A stretch of 62,206 nucleotides of DNA, counting the filler. It is 6 parts of 6 records of this genome, joined end to end, with 100 filler letters (N's around TTAATTAATTAA, not from the genome) between each part and the next. Parts side by side here need not be neighbours in the genome. Positions count along the whole stretch, not along the records: positions 55,625 to 62,206 come from SRR20825010_4707; 5 more parts are not named here. The stretch is one strand, 5' to 3'. Positions 1 through 62,206 of this stretch are shown piece after piece (the first letter of the stretch is position 1; each line of letters begins with the position of its first letter). A program made the position numbers and the translations under genes. The notes below the pieces were generated by a model. It did not search any database and had not been told where the DNA came from. It saw nothing but the letters and a program-made list of their open reading frames with translations.

Positions 1-1
1 C

Positions 2-1075
2 CTGCTGATCGCGGACGAGCCGACAACGGCACTCGACGTCACTGTCCAGAAGCAGGTGCTGGAATTGTTGAAAGACCTGCAACAAAAGCTGGGCATGGCC
101 ATCTTGCTGATCACCCACGACTTGTCCATCGTGCGGCGCTACGCAGACCATGTCGTGGTGATGGAGCAGGGACAACTAATTGAGGAAGCTCCGACAGCGA
201 AACTGTTTGAAGCCCCACAGCATGCCTATACCCGACGCCTGCTTGACGCAGAACCACCGGCCTCGCCGTCGGGCACCATGGTCGACAACAAGTCGCTGCT
301 GGACGTGAACAACCTTGATGTGCGCTTCGTCACCCGCAAAAGCCTGTTTGGTCGGCCTCAGTCGTGGTTTCAGGCGGTCGATGACGTCAGTTTCTCGCTC
401 AACGAAGGCGAAACCCTGGGTATCGTTGGTGAAAGCGGAAGTGGTAAGACCACGATCGGCCACGCCCTGCTGAAGCTCACTTCCAGTCGCGGCAGTATTC
501 GGCTCAGCGGCGAAGAACTCGGTCCGCTCGACCAGAAGCAGTTCCGGCCATGGCGCAGCCGTATTCAGATTGTGTTCCAAGACCCATTCGGTAGCCTCAG
601 CCCGCGGATGTCAGTCGCCGAGATCGTGCGTGAAGGCCTGGAAATACACGTACCGGCAACACCCGAAGAGCAGGACCGAAGGGTCATACAGGCGCTCACC
701 GACGTCGGGCTCGACCCACAGGCCCGTCACCGCTACCCCCATGAATTCTCCGGCGGTCAGCGCCAACGCATTGCCATCGCCCGGGCGCTGGTGCTGCAGC
801 CGGAACTCATCATTCTGGACGAGCCCACCTCTGCCCTGGACAGGACGGTTCAAAAACAGGTGATTAACCTGCTGCGGGATCTCCAGGACAAATATGGTCT
901 AAGCTATGTGTTTATCAGCCACGATCTGGCCGTGGTCCGGGCACTAAGCCACAAATTGCTGGTACTGAAGAGTGGTCGGGTCGTGGAATACGGCGATGCC
1001 GCCGGGATATTCAATACACCAAAGCACGATTACACCCGTGAACTGCTTGGGGCGGCCCTGTTCTACAGCCAATAA
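2..1075 (+). CDS. yejF: Peptide ABC transporter ATP-binding protein with duplicated ATPase domains (YejF-like), 5'-truncated
   Basis: Frame is open from base 2 ([16 protein letters not shown]). Second domain has Walker [10 protein letters not shown], signature FSGGQRQR and Walker [11 protein letters not shown]. Sits upstream of fabI as in yejABEF-fabI loci. Confidence 0.8.
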
Positions 1076-1179
1076 AGCGCAATGACAGGCCACGCCCGAT
1101 TACTACGACCAATTGAGCGTTACCCGCACCGCTGCGGTTCATGGATAATGCCTTAAACTGAAACACAGGGAGAATCGTT

Positions 1180-1965
1180 ATGGGATTACTCAGTGGCAAA
1201 AAAGCACTGATTGTCGGCGTTGCAAGCAAACACTCGATCGCTTATGGCATCGCCGAAGCCTTTGCCAAACAAGGCGCCGAGCTGGCATTCACTTACCAGA
1301 ATGAAAAGCTCAAATCCCGGGTAGAGAAATTCGCCGAAGGCTGGGGCAGTTCGCTGATTTTCCCGTGCGATGTTGCCAGCGATGACGAAATAGAAGCTGT
1401 GTTCACCGAACTGGGCAAGCACTGGGACGACATCGACATTATTGTCCACTCTGTCGGTTACGCCCCGGCCAACGAGCTGGATGGCAACTATGTGGACGTC
1501 ACCACGCGGGAAGGCTTCCGCATCGCCCACGACATCAGCTCCTACAGCTTTGTTGCCCTGGCCCAGGCCGGTCGCAAGATGATGCATGAAAACAGCTCCC
1601 TGCTGACCCTCAGCTACCTGGGTGCCGAGAAAGTACTGCAGAACTACAACGTCATGGGACTGGCCAAGGCTTCCCTTGAGGCGAACGTTCGCTATATGGC
1701 CGGCAGCCTGGGGCGTGATGGCATCCGGGTCAACGCCATCTCGGCAGGGCCAATCAAGACCCTGGCGGCCTCTGGCATCAAGAGCTTCCGCCGTATGCTG
1801 GCCGAGAATGCCAGGCGGGCACCGTTACGCCGCAACGTGACGACCGACGAAGTGGGTAACGCTGCTGCCTTCATGTGTTCTGACATGGCCAGCGGCATTA
1901 CTGGTGAAATCATGTACGTTGATGCCGGCTTCAACATTACCGGCATGGGCGAGTTGGAAGACTGA
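1180..1965 (+). CDS. fabI: Enoyl-ACP reductase (NADH)
   Basis: [25 protein letters not shown] (catalytic Y...K), [22 protein letters not shown] upstream. Confidence 0.97.
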
Positions 1966-1978
1966 AGCTCGCGGTTTT

Positions 1979-2006
1979 CCCGGCAGGGCTTTCGGGCCTT
2001 GCCGGG
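1979..2006. terminator. GC-rich hairpin between convergent fabI and PilZ gene
   Basis: CCCGGCAGGGCT-TTCG-GGCCTTGCCGGG forms a 12-bp stem with two G-U pairs. No clear U tract. Confidence 0.45.
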
Positions 2007-2011
2007 GCGAC

Positions 2012-2428
2012 TTAACCCTCAGACATCGCCTTTGCGACAGCTTCCACCCACTCCAGATAGGATGTGTCATCCGACTCCAGTATCTGAAGTCCCACCAGCC
2101 AACTGGTTTCAGTGCTTGCACGACACCAGACAACCTCCACCATCAGACCAAACGGCTTATTGTCATCCTCCAGACTGACCCAGGCAGGTAAGAGTGCACC
2201 CTGGGTTACCGGTTCTGCGGTCGTCAATCGGATACCACGGGCAGAGACATCGCTGGTGCGTGATACCAGAGACCGCCCGGACTGATCCCCCTCGACATCC
2301 GGAATCGGCGATTCCAGCTCCAGGGTCACACTTGCGCTCGCAGCCAGCCGGTACTCGGAACGGTTATCCCCAGATTCCGGAGCATCCTCGTAGTCGCCAA
2401 AACTGTAATCGATATCGCTCATGATCAT
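2012..2428 (-). CDS. PilZ domain protein (c-di-GMP receptor)
   Basis: RSEYR (RxxxR) and DVSARG (DxSxxG) motifs in a single-domain 138-aa protein. Confidence 0.85.
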   Translation of the reverse strand: MIMSDIDYSFGDYEDAPESGDNRSEYRLAASASVTLELESPIPDVEGDQSGRSLVSRTSDVSARGIRLTTAEPVTQGALLPAWVSLEDDNKPFGLMVEVVWCRASTETSWLVGLQILESDDTSYLEWVEAVAKAMSEG

Positions 2429-2451
2429 CTATCCGATAGTGTTTTATCCGG

Positions 2452-4275
2452 TCAGTTTCGACCGACCCTGATACGGCCAACCACCCGCGACAGAGCGTCA
2501 TCAAACTCTGCAGAGCTACCAAGTACGCGTACCCGGCCCATCACCACGTGATCCACGAGTTCATCCACCAGGAATTCGCGGCGATTCAGCCCCAGTCGGT
2601 CCACAAAAACCAACTTCCGGGAGGCATTGATCCGTACGGCCAGCTTCAGGCGAACGGCATCCTTGCCCTCACTGCTACTTTCCTCGACGATCCAACCGCC
2701 CAGTTTGATGCCTTCCACCAACTCCCTCGCAGCGGTCTCCCGCTCCTGCAACAGGCGTTGCTGCTCGGCTTCTTCATCAGCGATACGTCGATCTTCTGCC
2801 GCTTTCTTCTGCCTTGCGAGTTCAGCCTGCCTGGCGGCTTCCTCCTGTTGGCGCAATTGTTCCGCTTCCGCCTTTTCCCGACGCAAGGTTTCTGCCCGGG
2901 CTCTCGCCTCCCTGGCGGCTTCTTCCCGTTGCAACGTCTGGCGTTCAAGCACCACAGATAGCGAGGTAATGGTTTCCGCCAACACCTGACCGAAGGGAGT
3001 CAATGGTGGTAATAATCTCAGGGTGCCGCTATCGAGAGCCGTGGAGAACCTTGGCCAGGGCATTAGTCCCAGTTTGACCCCGGCACCATTGGTCCAGAGC
3101 ACTTCGCAGGTATCCGGTAGCAGAGCAAAGAAATACCGACGTCGCTCCGCGGCACCCTCACCTTCCACAAACCATTTTCCCAACAACGGCTCAACCTCGG
3201 CCTCGGGCGGTGCGGAAAACGACAACCAGGAAGGATCCCAGGAGAATCGGTCGCCTTCCGGCAACGCGGAAACCAGCTCGGGCGTTTCGCCCCTCAGACG
3301 ATCCACCATAACCGACTGGATTCCTTGCAGGGCCGAGTCATCCAGGGGCTTACCGTTGACGCGGTTCCAGACGTCGCTGATCCGGTCACCAATTTGCTCC
3401 CCCACCGTATAGAGGCGGTTCCTGTCCTTGTCGGAAAGCGCCGGATCACCAATCCAGACAAGCCATTCCAATAGTTTGCTGGCATGCCGCCAGTTGTCGC
3501 CCTCGGTGCCTTCCTGCCAGACAATCTGCTTGATCAGGGCAAACCAGTGATCAAAGATAAACCGAACCACGGCTTGCGGCAGCTGACGATTCTGGAGGGC
3601 CCGGCCCACCAATGCCCTAGCCGTCTGTTCCGACTTTCTTTGACGGGCGGCGCCCTGCTCGGTTTCCAGCAACCGCTGACGTAAACGCTCATTCTGCTGT
3701 TCGCGCTTTCCCGCATCCTCTTCCCACTGACGGCAGAATTCGATAACCGGCCCGACGTCCCCGGAATCGAAACAGCCGGACACCGCTATGGTCAGTGAAT
3801 CCAACTGATCCAGGAGGGCCCTCCCTGAGCGCCCGCCGGAACCACTCCATCCCCTGCAGTCCTGCAGGCTGTCAAGCCAGTGCACGATGGTATCGTTCAG
3901 CGCTCCGGCTCCCTCAAGGTTCATTCGCCAGGCGAGAAAGAACCGAAGGCGGGCAATTCGCAGGGCCAGTTCGGGATGGAGGCCGCTGGTCTTGAGAAAC
4001 ACATCCATGATTCGGTCCGCCACATAGGCGGAATTGATCTGCCTGACCGACCAGGTCAAGGATACCGAGCGGATAACGCGGGTCACGGGCTCATCCCGCT
4101 GCTCCGTCCAGCAGGACAGCAACAATGGGCGCCAGTCGCTGGCTGCGTCTGCAGCAACCTTTCCCGCGGGATAGGGAAGATCGGGTACACGAATGCCTGA
4201 AAGCACGTCCCCAATCCTCTTTACCACCTGTTTCCGGGACAGTACTTTGCGCTTTTTCTGCGTGCTCTGCTGCAT
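2452..4275 (-). CDS. DUF1631 family protein
   Basis: Helical protein with a coiled coil and a C-terminal KLAVRINASRKLVFVDRLG...FDDALSRVV segment typical of DUF1631. Assigned from recognition only. Confidence 0.7.
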   Translation of the reverse strand: MQQSTQKKRKVLSRKQVVKRIGDVLSGIRVPDLPYPAGKVAADAASDWRPLLLSCWTEQRDEPVTRVIRSVSLTWSVRQINSAYVADRIMDVFLKTSGLHPELALRIARLRFFLAWRMNLEGAGALNDTIVHWLDSLQDCRGWSGSGGRSGRALLDQLDSLTIAVSGCFDSGDVGPVIEFCRQWEEDAGKREQQNERLRQRLLETEQGAARQRKSEQTARALVGRALQNRQLPQAVVRFIFDHWFALIKQIVWQEGTEGDNWRHASKLLEWLVWIGDPALSDKDRNRLYTVGEQIGDRISDVWNRVNGKPLDDSALQGIQSVMVDRLRGETPELVSALPEGDRFSWDPSWLSFSAPPEAEVEPLLGKWFVEGEGAAERRRYFFALLPDTCEVLWTNGAGVKLGLMPWPRFSTALDSGTLRLLPPLTPFGQVLAETITSLSVVLERQTLQREEAAREARARAETLRREKAEAEQLRQQEEAARQAELARQKKAAEDRRIADEEAEQQRLLQERETAARELVEGIKLGGWIVEESSSEGKDAVRLKLAVRINASRKLVFVDRLGLNRREFLVDELVDHVVMGRVRVLGSSAEFDDALSRVVGRIRVGRN

Positions 4276-4399
4276 CCGTTCCCCGCGCGTCAGAAGCGTT
4301 GAAAAGGTTCATCAAATAACGCAGTATAACCAACTCGCCGGGGTTTACCGCAACTAAGCGCCGGCCAGTCATGTTTTATGCGACGGGGATAACAACAGA

Positions 4400-5473
4400 A
4401 TGTCGGGCACCAAACTAGAGAATCTGAATGTGGCGAGTCAGGAACCTTTGATTACCCCTGAAGCGCTCAAGCAGGAGATGCCGCTTTCCGGCAAGGCCGC
4501 GGAAACCGTGGAAAAAGGCCGCCAGGCCATCTATGACATCATGGACGGCAAGGACCATCGCCTGTTTGTGGTGGTGGGCCCCTGCTCCATTCATGATGTC
4601 GAAGCTGCCCGGGAATACGCCGCCAGGCTGAAGAAGCTGGCAGAAGAAGTCAGCGATACCCTGCTGATCGTCATGCGGGTGTATTTCGAGAAGCCTCGCA
4701 CCACCGTTGGCTGGAAAGGGTTGATTAACGACCCCCACCTCAACGACACCTTCGACATTGAACAGGGCCTGCACATCGGCCGTCGTCTGCTCCTGGATAT
4801 CTCCGAGTTGGGACTGCCCACGGCGACAGAAGCACTGGATCCTATCTCCCCGCAATACCTGCAGGATACAATCTCCTGGTCCGCTATTGGCGCGCGCACC
4901 ACAGAATCTCAGACTCACCGGGAAATGAGCAGTGGCCTGTCCATGGCCATTGGCTTCAAGAACGGTACCGATGGCAGCCTGGACGTTGCAGTTAATGCCA
5001 TGAAGTCGGTCTCTCACCCTCACAGCTTCCTCGGCATTGACCAGCAAGGCAAGGTCGCGGTCATCCGTACCCGGGGTAACAATTACGGCCACGTGGTTCT
5101 GCGTGGCGGCGGTGGCAAACCCAACTATGACTCAGTCAACGTTGCCCTGTGTGAACAGGCGCTGGAGAAATCCAAACTCCGTCAGTCGATCATGGTTGAC
5201 TGCAGCCACGCCAATTCCAGCAAGGACCCGGCCATACAGCCTCTGGTATTGCAGGACATCACCCATCAGATCGTTGAGGGCAACCAGTCCATCCAGGGTT
5301 TGATGGTGGAAAGCAACCTGAATTGGGGCAATCAGTCGATTCCTGAAAACCTGGCCGATCTTAAATACGGTGTGTCCGTGACGGACGCCTGTATTGACTG
5401 GGAGACCACTGAAAAAGCCCTGCGTGACATGCGGGAGAAACTGAAGGACGTTCTGCCGAAGCGTCGGGGCTGA
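4400..5473 (+). CDS. aroG: 3-deoxy-7-phosphoheptulonate (DAHP) synthase, class I (AroG/AroF type)
   Basis: VVGPCSIHD, RVYFEKPRTTVGWKG, IGARTTESQTHRE, DCSHANS, YGVSVTDACI. Paralogue (aroG/F/H) cannot be fixed from sequence. Confidence 0.92.
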   Translation: MSGTKLENLNVASQEPLITPEALKQEMPLSGKAAETVEKGRQAIYDIMDGKDHRLFVVVGPCSIHDVEAAREYAARLKKLAEEVSDTLLIVMRVYFEKPRTTVGWKGLINDPHLNDTFDIEQGLHIGRRLLLDISELGLPTATEALDPISPQYLQDTISWSAIGARTTESQTHREMSSGLSMAIGFKNGTDGSLDVAVNAMKSVSHPHSFLGIDQQGKVAVIRTRGNNYGHVVLRGGGGKPNYDSVNVALCEQALEKSKLRQSIMVDCSHANSSKDPAIQPLVLQDITHQIVEGNQSIQGLMVESNLNWGNQSIPENLADLKYGVSVTDACIDWETTEKALRDMREKLKDVLPKRRG

Positions 5474-5475
5474 TT

Positions 5476-7676
<2,201 letters not shown>

Positions 7677-9020
7677 TCAGCGTTGCGGGTAACGTTTGCG
7701 GTCGCTGTTGCGGTTCCAGTCGTCGAGCCGGCCACGCTTTTCGGCGAGTTTGATTTCCAGGCCCCGATGGACTGGCTCATAGTAACGGCGCTGGTGAATG
7801 GCCTCGGGGAGATAGGATTCTCCGGCGGCGAATGCTTCCGGCTCGTCATGGGCATAACGGTATTCGTCACCGTGCCCCATGGACTTCAACAGTTTGGTGG
7901 GGGCGTTGCGCAGGTGAACGGGCACCTCATAGTCCGGGTCATTGCGGATATCGGCCATACACTGGTTAAAGGCGGAATAGACCGCGTTACTCTTGGGCGA
8001 AAGGGCAAGATAGGTAACTGCCTGAGCGAGCGCCAGTTCGCCCTCGGGGGAACCCAGTCGCTCCTGGGCCTCCCAGGCGTCCATGGCAATCTGCAGCGCC
8101 CTCGGGTCGGCATTGCCTATGTCCTCGCTGGCAATTCGCGCCAGACGCCGGGCCACATACAACGGATCACAACCGCCATCCAGCATGCGACATAGCCAGT
8201 ACAGGGAGCCATCGGGGTCGGAGCCCCGCACAGACTTGTGAAGTGCCGATATCTGGTCGTAGAAGACATCGCCGCCTTTATCGAACCGCCTCAGGCTGGT
8301 TTGCAGCACCTGTTCCAGATGATCGGAGGTAATTCTGGCGGCACCGTCTTCATCAGGCTCTGCAAGATCCGTTGCCACTTCCAGAATATTCAGCGCACGC
8401 CTGCCATCGCCGCCCGATGCGGTTGCCATCAGCTCCAGGACGCTCTTTTCCACGGTGAATCGCCCTGCCAGCCCCTCTGGTGAAGACAGTGACCGCCCAA
8501 GCAGTTCCAGAATGTCGGTTTCTTCAAGGTTCTTCAGTACGTAGACGCGGGTACGGGAGAGCAACGCACTGTTCAGTTCAAAGGAAGGGTTCTCGGTGGT
8601 GGCACCGACAAAGATGAAAGTACCGTCTTCAATGTGAGGAAGAAACGCATCCTGCTGGCTTTTATTGAAACGGTGAACTTCATCGACAAACAGCAGGGTG
8701 TCGCGCCCTTCGCTGCGCTTGCGGTCTTTCGCCCGCTCAACAATGAGACGGATATCCTTTACACCGCTGAGAACGGCCGAAACGGTCTCAAAGCTGAGAT
8801 CACTGAGGTTGGCCAGCAGGCGGGCGAAGGTGGTCTTACCGACACCCGGAGGGCCCCACAGGATCATGGAGTGGAGCTGTCCCTGCTCAACCGCCCTGCG
8901 GAGCGGCTTGCCCTCGCCCACCAGATGTGACTGGCCGACGTATTCATCAAGGCTCGCCGGGCGCATTCGCGCAGCCAGCGGGCGGAAACCCTGCTGTTCC
9001 GCGAACAGGCTATCCTGCAT
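7677..9020 (-). CDS. rarA: Replication-associated recombination protein A (AAA+ ATPase)
   Basis: PLAARMRP, LWGPPGVGKTT, FVDEVHRFNKSQQD, GATTENPSF, ISALHKSVRGSDPD, SEDIGNADP. Confidence 0.96.
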   Translation of the reverse strand: MQDSLFAEQQGFRPLAARMRPASLDEYVGQSHLVGEGKPLRRAVEQGQLHSMILWGPPGVGKTTFARLLANLSDLSFETVSAVLSGVKDIRLIVERAKDRKRSEGRDTLLFVDEVHRFNKSQQDAFLPHIEDGTFIFVGATTENPSFELNSALLSRTRVYVLKNLEETDILELLGRSLSSPEGLAGRFTVEKSVLELMATASGGDGRRALNILEVATDLAEPDEDGAARITSDHLEQVLQTSLRRFDKGGDVFYDQISALHKSVRGSDPDGSLYWLCRMLDGGCDPLYVARRLARIASEDIGNADPRALQIAMDAWEAQERLGSPEGELALAQAVTYLALSPKSNAVYSAFNQCMADIRNDPDYEVPVHLRNAPTKLLKSMGHGDEYRYAHDEPEAFAAGESYLPEAIHQRRYYEPVHRGLEIKLAEKRGRLDDWNRNSDRKRYPQR

Positions 9021-9676
9021 CAGGCCCCGTCCCGGATCACATCCACGCTGTCAGGGTAATTCAGGGTAAACGCATTGTCCTCCACCGGGGCGTTCAGGCG
9101 AATGTCCTCGAAACTGAGAACGCTGAGCTGCGCCAGTGAATCCTGCATGCGCATTTCCTGCAGCTCACCGTTATGGAAGGTCAGCCTCAGGGATACGAAC
9201 AGGGAATCCTCGCTTCGCGGTTCCAGGGTGAACTCACGGATATTCTCCCCAGGAGAGCGGGAGGACACGCGATAGGTCTCATTGAGGTTATCAACCTCAC
9301 CACTCAAAAGAAGCGCTGGTGTTGTCTGTACACGCTCGTCCAGGCTGTGGATGGTGACCTGTTCCAGGTCCGGATCGTAGACTTCCACGGTTTCACCATT
9401 ACTGACGACGAACTGTGAATGGGGTTCACGAGTTTCCCAGTAGAACAACCCAGGACGCTTGGCCTTCAGGGAACCACGGCTCTCCTGAACGCGATTGCCG
9501 TTTTCGTTAACCACGATCTGAATAAAATCAGACTGGAAGGATTCGTAATTCTTGAGCAGCGCAGACAGATCCGCTGCGGCCTTTGCACTGGTATCTTCCG
9601 CCATGGCCGGCGTGATCACCGATATCAGGGCCGAAAACGCGGTGACCAACCAAAGGGCTTTTGCTGAAACTCTCAT
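9020..9676 (-). CDS. lolA: Outer-membrane lipoprotein chaperone
   Basis: Signal peptide, KRPGLFYWE, YDPDLEQVT, TPALLLSG. Lies between ftsK and rarA. Confidence 0.93.
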   Translation of the reverse strand: MRVSAKALWLVTAFSALISVITPAMAEDTSAKAAADLSALLKNYESFQSDFIQIVVNENGNRVQESRGSLKAKRPGLFYWETREPHSQFVVSNGETVEVYDPDLEQVTIHSLDERVQTTPALLLSGEVDNLNETYRVSSRSPGENIREFTLEPRSEDSLFVSLRLTFHNGELQEMRMQDSLAQLSVLSFEDIRLNAPVEDNAFTLNYPDSVDVIRDGA

Positions 9677-9688
9677 GAATCGCTACTC

Positions 9689-12268
9689 CTAATCTCTCGG
9701 TGGCGGTGGTGCCAGAACTTCACGGGCGCCATTATGCCCGGCTGCGCTGACCACACCGGATGCTTCCATGGCGTCGACCAGGTTCGCGGCCCGGTTATAG
9801 CCGATCTTGAATTTACGTTGTACGGATGAAATTGACACCCGCCTGCCCTCAGTAACAAAGGCTACTGCCTCGTCGAACAGAGCATCCCCCTCACTGTCAC
9901 CGCCGCCTTCACTCAGGTTAGGCACGCCAGGCAGGTTCTCGCCTTCGGCCCCGTTCAGTACATCGTCCACATAAACGGGCTCTCCACGTGCTTTCCAGGC
10001 GCTGACAACCCGGTGAACTTCGTCGTCGTCTACGAAGGCACCATGCACCCGTACCGGCAGTCCAGAGCCCGGGGGCAGGTAGAGCATGTCACCATGCCCC
10101 AACAACTGTTCCGCCCCACCCTGGTCCAGTACCGTGCGGGAATCGATCTTGGACGATACCTGGAAGGACATCCGCGTCGGAATGTTGGCCTTGATCAGGC
10201 CCGTGATAACGTCCACAGACGGCCGTTGCGTAGCCAGGATCAGATGAATGCCGGCGGCACGGGCTTTCTGGGCGATCCGCGCAATGAGCTCCTCGACCTT
10301 CTTGCCAACGATCATCATCATGTCGGCAAATTCGTCAATGACCACCACGATGAACGGAAGGGTTTCCAGTTCCGGGCGTTCCTGCTCGTCATCCGCCAGG
10401 TACTCATCCGGCTTCCACGTTGGGTCCAGCAGTGGCTCACCCGCGGCGGCTGCATCCTTAACCTTGCGGTTGTAGCCGGCCAGGTTGCGTACACCCAGGC
10501 TCGCCAACAGCCGATACCGGCGCTCCATTTCCGCTACACACCAACGCAGCGCGTTGGCCGCGTCTTTCATATCGGTGACCACCGGCGCCAACAGATGCGG
10601 AATACCATCATAGATGCTCAATTCAAGCATCTTGGGGTCGACCATGATGAAACGAACTTCTTCGGGAGTGGCTTTCAACAGCATGCTCAGTATCATGGCG
10701 TTGACGCCCACCGACTTGCCGGAACCGGTTGTGCCGGCCACCAGCAGGTGCGGCATCTTCGCCAGATTGGCCACCATCGGGTTACCGCCGATGTCGTTAC
10801 CCAACGCCAGGGTCAAGGCAGACGATGAGTCCTGGAACACCCGGGCGTTCAACACCTCACTGAGCCGGACCATTTCCCGCTCTTCGTTCGGTATCTCGAT
10901 ACCCACCACGGACTTGCCCGGAATCACCTCAACCACGCGAACACTGAGGACCGCCAGGGAACGGGCAAGATCCTTCGCCAGGTTGGAAATCTTGCTGACC
11001 TTGACGCCTGGCGCGGGTTTAATCTCAAACCGGGTAATAACCGGCCCGGGGTTAACCTCGACCACTTCCACGGAAACGCCGAAATCCGCGAGCTTTTCTT
11101 CCAGCAACCGCGACATGTGTTGAAGCGACTCCTCGGAATAGCCCCTTTCCTTGTGCTCCTCCGGTGGGTCCAGCAGGGTTATGGGCGGAATGGTGCTTTC
11201 AATATCTTCCAGCAACGACGCCTGTTTGCTCTTGGCGCCATTGGTGCTGCCGGCGGACTGATCATCCCGCTTGAACGGGGATATCTTCAGGGATTTCCCG
11301 GGCGGCTTGGAATTCCCCTTTGGCGACGGTTTGGCCACCGGTGTCGTGTCATCCTGGGAGCTGAAGCTTTCCAGCCGAGCGGGTTCGGCATCATCAACTG
11401 GCAGTACGCCTTCCAGGCCCGGTTCTTTTCGCTCTGGGCGTGATGCAGGTGCCTTGACCTTTTCAGCACGCGGACCCAGGCCCAACAGGCGCCGCCACCA
11501 GGAGTTGCCTGCCGCCGGGGTTTTCTGGGTTGCCACCCTGTCCCGCACCGTGGGCGGCTCCGCTGGTTTCTTCGCGGGTTCGGGTGCAGCCGGGGCTTTT
11601 GCTGCCGGTTTGGGCTTTTCCTTGTCGGAAGAGGAGAAAAGGTTTTTGATGGCATTACCGATACGGAGCGTCAGATTGCCAACCTGATCCATCAGCCAGA
11701 ACCAGGACATCCCCGTACTGACCGTCAGTGCAAACAGGAAAATCGCAATGAGCAGCAGCGTCGTGGCCGGCAGGTTAAAGAAGCGCACCATGGCCTCAGA
11801 CACCGCGGAGCCCAGCACACCGCCCGACGTTACCCCAAGACCGAACACAGAATAGAGCGACAGTAGGCTTGTCGCCGACAGCAAGATCAACAGGAAACCG
11901 CCAAAACGTAGCAGAAACAGCGGCATGTGCATGTCGATAGGATCGTTCCGGCGGCGAATCAACATCAACGCATAGCCGGCGATCATTACGGGAAACAGAA
12001 AGGCGACATGGCCGAAAAAGTCACGTAGTAGACTGGCCAACCAGGCGCCCGTTCGGCCTGCGTAATTCTGCACACTGGTGTCGTGGCCAATGCTGGCCCA
12101 ACCAGGATCCGAAGGGCTGAAGGTAACCAGCGCCATTCCCAGATAAATGCACAGTGCGATCAGGGCGATCACCGCTCCTTCCCTGGCCCCCTGGGCCAGG
12201 AAGCGACGGAACCGCTCCTGTTTTTCGGTCAACTCACCGGATTTTTTCGCTTTTACGCTCTCAGCCAT
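9689..12268 (-). CDS. ftsK: DNA translocase FtsK
   Basis: N-terminal 4-TM domain, Pro/Lys-rich linker, [32 protein letters not shown], gamma domain [17 protein letters not shown]. Confidence 0.97.
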
Positions 12269-12274
12269 GAATGC

Positions 12275-13516
12275 TCAGACAGTTCCCTGACGGTAATTTT
12301 CAAGAGCCTCAAACCCGCGTTGCAGATCGGTTTTGAGGTCCTCAACAGCTTCGATACCCACCGAGATCCGTACCAGATTTTCGGTAATACCCGCCTGAAC
12401 CTTGTCTTCCGGAGACAGGCGACCGTGCGTGGTTGTGGCCGGATGGGTAATCGTGGTTTTGACGTCACCAAGATTGGCGGTAATGGAGATCATTCGCGTC
12501 GCATCGATGAACGCCCAGGCCTCTTCCCGACCACCTTTCACGGTAAAGGAAAGGACTCCACCAAACCCGCTTTGCTGACGCTTCGCCAATTCATGCTGTG
12601 GATGATCGGGCAAACCGGCATAGAATACATGATCCACCGCGCCCTGCCCTTCAAGCCATGTCGCCAACTCTAACGCATTGTCACAATGGGCGCGCATACG
12701 GATTGGTAAGGTTTCCAGACCCTTGAGGAAAACCCACGCGTTGAATGGGCTCAGGGTGGGACCGGCAGAACGAAGGAAGCCGTAGACCTCCTCCATCAGT
12801 GTGTTGGGACCAATAACGACACCACCGACACATCGGCCCTGGCCATCCAGATACTTGGTGGCAGAGTGAATGATAACATCGGCGCCATGCTCAAATGGGC
12901 GCTGCAGCACGGGTGTACAGAAACAGTTGTCCACGACGAACAAGGCGTCATTCGCCCGGGCCAACCCGGACAGTGCCTCCATGTCGGCGACTTCGCACAA
13001 CGGGTTCGTTGGCGTTTCGATGAACAGCATCCGGGTTTCAGGGCGCACCGCAGCCTGCCATTGCGACATATCCGTCAGGCCCACAAAGGTGGTGTCCACA
13101 CCAAACTTCGCCAGGTACTTCTGAAAAAGCACATTGGTGGTGCCAAACACGCCCCGCGAGCAAATCACGTGATCACCCGCTTTCAGCAGCGCCATGCAGG
13201 TCGCCAGGATGGCCGCCATGCCGGACGACGTCGCTACAGCACGCTCTCCGCCTTCCATCGCCGCAATACGGGATTCAAACGCCTGTACCGTGGGATTGGT
13301 AAAACGGGAATAGATATTGCCCGGCTCCTCACCACCAAACCGGGCCGCTGCCTGTGCGGCACTGCCATAAACGAAGCTCGACGTTGGGAAAATTGCGTCG
13401 CTATGCTCCAGTTGGCCGGTGCGAATCTGACCGGCACGGACCGCGAGAGTGTCCACCGACATGCCCTCAAGATCCGACTCGGGGATCAGAACATGTTCTT
13501 CGCGGCGATAGGTCAT
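12275..13516 (-). CDS. metZ: O-succinylhomoserine sulfhydrylase
   Basis: YSRFTNPT, SSGMAA, VDNCF, HSATKYLDGQGR (PLP Lys), ANLGDVKTT. Follows purF. Confidence 0.93.
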   Translation of the reverse strand: MTYRREEHVLIPESDLEGMSVDTLAVRAGQIRTGQLEHSDAIFPTSSFVYGSAAQAAARFGGEEPGNIYSRFTNPTVQAFESRIAAMEGGERAVATSSGMAAILATCMALLKAGDHVICSRGVFGTTNVLFQKYLAKFGVDTTFVGLTDMSQWQAAVRPETRMLFIETPTNPLCEVADMEALSGLARANDALFVVDNCFCTPVLQRPFEHGADVIIHSATKYLDGQGRCVGGVVIGPNTLMEEVYGFLRSAGPTLSPFNAWVFLKGLETLPIRMRAHCDNALELATWLEGQGAVDHVFYAGLPDHPQHELAKRQQSGFGGVLSFTVKGGREEAWAFIDATRMISITANLGDVKTTITHPATTTHGRLSPEDKVQAGITENLVRISVGIEAVEDLKTDLQRGFEALENYRQGTV

Positions 13517-13545
13517 GACAAACTCCTGTTTATGGCCATGCTGGG

Positions 13546-15069
13546 TCAGTCTTCGTCGTTATACAGATCAATAATGCCGTTGTCGGAGGAATCCCCGGCA
13601 CCGGCTTGGGACATGTTCTCGTCATTGCGGGCCGCCTCCAGTTTATTGAGATAGGCTGCGTCCACATCACCAGTAACGTAATTGCCGGTAAAGACGGAAC
13701 ACTCCCACCCCTCGATCTCCGGATTAACGTCATTCACACAGGTAATGAGATCATCCAGATCCTGGTACAGCAACCAGTCCGCGCCGATGAGCTCGCCAAT
13801 CTCCTGAACACTTCGGTCGTGGGCGATCAACTCGTTCACCGACGGCATATCAATGCCGTAGACATTGGGGTAACGAACCGGGGGCGCTGCTGACGCGAAG
13901 TAAACCTTACGGGCACCGGCATCTCTGGCCATCTGCACGATTTCCTTGCAGGTGGTTCCCCGTACAATGGAATCGTCCACCAGCATGACGTTCTTGCCCC
14001 GGAACTCGAGATCGATCGGGTTCAGCTTCTGGCGCACGGACTTCTTCCGCATCTTCTGGCCCGGCATGATAAAGGTACGGCCGATATAGCGATTCTTGAT
14101 AAAGCCTTCACGGAACTTCACCCCCAGCCGATGCGCCATCTGCATCGCAGAGGTGCGACTGGTATCCGGTATCGGCATCACCACATCGATATCATGGTCC
14201 GGACGCTCCCGCAGCACCTTCTCCGCCAGAGTTTCCCCCATCCGCAGCCGCGCCTTGTAGACCGATACCTTGTCGATAATGGAATCTGGCCGCGCAAAAT
14301 ACACGTGCTCGAATATACAGGGGTAAAGGTGGGCTTCCTCAGCGCACTGCTGGGTATAAAGCGTGCCATCGGTTTCAATGTACACCGCCTCACCCGGCGC
14401 GATGTCCCGCACCAGTTTGAAGCCCGCGGCACTCAGCGCCACGCTCTCGGAGGCAATCATGTACTCCTCACCCTCTTCGGTCTTGCGCACGCCATAACAG
14501 GCCGGGCGAATGCCGTTGGGGTCTCGGAAACCGACGATGCCATATCCAGTGATCATGGCTATGACCGCATAGGCGCCGCGGCAGCGTTTGTGCACGGCCC
14601 GAACAGCCGCAAAAATTTCTTCCTTGGTCGGGTCGAGTTTGCCCAGTTTCTGAAGCTCATGGGCAAACACGTTCAACAGGACTTCGGAATCAGAGTTGGT
14701 GTTGATGTGGCGGAGATCGGTGCGAAACAGATCACGGCTAAGGTCGTCGGCGTTGGTCAGGTTGCCGTTATGGGCCAGGGTAATGCCGTAGGGGCTGTTG
14801 ACGTAAAACGGCTGCGCTTCCGCCGAGCTTGAACTGCCCGCCGTGGGATACCGAACATGGCCGATACCAACATTACCCACCAGGCGGCGCATGTGACGGG
14901 TACGAAATACATCCCGCACCAGGCCGTTGTCCTTGCGCAGGTAAAAACGCTCATCCTGAAAGGTAACAATTCCCGCCGCATCCTGGCCCCGGTGTTGTAA
15001 TACGGTCAGCGCATCGTAAAGCGTCTGATTCACGTTGGAAGTACTGACTATGCCGACAATGCCACACAT
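13546..15069 (-). CDS. purF: Amidophosphoribosyltransferase
   Basis: MCGIVG (Ntn Cys), [23 protein letters not shown] loop [10 protein letters not shown]. Confidence 0.98.
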
Positions 15070-15104
15070 GGATACGGTAATCTCCGAAGCGTTAATACTG
15101 AATG

Positions 15105-15674
15105 TTAGCGGGACGCGGAAGCGGGTTCCACGTTATCTTCCTGCTGAGAACCGGAGGGGTTATCCATTTCCCCGCCTGCCGGCCCGAGAAAGCGGGCAAA
15201 TTCGTCTCCGAGGGTTCTTCTTGACCAATCTTCCACCACGGCCAGACGGTCTATCATGATGGACGTACGCCACCAGGTGTCCTGTGCCAGCGGCGTATAG
15301 CGGGTAAGTGCAATCCCGACAATCACCACCACAACGCCCCGTAACAGGCCGAATCCCATACCGAGCACTCTGTCAGTGGCGGAAAGCCCGGTCGCCCTGA
15401 CCAGATGGCCGATCATGTTATTGATTATGGCACCAACAATAAGGGTACCAAAGAACAGGATCGCGAAGGCAGCGACAAGCCGCACAAGCGGCGTTTCAAC
15501 GGTGCTCTCGAGGAGAGATTGCATCTGGGGATGGAATGTCCGGGCAAGGATAAACGCCCCCACCCACGTGATCAGCGAGAGCGCCTCTTTCACAAAGCCA
15601 CGCTTCAGGCTGATTAGGGTGGAAACAGTTATCAGGGCAATGATGACCCAGTCGATCCAGATCAGCGCATCCAT
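15105..15674 (-). CDS. cvpA: CvpA family membrane protein
   Basis: [30 protein letters not shown]. Directly upstream of purF. Confidence 0.93.
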
Positions 15675-15704
15675 GGAAAACCCGGTGAAAATAAGGAAGC
15701 GCGA

Positions 15705-15732
15705 ATTCTATCAGGAAACGTCACCCGACCAA
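15705..15732 (-). promoter_or_regulatory. Candidate sigma70 promoter for cvpA-purF
   Basis: Minus strand reads TTGGTC-N16-TAGAAT with an extended -10 TG (TGATAGAAT). Confidence 0.4.
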
Positions 15733-15769
15733 ACCGCCCTGTGCGCATAAGTGACCGGAGAAGCCCGGG

Positions 15770-16432
15770 TTATTTGTCGCCGGAGGTCACCAGGCTGTTG
15801 AGACCAAAGGCTTTGTCGAGCGCCTGTTTTGCTCTTTCAGCTTCCGCCTTTTCCGCGAAAGGACCACTAAAGACACGGGTCAGCTCGGTGTCACCGCGTG
15901 TCACCTGCTGCAGGTGGGAGTTGTAACCCTTGTCACGAACCTTGTCACGCAACCGCCTGGCGTTATCACCACTGCCAAAACTGCCCAACTGGACAACCCA
16001 CGCGCCTTCCAGCGAGCGGGTATACTCCGCTGAATCCGTCTCAGTGGCCGGATCAGCGGAGCCGGTGTTGGCGGATGACGACGGCTCTTCAGATGGCGCT
16101 GGCTCTGGAGGATTCTGAGGTTCTTCGACGGCATTGGCGACAGGTTGAGGCTCTGTACCCGCCATGTCGGTATCGGGTATTGGTTGGTCGTTTGACGGCT
16201 GGGGGGCCGAGTCCGGCTCGCCAGCCGCATCGCTTTCCTCAAGCCGGTACGCCGGGGCATCGGAAAGTTCTGGCTCGGGTGCATCCACTTCGGGGAACGG
16301 CGGTTCTTCCGGGATCTTGATTGTGGTGGATTCGCGCTCGGAATGTGGTTCATCGAACATCATCGGCACAAAGATTACGGCAAGTGACACCAGCACGAGA
16401 GCCCCGATGATTCTTTGTTTCAGTCCGTCCAC
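15770..16432 (-). CDS. dedD: SPOR domain cell-division protein (DedD-like)
   Basis: LKQRIIGALVLVSLAVIFVP TM anchor, acidic/Pro linker, SPOR domain WVVQLGSF...TRVFSGPF. Sits in folC-dedD-cvpA order. Confidence 0.85.
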   Translation of the reverse strand: MDGLKQRIIGALVLVSLAVIFVPMMFDEPHSERESTTIKIPEEPPFPEVDAPEPELSDAPAYRLEESDAAGEPDSAPQPSNDQPIPDTDMAGTEPQPVANAVEEPQNPPEPAPSEEPSSSANTGSADPATETDSAEYTRSLEGAWVVQLGSFGSGDNARRLRDKVRDKGYNSHLQQVTRGDTELTRVFSGPFAEKAEAERAKQALDKAFGLNSLVTSGDK

Positions 16433-16544
16433 GTTAGGTTGTCCCCTGTTTGTTCCTGCCCCGCCATCATTGACGACTTTCTGTGCCCGATACTAACCGC
16501 CCAATGCTGAGAACTCAAAGCTTCGACGACGGAATGAAGGATAT

Positions 16545-17870
16545 TTAAGGCGCCGTTTTCCCCAGGGACACCCTGGCCTGCGCTACCGTGTAGAAGGAGC
16601 CGAATATCACCACCATATCCTCCGGACCGGCGCCACCCAGAGCTTCCTCCACGGCCGCTGAGACCGAGACGGAAACTGTGGCTGCAGGCAGCCGAAGCAG
16701 ACCACCTATTCGGTCAACCAGCTCAGGACCGGACAACCCACGATGAACGTCCAGACCAGCCAGGTGCCACTCGTCGACTACCGGAGCCATTGCGCCCGCT
16801 ACCCCTTCCACATCCTTGTCTTCGAGGGCGGCGTAGACAGCAATAACACGCCCGGCCCCGGGCTCCCGCCGCCCGATTCGAGCCGCCAGCCAGTTGGCGG
16901 CGTGGGGATTATGGCCGACATCAACCACCACCCGAGGTTGCTGCTGCAAGACTTCATAGCGACCCGGCAACGTCAGCCGGGCGATAACCTGCTCAATGGC
17001 ACTGGGCGCCAATTCCGGCGCCAACTGTCTGACAGCAACGACTGCTGCGGCCAGACTGTGGACGGGAAGCCCGTTGTCTGGAAGCAATACCCGGTCGCCG
17101 TAGCGAGGCTGCTCCAGCCAAAGACTGCCAGCTGGTGCTATGCCTGGGTCGCACGGCACCAATTGATACGTCTCTCCAGGCCTTTCCAGCTGGACCTTCT
17201 GGGCGGCCGCCTGCTGCAATACCGACTCAGGTGGATCGATATCGGCGTAGACAGCGGGTATGCCGGGGCGAAGGATGCCCGCTTTCTCAAAACCGATGAC
17301 CTCACGGTTGTCTCCGAGAAAGGCAACGTGATCGATATCAACGGAGGTAATAATGGCCAGATCCGGATCCAGAACGTTGACCGCATCCAGGCGCCCGCCC
17401 AGCCCAACTTCAAGAACCCAGTCCTCGACACCCGCTTCCAGGAACAGTACAAAAGCAGCGAGGGTTCCAAACTCGAAATACGTCAGCGTGGTATCACGGC
17501 GAGCTTCCTCCACCCGGGAAAACGCACGGACCAACTGGTCATCGCCAACATCCGCCCCGTTGATCCTTACCCGCTCGTTATAGTTCTGGAGGTGGGGAGA
17601 GGTATAGGCCCCGGTCGACCGCCCCGATGCCATTAACAGCTTCTCAAGTGCCGCTACCGCACTGCCTTTTCCATTGGTACCTGCGATGGTGATGATTCGC
17701 CCGGCCGGATTGCGGCGAAACAGGCGTCGCAACACCAGCAGCACTCGGTCGAGGCCAAGGTCGATTTCAGAAGGGTGGATCGATTCGAGGTAACCAAGCC
17801 ACTGGTCAAGCGTGGCTTTATCGCCCGGGACAGCATTGCCCCGGGCGACAGGGCTATTCTGCGGGGGCAT
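16545..17870 (-). CDS. folC: Bifunctional folylpolyglutamate synthase/dihydrofolate synthase
   Basis: [43 protein letters not shown]. Start placed at ATG 17870. Confidence 0.94.
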
Positions 17871-18780
17871 CGGTTTCCGGTCGCTCCGACACTTCGAACT
17901 CGATGGGCGCTTCCGTGGCCGGCTTATCCAGATCGGTAAACTTGGCCAACAAGGCAGCAATGCGCTCACGCATCTGATGCCGATGAAGAATCATGTCGAT
18001 GGCGCCATGCTCCAGCAGGAACTCGCTGCGCTGGAAACCTTCGGGCAGCTTTTCACGAACAGTTTGCTCGATAACACGAGGACCGGCGAAACCGATCAGC
18101 GCATAAGGTTCCGCAATGTTCAGATCGCCCAGCATGGCAAGACTTGCGGAAACGCCACCGAATACCGGGTCGGTCAAGACCGAGATATAGGGAATGCCCT
18201 CCTGCTTCATGCGCTCAAGCACGGCGGCCGTCTTGGACATCTGCATCAGCGACAGGATTGCCTCCTGCATCCGTGCGCCACCGCTGGCAGAGAAACACAC
18301 CAATGGAATCCGCTCTTCCAGGCACACATTGGCCGCCTGAACGAACTTTTCACCCACGACCTGCCCCATGGAGCCGCCAAGGAAGTTGAATTCAAAGGCC
18401 ACCGCAACCAGCGGAATATCCAGGCAGGAGCCACGCATGGCAACCAAGGCATCTTTCTCGCCAGTGGCTTTCTGGTTCTGGCTCAGGCGATCCTTGTAAC
18501 GCTTGCTGTCCTTGAACTTCAGGCGGTCCCAAGGTTCCAGATCAGCCGCGATCTCCTGGCGGCCGTCGGCGTCCAGGAAAACATCCAGACGACGGCGGGC
18601 AGTTATCCTCAGGTGATGCTGGCACTTGGGGCACACGTCCAGATTCTTATCCAGCTCCGGCTTGTACAAAAACGCCCCGCACTTGGGGCATTTCTTCCAC
18701 AGACCTTCAGGAACACCGGTCCGTTGTTTGGATTCCGAGCGGATCTTGCTCGGCATGATCTTGTCCAGCCAGTTACTCAT
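17854..18780 (-). CDS. accD: Acetyl-CoA carboxylase carboxyltransferase beta subunit
   Basis: Zinc finger CPKC...[29 protein letters not shown]. Confidence 0.97.
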
Positions 18781-18820
18781 GATCTCATCCTGTCCTTTGA
18801 TGCCTGCGGGAACCCGACTG

Positions 18821-19633
18821 TCACGAAGCCAGGCTGTCCAGTGCTTCTCGCATCGGGTGGAGCAGATCCGACAATGCCCGTTTGAGCTGATCAGGATCCG
18901 CCTGATTTCGGGCTATTGTATCGACCAGTACACTGCCGACAATTACACCATCGGATACCCGACCGACCGCTGCCGCTGTTGCAGCGTCACGAATACCAAA
19001 TCCAACACCCACCGGAAGCGCAGTCAGTTCGTGAATATGGGACACCTTCGAGGCCACTTCATCCACATCGATCTTACCGGCGCCCGTAACACCCTTGAAT
19101 GAAACATAGTACACATAGCCCGAACTGTGCTCACTGATTGCACGAATTCGGTCGTCCGTCGTGGTTGGTGCCAACAGAAAAATCGCATCAAGGTTCCGGG
19201 CCGTGAACAATGGCGCCACTTCGTCCGCCTCTTCCGGCGGCAAATCCACCGTCAGGATACCATCAACCCCGGCATCAACAGCCGCGTCAGCGAATTTCTC
19301 CTGACCCATGGCCTCCATCGGGTTGAGGTAACCCATCAGCACGACCGGTGTGGCATTGTCTTTCTCACGGAACGTTTTCACCATTCCCAGCACCTGACGC
19401 AATGACGTCCCGTGCACCAACGCTCTCTCACACGCCTGTTGAATCACCGGGCCGTCCGCCATTGGGTCGGAAAACGGTACGCCCAGTTCGATGATATCAG
19501 CACCCGCCGACACCAAAGTGTGCATCAGGTCAACGGTCAGATCCGGATGTGGATCGCCAGCGGTAATGTACGGAATCAGCGCCTTGCGACCCTGCCCTTT
19601 CAGGGCTTTCAGCACCCCTTCGATTCGACTCAT
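18821..19633 (-). CDS. trpA: Tryptophan synthase alpha subunit
   Basis: [33 protein letters not shown]. Confidence 0.97.
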
Positions 19634-19708
19634 GCCTGCTCCTGTGATTATTCCTGCACTGCAGTCCGTACCAGCCCGGCGACCTGCCGTCAGATACCGG
19701 GCAACTGC

Positions 19709-20929
19709 TTAAACTTCTATGCCATCCAGTTGAGCGATGGTGTGTATGTCCTTGTCACCGCGACCGGAGACGTTGATCACCACCATCTGGTCCTTATCCA
19801 TCGTAGCGGCCAGCTTGATAGCGTAGGCCACCGCATGGGCGGTCTCAAGCGCGGGCATAATACCCTCCACCCGTGTCAGCTTCCGGAAGCCATCCAGAGC
19901 TTCATCGTCGGTCACCGACACGTAGTGGGCCCGGCCAATGTCCTTGAGCCAGCTGTGCTCAGGCCCGACGCCCGGGTAATCAAGGCCGGCACTGACCGAA
20001 TGGGTGCCCGCGATCTGGCCATTCTCGTCTTCCATCAGGTACGTCCGGTTACCGTGAAGCACACCCGGACGTCCCGCGCTCAGCGGCGCCGCATGTTTTC
20101 CGGTCTCAATACCCAGGCCACCGGCTTCCACACCGTACATCTCCACACTCTCGTCGGTCAGGAACGGATAGAACATGCCGATGGCGTTGGAACCACCACC
20201 GACACAGGCCACCAGCGCATCCGGCAGTTTACCCGCCTGGGCCAGGGACTGTTCGCGGGTTTCTCGCCCGATGACTGACTGGAAATCACGCACCAGCAGT
20301 GGATAAGGGTGAGGCCCGGCAACCGTACCAATGATGTAGAAGGTGTCGTCAACGTTCGCCACCCAGTCACGCATCGCGTCGTTCATGGCGTCCTTGAGTG
20401 TGCGCGTTCCGCTCTGAACGGAGTGAACCTCAGCGCCAAGCAGTTTCATCCGGTAAACGTTCAGGGACTGTCGCTTTACATCCTCGGCGCCCATGAACAC
20501 GTGGCACTCAAGGCCCAGGCGCGCGCACACGGTCGCTGTAGCAACGCCATGCTGCCCGGCACCCGTTTCCGCAATGACCCGTTTTTTACCCAGGAAACTC
20601 GCGAGCAGTGCCTGACCGATGGTGTTATTTACCTTGTGCGCGCCCGTGTGGTTAAGATCTTCACGCTTCAGCCAGATTTGTGCACCACCGGTTTCCCGGC
20701 TCAGTCTTTCAGCAAAGTACAGCGGGCTGGGCCGGCCAACATAATGCGCCAGATCCCGATCAAACTCCGCCTGGAACTCCGGATCGTCCTTTAGTCTTTT
20801 GTACTCACGCTCCAGGGTCATCAGCGAATCAAACAGGGTTTCGGAGACAAATCTTCCGCCGTAAGCACCAAAGTGACCCCGTGCATCCGGAAGCGCCTTG
20901 AGCATTTCTTCAGTCAGTTTCATCGACAC
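19709..20929 (-). CDS. trpB: Tryptophan synthase beta subunit
   Basis: [52 protein letters not shown]. Confidence 0.98.
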
Positions 20930-21539
20930 GGTGAACCTCGTTTATAAAATCAGTGATCTTTTCGTCGTCTTTGATGCCTTTGCTGCTTTCCACACCACCA
21001 CTGACATCGACGGCCCAGGGGCGCACCTGCGCAACAGCGCGGGATACATTATCAGAAGCCAGGCCGCCGGCCAATATGAGAGGCAATGGGCGCGTGGACG
21101 GTATCAATGACCAGTTAAAGGACTGTCCGGTACCGCCGTATTTCTTCGGGTCCCATGCATCCACCAGCAGGCCGCTGGCGTTACGGTAATGCTCAAAGGC
21201 ATGTTCGATATCATCAGTTTCGCGCACCCGCACGGCTTTGATCCAGCGAACACCGAAACTGTTGCAAAATTCCGGAGATTCATCGCCATGAAACTGGAGA
21301 AGCCCCAGCGGCACCTGTGACAGCACCTCCCGGACGTATGACGCTTCGGGGTTAACAAACAGCCCCGTTGCCGCTACAAAGGGAGGAACCGCATCCACCA
21401 GCTCCCTGGCGGCATCAGGTGTCACATACCTTGGGCTGGGCTCGTAGAATACAAAGCCCAGGGCATCCGCTCCAGCGTTGGCAGCGGCAATAACGTCCTG
21501 CTTTCGGGTGATACCACAGATCTTGACCCGGGTTCTCAT
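20910..21539 (-). CDS. trpF: Phosphoribosylanthranilate isomerase
   Basis: [39 protein letters not shown]. Confidence 0.96.
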
Positions 21540-21546
21540 AAGCCGT

Positions 21547-22443
21547 CTATCGCTGTTTTCGGTGTATGTGAGTCGGGCTGCGTGGTCGGTTTTCATCAGC
21601 CTCAAACCAGGGTGCGACGAACGCTGGCCCGCACTGAGCTGCCGGGATAGAGAACCCTTCCGGATACCCTACATCCACCAGATACAGTCCATGGGGCGGT
21701 GCTGTTACGCCTGCAACAGTCCGATCTCTGGCCTCAAGTATCTCACGAATCCAGGCCGGCCGCTGCTTCCCTGTACCCACCGACATCAGTGCACCGGCGA
21801 TATTGCGAACCATATGATGCAGGAACGCATTTGCCTGCACATCTATTACGACGAAGTTCCCTTTTCGGGTTACCTCGATGGCTTCAAGAAACCGAATGGG
21901 TGACCTCGACTGGCAGCCAGCCGCACGAAATGAGGAGAAGTCGTGCTCACCGCAAAGAAACTGGGCAGCCTGATGCATCAGCGCTGCATCCAGGGGGCGA
22001 AACGTCCAGCTAACCTGGCCATGAAGGATGCCCGGCCTTACCGCATGGTTATAGATCACATAACGGTACCGGCGATACGTCGCGGAAAAACGGGCGTGGA
22101 AGTCATCCACCCCATTACCGGCCCAATGAACCGCGATGTCCTGCGGCAATGAGGTGTTGATTCCCATGACCCAGGACCGGGGATTACGTACGGAGGGTGT
22201 CTCGAAATGCGCAATCTGGTAACTGGCGTGCACACCCGCATCCGTGCGGCCCGCACATACGAGTTCAACAGGATGGTCGGCAACCTTTGAAACCGCCTGG
22301 GTCAGTTCTCCCTGAACCGACCGCACGCCTGATTTCTGATATTGCCAGCCGTGGAAACCCCGGCCATCGTATTCAAAGGCAAGCGCGACCCGCCCCGCCC
22401 CGATGGCGCCGTCAGTGGTCAGTGGTTGTGGCGTAACAAACAA
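21547..22443 (-). CDS. truA: tRNA pseudouridine(38-40) synthase
   Basis: [53 protein letters not shown]. Confidence 0.96.
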
Positions 22444-22472
22444 TGAAGTGTCCGGATTGGCAAGCTGATAAT

Positions 22473-22523
22473 AAAAAACAAAACGCCGGCTTTAATCCGG
22501 GACGGGCCCGGTAACCGGCGTTT
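22473..22523 (-). terminator. Rho-independent terminator downstream of fimV
   Basis: Minus strand AAACGCCGG...CCGGCGTTT stem followed by TGTTTTTTA. Confidence 0.65.
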
Positions 22524-22550
22524 CGCATTCGCTGTGCTGATTATAGCGAA

Positions 22551-23225
22551 TCAGGACAGATTTTTAAGGAGATCCTGCGCTTCCGCTTTCTGCTCCTCAT
22601 TACCTTCCAGAGCCACTTCCTCAAGGATATCCCTGGCTCCGTCGACGTCGCCCATTTCCACGTAGGCTCTGGCAAGGTCAAGCTTGGTTGACGCTTCATC
22701 GGTGCCCGTCAGGAAATCGAAGTCATCATCGTCGCCAAGATCGGCTTCACCGATGTCATCCGAGCTGGAAGCTGCCTTTGAGGACGCGGAATCAGATGCC
22801 ACGGGAGGCTCACCGGATTCCTCCTCAGCGGACTCGGCAGCTGCAAGATCATCATCGCTGAGTTCTGGAAGATCTTCCTCAACTTCCTCGACGCCCGCTA
22901 CTGTCTCTTCCGGATCGGCGGGTTCCTCACCCGTCAGGGTGTCCTCAAGACCGAGTTCTTCATCCAGAGGAGTAGAATCCTCCTGCTGCTGATCGCCATT
23001 CGCATCTGTGCCAGCAGAATCGCCGGAATCAGCAAACTCTTCCATCAGCGCGAGGTCCTCGTCGGAAACGTCAAGCTCAAGGTCGTCAAGTTCGCTTTGA
23101 TCGTCGTCGGAAGACGTCTCATCTTCGCCGGCAACTTTATCCAGCTCGGCATCCAGTTCGTCCAGGAAGGATTCGTCCAGGGAATCCAGATCGCTTTCTT
23201 CCAGGTCATTTTCTTCCAGATCGCC
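22551..23225 (-). CDS. fimV: FimV/HubP polar landmark protein, C-terminal part (5'-truncated)
   Basis: Very acidic region followed by the conserved DEASTKLDLARAYVEMGDVDGARDILEEV domain. Frame is open to the contig edge and lies upstream of truA. Confidence 0.93.
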   Translation of the reverse strand, partial: GDLEENDLEESDLDSLDESFLDELDAELDKVAGEDETSSDDDQSELDDLELDVSDEDLALMEEFADSGDSAGTDANGDQQQEDSTPLDEELGLEDTLTGEEPADPEETVAGVEEVEEDLPELSDDDLAAAESAEEESGEPPVASDSASSKAASSSDDIGEADLGDDDDFDFLTGTDEASTKLDLARAYVEMGDVDGARDILEEVALEGNEEQKAEAQDLLKNLS

Positions 23226-23325
23226 NNNNNNNNNNNNNNNNNNNNNNNNNNNNNNNNNNNNNNNNNNNNTTAATTAATTAANNNNNNNNNNNNNNNNNNN
23301 NNNNNNNNNNNNNNNNNNNNNNNNN
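23226..23325. other. Artificial contig-joining spacer
   Basis: 44 N + TTAATTAATTAA (stops in all six frames) + 44 N. Gene content and composition change across it. Confidence 0.97.
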
Positions 23326-24858
23326 CTGGAAGTGAACCAGATCTTTGGTACTGACAGCACGCGCAGAAGCGGGGTCAAGCTGAACAAGGGCAATGAGGAA
23401 GTGGGCATTGTGATTGATGCGTCTACCTTTCGAACCGATGGTTACCGGGACCACAGCAAAGCCCGCCGCGACAACTTCAATAGCAAAATGGTGTGGAATT
23501 TAAGCAGCGACACACGGCTAAGCTGGGTGGTGAACTACGTGGACATTCCCTTGGCTCAAGATCCAGCCGGTTTGACTGCCGAGCAACTTGCACAAAACCG
23601 CAGGCAAGCCGGCACCAACACAGTGGCCAGAAACACCAACAAAACTGTCGAGCAAAGCCAAACTGGCATTGTGCTTGAACACCGGTTCACGCCTGCCACC
23701 AATGTAACCTTCAGCCCTTACTACGGTGACCGTAAAATTCGACAGGTGTTGGCCAGCAGCGCGGTGATCGATTTGAAGAATGAGTACAGCGGTGCAGACC
23801 TTCGTTTTGGCCACCAAACCAGCTTGCTGGAAAAGCCCTTGTTTTTGAATGCAGGTTTAACCGTGGGCGAGCTGGAGCAGGCACGTTTGGGGTTTTTCGG
23901 GGCCAGCACCACGCCCAACCGGGATGAAGCCAATACAGCCAGCCAGTTCGACCAATACTTGCAGGCGGAATACTTTTTCACCGACAAATTCAGTGTGCTG
24001 GGTGGTGTAAGAAATTCGTCGATCGAGATTGAATCCCGTGACCAGTTTTTGAGCAACGGCAATGGCAGTGGCAGCAAAAAGTACGACGAGGTGACCAGCA
24101 ATCTGGGTTTCACTTACCGTTTGCAACCCAACATCAACACCTACATTTCCTATGGTGAGGGGTTTGAAACACCCACCTTGCTGGAAACGGCTTACTTGTC
24201 GGTTGCGCCGCCAAGCCCCAACTTCAATTCTGAATTGGAGGCCGCCAAAAGTGAACAACTTGAAGTGGGTGTGAAAGCCAGGTTTGGCGGCACCAAAGTG
24301 AATGCTGCGCTGTACACCGTGGACACCGAGAATGAAATTGTGGTGCTGGCTGCCAATGGTGGTGCCACATCGTTTCAAAATGCGGGCTCCACCGGCCGTG
24401 ACGGCGCGGAATTGGGCTTGCAACATGCCTTCAACAATCAGTGGCAGGCCAATGCGGCGGTTAACTACATTCGTGCCACTTACGGCACCTCGGTCAACAG
24501 CATTCAGGCGGGCAACAGCCTGCCGAGCATTCCGAAAAAAACCTTTTTTGGTGAGGTGGTGTACAAACCTTCCAGCCTGTACGAGGCCGCAACTGAATTG
24601 CGCTATGTCGATAAGCTTTTTGCCAATGATGCGAACGATGCATTTGCGCCATCCTATTCAGTGGTGAACCTGCGTGCCAGCAAAGACTGGCCGCTGGACG
24701 GTGGCTGGAATGTGCGCACCTATGCCCGGGTCGACAACGTGTTCGATAAGGAATACGTGGGTTCGGTGATCGTGAACCAAGGGGCAGGGCAGTTTTTTGA
24801 GCCCGCCAGCGAGCGTCAGTTTTTGTTGGGTGTGACGGTGGGATTGAAGTGGAAGTAA
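23326..24858 (+). CDS. TonB-dependent receptor, YncD/PqqU-like (5'-truncated)
   Basis: Beta-barrel periodicity. TDGYRDHS, QDPAGLT, GFETPT, FQNAGSTGRDGAEL and YARVDNVFDKEYVGSVIVN...EPA recall E. coli YncD. Confidence 0.85.
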   Translation: MEVNQIFGTDSTRRSGVKLNKGNEEVGIVIDASTFRTDGYRDHSKARRDNFNSKMVWNLSSDTRLSWVVNYVDIPLAQDPAGLTAEQLAQNRRQAGTNTVARNTNKTVEQSQTGIVLEHRFTPATNVTFSPYYGDRKIRQVLASSAVIDLKNEYSGADLRFGHQTSLLEKPLFLNAGLTVGELEQARLGFFGASTTPNRDEANTASQFDQYLQAEYFFTDKFSVLGGVRNSSIEIESRDQFLSNGNGSGSKKYDEVTSNLGFTYRLQPNINTYISYGEGFETPTLLETAYLSVAPPSPNFNSELEAAKSEQLEVGVKARFGGTKVNAALYTVDTENEIVVLAANGGATSFQNAGSTGRDGAELGLQHAFNNQWQANAAVNYIRATYGTSVNSIQAGNSLPSIPKKTFFGEVVYKPSSLYEAATELRYVDKLFANDANDAFAPSYSVVNLRASKDWPLDGGWNVRTYARVDNVFDKEYVGSVIVNQGAGQFFEPASERQFLLGVTVGLKWK

Positions 24859-24968
24859 GTCCAAAGTAACCTTTGGGTAACTTTAGAGCGCCTACACCAC
24901 TCCCCGCCGTGTGGGCGCTGTTAGAATCTGACACACATCATTTTCACAATTGAATCAGGTTCACAGCC

Positions 24969-26072
24969 ATGTCCACAGCACTCAGTCTTCGCCGCATCGG
25001 CCACATGTCCAGCAATGGCTGGAATCGTTTGTTCAAATCGGAATCCATGGTGCGGGCTGGTTTGCAGCCGTTCGAAATTGTTCACCAAGGCGTTATTCAC
25101 AGCGTCCGCCACTATCTGCCTTTGACGGAGGAAAGCATCACCGTGGGTGATGAGACCCTGCCCGTCAGCAAGAAGCGAAACAAAATTCCCTTGGTGCTGG
25201 TGGCTCCACTGGCTGTGAACATGTTTGTGTACGACCTGTTGCCCGAGCGCAGTTTTGTGCGCTACCTGATGGCGCAAGGGTTTGATGTGTACCTGATCGA
25301 TTGGGGCAAGCCCACGCGCAAACAGGCTGGTTTAACGCTCGAGAATTACATCAAGGAATTTTTGCCCGCATGCCTGAATGCCGTGCGCGAACACAGTGGC
25401 TCAAAAAAATTGAACCTGCAAGGCTGGAGCATGGGCGGTGGCATGGCGTTGGCCTACACCGCCTTGTTCAAGGATGAAAACATCAACAAGATTGTGACTT
25501 TCGGCACACCAATTGACGGGCATGCCAACGGCCCAATCGGCCAGCAATACAAGCGCCTGGCCAACTTGTTGAAATCGGCCCGAATCAATTTCCGCAAGGT
25601 GCCAGCCAAGTTGCTGTATACCCCGGGCTGGGCCAACGTGATCGGGTTCAAGCTGCTTGACCCCGTGGGCAGCCTGAAAGGCTACTGGAACCTGGTGAGT
25701 CAGCTTCACGACCGTGAATTTGTGGCCCAACACGCCAACCAGGCAGCGTTTATCGACAGCCTGGAAGCCTACCCTGGCGGTGCCATTCGTGACTGGTTTG
25801 CCAGTATTTGGCTGGAAAACGAAACCGCGCAAGGTCAATTCAAAGTGGGCAAGGCTGTGGCCAATTTCAAAGACATTGCCTGCCCGGTGTTGGGCATTGC
25901 TGGCAAAACGGATAATCTCGCCAACGTGGCCTGTTGCAAGCCGATTACCCAAGTGGTGGGCTCTGAAAAATCAGAATTCTTCATCGGCCCCGGTGGCCAC
26001 ATTGGCATCATGAGCGGCAAGGAATCGCCCAATACTATTTGGGCGAAAACCGTGAGCTGGTTGAACGCTTAA
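24969..26072 (+). CDS. PhaC class III-like alpha/beta hydrolase with Ser nucleophile
   Basis: PLVLVAPL...YDLLPERSFVRYL...DVYLIDWG is PhaC-like. Elbow GWSMGG, Asp in GKTDNL, His in GGHIG. Confidence 0.8.
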   Translation: MSTALSLRRIGHMSSNGWNRLFKSESMVRAGLQPFEIVHQGVIHSVRHYLPLTEESITVGDETLPVSKKRNKIPLVLVAPLAVNMFVYDLLPERSFVRYLMAQGFDVYLIDWGKPTRKQAGLTLENYIKEFLPACLNAVREHSGSKKLNLQGWSMGGGMALAYTALFKDENINKIVTFGTPIDGHANGPIGQQYKRLANLLKSARINFRKVPAKLLYTPGWANVIGFKLLDPVGSLKGYWNLVSQLHDREFVAQHANQAAFIDSLEAYPGGAIRDWFASIWLENETAQGQFKVGKAVANFKDIACPVLGIAGKTDNLANVACCKPITQVVGSEKSEFFIGPGGHIGIMSGKESPNTIWAKTVSWLNA

Positions 26073-26076
26073 ATTG

Positions 26077-27449
26077 TTACTTCAAAGGATAGGCTTCGTT
26101 CGTAAACTTCAACACCATGAAGCCGTTGTCCTGACAAGTTACCCAAATTTGATCGCTGCCCACAAAGCGGGGCGGTGAACTGCACCAGTCGGTGGTGCTT
26201 TTTTCTCGGATTGTGCGGGTGGGTTGTAGTAGGCAATTTCCTTTGCTGCAAGGGGATCGCGAATATCGAACACCCGCACACCCGATTGAAAATAGCCGCA
26301 GGCAATGGCAGTCGGGTTGATTTTCCGGTCCACGCCGCAATAGTGGCCCTCGTAGCCAAAGCTCCCATTGTTTGCTGTGTCTGCGGCCCGAATGCCAGCG
26401 TTTTCTTCCGCGTGAATGGCCAGCTTCAGTTTGGACACAACCACGGGCGCAGTTTCGTCAGAGATGTCGATAATTCGTGCTGCACCTGCGCCACCCTCAT
26501 CCACTGCAATCACAAACGGTTTGCCGTTGTAAAAAACCGGAATCGTGTGCTGGCTCAAGTCACCGTCTTCCCAGTACACACTGCCCACCTCGGTCAGCAT
26601 GGGCACGGGGTCGCGGTTTTGAATGCTGCTGGTGTCCAGAATGATCACGCCGGGCGGCGTCAGCGATGTCAGGTACATTCGGTTGCCGTCTTCACTCAAC
26701 TCAAAACCGTGGTTGCTGGGTGACGCAATGGTGGTGTACAGAATTCTCGGCAGGCTGGGGTTGCTGGTGTCAATTGCCGTAATGCTGCCCGGGTTCAAGC
26801 CAGTGGCCCAGTACGTGTTGCCATCGGGCGACCATGCGCCTTCATGGCCAATCAGGTTGGCGGGCAATGTCAGGTTGGCCGCAAATGAATTCAGCAACAC
26901 CGGTTGCGCACAATCGGTACCAATGTCGTAGATGTCGAAAAAACCGGCACTGAGCACAGGCCCCACTGCAACACCACCCAACAGGCCGCGGGCCTCGTTC
27001 ACTTTCAGTGATTCCCAGGGGCTTTGCAAGAATGCGGGGCTGGTCAGGTTGGTTGAAAGCGTCGGGTTGCTCGGGTTGCTTGCGTCAATAACCTGCACAC
27101 CTTGCGACACCTTGTTGGGAATGCCCGTGAATGTGGTGCCCATGTACGAACAGGTTTTGTACGAAGGATTCACCCAGGTGCTGCCTTCGCCCTGGTATTG
27201 CCCCACCAGCTCCATATTGCATTTGTAGCCTTGCTTGCTGCGCCCGCTTTCCCGGTCTGCCAGTGAAACCTGGCCTTGAATGCCCGTTTCCGGCACCGAG
27301 CCTGCGCCGCACTGGGCGGGTTCAACAAAGCTTGCGCCGCTTAATCCGCTCGGTGTTGTTCGGGTGGAGGGCGTGCCGCCACTGCCATCAGACCCACATG
27401 CCGCCAAAGTGGCAGTGCTTGCAATCAACCAAAGTACCTTCTGTTTCAT
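26077..27449 (-). pseudogene. LVIVD-repeat beta-propeller lipoprotein, frameshifted near the 3' end
   Basis: Lipobox LAAC. Repeats VQVIDASNP, FDIYDIG, IILDTS, RIIDISDE, VRVFDIRDP. The expected C-terminus DWCSSPPRF...QDNGFMVLKF lies in the -1 frame after the A6 run at 26199-26204. Confidence 0.7.
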
Positions 27450-27586
27450 CCCTGTCTCCGTTGTCATTTTTTTATCATCGTAGGTGTCGGGCACTTACTG
27501 ATTTCTGACATTTAACCAACTCCTTACAAATCTTCGTCTTGTGCTGTCAGTGTTGTTACAACACAAACCCTGCAAAATATTCAATC

Positions 27587-28252
27587 TCAGGCATTGAGTT
27601 GGGACAGCAGTTTTCTCATCAGGGATATTTCCGCGTTCTGCTCCCGAATCATCGCCTTGGCCAAACCCTTGACCAACAACGATCTGCCGTTGTTGACAAC
27701 AAACCGGGCCATTGGAATGGCCGCTTCATGGTGCTTGATCATCGATTCCAGAAATTGGCGTTCAAGATCAATGCCTGACAGGCCACGCATGTGGTTGAAT
27801 TCATCCACATTTAACATTCCGGGCATTGCGCCTTTTTCAGCCTTGCACTGCGTGATGTACAACAGGTCTTGAACGTTGCTTACGTTTTGGGCGTTTTCTA
27901 CCCATGCCATGGGTGCTTTCGCTTGGGGCGTTACTTGTCTGTTCCAGGCTGTTAGCCAGCCTTTCATCTGACCCACTTCCTGCAACTGCGACGTTAAAAT
28001 GCCGTGGGCCAGCAAATCAATGTTGGGCGACACCTTCCCCTTGACCAGGCTTGCCATTGAAATGGCCTGATCGTGATGAATGATCATGCTTTGCGAAAAC
28101 CCGATATCCACCGCATTGGGTTGCAGGTTGTGGGTTGCCGCCTGTGTTGTGTTGAATGCCTGCTGTGGCTGTAAGGTGTACATGGCCAGCGCCCCCAGTA
28201 GCAAACCCACCGTGAATATTCCCACCTGTAAGTAGAGTCTTTTTGAAATCAT
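27587..28252 (-). CDS. DUF305 domain protein (ferritin-like, paired HH motifs)
   Basis: DIGFSQSMIIHHDQAISMA, MPGM, FLESMIKHHEAAIPMA. N-terminal hydrophobic segment. Confidence 0.88.
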   Translation of the reverse strand: MISKRLYLQVGIFTVGLLLGALAMYTLQPQQAFNTTQAATHNLQPNAVDIGFSQSMIIHHDQAISMASLVKGKVSPNIDLLAHGILTSQLQEVGQMKGWLTAWNRQVTPQAKAPMAWVENAQNVSNVQDLLYITQCKAEKGAMPGMLNVDEFNHMRGLSGIDLERQFLESMIKHHEAAIPMARFVVNNGRSLLVKGLAKAMIREQNAEISLMRKLLSQLNA

Positions 28253-28421
28253 GTTGTGTTGCCCCGATGAATCATGCGTGTGATTTGGTACTGAACCACG
28301 CCTTGATTTAGATGTAATATCAGACCAAGGTGTCCCCGCAATTCAGTGGCTATCCGTTAGGTTGACAAGAACAACAACAATGCATGGTTTCTTTGAAAAC
28401 CAGCAGGGCGGTAGTATGGGT

Positions 28422-29081
28422 ATGAAGGTCGCGGGTGTTTTTGCCTTGTGTTTGGCTACCTTGTGGGTGACCCCACTTCAAGCCAATGGTTTTGAAAACT
28501 TCGAAGACGCGGAGCTGATCGACCACATTGCTGGCAGCGTGGCCCGCGACTATGGCCAAATGTATGGTTATCAGGTCAGCTTCAAACTGATCGGTAAGGA
28601 AGTGTTGCACCATTCAGCCTTGCTGGTGCAGTACAACACGCACCAGAAGCGGTGCACCTTTTTGATTAGTACCCGGGACAGGAATTGGTACAACTTTCGG
28701 CAATACATGAAGTTTTTCAAGGACCTTCCTAAGAAGGTGGTGTACGAAGCTTTTTTCGCGCATGAGTCTGGCCACTGTGTGCAGAAGAAGGAAAAAATTG
28801 ACCTTGGCCCGGTGCGGCGACGTCATTACGAAGAGCTGTACGCCGACTTGTTCGCGCTTTCCCATATTGAACGGCATTTTCCGGAACATCGGCGCGCATT
28901 TGAAGAGGCTTTGCTGGACATGCGCCGCGCAGCCTTTGGTATTCAAAAAGACTACGGTTTTTACAAAGAACTGCTGAAGTTTCAGCACAGCCCCGATCTA
29001 CACACGGCGCTTAAGGTAGCAAACCCCCAAGAACGTGCCCATTCAATTGCCAAGGCCGTTGATTTGGTGTTTTTGCCCTAG
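28422..29081 (+). CDS. Secreted hypothetical protein with HExxH zinc-metallopeptidase motif
   Basis: Signal peptide ending PLQA. AHESGHC followed by EELYAD. Start uncertain (28362, 28416 or 28422). Confidence 0.6.
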   Translation: MKVAGVFALCLATLWVTPLQANGFENFEDAELIDHIAGSVARDYGQMYGYQVSFKLIGKEVLHHSALLVQYNTHQKRCTFLISTRDRNWYNFRQYMKFFKDLPKKVVYEAFFAHESGHCVQKKEKIDLGPVRRRHYEELYADLFALSHIERHFPEHRRAFEEALLDMRRAAFGIQKDYGFYKELLKFQHSPDLHTALKVANPQERAHSIAKAVDLVFLP

Positions 29082-29153
29082 ACAAGGGTGACTCAAACCG
29101 TTCAAGCGATTACACTTAAAGTACCCAAATCGACTGGTTAAAACACCTACAAA

Positions 29154-29591
29154 ATGAAAACCGAAAACCCGCTCGCTTTAGAAAACCAGCTTTGCTTTTC
29201 ACTTTACGCCACGTCTTTGGCGATCACGCAAGTTTACAAGCCCCTGTTGCAGCCTTTGGGTTTAACCTTTCCGCAGTATTTGGTCATGATGATTTTGTGG
29301 AAAGAAGACGGTGTCAGTTTGATCAATGTGGCACGCCAGCTTGGCCAGCAACCCGGCGCATTGACCCCCGTTATCAAGCGCATGGCAGAGCAAGGCTTGC
29401 TGACCCGAAACCGCAGTGCAGACGATGAACGCCAGTTGCAAATTTACCTGACCGAGGAAGGCAAGCGCATCCGCGACAAAGCACTGGATGTGTACGCCTG
29501 TGTGGTTGACCAATGCGGCATGAGCCTGCAGGACATTCATCGCTTGAAATGCGAGCTGGACGCGTTGCGTGACCGTTTGTTGAAAAACTGA
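29154..29591 (+). CDS. ohrR: MarR-family organic hydroperoxide sensor
   Basis: LENQLCFSLY (sensing Cys), LGLTFPQYLV, R-x-RSADDERQL. Directly upstream of ohr. Confidence 0.9.
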   Translation: MKTENPLALENQLCFSLYATSLAITQVYKPLLQPLGLTFPQYLVMMILWKEDGVSLINVARQLGQQPGALTPVIKRMAEQGLLTRNRSADDERQLQIYLTEEGKRIRDKALDVYACVVDQCGMSLQDIHRLKCELDALRDRLLKN

Positions 29592-29607
29592 TCGCTTGTT
29601 CCGATGG

Positions 29608-29644
29608 AGTTATTGCGATAGCATAATTGGTAATCGCGATAACT
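29608..29644. promoter_or_regulatory. Inverted repeat upstream of ohr, probable OhrR operator
   Basis: AGTTATTGCGAT-N13-ATCGCGATAACT, an 11/12 inverted match. Confidence 0.6.
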
Positions 29645-29678
29645 TTATCCATCCACTTCAAACCAAGGAGAAGAGAAC

Positions 29679-30101
29679 ATGGAAGTCGTTTACTCAACCA
29701 AAGCAACCTCGACAGGCGGCAGGGAAGGTCGTTCAGCCACCGAAGACGGTCGCTTGAGCGTGCAGCTTAGTACCCCCAAAGAACTTGGCGGTGCTGGCGG
29801 CCCCGGCACCAACCCTGAGCAATTGTTTGCCGCAGGCTATTCAGCCTGTTTCATTGGTGCCATCAAGTTTGTAGCCGGGCAGGACAAAATCAATCTGCCC
29901 GCCGAACCTGAAATTACCGCCACTGTGGGCATTGGTGGCAACCCCAAGGGCGTGGGCTTTGCAATTACTGTGGACATGTCGATCAAACTGGAAGGCATGG
30001 ACAAAGCCGATGCCAAGGCCTTGGTCGACAAGGCGCACCAGGTTTGCCCGTACTCCAATGCAACCCGTAACAATGTGGATGTAAAGTTGACTGTGGTGTA
30101 A
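29679..30101 (+). CDS. ohr: Organic hydroperoxide resistance protein
   Basis: GGREG, GTNPEQLFAAGYSACF, AHQVCPYSNATR. RBS AAGGAG. Confidence 0.96.
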   Translation: MEVVYSTKATSTGGREGRSATEDGRLSVQLSTPKELGGAGGPGTNPEQLFAAGYSACFIGAIKFVAGQDKINLPAEPEITATVGIGGNPKGVGFAITVDMSIKLEGMDKADAKALVDKAHQVCPYSNATRNNVDVKLTVV

Positions 30102-30126
30102 TTAACCATAGCCAGCAAGCCGTTTG

Positions 30127-30168
30127 AAAGCGGTGGGCTTGAAAAGGCCCGCCGCTTTTTGCTTTTTT
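30127..30168 (+). terminator. Rho-independent terminator after ohr
   Basis: AAAGCGGTGGGCTT-GAAA-AGGCCCGCCGCTTT followed by TTGCTTTTTT. Confidence 0.8.
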
Positions 30169-30174
30169 GCAGAG

Positions 30175-31170
30175 ATGAATATGCACAGCAAGTACGCTAA
30201 AACCCCTTGGACACTCAATGAATGTGGCGAAACCCGTCGCGTCGGGTTCGAGCTGGAGTTCGCCGGGCTTGACCTGAAAACTGCAGCCAACGCCGTTGCC
30301 GACGCCTTTCAGGGCGAAATTCTGGTCGATACAAAAGCCGAGTGCAAAGTGAAGCACCCACAGTTTGGTAATTTCAAAATTGAACTGGATTGGCTTTTTG
30401 CGAAAAACATGGCACGCCGCAGCTTGCAAAGCCAGCGCCCCAGTGAAGAGGCTGTGATCAGCCTGATGACCGATCTGGCGCGCCAGGTTGTGCCGCTTGA
30501 AGTGGTGTGCCCACCTGTGCCTGTGAATCAACTCGATGTGCTGGACACGGTGGTAAGCAAGCTGCAGCAGGCCGGTGCGCTTGGTACTGCAGATTCGCTG
30601 ATCTACGCATTTGGCGTGCACATCAATGCTGAATTACCCGGGCTTGACCCGGAAACACTGGTGGCCTACCTGCAGGCTTACTGCGTGGCCCAACATTGGT
30701 TGATCAAAGCCCATGGTGTAGACCCGATGCGCCGATTAATGCCCTACATTGATCTTTATCCGAAACGCTATATTCAAAAAGTATTGGCTTACGTACCGCA
30801 AACGCCGATGGCGAGAATCATCGACGATTACCTTGAAGACAACCCCACGCGAAACCGCGGAATGGACCTTTTGCCCCTGTTCAAGCATTTGGACGCGGCG
30901 CGGGTTTTGGCCGTTGTTGAAGACGAACTTGTCAACGCCCGGCCTACATTTCACTATCGCCTGCCCAATTGCGAAATTGAAGACCCGCAGTGGCTGTTGT
31001 CGCACAGCTGGAATATTTGGTGCGTGGTGGAACACTTGGCGGCAGACCCGGTCACATTGAAGTCCATGTGCGAACAATGCATGGCCTATAACAACAACTT
31101 GATCAACCTGAAGGAAGAGCCTTGGCACCAGGAACTGGCGCAAATTCACGAAAACCTGTCGTCGGTGTAA
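30175..31170 (+). CDS. Putative amidoligase (COOH-NH2 ligase, Amidoligase_2 family)
   Basis: RRVGFELEFAG, PLEVVCPP, AFGVHIN, PTRNRGMDLLP, RPTFHYRLPN. The ORF-track TTG start falls inside the terminator, so ATG 30175 (or 30181) is preferred. Confidence 0.82.
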   Translation: MNMHSKYAKTPWTLNECGETRRVGFELEFAGLDLKTAANAVADAFQGEILVDTKAECKVKHPQFGNFKIELDWLFAKNMARRSLQSQRPSEEAVISLMTDLARQVVPLEVVCPPVPVNQLDVLDTVVSKLQQAGALGTADSLIYAFGVHINAELPGLDPETLVAYLQAYCVAQHWLIKAHGVDPMRRLMPYIDLYPKRYIQKVLAYVPQTPMARIIDDYLEDNPTRNRGMDLLPLFKHLDAARVLAVVEDELVNARPTFHYRLPNCEIEDPQWLLSHSWNIWCVVEHLAADPVTLKSMCEQCMAYNNNLINLKEEPWHQELAQIHENLSSV

Positions 31171-31826
31171 CTGGCAATGCACGGTGGTTTTCACCATCGT
31201 GGTTCTGCATCCGGTTTGCTGTGTGGCTAGCTGGTGGCAAGGCCAGGCGGATCAGCGTGAAACACCAATGGCCTATTGGGCAGATTGATGCCCTGATTGT
31301 GAGCGGTGGCGACGACATTCACCCGTCCCTTTATGGTGAAGAAGAAATGCCCAAGGCGCAGTATGACCCCATGCGCGATGCACTGGAGCAACTGCACATT
31401 GCCTGGGCACTTGAACACCAGTTGCCCATGCTGGGCATTTGCAGGGGTACACAACTGATCAATGTCAGCCTGGGTGGAAGTTTGCACAGCGACATACGTG
31501 GACGCCGAAAAATGACATCCAACCGGGGCACGGTGTTGCCGCGCAAAACGGCAGCACTACGCGCAAAAAGCGCGCTGGGCCAAGTGGTGAAAGCCAGCCG
31601 CTTGCGCATCAACAGCCTTCACCACCAGGCAATTGACGATTTGGGCGAGAATGTGCGCGTGGTTGCCCGCGACCTCGACGGGTTTGTACAAGGCATCGAG
31701 CCCGCCCGGCAGGGTTGTTGGCTGGGTGTGCAGTGGCACCCGGAATACTTGTTCTACCGCACGCACCACCTGCGCCTTTTCAAATGGCTTGTGCAACAAT
31801 GCAGGCAGACTGCGCAAGGCGCTTGA
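31122..31826 (+). CDS. Class I glutamine amidotransferase-like / gamma-glutamyl hydrolase (peptidase C26, PuuD-like)
   Basis: SGGDDIHPSLYG, LGICRG (Cys nucleophile), NSLHHQAI, GVQWHPE. Confidence 0.88.
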   Translation: MAPGTGANSRKPVVGVTGNARWFSPSWFCIRFAVWLAGGKARRISVKHQWPIGQIDALIVSGGDDIHPSLYGEEEMPKAQYDPMRDALEQLHIAWALEHQLPMLGICRGTQLINVSLGGSLHSDIRGRRKMTSNRGTVLPRKTAALRAKSALGQVVKASRLRINSLHHQAIDDLGENVRVVARDLDGFVQGIEPARQGCWLGVQWHPEYLFYRTHHLRLFKWLVQQCRQTAQGA

Positions 31827-31831
31827 TCCCT

Positions 31832-32263
31832 ATGTCGTATCTTTTTTTGTTTGTCTCGGCTTTTTTGGCGGCCACCGTGCTGCCCTTTTATTCCGAGGTG
31901 GTGTTGTTCGGCATGATCCGCGCCGGTGAACCCGCTGGCCTGTTGTTGTTGGTCGCGGGGGTGGGCAACACACTCGGGTCGGTGGTGAATTGGGTGTTGG
32001 GCCGTTATCTGCTGCGTTTTCAGCACAAAAAATGGTTCTATTTCAAACCAGAACAAATTGAAAAAATGCAGGCATGGTTTCAGCGCTACGGCGTGTGGAG
32101 CCTGTTGCTGGCCTGGATGCCGATTGGTGGCGACCCGTTGACGCTGGTCGCCGGTATCATGCGGGTGAATCTGTGGCTGTTTATTCTGTTGGTGGGTATT
32201 GGCAAAACTTTCCGATACATGGCTGTGATTTATTTTTCTGAACTGTCAGTGGCCTGGTTTTAA
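31832..32263 (+). CDS. YqaA family (DedA/VTT) membrane protein
   Basis: [51 protein letters not shown]. Confidence 0.88.
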
Positions 32264-32280
32264 TTTTTTTCTGGACGTCA

Positions 32281-32997
32281 ATGTTAATGAATACTTCGGA
32301 CTTGCCCCAACTGGATATCCATTGCTTCAAGCAACCCGACCGTGCCTTGCTGGGTGACAGCCTGGATCATCCCCCCCGAATCCTGATTTTGTACGGGTCA
32401 TTGCGCGCACGCTCATTCAGCCGCCTGGCCGCCGAAGAGGCAGCGCGCCTGCTCACTGCGATGGGCGCTGAAGTCAAGTTCTTTGACCCCAGTGGTTTGC
32501 CCCTTGTGGATGAAGCGAACGAGCAGCACCCCAAGGTGCAGGAACTGCGTGAACTGGCGGATTGGTCCGAGGGACACGTGTGGAGCTCGCCCGAGCGCCA
32601 TGGTGCCATGACCGGTGTCATGAAAACCCAGATCGACTGGTTGCCGTTAAGTGGCGGTGCCAAGCGGCCAACACAAGGAAAAACGCTGGCAGTGATGCAA
32701 GTGTGTGGTGGCTCCCAATCATTCAACGCGGTAAACCAGTTGCGCGTGCTGGGCCGCTGGATGCGCATGATCACCATTCCCAATCAGTCCTCAATTGCGA
32801 AAGCATTCATGGAATTTGACGACAACAACCGCATGAAGCCTTCGCCGTATTACAACCGCCTGGTGGATGTTATGGAAGAACTGATGAAGTTCACACTGAT
32901 GACCCGCGGCAACGCCCAGTATTTGGTTGACCGGTATTCCGAGCGCGTAGAGTCGGCAGAAGAATTGTCCAAACGCGTGAACCAGCGAAGCATTTAA
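32281..32997 (+). CDS. arsH: Arsenical resistance flavoprotein ArsH
   Basis: [57 protein letters not shown]. Confidence 0.95.
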
Positions 32998-33001
32998 CGC
33001 C

Positions 33002-33766
33002 ATGTTCAAAACAATCGGATGTGCATTGTTGCTGGTGTGGGCAGGCTTTGCCCAAGCGGGCACGGCCACCATTGCGGCGGCTGCCACCTTGCGCTATGCA
33101 CTTGAAGACATGGCACCCCGGTTCAGGCAAGCCACGGGCCACACCTTGAAAGTGGCCTATGGTTCTTCGGGTAACTTTTACAGCCAGATCAAACAGGGCG
33201 CACCGTTTGATGTGTTTTTGTCGGCAGACATGGTGTTTCCGCAAAAACTGGTGGCTGAAAAACTGGCCAAACCACCCGTGCATGCCTACGCAGAAGGGCG
33301 GTTGGTTTTGCTGGTGCCCAACAAAAGCCCATTGAAAGCGGATGGCAGTTTGCAAGACCTGGCCGCTGCGCTGAAAGACGGTCGCCTGAGCAAGCTTGCA
33401 ATTGCCAACCCCAGTGTGGCCCCCTACGGCATGCGTGCCCGGGAAACGTTGATGCACGCCGGTTTGTGGGAAAGCATTCAGCCCCACCTGGTGGTGGGTG
33501 AAAACATTTCACAAGCCACACAGTTTGCCAGTTCGGGGGCCGCACAGGCAGGGCTGGTGGCCTTGTCGCTGGCGGTGTCGCCGCAGTTGGCATCGCACAC
33601 GCGTTTTGAACGGGTGCCCAAGGAATGGCACCAACCACTTCGCCAGGGCATGGTCCTGATTCACGCCGAAAACCCCGCAGCCAAAGCTTTTTACGATTAT
33701 CTGAAAACCGCCCCTGCACAGGCAGTGCTCAAAAAATATGGGTACGATGAACCGGTTGCACAATAA
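33002..33766 (+). CDS. modA: Molybdate ABC transporter substrate-binding protein
   Basis: Signal peptide, AAATL, YGSSGNFYSQIKQGAPFDVFLSAD, IANPSVAPYG, GENISQ. Confidence 0.93.
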   Translation: MFKTIGCALLLVWAGFAQAGTATIAAAATLRYALEDMAPRFRQATGHTLKVAYGSSGNFYSQIKQGAPFDVFLSADMVFPQKLVAEKLAKPPVHAYAEGRLVLLVPNKSPLKADGSLQDLAAALKDGRLSKLAIANPSVAPYGMRARETLMHAGLWESIQPHLVVGENISQATQFASSGAAQAGLVALSLAVSPQLASHTRFERVPKEWHQPLRQGMVLIHAENPAAKAFYDYLKTAPAQAVLKKYGYDEPVAQ

Positions 33767-33783
33767 CATCCCATAAAAAACGC

Positions 33784-34461
33784 ATGGACTGGTCTGCTTT
33801 TTCCCTTTCAATACAACTGGCCTTTGGCACCTTGCTGGTGTTGTTGCCCATGGGCTTGTGGGTGGGGCGGTGGCTTGCGCGGACACAGTTCAAGGGCAGG
33901 CCATGGCTTGAAGCGGTTATTTTGCTGCCACTGGTGCTGCCACCCACTGTGATGGGCTATTACCTGCTGGTGGCAGTGGGTGGAGGGTCGCCGTTGGGGC
34001 AGTGGCTGCAAAATACCTGGGGTGTGTCGCTGACTTTCAATTTTTCCGGTTTGCTGCTCGCCTCCGTGTTGTTCAACATTCCCTTCATGTTCCAGCCCAT
34101 ACAACGCGCATTTGAATCCATTCCAAACAACCTGAATGAAGCTGCACAGGTCAGTGGCTTAAGCAACTGGGCTATTTTTACCAAGGTTGAATTGCCCTTG
34201 GCATGGCCTGGCATTGTGTCGGCCATGGTGCTGACCTTTGTGCACACGCTGGGCGAATTTGGAGTGGTGCTGATGATAGGCGGCAGCATTCCGGGCGAAA
34301 CACGCACACTGGCCATTTCAATCTACGACAGTGTTCAAAGTTTTGACCTTCAGGCAGCCCACCACATGTCGCTCGCACTGCTGCTGTTTTCGCTGGTTGC
34401 GGTGGCCACTTCGCTCTTGCTTTCCGGGCGCCGAACGCGCGCGGTGAAGCGGGCCGTGTAG
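33784..34461 (+). CDS. modB: Molybdate ABC transporter permease
   Basis: LPLVLPPTVMGYYLL, EAA loop, HTLGEFGVVLMIGGSIPGETRT. Confidence 0.94.
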   Translation: MDWSAFSLSIQLAFGTLLVLLPMGLWVGRWLARTQFKGRPWLEAVILLPLVLPPTVMGYYLLVAVGGGSPLGQWLQNTWGVSLTFNFSGLLLASVLFNIPFMFQPIQRAFESIPNNLNEAAQVSGLSNWAIFTKVELPLAWPGIVSAMVLTFVHTLGEFGVVLMIGGSIPGETRTLAISIYDSVQSFDLQAAHHMSLALLLFSLVAVATSLLLSGRRTRAVKRAV

Positions 34462-34472
34462 GGAACGCAGCC

Positions 34473-35633
34473 ATGGCCCTTCACATTCAGTTTCAACAAC
34501 ACAAACCCATGTCACTGCAAGGGCAGTTCAGTTGCGAAGCCGGTCAGTTGTTGGCCCTGGTGGGGCCTTCCGGTGCAGGTAAGTCGTCCATTCTTCGCTT
34601 GCTTGCCGGCCTGATGAAACCTGCACAGGGTCGCATTGAAGTGGGTGGGCAGGTGTGGCTTGATACCGCCAAAGGCATTTTTCAAACCCCGCAGCAGCGG
34701 CGGGTGGGTTTGGTGTTTCAAAACTATGCCCTGATGCCGCACTTAAGTGCGGCGGCCAATGTCGCACTGGCTTTGCAGCACTTGCCCAAAAGCGAGCAAA
34801 TCATTGAAGCAGTGCAGTGGCTCAAGCGTGTGCGTTTAAGCGGCGATGAAGCCATGCGCAGGCCCGCCCAGTTGTCAGGCGGGCAGCAACAGCGCGTGGC
34901 ACTTGCACGCGCACTGGCGCGCGAACCGCAATTGTTGTTGCTGGACGAACCGTTTTCAGCGGTGGATCAAATGAACCGCGAAAGCCTGTACCGCCTGCTT
35001 GCCGAACTGCGCGCCGATTTGAATATACCGATTGTGCTGGTGACCCATGACCTGAATGAAGCCCGCATGCTGTGCGACAAACTGGTGGTGCTGGACCAAG
35101 GCGATGTGTTGCAGGAAGGCCCTGCATTCGAGGTGCACCGCAGGCCGCGCAATTCCCGGGTGGCCGATTTGGTGGGCATTCAAAACCGGTTTTATGGCGC
35201 CTGGATGGGCCCTTCTGAAATGCCCGGCCTTGGGGTGCTTCAATGGACCCGTTCGCTGGACACGCAGCAAGCCACGCCCGAAAATTCCATTCAATTGCTA
35301 ACCCGTGACAAAGGAAAAATTCCACCTGGTTTCCCCGTGAATTGGGTGGTGCATGCCGATGGCCTTGCCCTGAAACCCCAAGGCTACAACCTGCAAAGGG
35401 AGGGTTTTATTTTGCTGCCTGTGCATGTGGTGGGCCACCGCGACCTGGGGGAACTCAGCCTGATTGATTTGTCCATGGATGTTGCACCTTGCGAGGTGCT
35501 GAAGATGGCGGTGTCGGGTGCACAGCGTTTGGGTTTGAAAACGGGTGCGCCTGGCGTGGTGGAAATGGACCTTGGCTTGATCCACATCATGCCCAAGAAA
35601 CCCCACCCGGAATTGTCGAGAACGCACAGGTAA
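34473..35633 (+). CDS. modC: Molybdate ABC transporter ATP-binding protein
   Basis: GPSGAGKSS, VFQNYAL, LSGGQQQR, LLDEPF, VTHD. Follows modB. Confidence 0.88.
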   Translation: MALHIQFQQHKPMSLQGQFSCEAGQLLALVGPSGAGKSSILRLLAGLMKPAQGRIEVGGQVWLDTAKGIFQTPQQRRVGLVFQNYALMPHLSAAANVALALQHLPKSEQIIEAVQWLKRVRLSGDEAMRRPAQLSGGQQQRVALARALAREPQLLLLDEPFSAVDQMNRESLYRLLAELRADLNIPIVLVTHDLNEARMLCDKLVVLDQGDVLQEGPAFEVHRRPRNSRVADLVGIQNRFYGAWMGPSEMPGLGVLQWTRSLDTQQATPENSIQLLTRDKGKIPPGFPVNWVVHADGLALKPQGYNLQREGFILLPVHVVGHRDLGELSLIDLSMDVAPCEVLKMAVSGAQRLGLKTGAPGVVEMDLGLIHIMPKKPHPELSRTHR

Positions 35634-35718
35634 ATCAGGGGCTTGGTTTGTAAACGAATCTGAAAGTGACTTCTGCCCAGTACCAAGAGTTGGAGACATT
35701 TCAAAATAATTACAGACC

Positions 35719-36485
35719 ATGACCACAAAACTACACACTGCGCTGGCGATCAGCGCGCTGGCCTTGCTCGCCGGTTGCCTGGGCGGCGACGAAACTGCCT
35801 TGACTGCTGGTGGTGAAAGCCCCGGCACCATCAGCCCAAGCGAAGAAACAACCGTTGACCTGGAGCCCGGAGACGGCATCCGGATTTTGTCCAACCGCGC
35901 TGATTTGATCAGCGATGGCAACGCCTTGGTGGAAATTACCGCAAAGGACCCCGCCAACCTGCAAGTGGTTCGGGTGATGTTGGGCACCGTGGATGTAAGC
36001 GATCAGTTTTCCCAGCGGGAAAATGGCCGCTACATGGGGCGCATTCAAGGCTTGGCCTTGGGTGAAAACCGCATCACGGCTGTGCTTAAAAATACGGGCA
36101 GGCTTGTGGCCACCGTGATCAATCACCCCAACGGCGGCCCTGTGTTTTCAGGGCCACAGGTACAGCCCTGGAGCTGCACCGATGAATTGGCGGTGGATGC
36201 CCAATGCAACCAGCCAGCCCAGTTCAGTTTTCAGTATTTGCCAGCCGACAAGCTGCAGCATTTTCTGACCAATTCCAGCCTGCCTGACCAGGAGTTTGCA
36301 CCCACCTTCCTGCCGTACGACCCGGAAAATCCACCACCTGCCGATGACATTGCCGTGACCACGACCGACCACGGCGTGACGGTGCCCTTCATCATCCGCA
36401 CCGAACGCGGTGTGCAAAACCGCGACCGTTATCAAATTCGCACCCTGTACAACCCTGCTGAAGATTGGCAGCCCTGGAAGCCGCA
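35719..36485 (+). CDS. DUF6351 (tannase-like) secreted lipoprotein, 3'-truncated
   Basis: Lipobox LAGC, LSNRADLIS, NHPNGGPVFSGPQVQPWSC, TTTDHGVTVPFIIRTERG. Confidence 0.75.
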
Positions 36486-36585
36486 NNNNNNNNNNNNNNN
36501 NNNNNNNNNNNNNNNNNNNNNNNNNNNNNTTAATTAATTAANNNNNNNNNNNNNNNNNNNNNNNNNNNNNNNNNNNNNNNNNNNN
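36486..36585. other. Artificial contig-joining spacer
   Basis: 44 N + TTAATTAATTAA + 44 N. Confidence 0.97.
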
Positions 36586-37914
36586 AGTGCCACTGATAAC
36601 CATTTTGGGCAGCAGTTGAATGGTATGCTCTCTCTCTCTGGCCACCAGGGTGACTTCCTGCGGAATGTATGACTTCGCGGAAATGGTATAGGTCACGCTG
36701 TCTTCCGGAGCCCAGTCCCAGAGGTAGCTCCCTTTTTGGTCTCCGCGGCGGGGAATCTGGGAGTCAGGAACGTTTGAATGTTTGTTGTTGTACAGCGATT
36801 CGGTGCCGCGCCAGCCACTGATCTGCACGAAAGCGTCCGGGATGGGTCGGCCTTCGGGATCGACTATCTTCACGGAAAGTCGTTTGCCAGGCTTGAGAAC
36901 AAACTCAGGCTGCTCCATCGCAGCGGACACTTCCAGCATCCGCCGCTCAGGCTGATAGCCGGGAACGACGACGGTAAACGGATAGCTACCGGGCGCCAGA
37001 GGCAATGTCTGGAATTTACCCTCTTTCGAAATCTGCGCTTCAAAAGTCCCGGTATTGCTGTACGGCGAATCATGCCAGATGACCAGGCCTTGCGAAACCG
37101 GATCGCCGGCTGTATTCAGAACGGAACCGGTCACAGCGATACCGCGCTTCAAAACCAGTCGGGCACTGCCATCGCGAAGCAGGGGCGTTGTGAGTTGCTG
37201 CTGCTTTTGCAGTCCACCGGGTTGCGAGTCACTCAGGTAATCTTTGTGAAAGAAAGTGAGCTGGTATTGATGATCGTTTCCCGGACGACGTGCTGCGGCA
37301 TTGTGGAAAATCCATTTTCCCTCTTTGTCTGTTTTCACTGATGCTTCAGAATAGATGATCGGTTCAGGATTCACAGTCCAGACATGGGCAGTTGGCTGTG
37401 TTTCAATGTCAACGGTCACCCCAGGGATCGGCTTGCCGTTTTCATCGACAACTGTGCCGCTCAGCTGCGTGCCTTTGGCGAGTTGGAATTCATAGTTCTG
37501 GGGAATCAGGCGTCCCTCGTCATGGGTCCCTTGAGCAAAATTCACGAACTCGGAAACGTATCCTGCTTTCGAAACCCAGAGTCTTAAAATATAAAGACGC
37601 GCTGGCAAGGTCAGTATTGCGATACCGTTTGCATCTGTTTTCGTATCGCGATTGGGATTGCGAGGACCTTTGTAATCCTCCAGATACCAGAGACTGCGAT
37701 GAGTATTCGCATCCGCCAGGGGCTGGCCCTGTTCATCCAGTACCCGCACAATCATGGTTTGCGTTTTGTTGTCGGCACCGTTTTCCTCAGCTGCTTTCTC
37801 CTGGGCAGTCGACGGAACTGCGTTGCCTGCGGTGAGAGCCATGCACAAAATGACGAGCAGTAAACGTGTCAGTGAGGTTGACGTCCGGACGGTTTTGAAC
37901 CTCGTGAATGGCAT
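36586..37914 (-). CDS. Secreted protein with repeated carboxypeptidase-regulatory-like (prealbumin-fold) domains, 3'-truncated
   Basis: Signal peptide. Repeated units VLDEQGQPLADA, GTVVDENGKPIPGV, GSVLNTAGDPV, IVDPEGRPIPDA. Confidence 0.75.
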
Positions 37915-38034
37915 GAGCGCGCTCCACAAAATGGAGGAGTAGGACTAAGTTGCACCGGAATGGTACTGATGTGCCAGAATACTAATGTATATGTGCCAGG
38001 CCGTGCTGTCAAATAGAACCTGGCGAAATCTCAC

Positions 38035-39363
38035 TCAGCCTTTAGTATCACTGGCTGTTGCAGGTTGCTTTTCTAGGTAGTCTTTGATGTACAGTTCCTG
38101 CACGATGACTTTGCCTGCCGCCAGCAGAGGTGACGCGACCATCGCTCCCAGAAAGCCGAACAGCACGCCCATGATCGCCTGAAAAGAAATCAGCAGCGCG
38201 GGGGGCAGCGAGACCTGCTGTTCCTGAATGAGGGGCGTGATCAGATAACTTTCCACCAGCTGTAAGCCGATAAACGCAGGCACAACCAGCGCCGCGGTTG
38301 TCGGGCCTTTCGGCAGGGCAATCAGAATCGCCAGGCAGAAGGCAATCAGCGATCCGATATTGGGGATGAACGTCAACAGTCCGGAGATCACTCCCAGCGT
38401 TCCCGCCATCGGTACGCCAATCAGTGAGAGTACGAGCCACGCGCCCAGCCCCGTAATCACCATCGAACCAAAGCGTCCCAGCAACCAATGCCAGAGCGTG
38501 TCACCCAACTGATTCATCAGACCTTGAATGCGGTCCCTGCGTTCCGGAGGAAACAGAATGACGACACCATCACGGTACGTTTGCGGCGCGACCGCCAGGA
38601 ACAGCCCGACAAACAGAATCAGAACCGTATTGACGACAACACCAAAGGTCGATTTAAACATGCTGCCTACAAACGACATCGCCTGTTGCGCGGGCTGTGT
38701 CAGTGACTGGAAGCTGGTCTGCGATTGCTGCTCTTTCGTCTCAGGTTCTTTGGTCGAACCGGTTTGATTGTTCTTTTCAGAAACGTCCTGTTCCGCATTT
38801 TTCTGTGTTCGTTTTTCGTTCTGTGTGGAAATCATTTTCGCCAGAAAAGGAGTGGAGCGGATAACCGAACCAATGGATATATACTTGTCAGCCCATTCAT
38901 GAATTCGTTCGATTCCCTGATCGATCTGCTGATGGACTTCTTCAATTTCCTGGTTGATCTGCACAAAGAAAAACGTGGTGGTTCCCAGGCAAGCACAAAT
39001 CAGAATCAGCACAACCGCCGTCAGGCTGGCTTTGTAAGGCAGCGGAGTCCATTCGCTCAACTGGCGGCTGGTGTGGTTCAGGAATACCCCGAACAGCACC
39101 GCCATCAACAGCGCCAGAATAATCTCCCAGGCAATGACCAGCACCGCGGCAAGGATCACAACAAAAACGAGCGCTATAATTGCATGAGCCAGTTTGCTGG
39201 AAGAACCGGTTTGCGTATGCTCTTTCAGACGAACGACCTCTCGATCTCTTACCCCGGGCTGGTCTGATTGCGTACTGGTTTTCTGACCCGCCTGATGCAT
39301 TGATTTCAACTCAATTTCTGAAAAGGAAACGAACGCGTTGCTTAACGATGCCTCTTGTTGCAC
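38035..39363 (-). CDS. AI-2E family transporter
   Basis: Multi-TM protein with GLLTFIPNIG, QLVESYLITP, LFGFLGAMVASPL. Start uncertain (GTG 39363 or ATG 39300). Confidence 0.88.
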   Translation of the reverse strand: MQQEASLSNAFVSFSEIELKSMHQAGQKTSTQSDQPGVRDREVVRLKEHTQTGSSSKLAHAIIALVFVVILAAVLVIAWEIILALLMAVLFGVFLNHTSRQLSEWTPLPYKASLTAVVLILICACLGTTTFFFVQINQEIEEVHQQIDQGIERIHEWADKYISIGSVIRSTPFLAKMISTQNEKRTQKNAEQDVSEKNNQTGSTKEPETKEQQSQTSFQSLTQPAQQAMSFVGSMFKSTFGVVVNTVLILFVGLFLAVAPQTYRDGVVILFPPERRDRIQGLMNQLGDTLWHWLLGRFGSMVITGLGAWLVLSLIGVPMAGTLGVISGLLTFIPNIGSLIAFCLAILIALPKGPTTAALVVPAFIGLQLVESYLITPLIQEQQVSLPPALLISFQAIMGVLFGFLGAMVASPLLAAGKVIVQELYIKDYLEKQPATASDTKG

Positions 39364-39404
39364 ATGTCGATCGCAAAAAAAACTCCGACATCAGAACAAT
39401 GAAA

Positions 39405-39421
39405 CGCAAACAACGTGCCAA
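39405..39421 (-). promoter_or_regulatory. Sigma54 (RpoN) -24/-12 promoter
   Basis: Minus strand TTGGCACGTTGTTTGCG has exact GG-N10-GC spacing and lies upstream of the AI-2E gene. Confidence 0.7.
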
Positions 39422-39546
39422 CTCTCAGAAAAGAGTCAGATTCAATATCTGTCTGTTATCTCTATTATTCTATACGTAAAAATTCCGGAAAAACAGAGAA
39501 AAAATGATTATCTGGTCTCTGACCGCGCAGTCTGTGCGGTGGGCTT

Positions 39547-40113
39547 TCACCGATTTTCGGGAGACAGATGTTTCTCCCGGGCAGACTGAACGGCCTCAGC
39601 AGCGTCCTCCTGATCCCCGGCATCCAAGTCCGGACCTTCCTGTGTGGCCGCTGCTTCGGGCTCGTAACTCAGTTCCACAAGCAGCGGGAAATGATCCGAA
39701 CCGATGTAAGGCAGCGTGCGGATTTCTACCACGCGGAAGTCATCGGAAACAAACAGATAATCCAGCGGATATCGCCAGATCCAGGAGGTGGCATCGTATG
39801 TCGCAAACAGGCCGCGCCCTTTGCGGGGGTCGAGTAAACCACTGACTTCCTGAAACAGGTTCGTTGTACGCGACCAGCCGACATCGTTCAAATCACCCAG
39901 CACAATGGCACTTTTGTTCTGACTGACTTCTCGACCGGCGAGCACCAGCTCTGCATCCCGTTTAGTGGTGTCTTCTCCCGGTCGGGGAGGATTGGGATGA
40001 ATGGCAAACAGTCGCACTGCTTTCCCTGATCGCAGCAGAATGGTGGCATCGATGGACGGAATCTCCTCTTTCACCAGGCCTCTGACTTCTGCAGACTTCA
40101 CAGGCAGGTTGCA
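39547..40113 (-). CDS. Endonuclease/exonuclease/phosphatase family protein, 5'-truncated
   Basis: IVLGDLND, PLDYLFVS, GSDHFPL. Confidence 0.88.
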   Translation of the reverse strand, partial: CNLPVKSAEVRGLVKEEIPSIDATILLRSGKAVRLFAIHPNPPRPGEDTTKRDAELVLAGREVSQNKSAIVLGDLNDVGWSRTTNLFQEVSGLLDPRKGRGLFATYDATSWIWRYPLDYLFVSDDFRVVEIRTLPYIGSDHFPLLVELSYEPEAAATQEGPDLDAGDQEDAAEAVQSAREKHLSPENR

Positions 40114-40114
40114 G

Positions 40115-40214
40115 NNNNNNNNNNNNNNNNNNNNNNNNNNNNNNNNNNNNNNNNNNNNTTAATTAATTAANNNNNNNNNNNNNNNNNNNNNNNNNNNNNN
40201 NNNNNNNNNNNNNN
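40115..40214. other. Artificial contig-joining spacer
   Basis: 44 N + TTAATTAATTAA + 44 N. Confidence 0.97.
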
Positions 40215-40291
40215 TGTGGCATGCCCACGCTTCGTGGGCATGGAGTTGCGCACGATGAAGGCACATGCCCACGAAGCGTGGGCATGGCACA
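40215..40291. repeat. REP-like palindrome doublet (REPIN-type)
   Basis: CATGCCCACG-CTT-CGTGGGCATG (40220-40242) and its exact reverse complement (40264-40286), 21 nt apart. The arms extend to a 27/28 match. Confidence 0.8.
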
Positions 40292-40321
40292 CGATGCGGC
40301 GGGTTGAGTCCGGATCTGTCG

Positions 40322-42367
40322 CTACTCCGGTATCGCGTTGAGCGTGTACCACGCCTCGGTGGACCACATCTGGGTGCCGTCGTCGGCGGGCGGGTCGGTC
40401 ATGAAGTGGACGACGTGGCCCGGCTTGAGGCCGGGGATGACCAGCCGCACGCTCATTCGGTCGGGCGCGGGGATGGCTTGCCGGACGGTGAGCGTGGCGT
40501 TGTCGAGTTTGGGGCCGCCGTAGTCTGGCGTGGATTGGTAGCGCCACTGGGTGATGAGGTAGTTGGAGGGCGATTCGAGCCAGTCGCGCGACACGGGCCT
40601 GGTGAACTCGACGACGAAGCCGTCGCTGGTGGCGCTGATGGACTGGTACTCGAACGCGGTCTTGCCGGTGGGGCGGAGGCGTTGCAGGCCGGTGGTGGTG
40701 CCTCGCCAGTTCCAGTTGCCGCCGGTGCCGGTGCCGCCGATGTAGAGGCAGCCGTCGGGCCCTTCGAGGAGTCGGTTGACGCCGGCCTCGAAGCCCTGCG
40801 TGAAGCGGAAGACAGCGCCCTGGTATTCGCCGTCGACCTGTTCGAGGAAGACGCGGCGGATGCCGCCGGCGGTGAGCTCGCCCAGGTACATCTGCCCGGC
40901 GAAGGGGCCGGTCTTGATGAGCAGGGGGATGGTCGGTGAGTTGGCGCACTCGTTCTGGGGGAGCCAGACGGCGGGGGGCGACTCGCCGGTCTCGCGGAAG
41001 AGCGCGGGGTGGCCGCCCTGCGGGTAGCGGTCGCTTCTCTGGCGGCCGTTGTCGTGGCCGTAGAACCGGCCGGGCTGCATGTGGATGAGCTTGCTGGCGG
41101 GGAGAAACGCGCCCTGGTTGTCGGAGACGAAGATGTCGTCGTCGGGCCCGAGGCCGATGCCGTTGGGGGTGCGGAATCCGCCGGCGAGGTATTCGATCTC
41201 GGCGGTGTCGAGATTGACGCGGAAGCACGTGCCGCGGCCGTGGGGGTTGGGACCGTTGAGGGCGACGACGTCGCCGACGACGTTGTCGGCGGTGATGGTG
41301 TTGCCGAAGTAGATGCTGGTCGAGAGCGTGCCGTAGAGGTAGCCGTCGTGCGGCAGCAGGCCGAAGGTGAAGTGGTGGTAGTTGTCGCAGGGGATGTCGC
41401 AGAACTTCTCGCGGGTCTCGAAGGTGCCGTCGTTGTCGGCGTCGCGGAAGCGGATGATGGAGAACTTCTCGGCGACATAAATGTCGCCGTCGACGACGGC
41501 CATGCCGGTGGGGTCGTAGAGGCCCTCGGCGACTTTGGTGGGGCTGACCGTCGAGGGGTCGCCCTCGATGACGTCGTCCACGATCCAGAGCGAGCCGCGG
41601 GGGGCGTCGTGGAGGACGCCGTCGTTGAGCGGGTTGAAGGAGGTGAGGGCGAGGCGGCCGTCGGGGAGGAAGGCCATCGCGCCGACGAGCGGCTCGAAGC
41701 CCTCGGGGCGGAGGTCTTCGACGACCCAGCCGGGGTGGGCGCCGTCGAGCGGCATGCCGTGGCCGGGGCGGAGACTCTCGCGCCCGTCGAGGACGACCTT
41801 GCGCCCGGGGCTGGTGAGGCGCTGCGCATCGCGCTCGACGCGGAACGCCGACGCGGGGACGAGGGTGAACTCGGTCGCGCCGGGCGGCTTCCACAGCAGC
41901 TGCAGCGCGGCACCGCCGGCGCTCTCGAACATCTGGATGTGGAGGGGGTGCAGGCCGGGGGTGAGTGCGGCGGTGCCGTCCATGGCGGTGGCGGGGTGGA
42001 GGCCGTCGTGGGTGATGATGGTCTGCCCGTCGAGGACAAGCCGCGAGCCGTCATCGGAGACGAGGCGGAAGGCGTATTCGCCGCCGGTCTCGACGGCGAG
42101 GTAGCCGAGGACCTCGACGACGAAGAAGTCCGCGGGGCCGTCGAACGCGGCGTCGTCGGCGAAGTCGATCGTGTCGATGCGGGTGTCGCGGTTGGGACGC
42201 TGCTCGGGGGCCAGCGGGGCCAGCTGCTGCATGGGCCGGCCGATGGCGTAGAGGCGGTAGGTCAGGCCCGGCTCGAGGTCGGAGGCGGGCGGGACGGTCT
42301 GGGCGGAGACTGTGGCCGAGAGCGCAGCGATCGCGCCGGCGACGATTCGTGTCGTGGGGTGCTTCAT
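40322..42367 (-). CDS. Secreted PA14-domain protein with probable beta-propeller (sugar dehydrogenase-like) domain
   Basis: Signal peptide. PA14 motifs YAFRLVSDDGSRL and LQLLWKPPG. Propeller motifs GFRTPNG, SDNQG, QGAVFRFTQGFEAGVNRL. Confidence 0.8.
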   Translation of the reverse strand: MKHPTTRIVAGAIAALSATVSAQTVPPASDLEPGLTYRLYAIGRPMQQLAPLAPEQRPNRDTRIDTIDFADDAAFDGPADFFVVEVLGYLAVETGGEYAFRLVSDDGSRLVLDGQTIITHDGLHPATAMDGTAALTPGLHPLHIQMFESAGGAALQLLWKPPGATEFTLVPASAFRVERDAQRLTSPGRKVVLDGRESLRPGHGMPLDGAHPGWVVEDLRPEGFEPLVGAMAFLPDGRLALTSFNPLNDGVLHDAPRGSLWIVDDVIEGDPSTVSPTKVAEGLYDPTGMAVVDGDIYVAEKFSIIRFRDADNDGTFETREKFCDIPCDNYHHFTFGLLPHDGYLYGTLSTSIYFGNTITADNVVGDVVALNGPNPHGRGTCFRVNLDTAEIEYLAGGFRTPNGIGLGPDDDIFVSDNQGAFLPASKLIHMQPGRFYGHDNGRQRSDRYPQGGHPALFRETGESPPAVWLPQNECANSPTIPLLIKTGPFAGQMYLGELTAGGIRRVFLEQVDGEYQGAVFRFTQGFEAGVNRLLEGPDGCLYIGGTGTGGNWNWRGTTTGLQRLRPTGKTAFEYQSISATSDGFVVEFTRPVSRDWLESPSNYLITQWRYQSTPDYGGPKLDNATLTVRQAIPAPDRMSVRLVIPGLKPGHVVHFMTDPPADDGTQMWSTEAWYTLNAIPE

Positions 42368-42370
42368 GGA

Positions 42371-43339
42371 TCAGTGGCTCGCTTGGGGCTTCATGCTGTT
42401 GACCAGCTCGGTCTTGAGGAACTGGAGTTGGTCTTCGGTGATGTCGCGTTTAATGGCGCGGAGCATCTCGAGGAAGCCGTCGGCCTCTTCGGGCGCGGCC
42501 GGGTAGCCGATGTTCTGTCCGCCGGCGGAGCTGTGGGTGACGATCTCGCCTCGGGAGTCGAGGAAGGCGAACCAGGGGATGCCGCCGCGGGGTGAGTTGC
42601 GCATGTCGGTGAGCATCTCGCCGCCGCCGATGGTGCGGTCGGTGTCGATCTTGACGTCGATGAAGTGCTCGCCGAGGATCTCGATGATGTCCTCGCGGGC
42701 GAGGAAGGCCTCAAGCCGGTGGCACCACGAGCACCACGGCGCGCCGTAGTGCAGGAAGACGAGCTTGTCTTCTTCGCGGGCCCGGGCGAGGCCCTCGTCG
42801 AGGATGGCCGAGGCGCTGCGGTATTCGGCCTGGTGCTCGGTGAGAAAGGCCATGAGCTTGGCCGAATCGTGCGAGGCGTCGGGGTTGTCGGGGGCCTCGA
42901 GCGAGCCGGTCTCCTGGTTGGCGATGGGCGTGCCGTCGGCGCTCAGGACCGTGAGGAAGGGGACGCCGTTGCCCTTGAGGTCGGCGCCGAGCTTGGTGGC
43001 CAGTTCGATGTTCTTGTCGAAGCGGCCGATGTCGATGTGGACGAGGTCGTACTCGTAGAGCAGCTTGCGGCGGAGGTCCTTGTCTGCGCGCATGTGGTCG
43101 TTGAGCTGGATGCACCAGCCGCACCAGTTGCCGCCCCACTGGATGAGAACGCGGCGGTTCTCCTTGCTGGCCTTGGCGAGGGCTTCGGCGATCTGCTCGG
43201 AGGCGTCGGCGTTGACGTCGTAGAGCGTGGGCTCTTTGACGAGCCTGACTGGCTTGTCGGCGGGGGTCTGTTGCTGGGCGACGAGGGCGGGTGAGAACAT
43301 CGCGACACAGAGCAGGGTGGCGGCACAGCGGTTGAACAT
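42371..43339 (-). CDS. Exported protein with two thioredoxin domains
   Basis: Signal peptide. WCGWC...GVPF and WCSWC...GIPW. RBS AGGAG before ATG 43339. Confidence 0.85.
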   Translation of the reverse strand: MFNRCAATLLCVAMFSPALVAQQQTPADKPVRLVKEPTLYDVNADASEQIAEALAKASKENRRVLIQWGGNWCGWCIQLNDHMRADKDLRRKLLYEYDLVHIDIGRFDKNIELATKLGADLKGNGVPFLTVLSADGTPIANQETGSLEAPDNPDASHDSAKLMAFLTEHQAEYRSASAILDEGLARAREEDKLVFLHYGAPWCSWCHRLEAFLAREDIIEILGEHFIDVKIDTDRTIGGGEMLTDMRNSPRGGIPWFAFLDSRGEIVTHSSAGGQNIGYPAAPEEADGFLEMLRAIKRDITEDQLQFLKTELVNSMKPQASH

Positions 43340-43421
43340 GGCGGATCTCCTGAGGGTGCTCGGCGCAGTGTACCGCCTCGGTGGGCGCACACCATGCCGC
43401 GACCCGGTGTTCAGGACCCGG

Positions 43422-44216
43422 TCAGCCGAGGGGCAGGAGGGAGGGTGCGCGGCCTGAGAGCTTGTCTTCGACCACGGGCAGGCGTTCGGCGGCGCGTTCG
43501 AGGGATTCGATGGCCTCGTCGTAGGCCTGGTCGGCCGCGGCGGACCAGGCGCGGTTCATCGCCCGCTCGGCGGACGCGAAGACGTCCATCAGGCTGGCGT
43601 AGGACCCAAGGCCCATGCGGGCGACGAGCCGTTCGCGCTGCTCGGTGATGGGCGGGACGAAGTCGCTGATCGCTTCGCCGAGGCGGTCGGTGATGAGCGC
43701 ACAGGCGCAGCGGTTGTCGGGCTCGGCGGGCGCGTCTTCGAGGAGGCCGGCGACCACGGTCCGGAGTTGCAGGACGGCGTTCTCCGGTGACATCGCGTCG
43801 TCGGTCTCTGCGCTGGCCTCGGCGAGCTTGATGGCGCGGGCGGCGCTCAGGCGCGTGAGCATCGCGCCGGCGAGCAGGCCGACGCAGGCGATCGCAAAGT
43901 GCGGCAGGTGTGTCCAGCGGCTGAACTTGAAGGTCTTGACCTTGACGCGCTGGACGGGCTTGGTGCTCTCGGTCTGGAGCTGCGCGACGATTTCGGGAGT
44001 CAGCGCGGTGTCGGGCTGCACGATGGGGGCTTCGTCGGCGTCGATGCCGGCGACGCCGGAGAGCACCGCGTAGCTCTTGGTGCCGTCGGCCTCGGTGCCG
44101 AGCAGGAAGTGGTCGGCGCCGCCCGATTCGGGGAACTTCCACATGTACGCGGTGGTGGCGGAGACGGCCCCGACGCCGAGCGAGACCCAGATGAGGATGA
44201 ACGCGAGCAATCGCAT
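43422..44216 (-). CDS. Hypothetical membrane protein (2 TM plus cytoplasmic helical domain)
   Basis: High-GC codon usage, two hydrophobic segments, RBS GGAG. Starts 24 bp after the OPT gene. Confidence 0.7.
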   Translation of the reverse strand: MRLLAFILIWVSLGVGAVSATTAYMWKFPESGGADHFLLGTEADGTKSYAVLSGVAGIDADEAPIVQPDTALTPEIVAQLQTESTKPVQRVKVKTFKFSRWTHLPHFAIACVGLLAGAMLTRLSAARAIKLAEASAETDDAMSPENAVLQLRTVVAGLLEDAPAEPDNRCACALITDRLGEAISDFVPPITEQRERLVARMGLGSYASLMDVFASAERAMNRAWSAAADQAYDEAIESLERAAERLPVVEDKLSGRAPSLLPLG

Positions 44217-44240
44217 TGGGAGACTCCGTGAGAGACCAGA

Positions 44241-46952
44241 TCAGCCGATCGCGAGGATCACGATGTTGAAGATGAGCGCGAGGATCGACTCCCCGACGAT
44301 GAGGCCCGCGGCGAACGGCACCCCCCACTCCTCGGTCCAGCGCGGGCCCTTGAACGCGCGGAGGATGATGTTGACCACGCACCCGATGCCGTAGGTCGAG
44401 ATGTACATGAACGGCAGGTAGACACTGAGGCCGACCAGCACGCCGAGGCCGGCGAACGAGCCGAGGCCGAGCAGGATGCCGAGGCCGGCGCCGAGGCCGT
44501 AGAGGGCGTAGGGCATCTGCCCGCCCTGCACGCCCTCGATGACCGCCTGCAGCGCCTGGGCCTGCGGGGCGGAGGTCGTGGTGCCGGGGCCCATGGCGAT
44601 GCCGGTGGTCTTGAGGTTGGCCCCGACGATGATGAGGATCGTCAGCATCGTGATCACCGGGCCGATGGGCACGGCGAACATCTCGCACATCTGCTGGCGT
44701 CGGGGTTTGCCGCCGATGAGGTGGCCGGTCTTGAGGTCGGCCATCATGTCGGCTGCGAGCGTGATCGCGACGCAGAGCGCTGCGCCGATCAGCACCGCCC
44801 CGAGGACGGACCCGGAGCCGGAGAGCAGCAGCACGAGCACCACCGTGAGCAACGCCATGCCGGAGATCGGCGACCAGTCGGTCATGCCGGTGCACTGGGC
44901 GATGATAATGCCGGCGAACCAGATCCAGAGCACCCCCACCACCGCGATGATGGCGGCGCGGACGTGCGGGTTCATCGAGGCGAGCAGGCCCGGCTTGGCG
45001 CTCTTGGTCGCGAGGAAGGCGTCCTTGGCCGCGTCGTCCCAGGTGACCGCCGACTCGCCCTCGCCGAAGCTCGTGCCGTTGACCCAGGCGTCGCGGCTGT
45101 CCTGCTCGGCGAAGGCGATCGAGTAGCCCTTATAGGTGGCGTTCTCGATGTTGCCCGCGACCTCGAGCCCGGAGACAGGGTCGAGGCCGTTCTTGTTGAG
45201 CGGCTCGTTGCCGACATAATCAGCCGCCATGAACAGCAGCAGGCCGGCGGCGATGACGGCGAAAACGATGGGCACGATGCCCATCTCCTCTCGTCCGCCC
45301 TTGCCGGCGGTGCGGCCGGCGGTGGCGATGGACTTGAGCGCCGCGGCGATGGCCGGCACGGAGAACAGCACGCCCATGAGCGCACCGCCGAGCAGCAGAC
45401 CGATGCCCAGCGGCCGGTTGAAGGCGCCGAAGGCGAATCCCGGTGCGTCCTTGGCCTCGACGGTCGCCGGCAACCAGCCCATCCCGAAGACGACGGGGTT
45501 GATGACGAAGTAGGCGAGGATGCCGCCGGCGAGGACCATCAGGCCGGCGCGACCGGTGATGAACCCGGCACCGAGGGCGAACGGCGCGATGGCGAATATG
45601 AGCTGCACCTGCGGGGGCAGGCCGATCGCCCGGCCGACATCGACCGTGCCGTCGGTCACGAGCAGGTCGGGGCGGCCGTTGCCGTCTCGATCGACATTCG
45701 GGTGCAGCACACCCGGATCGGCCGACTCGGGGTCGCCGTACTCGGGCAGGCGGAGCTGGAGGTCGTGGTAGCCCCAGAGGTTGTCGGTCGCCCAGCCGTA
45801 GTCGCGGTGGCGGAGGTCGTCCCAGCTCAGGGCTTTGGCGTTCTCGCCCTCGCCGGTGAAGCCGGTCTCGATGCTGTGGACCGCGATCGCGAGCTCTTCG
45901 CTGTATCGGGCGAACGGCGCAAGTTCGGCGGATTCGAGTTCGGTGTTGATCTCGGCGATCCGGGCCTTGTCCTCGGCGATGCGATCTCGGGTGCCCTCGG
46001 GGATGGGGTCGTCGTAGAGCGAGTCCTTGGCCTCGGCGAGATCGGCGGTGACCGCGCGACGCTCGGCGATGAGCTCGCCGCGACGCGCGATGCCGGCGGG
46101 GGCCTCCTTGGCCTCGATCCAGCCCTGCATATTGCGCGTGTTCTGGGCCTGGGCTTCGCTCAGGCGTTCGGCGAAGACGAGCTGGTCGAGCCGGTCACGG
46201 TCGTCGGCATCGACGCCGGCGAGTTCGGCCACGCTGCGCTGGGTGTCGCCGACGATCGCTGTGTCTGCCACGCCGCCGGCCGGCAGCGTGTTCATCGCGG
46301 TCGGGGCGTACATGAGGGCCGAGAGCAGGATGCCCGCCAGCAGCACGAGCGTTTTCTTGACGCCGCCGCCGGGGCTCTTGAGGATCGACGCCACGCCGAC
46401 CGCAGACGGGAAGCGGAGCCGGTCGATCTCGATCATCTGCTTGCGGAGCGGGATGATGAACGCGCAGCCGAGCAGCGCACCGGCGACACAGGCCAGGGTG
46501 ATGAGCCAGAAATCGAGGTCGCCCCAGTCGAGCGTCATGCCCAGCAGGAAGAGCACGGGGACGGTGAAGATGACACCCGAGTTGGAAGTGTTGATGGCCG
46601 AGCCGACGGTCTGGGCGATGTTGACCTCGACGACGGAGCCGGCGTCCTTGACGAACAGACGCATGAGGCCGCGGAGGATGCCGAACCCGACCACGGCCGC
46701 GATGGCCGAGCCGCCGATGGTGAACCCGATCTTGAGCCCCGCGTAGGTGATCGAGGCGTTCATCACGATGCCGATGAGCAGCGCGAGGACGAGTGCGGAG
46801 AGGGTGACCTCGCGGTAGGGCCGCCGCGGTCCGAACGAGCCCGGCGTGCCCTCGTCCGGCGCGTGGCCTCTCGGCGGTGTGCCGCTGTCTGAGGTGGTGT
46901 CGGATTCGACAGCCGGGGTGAGGTCGACTGGGTCTGGTGTCTGGTCGCTCAT
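44241..46952 (-). CDS. OPT/YSL family oligopeptide transporter with large soluble insertions
   Basis: REVTL, YAGLKIG, EVNIAQT, IIPLRKQMI, LRFPS, TDWSPISGM, ADMMADLKTG, APQA, FAAGLIVGES. 903 aa. Confidence 0.9.
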   Translation of the reverse strand: MSDQTPDPVDLTPAVESDTTSDSGTPPRGHAPDEGTPGSFGPRRPYREVTLSALVLALLIGIVMNASITYAGLKIGFTIGGSAIAAVVGFGILRGLMRLFVKDAGSVVEVNIAQTVGSAINTSNSGVIFTVPVLFLLGMTLDWGDLDFWLITLACVAGALLGCAFIIPLRKQMIEIDRLRFPSAVGVASILKSPGGGVKKTLVLLAGILLSALMYAPTAMNTLPAGGVADTAIVGDTQRSVAELAGVDADDRDRLDQLVFAERLSEAQAQNTRNMQGWIEAKEAPAGIARRGELIAERRAVTADLAEAKDSLYDDPIPEGTRDRIAEDKARIAEINTELESAELAPFARYSEELAIAVHSIETGFTGEGENAKALSWDDLRHRDYGWATDNLWGYHDLQLRLPEYGDPESADPGVLHPNVDRDGNGRPDLLVTDGTVDVGRAIGLPPQVQLIFAIAPFALGAGFITGRAGLMVLAGGILAYFVINPVVFGMGWLPATVEAKDAPGFAFGAFNRPLGIGLLLGGALMGVLFSVPAIAAALKSIATAGRTAGKGGREEMGIVPIVFAVIAAGLLLFMAADYVGNEPLNKNGLDPVSGLEVAGNIENATYKGYSIAFAEQDSRDAWVNGTSFGEGESAVTWDDAAKDAFLATKSAKPGLLASMNPHVRAAIIAVVGVLWIWFAGIIIAQCTGMTDWSPISGMALLTVVLVLLLSGSGSVLGAVLIGAALCVAITLAADMMADLKTGHLIGGKPRRQQMCEMFAVPIGPVITMLTILIIVGANLKTTGIAMGPGTTTSAPQAQALQAVIEGVQGGQMPYALYGLGAGLGILLGLGSFAGLGVLVGLSVYLPFMYISTYGIGCVVNIILRAFKGPRWTEEWGVPFAAGLIVGESILALIFNIVILAIG

Positions 46953-47023
46953 CGCAGCCTCGGCAGGAGGGGAAGAGGAAGGGCGGCATTTCGTGTGCCT
47001 CCCGGCCGGCCATCGTAGTGCAT

Positions 47024-47123
47024 NNNNNNNNNNNNNNNNNNNNNNNNNNNNNNNNNNNNNNNNNNNNTTAATTAATTAANNNNNNNNNNNNNNNNNNNNN
47101 NNNNNNNNNNNNNNNNNNNNNNN
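47024..47123. other. Artificial contig-joining spacer
   Basis: 44 N + TTAATTAATTAA + 44 N. Confidence 0.97.
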
Positions 47124-47551
47124 GCCTTGATGTCTTCCAGATTGATGCCGCCGAAGGTCTTGCCGAGGAAGCGCACGGAGTTCACGAATTCCTCGACATC
47201 CTTGGTGTCGACCTCAAGATCGAAACCATCGATATCGGCGAACCGCTTGAACAGGACCGCCTTGCCTTCCATCACAGGCTTCGCCGCCTGCGCCCCGATA
47301 TCGCCAAGCCCAAGCACGGCGGTGCCGTTCGAGATGACGGCGACGATATTGCCTTTGGCCGTGTATTCGTAGGCCTTGCTCTCGTCCTTGTTGATGGCGA
47401 GGCACGGATAGGCCACCCCCGGAGAATAGGCGAGGGCAAGATCGCGCTGGGTGGTCAGATTCTTGGTTGCGGCGATTTCAAGTTTACCGGGGCGGCCGGA
47501 GGCATGAAATTCCAGTGCTTCAGTCTCAAGCATGCGCTTCGCATCATCCAT
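47124..47551 (-). CDS. maeB: NADP-dependent malic enzyme, 3'-truncated
   Basis: ALEFH...[47 protein letters not shown]. Confidence 0.93.
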
Positions 47552-47787
47552 GACGCTTCCCCCAAGGGCTTGGTTTAATTGACAGACCGCCATCGGCCTG
47601 CGCGGGACATTCGGAGCCCGATTACTAACGATAGGCCCGGCTTATGCCACGGGCAATTTCATATCGCGGGAACAGGTTCCATAAATCTTGGGACACAGGT
47701 GTCGTTCGGCATTGGAAGTTGCCTCTGACGTCATGTTATGGTCGCCGCCTTTCCCCGCAATCATCTGACCTTAGCGACTTTTTGGCT

Positions 47788-50511
47788 GTGAACACGATCT
47801 CTCCTGCAGACAAGCAGACTTCCGCGTCGAACGCTTCCTCCCGCGACCGGGCGGCGGCGACGCCGATGTTTCAGCAATATTTCGCCGTGAAGGATGCTCA
47901 TCCCGACGCGCTTCTGTTCTACCGGATGGGTGATTTTTACGAGCTGTTCTTCGAGGATGCCGAGGCGGCGGCCGCCGCTCTCGACATTACGCTGACGAAA
48001 CGAGGCCAGCATGGCGGCGAGCCGATCCCGATGTGCGGCGTGCCGCATCATGCGGCTGAAGGGTATCTGGCGCGCCTGATCCGGAAGGGTTACCGGGTTG
48101 CCATCTGCGAGCAGACGGAAGATCCGTCCGAAGCCAAGAAGCGTGGATCAAAGTCTGTCGTGAAACGGGACGTGGTGCGGGTGGTTACGCCAGGCACCAT
48201 TACCGAAGATGCCCTGCTCGATGCCCGGAGCAATAACTATCTCGCGGCCCTGGCCATGGCGCAGGGTGGTCTCGGCCTGGCATGGATCGATGTTTCGACG
48301 GGCGATTTTCATGCCCAGCCGGTTGCCATGAACGGTATCGGTGCGGCGCTCGCCCGGGTTGGCCCCAGCGAGCTGCTGGTCCCCGATACCCTGATGGAAC
48401 CATCAAGCGCCCTGAGTGGCGTGCTTGAGGACTGGCGCGTGGCGGCCGTATCCCAGCCTGCCAGCCGGTTCGATAGCGAGAACGGGCGCAAGCGGCTTGA
48501 GGCATTGTTCGAAGTCTCGTCGCTTGAAGGGTTTGGCGCTTTCGAGAGGGCGGAGTTGGCCGCGGCCGGCGCGCTGGTCGATTATCTCGAGCTGACCCAG
48601 ATCGGCTCCATGCCGCGATTGCTGCCGCCGCGCCGCTGGCAGGCTGGCGGTCTGGTCGAGATCGATGCCTCGACCCGGCGGAATCTGGAAATCCTGCGCA
48701 CTCTCAGCGGAGAGAAACGCGGTGCATTGCTCAATGTTCTCGACCGTACCGTGACAGGGGCCGGCGGCCGGTTGCTCGGCCAACGTCTTTCGGCGCCGGT
48801 CACGGATGTCGGGGAAATCGGCCGCCGTCTTGATGCGGTGGCGCATTTCCGGGAAGGCGAACGTCTGCGGAGTGAGATCCGCGAGACATTGAAGGCCTTG
48901 CCGGATGTCGAGCGCGCCCTTTCCCGCATCGCCCTCGGGCGCGGCGGGCCGCGTGATCTGGCGGCGATCCGCGACGGGCTGGCCGGGACCGGGCCGCTGC
49001 GCGACCAGCTTGCCCGGGCCGATGCCATGGCTGGAGGCCTGACCGGCGATGCGGGCGGCGCACCGGAAGAGGCGCGGGCGATCTTCGAGGAGCTGGGCTA
49101 TCACGAGGTTCTGGTCGATACGCTGAACCGGGCACTGGCGGCTGATTTGCCATTGCTTGCCCGCGACGGCGGCTTCATCGCGACCGGTTACGCGCCCGAG
49201 CTGGACCGGCTGCGCACGCTGCGGGACGAAAGCCGGCGCCTGATTGCCGGACTGCAAGCCCGTTACGTGACCGAAACAGGCGTCAGCGCGCTGAAGATCA
49301 AACACAATAATGTGCTCGGTTATTTCATCGAAGTGACGGCGGCGCACGGCGAGAAGCTGATCGGCCGGGAAAATTTCATTCATCGCCAGACCATGGCGAA
49401 TGCGGTGCGTTTCTCCACCGTGGAGCTGGGCGAGCTGGAACGGGACCTGTCCCAGGCGGCGGACAAGGCCGTGGCGCTGGAGCAGGGCCACTTCAAGGAG
49501 CTGGTCGAGGCGATCCTGGCGGAGGCCGAGGCGGTTTCCCTGGCGGCGGCGGCTCTGGCCCGGCTCGATGTGGCGACGGCGCTGGCCGAACTTGCCGTCG
49601 AGCGGCGCTATTGCCGGCCGGAGGTGGATGGCTCGCGCGCCTTCGAAATCCGTGGCGGCCGGCACCCGGTGGTCGAGGCGCTCAATCCCGGCGACAGCGG
49701 CTTCGTGCCGAACGATTGCGTGCTGGAAGACGCCCAGCGCCTCTGGCTCATCACCGGCCCGAACATGGCCGGTAAAAGTACGTTCCTGCGCCAGAATGCC
49801 CTGATCGCCCTGATGGCCCAGGCCGGATCCTTCGTGCCGGCGGAAGCGGCCCATATCGGCGTTGTCGACCGCCTGTTCAGCCGGGTCGGAGCCGCCGATG
49901 ATCTGGCGCGCGGCCGGTCAACCTTCATGGTCGAGATGGTGGAGACGGCCACTATCCTCAATCAGGCCACGGAACGCTCGCTGGTCATTCTCGACGAGAT
50001 CGGCCGTGGCACCGCGACCTTCGACGGCTTGTCCATTGCCTGGGCCACCGTCGAACATCTGCATGAAATCAGCCGTTCGCGGGCCCTGTTCGCCACCCAT
50101 TATCATGAGCTGACGGGCCTTGAGGCGAAGCTCGCCAGTCTCTCCTGCCACACCATGCGCATCAAGGAATGGAACGACGATGTCGTCTTCCTACATGAGG
50201 TGGTGGCCGGTGCGGCTGACAGGTCCTACGGCATCCACGTCGCCAAGCTGGCAGGCCTGCCGCCGGCGGTGGTCGCGCGGGCGGAAGAGGTGCTTCAACT
50301 TCTGGAACAGAGCAAGGCGTCCAGCAATGCCGCCAGCCTGGCGGAAGAGCTGCCCCTGTTTCAGGCGATGGCGCCCGCGAAACCGCAGGCACAGAAGCGG
50401 GTCAGCCCGCTTGAGGCGCGTCTTGCCGCGATACGGCCGGACGACCTGACACCGCGTGAGGCACTTGACCTGCTGTATGAGCTGATTTCGTTGCGGGAAG
50501 GTAACGGTTAA
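47788..50511 (+). CDS. mutS: DNA mismatch repair protein MutS
   Basis: [70 protein letters not shown]. Start uncertain (GTG 47788 or ATG 47866). Confidence 0.97.
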
Positions 50512-51701
50512 ACGATATTGCGTTCCAGGACCAGGGCGCCGCTTTCAAAGCGCTCGAAGCAGAAGCGCGACAGATCGATGGTTCTGAACCTGCCGGAGAT
50601 CAGCAATTCCGCCATTGCCCGGCCGACGGCAGGTGCCTGTTGCAGGCCATGGCCGGAAAAGCCGTTGGCGAAATAGAAGTTCGTCAGCGCCGGATGGGCG
50701 CCGACAATGCCGTTCTGGTCGATGCTGTTGTAATCGTAATATCCGGCCCAGGCACCGGACAGCTTGATGGCTTCGAAGGCCGGTATACGGTGCGCGAGGG
50801 TTGGCCAGATCACCTCCTCGAACCAGTGATACTCGACATCAAGGTCGCTGGTGTCCCCGTCCGGATCCTGATCCGCGGGGGGAGAAACCCCGCAAATATA
50901 GCCGCCGCTTTCGGGCCGGACATAGACGCCGCTCGGATCGATCAGCAAGGGCACCGCCGGGTCCAGCGGTGCGCGGCAATCGAAGACGAAAACATTGCGC
51001 TTGCGGGGGGAGACCGGCAGGCCGACACCGGCCAGTGCCGCGACTTTTCCGGCATTGGCGCCTGCGGCATTCACAACGGTACCTGTGGCGATGCGCTGTC
51101 CGGTTGCGAGAACCACCGCTGAGATACGGCTGTAATTATGCTCCAGCGCAATGACGTCACCCTCGAGATAATGAACCCCGAGGCTGCGGGCCTTGCGCTT
51201 GAAGGCCTGCATCAATGTATTCGGATCGAGCCAGCCCTCGCCCCGCGTGCCGAGGGCGGCCCCGGCAATCCCGTCAAGATTGAGCCAGGGAAATTGTTTC
51301 TCAAGTGAAACAAGATCGAGCAGGTCAATGCCGCAGCCGTGGTGTGTCTGCTCTTCGTGGTTCTGACGAAGAACCTCAAGTCCTTCCGGTCCGGCGAGGA
51401 ACAGGTAGCCGCCCTCGCGAAATCCGGGATCCGGGCATTCCCCGTCAACGGAGAGATACTCCGCGAGATGGGTCACGAAGTGATGGCCGAAAAGGCCAAT
51501 CTCGATGTTCTCCGGATTGGAAAATTGCTGACGGATGCCACCGGCGGACCGGGGTGTCGACGCCGTCTCGTAAGTCGGATCCCGTTCGATCACGGTTATT
51601 GCGCTGGGCGCCGCCGGGTTGGCGGCAAGAAAATACGCAATCGCGCTGCCGATCACGCCACCCCCGATGATGACGACATCGCTGTTCTGGTGATCTGCCA
51701 A
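50508..51701 (-). CDS. FAD-dependent oxidoreductase (DAO / sarcosine oxidase beta / FOXRED1-like)
   Basis: [45 protein letters not shown]. Start uncertain (TTG 51701 has a GGAG RBS). Confidence 0.88.
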
Positions 51702-51857
51702 GACGTCGTACTCCGGGAAATCAGGGGACCATACCACCTCCCTCATATCCTCGAGTCCCGCGCGCGTCCAGTCCGCTCCGCGCAGGTGCCGGACGTGGCG
51801 CAACCGGAGAAATTGCACTAAGGTTCGTCAGGGATTTACGCGAGGTGTGAGAATTAT

Positions 51858-54686
51858 ATGGCTTCCGATCAATCACTGCCGGTGAGCGAGCCGGTAACGG
51901 ACGCAGCCATCATCACGCCGGCTCCGAAAATCAGAAACCGCAAAAAAATCGTCGATCCGGTGGAGGTCGAGAAGGCCGTCGATGCCCTGTGGGAGGCAAA
52001 CGGCAAGCCGGAAAGTTTCCGCGTCGAGCTGCTCGCGTTTCTGCGGCGCACGCTGGATGAAGGCCGTTCCGAGATTGAGCGGCGGTTTCTTGAAAGCAAT
52101 GACGGTGCCGAAGCGATCCGGGCCAACGCCTATCTGATGGACGTGCTCGTTCTCAGGGCCGCCGAGACGGCGACAAAGAAGATCTACAGGAACGCCAACC
52201 CGACCCAGGGCGAGCAGATCTGTGTCGCGGCGGTCGGCGGGTACGGACGTGGCGAGATGGCGCCTTTCTCCGATCTCGATCTGCTTTTTCTGCTGCCCTA
52301 CAAACAGACGCCATACAGCGAGCAAGTAGTTGAATACATTCTCTATTTGCTCTGGGATCTTCGGCTGAAGGTCGGCCATTCGACACGTTCCGTCGATGAA
52401 TGTGTGCGGCAGGCCAAAGCCGATATGACGATCCGCACCTCGTTGCTCGAATTGCGTTATCTCTGGGGCTCGGAGCCGTTGTTCGCCGATCTGCGTGAAC
52501 GTTTCCGCAAGGATGTCGAGACGGGCACGGCCATGGAATTCGTCGAGGCCAAGCTGCTGGAGTCGGAAGAGCGGCATGACCGGCTCGGCGACAGCCGTTA
52601 CGTTATCGAACCGAACATCAAGGAGAGCAAAGGCGGGTTGCGTGACCTGCACCGGCTGTTCTGGATCGGCAAGTATGTCTACAAGGTCGACAAGGTAAAG
52701 AATCTGGTGGACCGGGGCGTGCTGACGGCGGCTGAAGCCCGCAAGTTCGCCAAGGCCCAGAAGATGCTCTGGACCATCCGCTGCCACCTGCATTATCTGA
52801 CCGGCCGGGGCGAGGAGCGTCTGACCGTCGATCTGCAGACCGAGATCGCCAAGCGCATGGGCTATACCAACCGGGCCGGCGCGGTCGCGGTCGAGCGCTT
52901 CATGAAGCACTATTATCTGACATCCAAGGATGTGGGCGATCTGACCCGGATCTTCTGCGCCAATATCGAGGCGGAAAACCAGAAGCGGCCGCGCCTCAGG
53001 CTCTCCTGGGCATTTTCCCGCAAGCCCGATGTCGGTGATTTTCAGGTCGATGGCGACCGTCTCAATGTCACGGACGATGAGATGTTCGCGCGCGATCCGG
53101 TCAATCTGATCCGGTTCTTCCACACGGCGCAGAAGCACGATCTGGAACTGCATCCCCACGCGCTTCGGCTGGTGACGCAGAACCTGAAAAAGATCGACAA
53201 GGACTTGCGCAAGAACGAGGAGGCAAACCGCCTCTTCGTCGAGATGCTGGAGGCGCCGCAGGGGCCGGAACGGATCTTCCGGCGGATGAACGAAGCCCAG
53301 GTTCTCGGCCGATTCGTGCCCGATTTCGGCCGGGTCGTCGCCCAGATGCAGTACGACATGTATCATGTCTATACGGTCGACGAGCACACCATCGTCATGC
53401 TCGGTATCCTGCACAAGATCGAGAAGGGTGAGCTGGCGAAAGCGGTGCCGATCGCCAGCGATGTCGTGCACAAGGTGCTGTCGCGCCGGGCGCTCTATGT
53501 CGCGGTCTTTCTGCATGACATCGCCAAGGGCCGGGGGGGCGATCATTCCAAGCTCGGCGAGCGGGTGGCCCGGCGGCTTTGCCCGAGACTGGGCCTCACG
53601 GATGAGGAAACCGAGACCGTTGCCTGGCTGGTGCGCTGGCACCTGCTGATGACCTATGCGGCCTTCAAGCGCGACGTGAACGATCCGAAAACGGTGCAGG
53701 ACTTCTCCGCTATCGTGCAGTCGCCGGAACGGCTGCGTCTGCTGCTGGTGCTGACCGTTGCCGATATCCGCGCGGTCGGCCCGAATGTCTGGAACGGCTG
53801 GAAGGCGGCATTGCTGCGCGAGCTTTACTGGGCAGCGGAGGCCAATCTCTCCGGCCTTGGCGAGGAAGCAGGCCGTAAAAGGCGCACGGAAGAAGCCAGG
53901 ACGGCTCTGGCGGAAATGCTGCCCGACTGGAGCCAAGAGGATATCGAGCATCATCAGGCCCTTGGCTATCCCGATTACTGGCTGGCTTTCGATGCGGAAA
54001 CCCATGCCCGCCATGCCCGGATGGTGCATGCGGCGGAGGCTGAACAGCGCGACCTTGCCGTCGAGAGCCGGGTCGACACCGCCCGTGAGGTGACGGAAAT
54101 CACGGTCTATACCTCTGATCACCCGGGCTTGTTCTCGCGGGTGACGGGGGCAATGGCGGTTTCCGGTGCAAGCATCGTTGATGCCCGGATCGCCACCTTC
54201 AGTAACGGTATGGCGCTGGATGTGTTCTGGATCCAGGACGAGGACCGCAAGGCGTTCGACCGGCCGGACAAGCTGGCGAAACTCTCCGTTGCCATCGAGC
54301 AGGCATTGACCGGGCGGTTGAACCTGCTGGCCGAACTGGTGAAGCGCCGGCGCAATATCGAGCGCCGGGCCCGTGTCATGAAGGTTCCGACCCGGGTGCT
54401 GATCGACAACAAGGCCAGCGTGACCCACACCGTGATCGAGGTGAATGCAACGGACCGGCCCGGCGTGCTCTACCGGATCGCGCGGGCGCTCCGGGAGATC
54501 AAGCTGCAGATCTCCTCGGCCAAGATCTCGACTTATGGGGAGAGCTTCGTCGATGTGTTCTACGTGAAGGATCTGTTCGGGTTGAAGATCGACTCGGAGA
54601 CCCGGATTCAGGAAATCCGCAGCGCGTTGCTGACGGCTCTGGCCGAGGACGCCGCTTCTCCCCCCGGGGAAAGCACCTCGTCTTGA
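51858..54686 (+). CDS. glnD: [Protein-PII] uridylyltransferase / uridylyl-removing enzyme
   Basis: AVGGYGRGEMAPFSDLDL, EPNIKESKGGLRDL, YHVYTVDEH, LHDIAKGR and two ACT domains (DHPGLF, DRPGVL). Confidence 0.97.
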   Translation: MASDQSLPVSEPVTDAAIITPAPKIRNRKKIVDPVEVEKAVDALWEANGKPESFRVELLAFLRRTLDEGRSEIERRFLESNDGAEAIRANAYLMDVLVLRAAETATKKIYRNANPTQGEQICVAAVGGYGRGEMAPFSDLDLLFLLPYKQTPYSEQVVEYILYLLWDLRLKVGHSTRSVDECVRQAKADMTIRTSLLELRYLWGSEPLFADLRERFRKDVETGTAMEFVEAKLLESEERHDRLGDSRYVIEPNIKESKGGLRDLHRLFWIGKYVYKVDKVKNLVDRGVLTAAEARKFAKAQKMLWTIRCHLHYLTGRGEERLTVDLQTEIAKRMGYTNRAGAVAVERFMKHYYLTSKDVGDLTRIFCANIEAENQKRPRLRLSWAFSRKPDVGDFQVDGDRLNVTDDEMFARDPVNLIRFFHTAQKHDLELHPHALRLVTQNLKKIDKDLRKNEEANRLFVEMLEAPQGPERIFRRMNEAQVLGRFVPDFGRVVAQMQYDMYHVYTVDEHTIVMLGILHKIEKGELAKAVPIASDVVHKVLSRRALYVAVFLHDIAKGRGGDHSKLGERVARRLCPRLGLTDEETETVAWLVRWHLLMTYAAFKRDVNDPKTVQDFSAIVQSPERLRLLLVLTVADIRAVGPNVWNGWKAALLRELYWAAEANLSGLGEEAGRKRRTEEARTALAEMLPDWSQEDIEHHQALGYPDYWLAFDAETHARHARMVHAAEAEQRDLAVESRVDTAREVTEITVYTSDHPGLFSRVTGAMAVSGASIVDARIATFSNGMALDVFWIQDEDRKAFDRPDKLAKLSVAIEQALTGRLNLLAELVKRRRNIERRARVMKVPTRVLIDNKASVTHTVIEVNATDRPGVLYRIARALREIKLQISSAKISTYGESFVDVFYVKDLFGLKIDSETRIQEIRSALLTALAEDAASPPGESTSS

Positions 54687-54752
54687 GCGCCGCGATCACG
54701 CCCAGATTGACGCGTATTTCTCTCCCGTTCCTGATTTGCAGACAGAGCTGAC

Positions 54753-55524
54753 ATGTCCCTGATCCGCGCCGCCGCGACCGTCGGCAGTTTTACCATGATA
54801 AGCCGGGTGACCGGCTTTGTGCGCGATGTCCTGATCGCCGCCATTCTTGGCGCCGGACCAGTGGCGGATGCCTTCTTCGTGGCTTTCAAGCTGCCGAATT
54901 TCTTCCGGCGGCTGACGGCGGAGGGGTCCTTCACGGTTGCCTTCGTGCCGCTCTTCGCCGGAACGCTGGAGGCGGATGGCGTGGCGGCGGCCAAGCGCTT
55001 CGCCAGCGATGTGCTGGCCATGATGTGCGCTGCGCTGCTGGCCCTGACCCTCGCCATGGAACTGACCATGCCCTGGGTCATGCATGTGCTGGCACCCGGA
55101 TTCGTTGCAACCCCGGATCGATTTGCGCTGGCGGTCGACTTGACCCGCATCACCTTTCCCTACCTGCCGCTGATCTCACTGGTCGCGCTTTATGGCGGTA
55201 TTCTCAACAGCATTGACCGGTTCGCGGCCATGGCGTCGGCTCCGATCCTGCTGAACCTGATCCTGATCGGCGCCATGGTTGGCTTCGCGGACCGGCTGGA
55301 GACACCCGGCCATGTGCTGGCCTGGGGTGTGGCGGCGGCCGGTCTGGCGCAATTGATCTGGCTGATCATGGCGGCCCGGCGTGATGGCTGGACCCTCACA
55401 CTCCGTTTGCCGAAGGCGACGCCGGGCGTGCGCAAGCTGTTCCGCCTGATGCTGCCGGCCATGCTCGGTGCCGGGGTGATGCAGATCAACCTTTTGATCG
55501 ACATGGTGCTGGCCTCGACCCTGC
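54753..55524 (+). CDS. murJ: Lipid II flippase, 3'-truncated
   Basis: SRVTGFVRD, ADAFFVAFKLPNFFRRLTAEG, RITFPYL, QINLLID. Confidence 0.95.
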
Positions 55525-55624
55525 NNNNNNNNNNNNNNNNNNNNNNNNNNNNNNNNNNNNNNNNNNNNTTAATTAATTAANNNNNNNNNNNNNNNNNNNN
55601 NNNNNNNNNNNNNNNNNNNNNNNN
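55525..55624. other. Artificial contig-joining spacer
   Basis: 44 N + TTAATTAATTAA + 44 N. Confidence 0.97.
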
Positions 55625-55711
55625 AGAGACCTGCCGAGCGGTATGTACATGATACATGTGTACAATGAAAATGTCCGCTGGATTCCGAAACGGATTATCG
55701 TCCTCCATTAG
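55625..55711 (+). CDS. C-terminal end of a T9SS type A sorting-domain protein (5'-truncated)
   Basis: Hand translation RDLPSGMYMIHVYNENVRWIPKRIIVLH* fits the LxxGxY...KxII CTD pattern. Confidence 0.65.
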   Translation, partial: RDLPSGMYMIHVYNENVRWIPKRIIVLH

Positions 55712-55736
55712 AGGATCGCTCAACAACATCAAAATG

Positions 55737-55768
55737 AAAAAGGTGAACCAATTTGGTTCACCTTTTTT
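55737..55768. terminator. Bidirectional rho-independent terminator
   Basis: AAAAAGGTGAACCAA-T-TTGGTTCACCTTTTTT is a perfect inverted repeat with A and T tails, between convergent genes. Confidence 0.88.
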
Positions 55769-55793
55769 GAAGTACTACCACGTTCTTCAGTCA

Positions 55794-56186
55794 TTACCTT
55801 AGTTCCCAGATTTTTTTCTGGAGCTTTTTGTTCTCAGCAGTAGGGTCTTCCTCTTTGGCTTTCAAAATAGCATTGTAGTAATATTTCATCGCTTGCTTGC
55901 TGTCGCCAATGGATCGCAGGTAATCTCCTTTTACTTCCAGGTTGTAAGCCGTTTCTTTGATTTCCAATGATCGGTCGATCCATTCAAGGGCTTCTCTGGT
56001 GTTCTCTTTTTTGATGAAACAAATCTCCGCGCTTTGAGCCAAAATCTCCCAGTCCGATGCATCGGCTTCTTCTACTGCTGCTTTGGCTTTTTCTACCAGT
56101 TTACTGTTTGGGTCTTCCGTTGCAAGTGCTGGAACGGATAGGATCACTGTGAGAGCCAGGATGCTTACTTTTTTTAGCATTTTCAT
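55794..56186 (-). CDS. Secreted hypothetical protein, TPR-like helices
   Basis: Signal peptide ending ALA. ALEWIDRSL...NLEVKGDYL...AMKYY resembles TPR helices. Confidence 0.65.
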   Translation of the reverse strand: MKMLKKVSILALTVILSVPALATEDPNSKLVEKAKAAVEEADASDWEILAQSAEICFIKKENTREALEWIDRSLEIKETAYNLEVKGDYLRSIGDSKQAMKYYYNAILKAKEEDPTAENKKLQKKIWELR

Positions 56187-56508
56187 AGTCATTGGGTTTT
56201 GAGTTTAATTTTATGGAATTTGAAATTCTTTTAGAAAAGACTGTGCCAAAGGATGTAAGTTGCATTGTATCAGCTTTTTACATAATTTTTGTGCTTTTCC
56301 TTTGATCGATATCCACCTAAAATTGTTCGCTTTTTCGTACAGTTAGCAGATAAACATGCAAGGGAAAAGGTTGCGTCACTTTTTACAATACCTTGAATTT
56401 CTTATTTCAACACTTCTCCGGAATTTTTTGCAATGGCTAATCTGAGTTCCCTTGATGAGAGCTCAGGTAGCGCTTTACGGTCTGTGGTTAGCTGAGAGCC
56501 ATAAAAGC

Positions 56509-57708
56509 TTAGCCAAACAAATCCAACTGTTTCGGTTTCTGTGCCCAGCCCATCACCGTTCGTCCTCCATATTTCCAGGAGTCTTCTCTCTCTTTTCGGA
56601 TTAGGTTATTCAGATTTCCCGTGGATTCAAAATTGGTTTCCAGTTGCTCGCTCGCCTTGCTTAGCGTTTGAATGGCTTTGAGTTTATCCGACTGATCTAT
56701 TTTGGCTCTTTGAATGGCAATCTTTAATACATCGATGCTTTCGTCGTAGACTTTCGTGGGTACGGGGAATGGATGTCCGTCTTTTCCTCCATGAGCAAAA
56801 GAGAATCTCGCAGGATCAGTGAAACGGGATTGTGTTCCATAAATAACTTCACTAACTAAAGTAAGCGACTGCAAGGTTCGCGGACCAAGCCCCTGAAGGA
56901 GAAGTAGGGATTCAAAGTCATGTGTGGGTAGCTCCTGAGCCAGGGCCAATACGGCCCCCAACTGCTTAATGTCCACATCTTTTTGTCTCACATCGTGATG
57001 TCGCGGCATTCGTATTTTCTGAATCTCGGTAATCATTCGCTGTGGGTTTTCAGAAGCAATATTCAGAATGCCCGACTTGGTTTCCCCTGCTTCAGGGGAC
57101 GTTAAATTGAGAATCTTGCCCTGATTTCTTCCATAAATAAAAGTATGTGGTTCTTCCGTGAAACTTTTTAGGTCGGACGAATGCCAGTGGTACCTGCGGG
57201 CGTAACCCGAAGCTCCGTCCATGCCTTGCTGCACCACAGCCCATTGTCCTTCATCACTGACAATAAATGAATGCAGGTATATCTGAAAACCATCCTGAAT
57301 AGCTGTATTATCTACTTTAGCAGAAAGCCGGCTGTTTCGAACGAGTTCATTCCCATTCAGTCCTGTTGCATTAGCGACCCGTAACAGTTCCTCCGGTGTT
57401 TTTAAAGAATGTTTGCCCCGGCCACCGCAGACATAGATGCCCAATTCCTTCGACATGGGGTTGAGTGCAGATTTCAAGGCTCCCATTACAGAGGTGGTGA
57501 TTCCCGAAGAATGCCAGTCCATACCTAGCACACAACCCAGCGACTGAAACCAGGCCGGATCACTCAACCGTTTGATTACCTCGGCTTTCCCATATTCCAT
57601 CACGATGGCTTCCATGATGGCTCCTCCAAGTTTGCTCATACGTTCTGCGAGCCATCTGGGCACTTTTCCATTGTGAAGGGGTAAGTCTGCGTATCCTGAT
57701 TTTTTCAT
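56509..57708 (-). CDS. DUF763 domain protein
   Basis: GYADLPLHNGKVPRWL, LSDPAWFQSLGCVLGMDWHSSGITT, SAKVDNTAIQDG, RFSFAHGGKDGHPFPV. HhH-like LLLQGLGPRT. Confidence 0.88.
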   Translation of the reverse strand: MKKSGYADLPLHNGKVPRWLAERMSKLGGAIMEAIVMEYGKAEVIKRLSDPAWFQSLGCVLGMDWHSSGITTSVMGALKSALNPMSKELGIYVCGGRGKHSLKTPEELLRVANATGLNGNELVRNSRLSAKVDNTAIQDGFQIYLHSFIVSDEGQWAVVQQGMDGASGYARRYHWHSSDLKSFTEEPHTFIYGRNQGKILNLTSPEAGETKSGILNIASENPQRMITEIQKIRMPRHHDVRQKDVDIKQLGAVLALAQELPTHDFESLLLLQGLGPRTLQSLTLVSEVIYGTQSRFTDPARFSFAHGGKDGHPFPVPTKVYDESIDVLKIAIQRAKIDQSDKLKAIQTLSKASEQLETNFESTGNLNNLIRKEREDSWKYGGRTVMGWAQKPKQLDLFG

Positions 57709-57747
57709 TTATGTCGGTTTTTATTATAACTATAGCGTTTCCTCACT

Positions 57748-60717
57748 TCAAACTTCAATCGTCCGATAATTCAGTCGTTTCATGTAAGTCACTTCCAGGC
57801 TGATGGCATCAAACTCCTCAACTACTTTTCCTTTCATGGCATAAATGCCCTGCCCATTGAACGGGTACTGTTTTGCTATAGGAGGGAAGTGAACCGTATC
57901 GATGAATTCCCCTTCTTCATCCAGAAAATTTCCAAAATACATATCGTCTCCTTTGGAGGTGCGCGTGCGTTTGGCTGTGATCAGGTAGCCGAATACCCGA
58001 ACCTGTTTATTGATGTGATAGGGGAGGTCGCGTGCTCTTGTGCAGTTGAGTGGTTTTTCCTTAATCAGATCAAAGGGCATTTGGAGCGGAAAACCGATTA
58101 ATTCCATTTGATCATAGATGTCCTCAATGTCGATGTGCTCCATGGGCGGGAGCTTGTAATTTTTCACGGTGGGCTCAAACAAGGAAGGTTTAATTTGGCT
58201 TTTTCCTGTGTTACCCAGCAAGAAATGCGCACGCCACAAAAGCGTTTTTTTATCAATGTTGGTAAAACGAAATGCATCGATCCGTATCAGCAAACTGAGC
58301 TGTTCCAGCGAGACACTAACACGTTTAATGTAATTATCTACTGATAGAAAAGGCCCTCTTTTTATTCGCTCGGCCACTGTTTCTATAATGGTTTGATCGG
58401 AGAGTTCTTTTATCATGCCCAATCCAAGGTAAATGGTTTTTCCTATGATGAGAGTCTGCGGTTCGCTGGTGTTGATGCAGGGCGATTCGATTTGTGCGCC
58501 ATGCATTCTGGCTTCATGGATGTAAAATTCGCGGCTGTAGAAACCACCCCCATTGTTGAGTACGGCCACCATAAACTCCAATGGATAATGTGATTTGAGA
58601 AACATGCTTTGGTAGCTCTCTATGGCATAGGAGGCTGAGTGCCCTTTCGCGAATGCGTAACCAGCAAAACTTTCGATCTGCCGCCACACATCGTGACTTA
58701 GCTCCGGAGAATATCCCTTTTTTGTGCAGTTGTGAAAAAACTTTTCTTTCACCAGTTGAAATTCATCTCGCGAACGGTACTTCCCTGACATTCCCCGTCG
58801 GAGTACATCAGCCTCGCCCAAAGTGAGCCCAGCGAAATAATGAGCCACCTTGATTACATCCTCCTGATACACCATCACCCCATAGGTGTCGGGCATGATT
58901 TTGAGGAGTACAGGATGCGCGTCTTTTCGCTTTTCTGGCAGGCGATACCTGAGAATGTACTCACGCATCATCCCTGATTTGGCCACACCGGGACGAATCA
59001 CCGAACTGGCAGCTACCAGTGTCAGGTAGTCCTCTGCCCGTAGTTTGGTCAGGAGCATGCGCATAGCCGGAGACTCTACATAGAAACAACCGATGGCTTT
59101 TGCTTCACGCAGGTTGATTTTTACCAAAGGGTCTTCCTTGAAAAGTTTGATGTCGTGAATGTCGATATTCAGCCGGTCGGGTTGATTTTCTTTGATGATG
59201 GCCAGCGCATCTTTGATTTTCCCAAGCCCTCTTTGTCCGAGAATGTCGTATTTAAAAAGCCCCACATCTTCAGCCACATGCATGTCAAAGTGGGTGATGG
59301 GAAATCCCTTTGGTGGTAAGGAAGTGGCAGTAAAGTAATGGATAGGTTTTTCAGAAATAATAATCCCCCCGGCATGTACACTGAGGTGGCTGGGGAACTC
59401 AGCAGTTTCGTCGGATTTGGTTTTAGAATCATCGGTCAGCATCCGTTCGCTGTATTGTAGTATTAATCGGGAGTGGTGATCCAGATTTTGAGAAATGTTT
59501 TTTTGTAGTTTATCGATCTCATAAGGAGGCACTCCGAAGACCTTCCCGACTTCTCTTATGATTGATTTACCCTTGAAGGTATTGTAGGTGGCGAGTAAAA
59601 CGGCGTTTTCGTATCGTTCAAAAATGTAACGCGTCACATCTTCCCGGTCTTTGGATGAAAAATCAATATCAAAATCAGGAGGGTTTTGACGGAAAAGGTT
59701 AATAAATCGCTCAAAATAAAGGTCTAGTTCGATTGGATCTACATCGGTGATACGCAGGAGGTAGGCCACAATGCTATTGGCCCCACTGCCACGCCCAACA
59801 TAGTAATAGTCTTTGCTGCGGGCATAGCTCACTATGTCCCAGCTAATCAAAAAGTAGGCGAGAAAGCCTTTTAATCGAATGGTTTGCAATTCGGTAATGA
59901 CCCTCCTGAGGATGCTAAGTGCAGGAGCGTTTCCGTAGCGATAAGGAAGTCCTTTTTTACAAAGCTCTTTTACTTTCTGATAGTCACCCGTTTCCGATCC
60001 TGTCCAGGTCTTTTGATTTTGAGGCTGGGCATCCGGGCTGAATTGGAAGTCGATCCGGCTGTTATCGATTACATATTTCAGGTTTTCGAGAGCAACCGGT
60101 AGATCTTCATAGGCATGAAGAAATGCCTTTCTACCTAAAAAGGCGTCCTCTTTTTGTCCGGTATCTGAGGGTAACAGTTTGGTCACCAATGTATTCAAAT
60201 CGATGGCACGAAGAACACAGTGAAACTCAAACTCGTCGACACTGGGGAGTGTAAAGGTGGGGCAGGCGATCAACTTGTTTTGTGGTAATTTTTTCATGAA
60301 GCGTACCCGATTTACTTCATGCGGTTTCACAGTGATGTATTCGTATTCCTCTAAGGGGCGGTCGGGGATGTTGCTTAAAGGATAGAGAATAAAACAGTCA
60401 GTTATTTTATTTATGGATGTGGGGATGAGGCTCTCATTATGCAGGTGGTGCGATAGGAAAGTATTGAGATGATAGTAGCCCTCATTGTTACGGGCAATGC
60501 CAATAAATTGCTGAACAGCTCCATTCCTGAAATCAATACCGAGTATGGGGCGGATGTCGTTTTTTTTAGCCTGACGTACAAAATCCAGATTGCCAGAAGT
60601 GCTGTTGATGTCGGTGAGGGCAAGCGTTTTGATGCGGTTTTTACGAGCCCACACCATCAACTGGCCTATGGAGTAAATGCCGTATTTGAAGCTGAAATAG
60701 GAGTGAACATTTAGCAT
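57748..60717 (-). CDS. dnaE2: DNA polymerase III alpha subunit, accessory DnaE2 type
   Basis: PHP domain LNVHSYFS and ALTDIN, GRGSGANS, catalytic PPDFDIDF and KYDILG, YAFAKGHS, C-terminal OB fold. 989 aa with no tau-binding tail. Confidence 0.9.
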   Translation of the reverse strand: MLNVHSYFSFKYGIYSIGQLMVWARKNRIKTLALTDINSTSGNLDFVRQAKKNDIRPILGIDFRNGAVQQFIGIARNNEGYYHLNTFLSHHLHNESLIPTSINKITDCFILYPLSNIPDRPLEEYEYITVKPHEVNRVRFMKKLPQNKLIACPTFTLPSVDEFEFHCVLRAIDLNTLVTKLLPSDTGQKEDAFLGRKAFLHAYEDLPVALENLKYVIDNSRIDFQFSPDAQPQNQKTWTGSETGDYQKVKELCKKGLPYRYGNAPALSILRRVITELQTIRLKGFLAYFLISWDIVSYARSKDYYYVGRGSGANSIVAYLLRITDVDPIELDLYFERFINLFRQNPPDFDIDFSSKDREDVTRYIFERYENAVLLATYNTFKGKSIIREVGKVFGVPPYEIDKLQKNISQNLDHHSRLILQYSERMLTDDSKTKSDETAEFPSHLSVHAGGIIISEKPIHYFTATSLPPKGFPITHFDMHVAEDVGLFKYDILGQRGLGKIKDALAIIKENQPDRLNIDIHDIKLFKEDPLVKINLREAKAIGCFYVESPAMRMLLTKLRAEDYLTLVAASSVIRPGVAKSGMMREYILRYRLPEKRKDAHPVLLKIMPDTYGVMVYQEDVIKVAHYFAGLTLGEADVLRRGMSGKYRSRDEFQLVKEKFFHNCTKKGYSPELSHDVWRQIESFAGYAFAKGHSASYAIESYQSMFLKSHYPLEFMVAVLNNGGGFYSREFYIHEARMHGAQIESPCINTSEPQTLIIGKTIYLGLGMIKELSDQTIIETVAERIKRGPFLSVDNYIKRVSVSLEQLSLLIRIDAFRFTNIDKKTLLWRAHFLLGNTGKSQIKPSLFEPTVKNYKLPPMEHIDIEDIYDQMELIGFPLQMPFDLIKEKPLNCTRARDLPYHINKQVRVFGYLITAKRTRTSKGDDMYFGNFLDEEGEFIDTVHFPPIAKQYPFNGQGIYAMKGKVVEEFDAISLEVTYMKRLNYRTIEV

Positions 60718-60726
60718 TGCTTAAAA

Positions 60727-60760
60727 CTAATAAAATTAGTATTAAAGCTAATAAAATTAG
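60727..60760. promoter_or_regulatory. Two tandem CTAA-N5-TTAG operators (Bacteroidota SOS-box type)
   Basis: CTAATAAAATTAG occurs at 60727-60739 and 60748-60760, 21 bp apart and 10-43 nt upstream of the dnaE2 ATG. Confidence 0.8.
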
Positions 60761-60912
60761 TAATTAATGTTTCTAAATTGACGAGTAGGTATGTGGTTTC
60801 ATCTATAATTCCCTAGCGACAAACAACTTTTGATTCTGTGACAGAAAGCGATCTGATTTTACTCATTTCACGGATAAATTGTTTGTTGCAGGTTTGCTTA
60901 AATTTTATAAAT

Positions 60913-62206
60913 ATGCAATCACTACATCGTTTTCATATCCCCGTTATGGGAATTGGTTATACGCTAGATACGCCAATCAAAATAGCGAAATATGGTATTT
61001 CCTCAGTTATTTCCATTGTTCAGGACGATGTAATCGAAAAGGCGAGGTATTACTATTCCAAGATCAATCACCTCCATTATCAAGCCATTCGAAAGGCAGA
61101 CGAGGACTACCGAAGCAAAAGGATCACAGCTTATTTGAATTTGGTCAAGCTACTGGTAGATCGAAGTTTTGACGAACTAAAAAACAATGAGGCAGAGCTG
61201 GACAAGTATGCCCGTATGCTCCCGGGGAGAGTGACTGCCGACATGCTTCGAGCCAACCCGAACCTGTTAAAAAAAGGGTCGATAGACGTAAATATCATGA
61301 CCAAACTGGATCGACAGGCTTCTAACGATGAAACAGTATTAACTGAAGCCTGTTCCGCCTTGAAGGGTTATGCTGAAAGCGATCTTCAATCTTCCCTGGT
61401 GCTTTCTGCCGGACTAAACCCCAGGTTGTTTGCCTTCATGCAGGTGTTCCCGGATTTCTACCCCGATGAATCGGGCCAAATAAAGAAGAAGATTGTGGTG
61501 AAGGTGAGCGATTTTCGTTCGGCTTTGCTACAGGGAAAAATGTTGGCTAAGAAGGGGCTTTGGGTCTCTGAATTCCGAATAGAATCGGGACTGAATTGTG
61601 GTGGACATACTTTCGCAACAGAGGGACTACTTCTTGGGCCTATATTGGAGGAGTTTAAACAAAACCGGGAAGTCATGCTTAGCGAGCAGTTGGAGTTGTG
61701 TCGGGGAGAATGGGATAAGATGGGAATCCCATCACTCACCCATCCTACCCAGCGAATATCTGTGCAGGGAGGTTTGGGCAATTCATTGGAAAGAGAGATG
61801 ATGGAAGAATATTACGGGATGGATGCCACAGGTTGGGGGAGTCCATTTCTATTGGTTCCGGAGGCTACTTCCATCGACGATGAAACATTGGATGAATTGA
61901 TTACCGCAGGAGAAAAAGACATATACAATAGCAATATTTCACCTTTGGGTGTCCGATTCAGTACGATACGAAACAACTCAGGTGAAAGGATAAAAAGGGA
62001 ACGAATTGAAGCAGGGAAACCGGGCAGCCCATGCGTGAGAAAGCACTTGGCTTTTGATAAAACCTATAACGAAGAGGGGCTCTGCACCGCTTCCATGGTG
62101 TTTCAGAAAAAGAAAATAAAAGAGCTGAAACAGCAGGCGCTTTCAACTGAGGCTTACCAAAAGGCCTATAATGCAATTACTGAAAAGGAATGCATCTGTG
62201 ATGGCC
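60913..62206 (+). CDS. Conserved Bacteroidota hypothetical protein, probable FMN TIM-barrel oxidoreductase (3'-truncated, absent from the ORF track)
   Basis: Hand translation gives 431 open codons: MQSLHRFHIPVMGIGYTLDTP...ESGLNCGGH...SVQGG...ATGWGSPFLLVPEA...PCVRKHL...GLCTAS...ECICDG. Confidence 0.8.
   Translation, partial: MQSLHRFHIPVMGIGYTLDTPIKIAKYGISSVISIVQDDVIEKARYYYSKINHLHYQAIRKADEDYRSKRITAYLNLVKLLVDRSFDELKNNEAELDKYARMLPGRVTADMLRANPNLLKKGSIDVNIMTKLDRQASNDETVLTEACSALKGYAESDLQSSLVLSAGLNPRLFAFMQVFPDFYPDESGQIKKKIVVKVSDFRSALLQGKMLAKKGLWVSEFRIESGLNCGGHTFATEGLLLGPILEEFKQNREVMLSEQLELCRGEWDKMGIPSLTHPTQRISVQGGLGNSLEREMMEEYYGMDATGWGSPFLLVPEATSIDDETLDELITAGEKDIYNSNISPLGVRFSTIRNNSGERIKRERIEAGKPGSPCVRKHLAFDKTYNEEGLCTASMVFQKKKIKELKQQALSTEAYQKAYNAITEKECICDG

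Follow-up and report, generated by a model that had tools for sequence, protein, structure and literature searches.

The window examined here is a stretch of 62,206 nucleotides (filler included) in which several contigs are joined by N spacers, and only positions 55,625–62,206 of it are linked to the gene that is the main subject of this analysis. On this contig a dnaE2-like gene is followed, 39 bp beyond its stop codon, by a gene for a protein of the DUF763 family (Table 1). The two would form a two-gene operon, dnaE2-like and then DUF763, whose start is covered by two putative LexA-type operators of the kind found in Bacteroidetes. The deduced product of the first gene contains the Pfam domains PHP, DNA_pol3_alpha, finger and HHH_6, and its scores with the NCBIfam models for DnaE and for error-prone polymerases are in both cases below the cut-off; full-length orthologues of 44–59% identity are present in other Bacteroidota. 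Its KPSLFE sequence occupies what we take to be the position equivalent to the internal clamp motif, QADMF, of E. coli DnaE. All six of the orthologues that were aligned have [S/D]LF[E/D/N] at this site, the Q not being conserved.

Table 1. Features of the dnaE2-like/DUF763 region, with positions counted along the window and residues numbered in the DUF763 protein unless stated otherwise
Feature	Position	Strand	Remarks
DUF763 gene	56509..57708	minus	399-aa ORF; Pfam profile match
QLDLF, aa 394-398	56515..56529	minus	candidate beta-clamp-binding pentapeptide; only G and the stop codon come after it
C-terminal extension, aa 352-399	56512..56655	minus	clade-specific; helix, KYGGRTVMGW hairpin, basic Pro/Lys linker
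HGGKDG, aa 306-311	56776..56793	minus	nearly invariant family motif
HhH-like element	56839..56916	minus	predicted helix 265-269, loop LLQGLGP, helix 276-290
FESLLLLQGLGPRTL, aa 265-279	56872-56916	minus	HhH-like string; placed at about 56870-56916 in the preliminary description
YARRYHW	57184..57204	minus	nearly invariant motif
GGRGK	57412..57426	minus	glycine-rich loop between predicted strand 91-97 and helix 98-115
DWHSSG, aa 64-69	57502..57519	minus	nearly invariant family motif, candidate active site
dnaE2-like gene	57748..60717	minus	989 aa; homologue of DNA polymerase III alpha; heads the putative operon
KPSLFE, aa 843-848 of the dnaE2-like protein	58174..58191	minus	presumed place of the internal clamp motif
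SOS box 1, CTAA-N5-TTAG palindrome	60727..60739		gene-strand reading CTAATTTTATTAG; 10 bp ahead of the ATG of the dnaE2-like gene
SOS box 2, same 13-mer as box 1	60748..60760		spaced 21 bp from box 1 and 31 bp ahead of the dnaE2-like gene

The second gene was assigned by a profile search in which Pfam PF05559 (DUF763) covered residues 5–316 of the 399-residue ORF with an E value of 2.1e-138 (score 461 bits, cut-off 35.5; the match spans profile positions 1–319 of 319). At E≤0.01, DUF763 was the sole Pfam family for this ORF. A database search returned 3317 DUF763 clusters at 50% identity (E≤0.001), and the family is found in bacteria and also in archaea, the latter attested by a Sulfolobus control match and by the species list in PMC554113. 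Seven matches to longer, fused forms of DUF763 were set aside as probable gene-calling artefacts, each being a single-member cluster with an unrelated partner (CysRS, metallo-beta-lactamase, transposase, subtilase and DHH). NCBIfam, PADLOC and PHROGs yielded nothing for DUF763, which is not a phage or defence family. Our literature search found no functional study of DUF763, the only appearance of the term being an entry in a list in one paper.

The motifs FESLLLLQGLGPRTL, DWHSSG, HGGKDG and terminal QLDLFG, to which the preliminary description had drawn attention, are all present in the ORF. Conserved at a level of at least 90% are D64, W65, S67, S68 and G69 of DWHSSG (113 family sequences), G95, G96 and G98 of the GGRGK region, A170, R171, R172, Y173, H174 and W175 of YARRYHW, and G307, G308, K309, D310, G311 and P313 of the HGGKDG region. 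GGRGK is a candidate phosphate-binding loop; G93, G94 and K95 (in the numbering of P0148) are invariant across 63 members of the family that lack the C-terminal tail described below. Because the conserved core, some 350 residues with no recognisable fold, holds many invariant polar residues, among them those of DWHSSG, GGxGK, YARRYHW and HGGKDG, we suspect that it is an enzyme. A PDB sequence search with DUF763 gave spurious repeat matches only (E 0.006–0.012), a fold search with the full AlphaFold model found no match in the PDB (best Foldseek E 0.2; best VIA-wide Z 4.6), and the ESM Atlas held no usable match after DUF763 clusters had been left out.

For most representatives of the family the alignment ends near residue 351, whereas the protein encoded in the window continues for another 48 residues and terminates in QLDLF. 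The consensus for binding to the beta clamp is QL[SD]LF (the Dalrymple consensus), and the clamp motifs of E. coli include QLGLF in Pol II, QLNLF in UmuC and QLVLGL in Pol IV. The preliminary description had pointed to this resemblance, and the conservation of the C-terminal sequence among homologues bears it out: QLxLF was present within the last eight residues of 70 of the 79 DUF763 orthologues called in 80 genome loci; among neighbouring ORFs it was present in 2 of 585, and one of these is a fragment of DUF763. A relaxed pattern raised the count to 73 of 79, and among the six remaining misses there are two in which the end of a contig truncates the gene and three with QYSLF or QLSLW. QLxLF was likewise found in 74 of the 121 closest database proteins and Q[LGMYIV]xL[FW] in 118 of them, and Q-L-x-L-[FW] was found in all 12 of the further DUF763 carriers that came from an evenly drawn sample of the phylum.

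The motif constitutes the last residues of 62 of the 69 tails that were measured, and the linker that precedes it is variable (9–26 residues). In the full model QLDLF lies in an unstructured segment (residues 385–399), the last block having a pLDDT of 66. On a phylogenetic tree the tail-bearing rows form one clade (SH-aLRT 99), which consists of Bacteroidota and Acidobacteriota, and the tail is absent from the remainder of the family. QLxLF has been kept across orders and two phyla while both the length and the sequence of the linker have varied. These sequence comparisons strongly support reading the C-terminal peptide as a genuine motif for binding the beta clamp. Judging from its conservation, the flexible Lys/Pro linker with QLxLF would fit into the hydrophobic pocket on the beta sliding clamp, and docking of this kind would keep the DUF763 protein at stalled forks or at primer ends loaded with a clamp.

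A further claim of the preliminary description, that DUF763 carries a helix-hairpin-helix (HhH)-like motif, is favoured by the sequence pattern, by conservation and by the secondary structure predicted for it; profile and fold searches give it no support. The HhH pattern is h-x-x-h-x-G-h-G-x-x-x-A/T-x-x-h, and LLLLQGLGPRTLQSL conforms to it. In the HhH-like element G273 is present in 104, G275 in 109 and L282 in 108 of the 113 family members, and the pattern at this site across the family is h-x-G-h-G-P-x-T. Both AlphaFold models, the full one and one of the domain only, place a helix at residues 265–269, a loop at 270–275 and a second helix at 276–290, the element having a pLDDT of about 85 in the domain-only model. 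On the other side, no Pfam HhH model matched residues 240–399 or 255–330 at E≤10 in searches in which HMMER filters drop most weak matches, and the model of residues 240–399 gave a best Foldseek E of 2.3, the element being too small for such searches, and a best VIA Z of 5.1, which fell on another part of the model, the helical hairpin, and not on the HhH-like element. An HhH in DUF763 is thus plausible but unproven; the element, as modelled, would contact the DNA backbone.

Short motifs do recur by chance and a Pfam match to HhH is absent, and so it might be argued that the terminal QLDLF and the HhH-like string resemble known motifs by accident and have no function. We find this barely credible in view of the constancy of the tail motif across two phyla in the face of a varying linker, the low rate at which the motif occurs in neighbouring ORFs, and the retention of the two HhH glycines in nearly all family members.

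Next we consider the control of the two genes. The palindrome CTAA-N5-TTAG occurs in its exact form twice in the 62-kb window, both times ahead of the dnaE2-like gene, as compared with 0.11 occurrences expected (none of 100 shuffles contained two or more). No SOS box of DUF763's own was found in the window. According to a study of non-canonical LexA (Sanchez-Osuna et al. 2021; PMC8565304), CTAA-N5-TTAG is bound by a Bacteroidetes LexA-like repressor in EMSA and tandem boxes are common in the Bacteroidetes SOS regulon; as in that regulon, the boxes found here are exact, in tandem and close to a start codon. DUF763, COG1415 and PF05559 are absent from its main text and from one of its supplementary files, and the figures of that study are restricted to genes under regulation in 15% or more of the species; DUF763 was present in 13 of the 201 genomes of the phylum that we sampled. 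Because two LexA-type operators cover the start of the operon, both the dnaE2-like gene and DUF763 should normally be repressed and, as the motif suggests, would be induced after DNA damage.

SOS boxes ahead of a dnaE2-like/DUF763 operon, and ahead of stand-alone DUF763 genes as well, are new here. In 44 of the 80 loci an exact box lies upstream of DUF763 at a distance of no more than 150 bp (background, 21 boxes per 1.23 Mb), a figure that is inflated by the many Pedobacter and Mucilaginibacter loci in this similarity-ranked set. The names attached to the 44 box-bearing loci represent about nine genera or families, which we take to belong to the Cytophagales, Sphingobacteriales and Chitinophagales. 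In the evenly drawn sample of the phylum, the exact box was upstream of DUF763 in 2 of the 13 carriers, with one-mismatch copies in 2 more; control by the SOS system may belong to certain lineages only, or the operator sequence may have changed. Of the 80 regions upstream of DUF763, 1 contained GGA-N5-TCC, the second motif of Bacteroidetes. Where DUF763 is linked to dnaE2, the box precedes dnaE2 or both genes, and the regions examined in five relatives each have a box upstream of both a Y-family polymerase gene and dnaE2. Relatives also encode an S24-peptidase LexA-like gene in the same region; all five have S24-peptidase genes (open frames of 258–278 aa), four of which adjoin the Y-family polymerase gene.

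The arrangement in the window invites the idea, put forward in the preliminary description, that DUF763 takes the place of ImuB. As an accessory of a DnaE2 mutasome, DUF763 would bind DnaE2 and tether it to the clamp by way of QLDLF. Consistent with such a role, the two genes lie close together in the window behind common SOS boxes, and the same order recurs in 5 of the 80 loci. Moreover, among the 201 sampled genomes 7 had both DUF763 and DnaE2, 6 DUF763 only, 14 DnaE2 only and 174 neither, a co-occurrence above that expected (odds ratio 14.5; Fisher p 5.7e-5, not corrected for phylogeny). Also in its favour, ImuB would be expected to score weakly on the IMS model, and in the five relatives all 13 IMS matches (2–3 per genome) reached at least 147 bits; the match by dnaE2 in each relative, these five being the ones inspected more closely, has IMS together with IMS_C and a DxD start, and we found none that looked degenerate in the manner of ImuB.

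Other observations, however, are hard to reconcile with a dedicated partnership. A dnaE-like gene is adjacent to DUF763 in only the 5 loci just mentioned, there being none within 8 kb of DUF763 in the other 75. Each gene often occurs without the other in the sampled genomes, 6 of the 13 DUF763 carriers having no DnaE2 of this type and 14 of the 21 DnaE2 carriers no DUF763, and the two were adjacent in none of the 7 genomes of the sample that carry both. A Parabacteroides genome (G011), whose DUF763 ends in QLSLW, gave a single match to the polymerase query, a 1275-aa frame that we read as the replicative DnaE. In each of the five relatives, a Y-family polymerase whose start looks active (DLDxFF), and which has its own internal QINLF, is encoded near dnaE2 (beside it in G003, and 5.5–8.4 kb upstream in the four relatives with a dnaE2-DUF763 pair), and the DnaE2-like protein itself retains [S/D]LF at the place of its internal clamp motif. 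Finally, the highly conserved DUF763 core occurs also in archaea, which to our knowledge have no DnaE-type polymerase. The idea of an ImuB substitute is thus not supported, and we judge it unlikely that DUF763 is a mutasome accessory of DnaE2. Rather, the link between DUF763 and DnaE2 would be one of shared regulation and, in the lineage of the window, of shared transcription as well, with no obligate partnership.

Like ImuB, DUF763 is to all appearances a clamp-motif protein encoded beside an SOS-controlled polymerase of the DnaE2 type; unlike ImuB, it has no Y-family (IMS) domain and does not co-occur obligately with dnaE2, and it has what looks like a catalytic core, ImuB being an adaptor that has lost catalysis (PMC6511836). 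The same study presents PolY2-DnaE2 as a putative mutasome of Bacteroidetes (Timinskas and Venclovas 2019), to which our loci correspond in the type of DnaE2 and, in the relatives, in the presence of a PolY near dnaE2, but from which they differ in having DUF763 attached behind dnaE2, an arrangement confined to a single Cyclobacteriaceae-like lineage. PMC6511836 was not among the full-text matches for DUF763, PF05559, COG1415 or IPR008482. DUF763 is also similar to SOS-controlled clients of the beta clamp, having Q-L-x-L-F at or near its C-terminus behind a flexible linker and being located behind a LexA-type operator and beside genes for translesion polymerases. Unlike these clients, the body of DUF763 is neither a polymerase nor any other known client and matches no fold in the PDB, and its binding to the clamp is predicted.

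The gene neighbourhood offers a different perspective on the core. Beyond synteny at the level of the genus, no conserved neighbourhood was seen in the 80 genome loci, the neighbours including endonuclease V (4 loci), thymidylate kinase (6 loci), DUF4268 (11 loci) and an SF1 helicase (3 loci). We also surveyed 129 immediate neighbours of tail-less members in 76 metagenome loci, among which genes for tRNA or rRNA modification were as frequent as genes for DNA repair. The former included TRM5/TYW2, MiaA, RsmB/F (two loci), SpoU and a TrmB-like methyltransferase, and a CCA-type nucleotidyltransferase, AlaRS and three radical-SAM genes were found as well. These neighbours, the distribution of the family over archaea and bacteria, and the fact that the genes of most members stand alone, with no conserved context, could be taken to mean that DUF763 is a housekeeping RNA enzyme (for example, one of tRNA or rRNA processing or modification) for which the tail and the boxes are secondary or serve another partner. 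Yet the same survey turned up PolX (with a 4-bp overlap), a C-terminal fragment of RarA, an HhH-GPD glycosylase, Lhr (two loci), RadC and DNA methylases, and in the tail clade the clamp motif and the LexA boxes fit only a role associated with DNA. A housekeeping function in RNA metabolism therefore strikes us as improbable for DUF763, while the activity of the core as such need not act on DNA.

In sum, a clamp-type peptide in a protein encoded behind SOS operators makes DUF763 probably a new damage-response factor. The reading that we favour, drawn from sequence and predicted structure, and one that we hold to be reasonably probable, is that DUF763 is an SOS-controlled, clamp-docking protein of the DNA-damage response with an enzyme-like core, an HhH-like element and a clade-specific tail. 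It is possible, although on this more specific proposal we are hesitant, that DUF763 is an unrecognised enzyme of repair or damage tolerance with a new fold, which in Bacteroidota and Acidobacteriota has been wired to both the SOS response and the clamp for the processing of lesions or ends where a clamp has been loaded, a step that would be covered by no known family, the tail-less members in archaea and bacteria carrying out the same chemistry without the clamp.

The attractive notion that DUF763 stands in for ImuB is corrected here as unsupported. The clamp tail together with the LexA-type operators provides a concrete link of the DUF763 family to the DNA-damage response, and the gene is present in culturable soil genera (Pedobacter and Mucilaginibacter). 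If the favoured reading is true, DUF763 would add both a client to the beta clamp and a member to the SOS regulon of Bacteroidota.

The window joins several contigs and is not one molecule, and its composition shifts between the pieces (GC 0.44 to 0.69). In view of these sharp differences in GC content, the MurJ-like, GlnD-like and MutS genes that lie before position 55525 are unlinked to the contig bearing the DUF763 gene (GC ~0.44) and probably come from other organisms. The coding strand of DUF763 (Pfam PF05559) is the minus strand, the plus-strand translation being riddled with stops, and the gene follows a DNA polymerase III alpha homologue (dnaE2-like) in a predicted two-gene operon (see the table). 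The divergently transcribed ORF at the contig end had no match in Pfam, NCBIfam, PADLOC or PHROGs. The best database relatives of the DUF763 protein (82-85% identity) are named Marinoscillum and Cyclobacteriaceae. The protein contains a complete DUF763 domain at residues 5-316 (Pfam, E 2.1e-138), followed by some 80 residues that fall outside the Pfam model. The motifs singled out in the preliminary description, including a helix-hairpin-helix (HhH) string and a QLDLF ending, were all recovered within two bases of where they had been placed.

Features of the window and of related loci (positions on the window unless a locus of a relative is named)
Feature	Position	Strand	Remark
Spacers	23226-23325, 36486-36585, 40115-40214, 47024-47123, 55525-55624		each two 44-N runs flanking 12 bases
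DUF763-bearing piece	55625-62206
TPR-like ORF, 132 aa	55794-56192	-	316 bp beyond DUF763 gene
DUF763 ORF, 399 aa	56509-57708	-	starts 39 bp downstream of polymerase gene
dnaE2-like gene, 989 aa	57748-60717	-	DNA polymerase III alpha homologue
KPSLFE of dnaE2-like protein	58174-58191	-	aa 843-848
SOS boxes	60727-60739, 60748-60760		exact CTAA-N5-TTAG
456-aa ORF	60838-62205	+	divergent from operon, open at contig end
Second ORF after DUF763	L011 9557-9940		Pedobacter terrae
Match to DUF763	L031 8001-9735		P. kyungheensis; exceeds gene by ~500 bp
419-aa ORF, QLSLF ending	L010 10774-12033	-	Chitinophaga silvisoli; box at 12046
23S_rRNA_IVP/bAvd-like or DUF559 genes	L083 1055-1923 and 8319-8675; L085 1076-1477; L081 5649-6083
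PolX gene	L175 1294-3021		4-bp overlap with DUF763 stop
RarA C-terminal fragment	L160 3-473		ends 3 bp before DUF763
HhH-GPD glycosylase	L122 7189-7800		40 bp downstream of DUF763

The resemblance of the QLDLF ending to the consensus for binding the beta clamp is borne out by its conservation. Among 80 genome loci found with the window protein, an orthologue could be called in 79, and 70 of these had QLxLF within the last eight residues (73 with a relaxed pattern), as against 2 of 585 neighbouring ORFs called by the same procedure, one a DUF763 fragment and the other an ORF behind an SOS box. The six misses were two genes cut at contig ends, one QYSLF, two QLSLW and one motif-free Spirochaetales MAG. 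Clients of the beta clamp typically carry a short invariant peptide after a variable linker; here the protein ends exactly at the motif in 62 of 69 orthologues measured, and the Lys/Pro-rich linker preceding it (9-26 residues) is unconserved in sequence. The 121 closest database proteins gave a similar picture, with QLxLF in 74 and Q[LGMYIV]xL[FW] in 118, the remainder of the latter ending mostly in QGSLF or QGTLF. A second sample, drawn evenly across the phylum, had DUF763 in 13 of 201 genomes; the 12 carriers fetched all had a Q-L-x-L-[FW] ending, and G003, the thirteenth, had QGTLF. The motif is also common to four Acidobacteriota members (L068, L069, L071 and L077). The tail is thus a well-supported candidate for a beta-clamp-binding motif.

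In Pedobacter terrae a second ORF after the DUF763 gene has the same EKPPINEQLKLF ending, and in P. kyungheensis the match extends beyond the gene, a pattern that may reflect partial tandem duplication of the DUF763 3' end. Separately, the Chitinophaga silvisoli ORF with a QLSLF ending has a CTAA-N5-TTAG box just upstream and lies three genes from DUF763 and endonuclease V.

The clamp-like tail is specific to one clade of the DUF763 family. Among 100 near-full-length family representatives (50% identity), four had loosely clamp-like endings (three by a stricter pattern) and a fifth ended in QLSLSF; the alignment of most representatives stops near residue 351. A core-only tree placed all 29 rows that bear the tail inside a single 34-row clade (SH-aLRT 99). 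None of 76 loci of tail-less metagenome relatives had a QLxLF ending, and one had QQRLF.

Directly upstream of the polymerase gene, CTAATTTTATTAG is present twice, 21 bp apart, and these are the only two instances of CTAA-N5-TTAG in the whole window, against 0.11 expected. PMC8565304 describes this sequence as one of two motifs of Bacteroidetes LexA-like repressors, reports binding by EMSA, and notes that tandem sites are common and that repressor duplication is accompanied by divergence of the operators. In 44 of the 80 genome loci, a set dominated by two genera, an exact box stood no more than 150 bp ahead of the DUF763 start, compared with 21 boxes in the remaining 1.23 Mb of the same loci. 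The names represented include Cyclobacteriaceae, Flammeovirgaceae, Agaribacillus, Roseivirga, Pedobacter, Mucilaginibacter, Hufsiella, Sphingobacterium and Filimonas, and both the position of the box (-14 to -65) and its spacer vary. Where dnaE2 precedes DUF763, the box stands ahead of dnaE2 (L001, L002 and L049) or ahead of both genes (L004 and L005). No exact box was found upstream of DUF763 in the Chitinophaga, Chryseobacterium, Saprospiraceae, Parabacteroides or Acidobacteriota loci among the 80, and in the even phylum sample exact boxes were confined to G003 and G032, with one-mismatch copies in two more carriers. Given this uneven distribution, predicted SOS control of DUF763 is well supported for certain lineages only, namely that of the window and the Pedobacter, Mucilaginibacter and Sphingobacterium loci. 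Three carriers without the box (L103, L105 and L108) have TTGTA...TACAA-type palindromes near the DUF763 start, which may be diverged operators.

The polymerase is a divergent DnaE2-type protein that falls short of the NCBIfam cut-off for the DnaE model and for the error-prone polymerase model alike. A possible degenerate clamp motif in it is KPSLFE, at what we take to be the counterpart of the internal clamp site in E. coli DnaE: 6 of 6 orthologues keep [S/D]LF[E/D/N] at this position, and the leading Q is unconserved.

It had been suggested that DUF763 takes over from ImuB the tethering of DnaE2 to the clamp, a role that our results do not support. Only 5 of the 80 loci, all from the closest relatives, have a dnaE-like gene no more than 8 kb from DUF763. 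Of ten further genomes with a tailed DUF763, five encode an orthologue of the window polymerase elsewhere, and in four there are other DnaE paralogues, with open frames of 1065-1089 aa. In two of the five, G009 and G012, the orthologue may sit ~8 kb away from DUF763, on the other strand and just beyond the flank, as judged from coordinates only and assuming the same contig. Parabacteroides has one match to the polymerase query, a 1275-aa frame that we read as the replicative DnaE. In the 201-genome sample, DUF763 was present in 13 genomes, the window-type polymerase in 21 and both in 7 (odds ratio 14.5, Fisher p 5.7e-5, uncorrected for phylogeny or genome size), and the two genes were adjacent in none of the seven. 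Thus, each gene occurs without the other, and DUF763 is widely present without DnaE2.

Each of five relatives examined also has a Y-family polymerase (PolY) that combines IMS and IMS_C domains, has a DLDxFF start and carries QINLF internally, ~55 residues before the C-terminus. G003 (L081) has PolY immediately upstream of dnaE2, the arrangement being box-PolY-DUF559-dnaE2. In the four relatives with the dnaE2-DUF763 pair (G002, G004, G005 and G006; L082-L085) it is 5.5-8.4 kb upstream, adjoining a divergent S24-peptidase LexA-like gene, with unrelated genes filling the interval. A CTAA-N5-TTAG box precedes each unit of this island. Small genes of the 23S_rRNA_IVP/bAvd-like (118-147 aa) and DUF559 (142-144 aa) types lie between SOS boxes and polymerase genes in several relatives. 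The PolY and dnaE2 genes of the five agree with the Bacteroidetes PolY2-DnaE2 system lacking ImuA and ImuB-C, as set out by Timinskas and Venclovas (PMC6511836). With QINLF in PolY and [S/D]LF in DnaE2, a clamp tether would be available to DnaE2 without DUF763. This, together with the occurrence of DUF763 without DnaE2, means that shared regulation explains the adjacency of the two genes better than an ImuB-like role.

What might the body of the protein do? The proposed HhH string matches what we take to be the classic pattern; of 113 family members, tail-less ones included, 104 retain the first of its two glycines and 109 the second. A confident AlphaFold2 model of the full protein (113-row alignment; pLDDT 81.9, pTM 0.83) and a model of residues 240-399 agree here: residues 265-269 form a short helix and 276-290 a longer one, joined by a Gly-rich loop. 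On the other side, no HhH model in Pfam scored on the protein; fold searches on this small element were uninformative. We consider an HhH likely but unproven. Searches with the full model revealed no relative by Foldseek (best E 0.2) or by VIA, which is independent of it (best Z 4.6), and a PDB sequence search gave no genuine match. The core contains ~50 positions that are at least 90% conserved, many of them polar, including DWHSSG, GG.GK, S126, D133, QD, H146, QQG, ARRYHW, DP and HGGKDG.P. Judged from the alignment, this conservation is typical of an enzyme rather than of a scaffold; GG.GK, placed at a strand-to-helix turn, could be a phosphate loop.

Finally, we surveyed 129 immediate neighbours of DUF763 in the 76 tail-less metagenome loci. 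A PolX gene, a RarA fragment and an HhH-GPD glycosylase were each found in a single locus, RsmB/F and Lhr in two loci each, and RadC and DNA methylases were also seen; genes for tRNA/rRNA modification and translation were about equally frequent. A role of the DUF763 core in DNA repair is credible but not established; in the tailed clade the balance tips towards DNA, given the clamp motif and the SOS operators. A full-text search for DUF763, PF05559, COG1415 and IPR008482 returned the family only as an entry in a 2005 list, and these terms are absent from the text and one supplementary file of the Bacteroidetes SOS paper (PMC8565304). We therefore regard the clamp tail and the predicted SOS control of DUF763 as new, that is, unreported in the literature searched. 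On balance we lean towards the view, drawn from sequence, that DUF763 of the tailed clade would be an SOS-induced, clamp-tethered DNA-damage factor with a novel fold.
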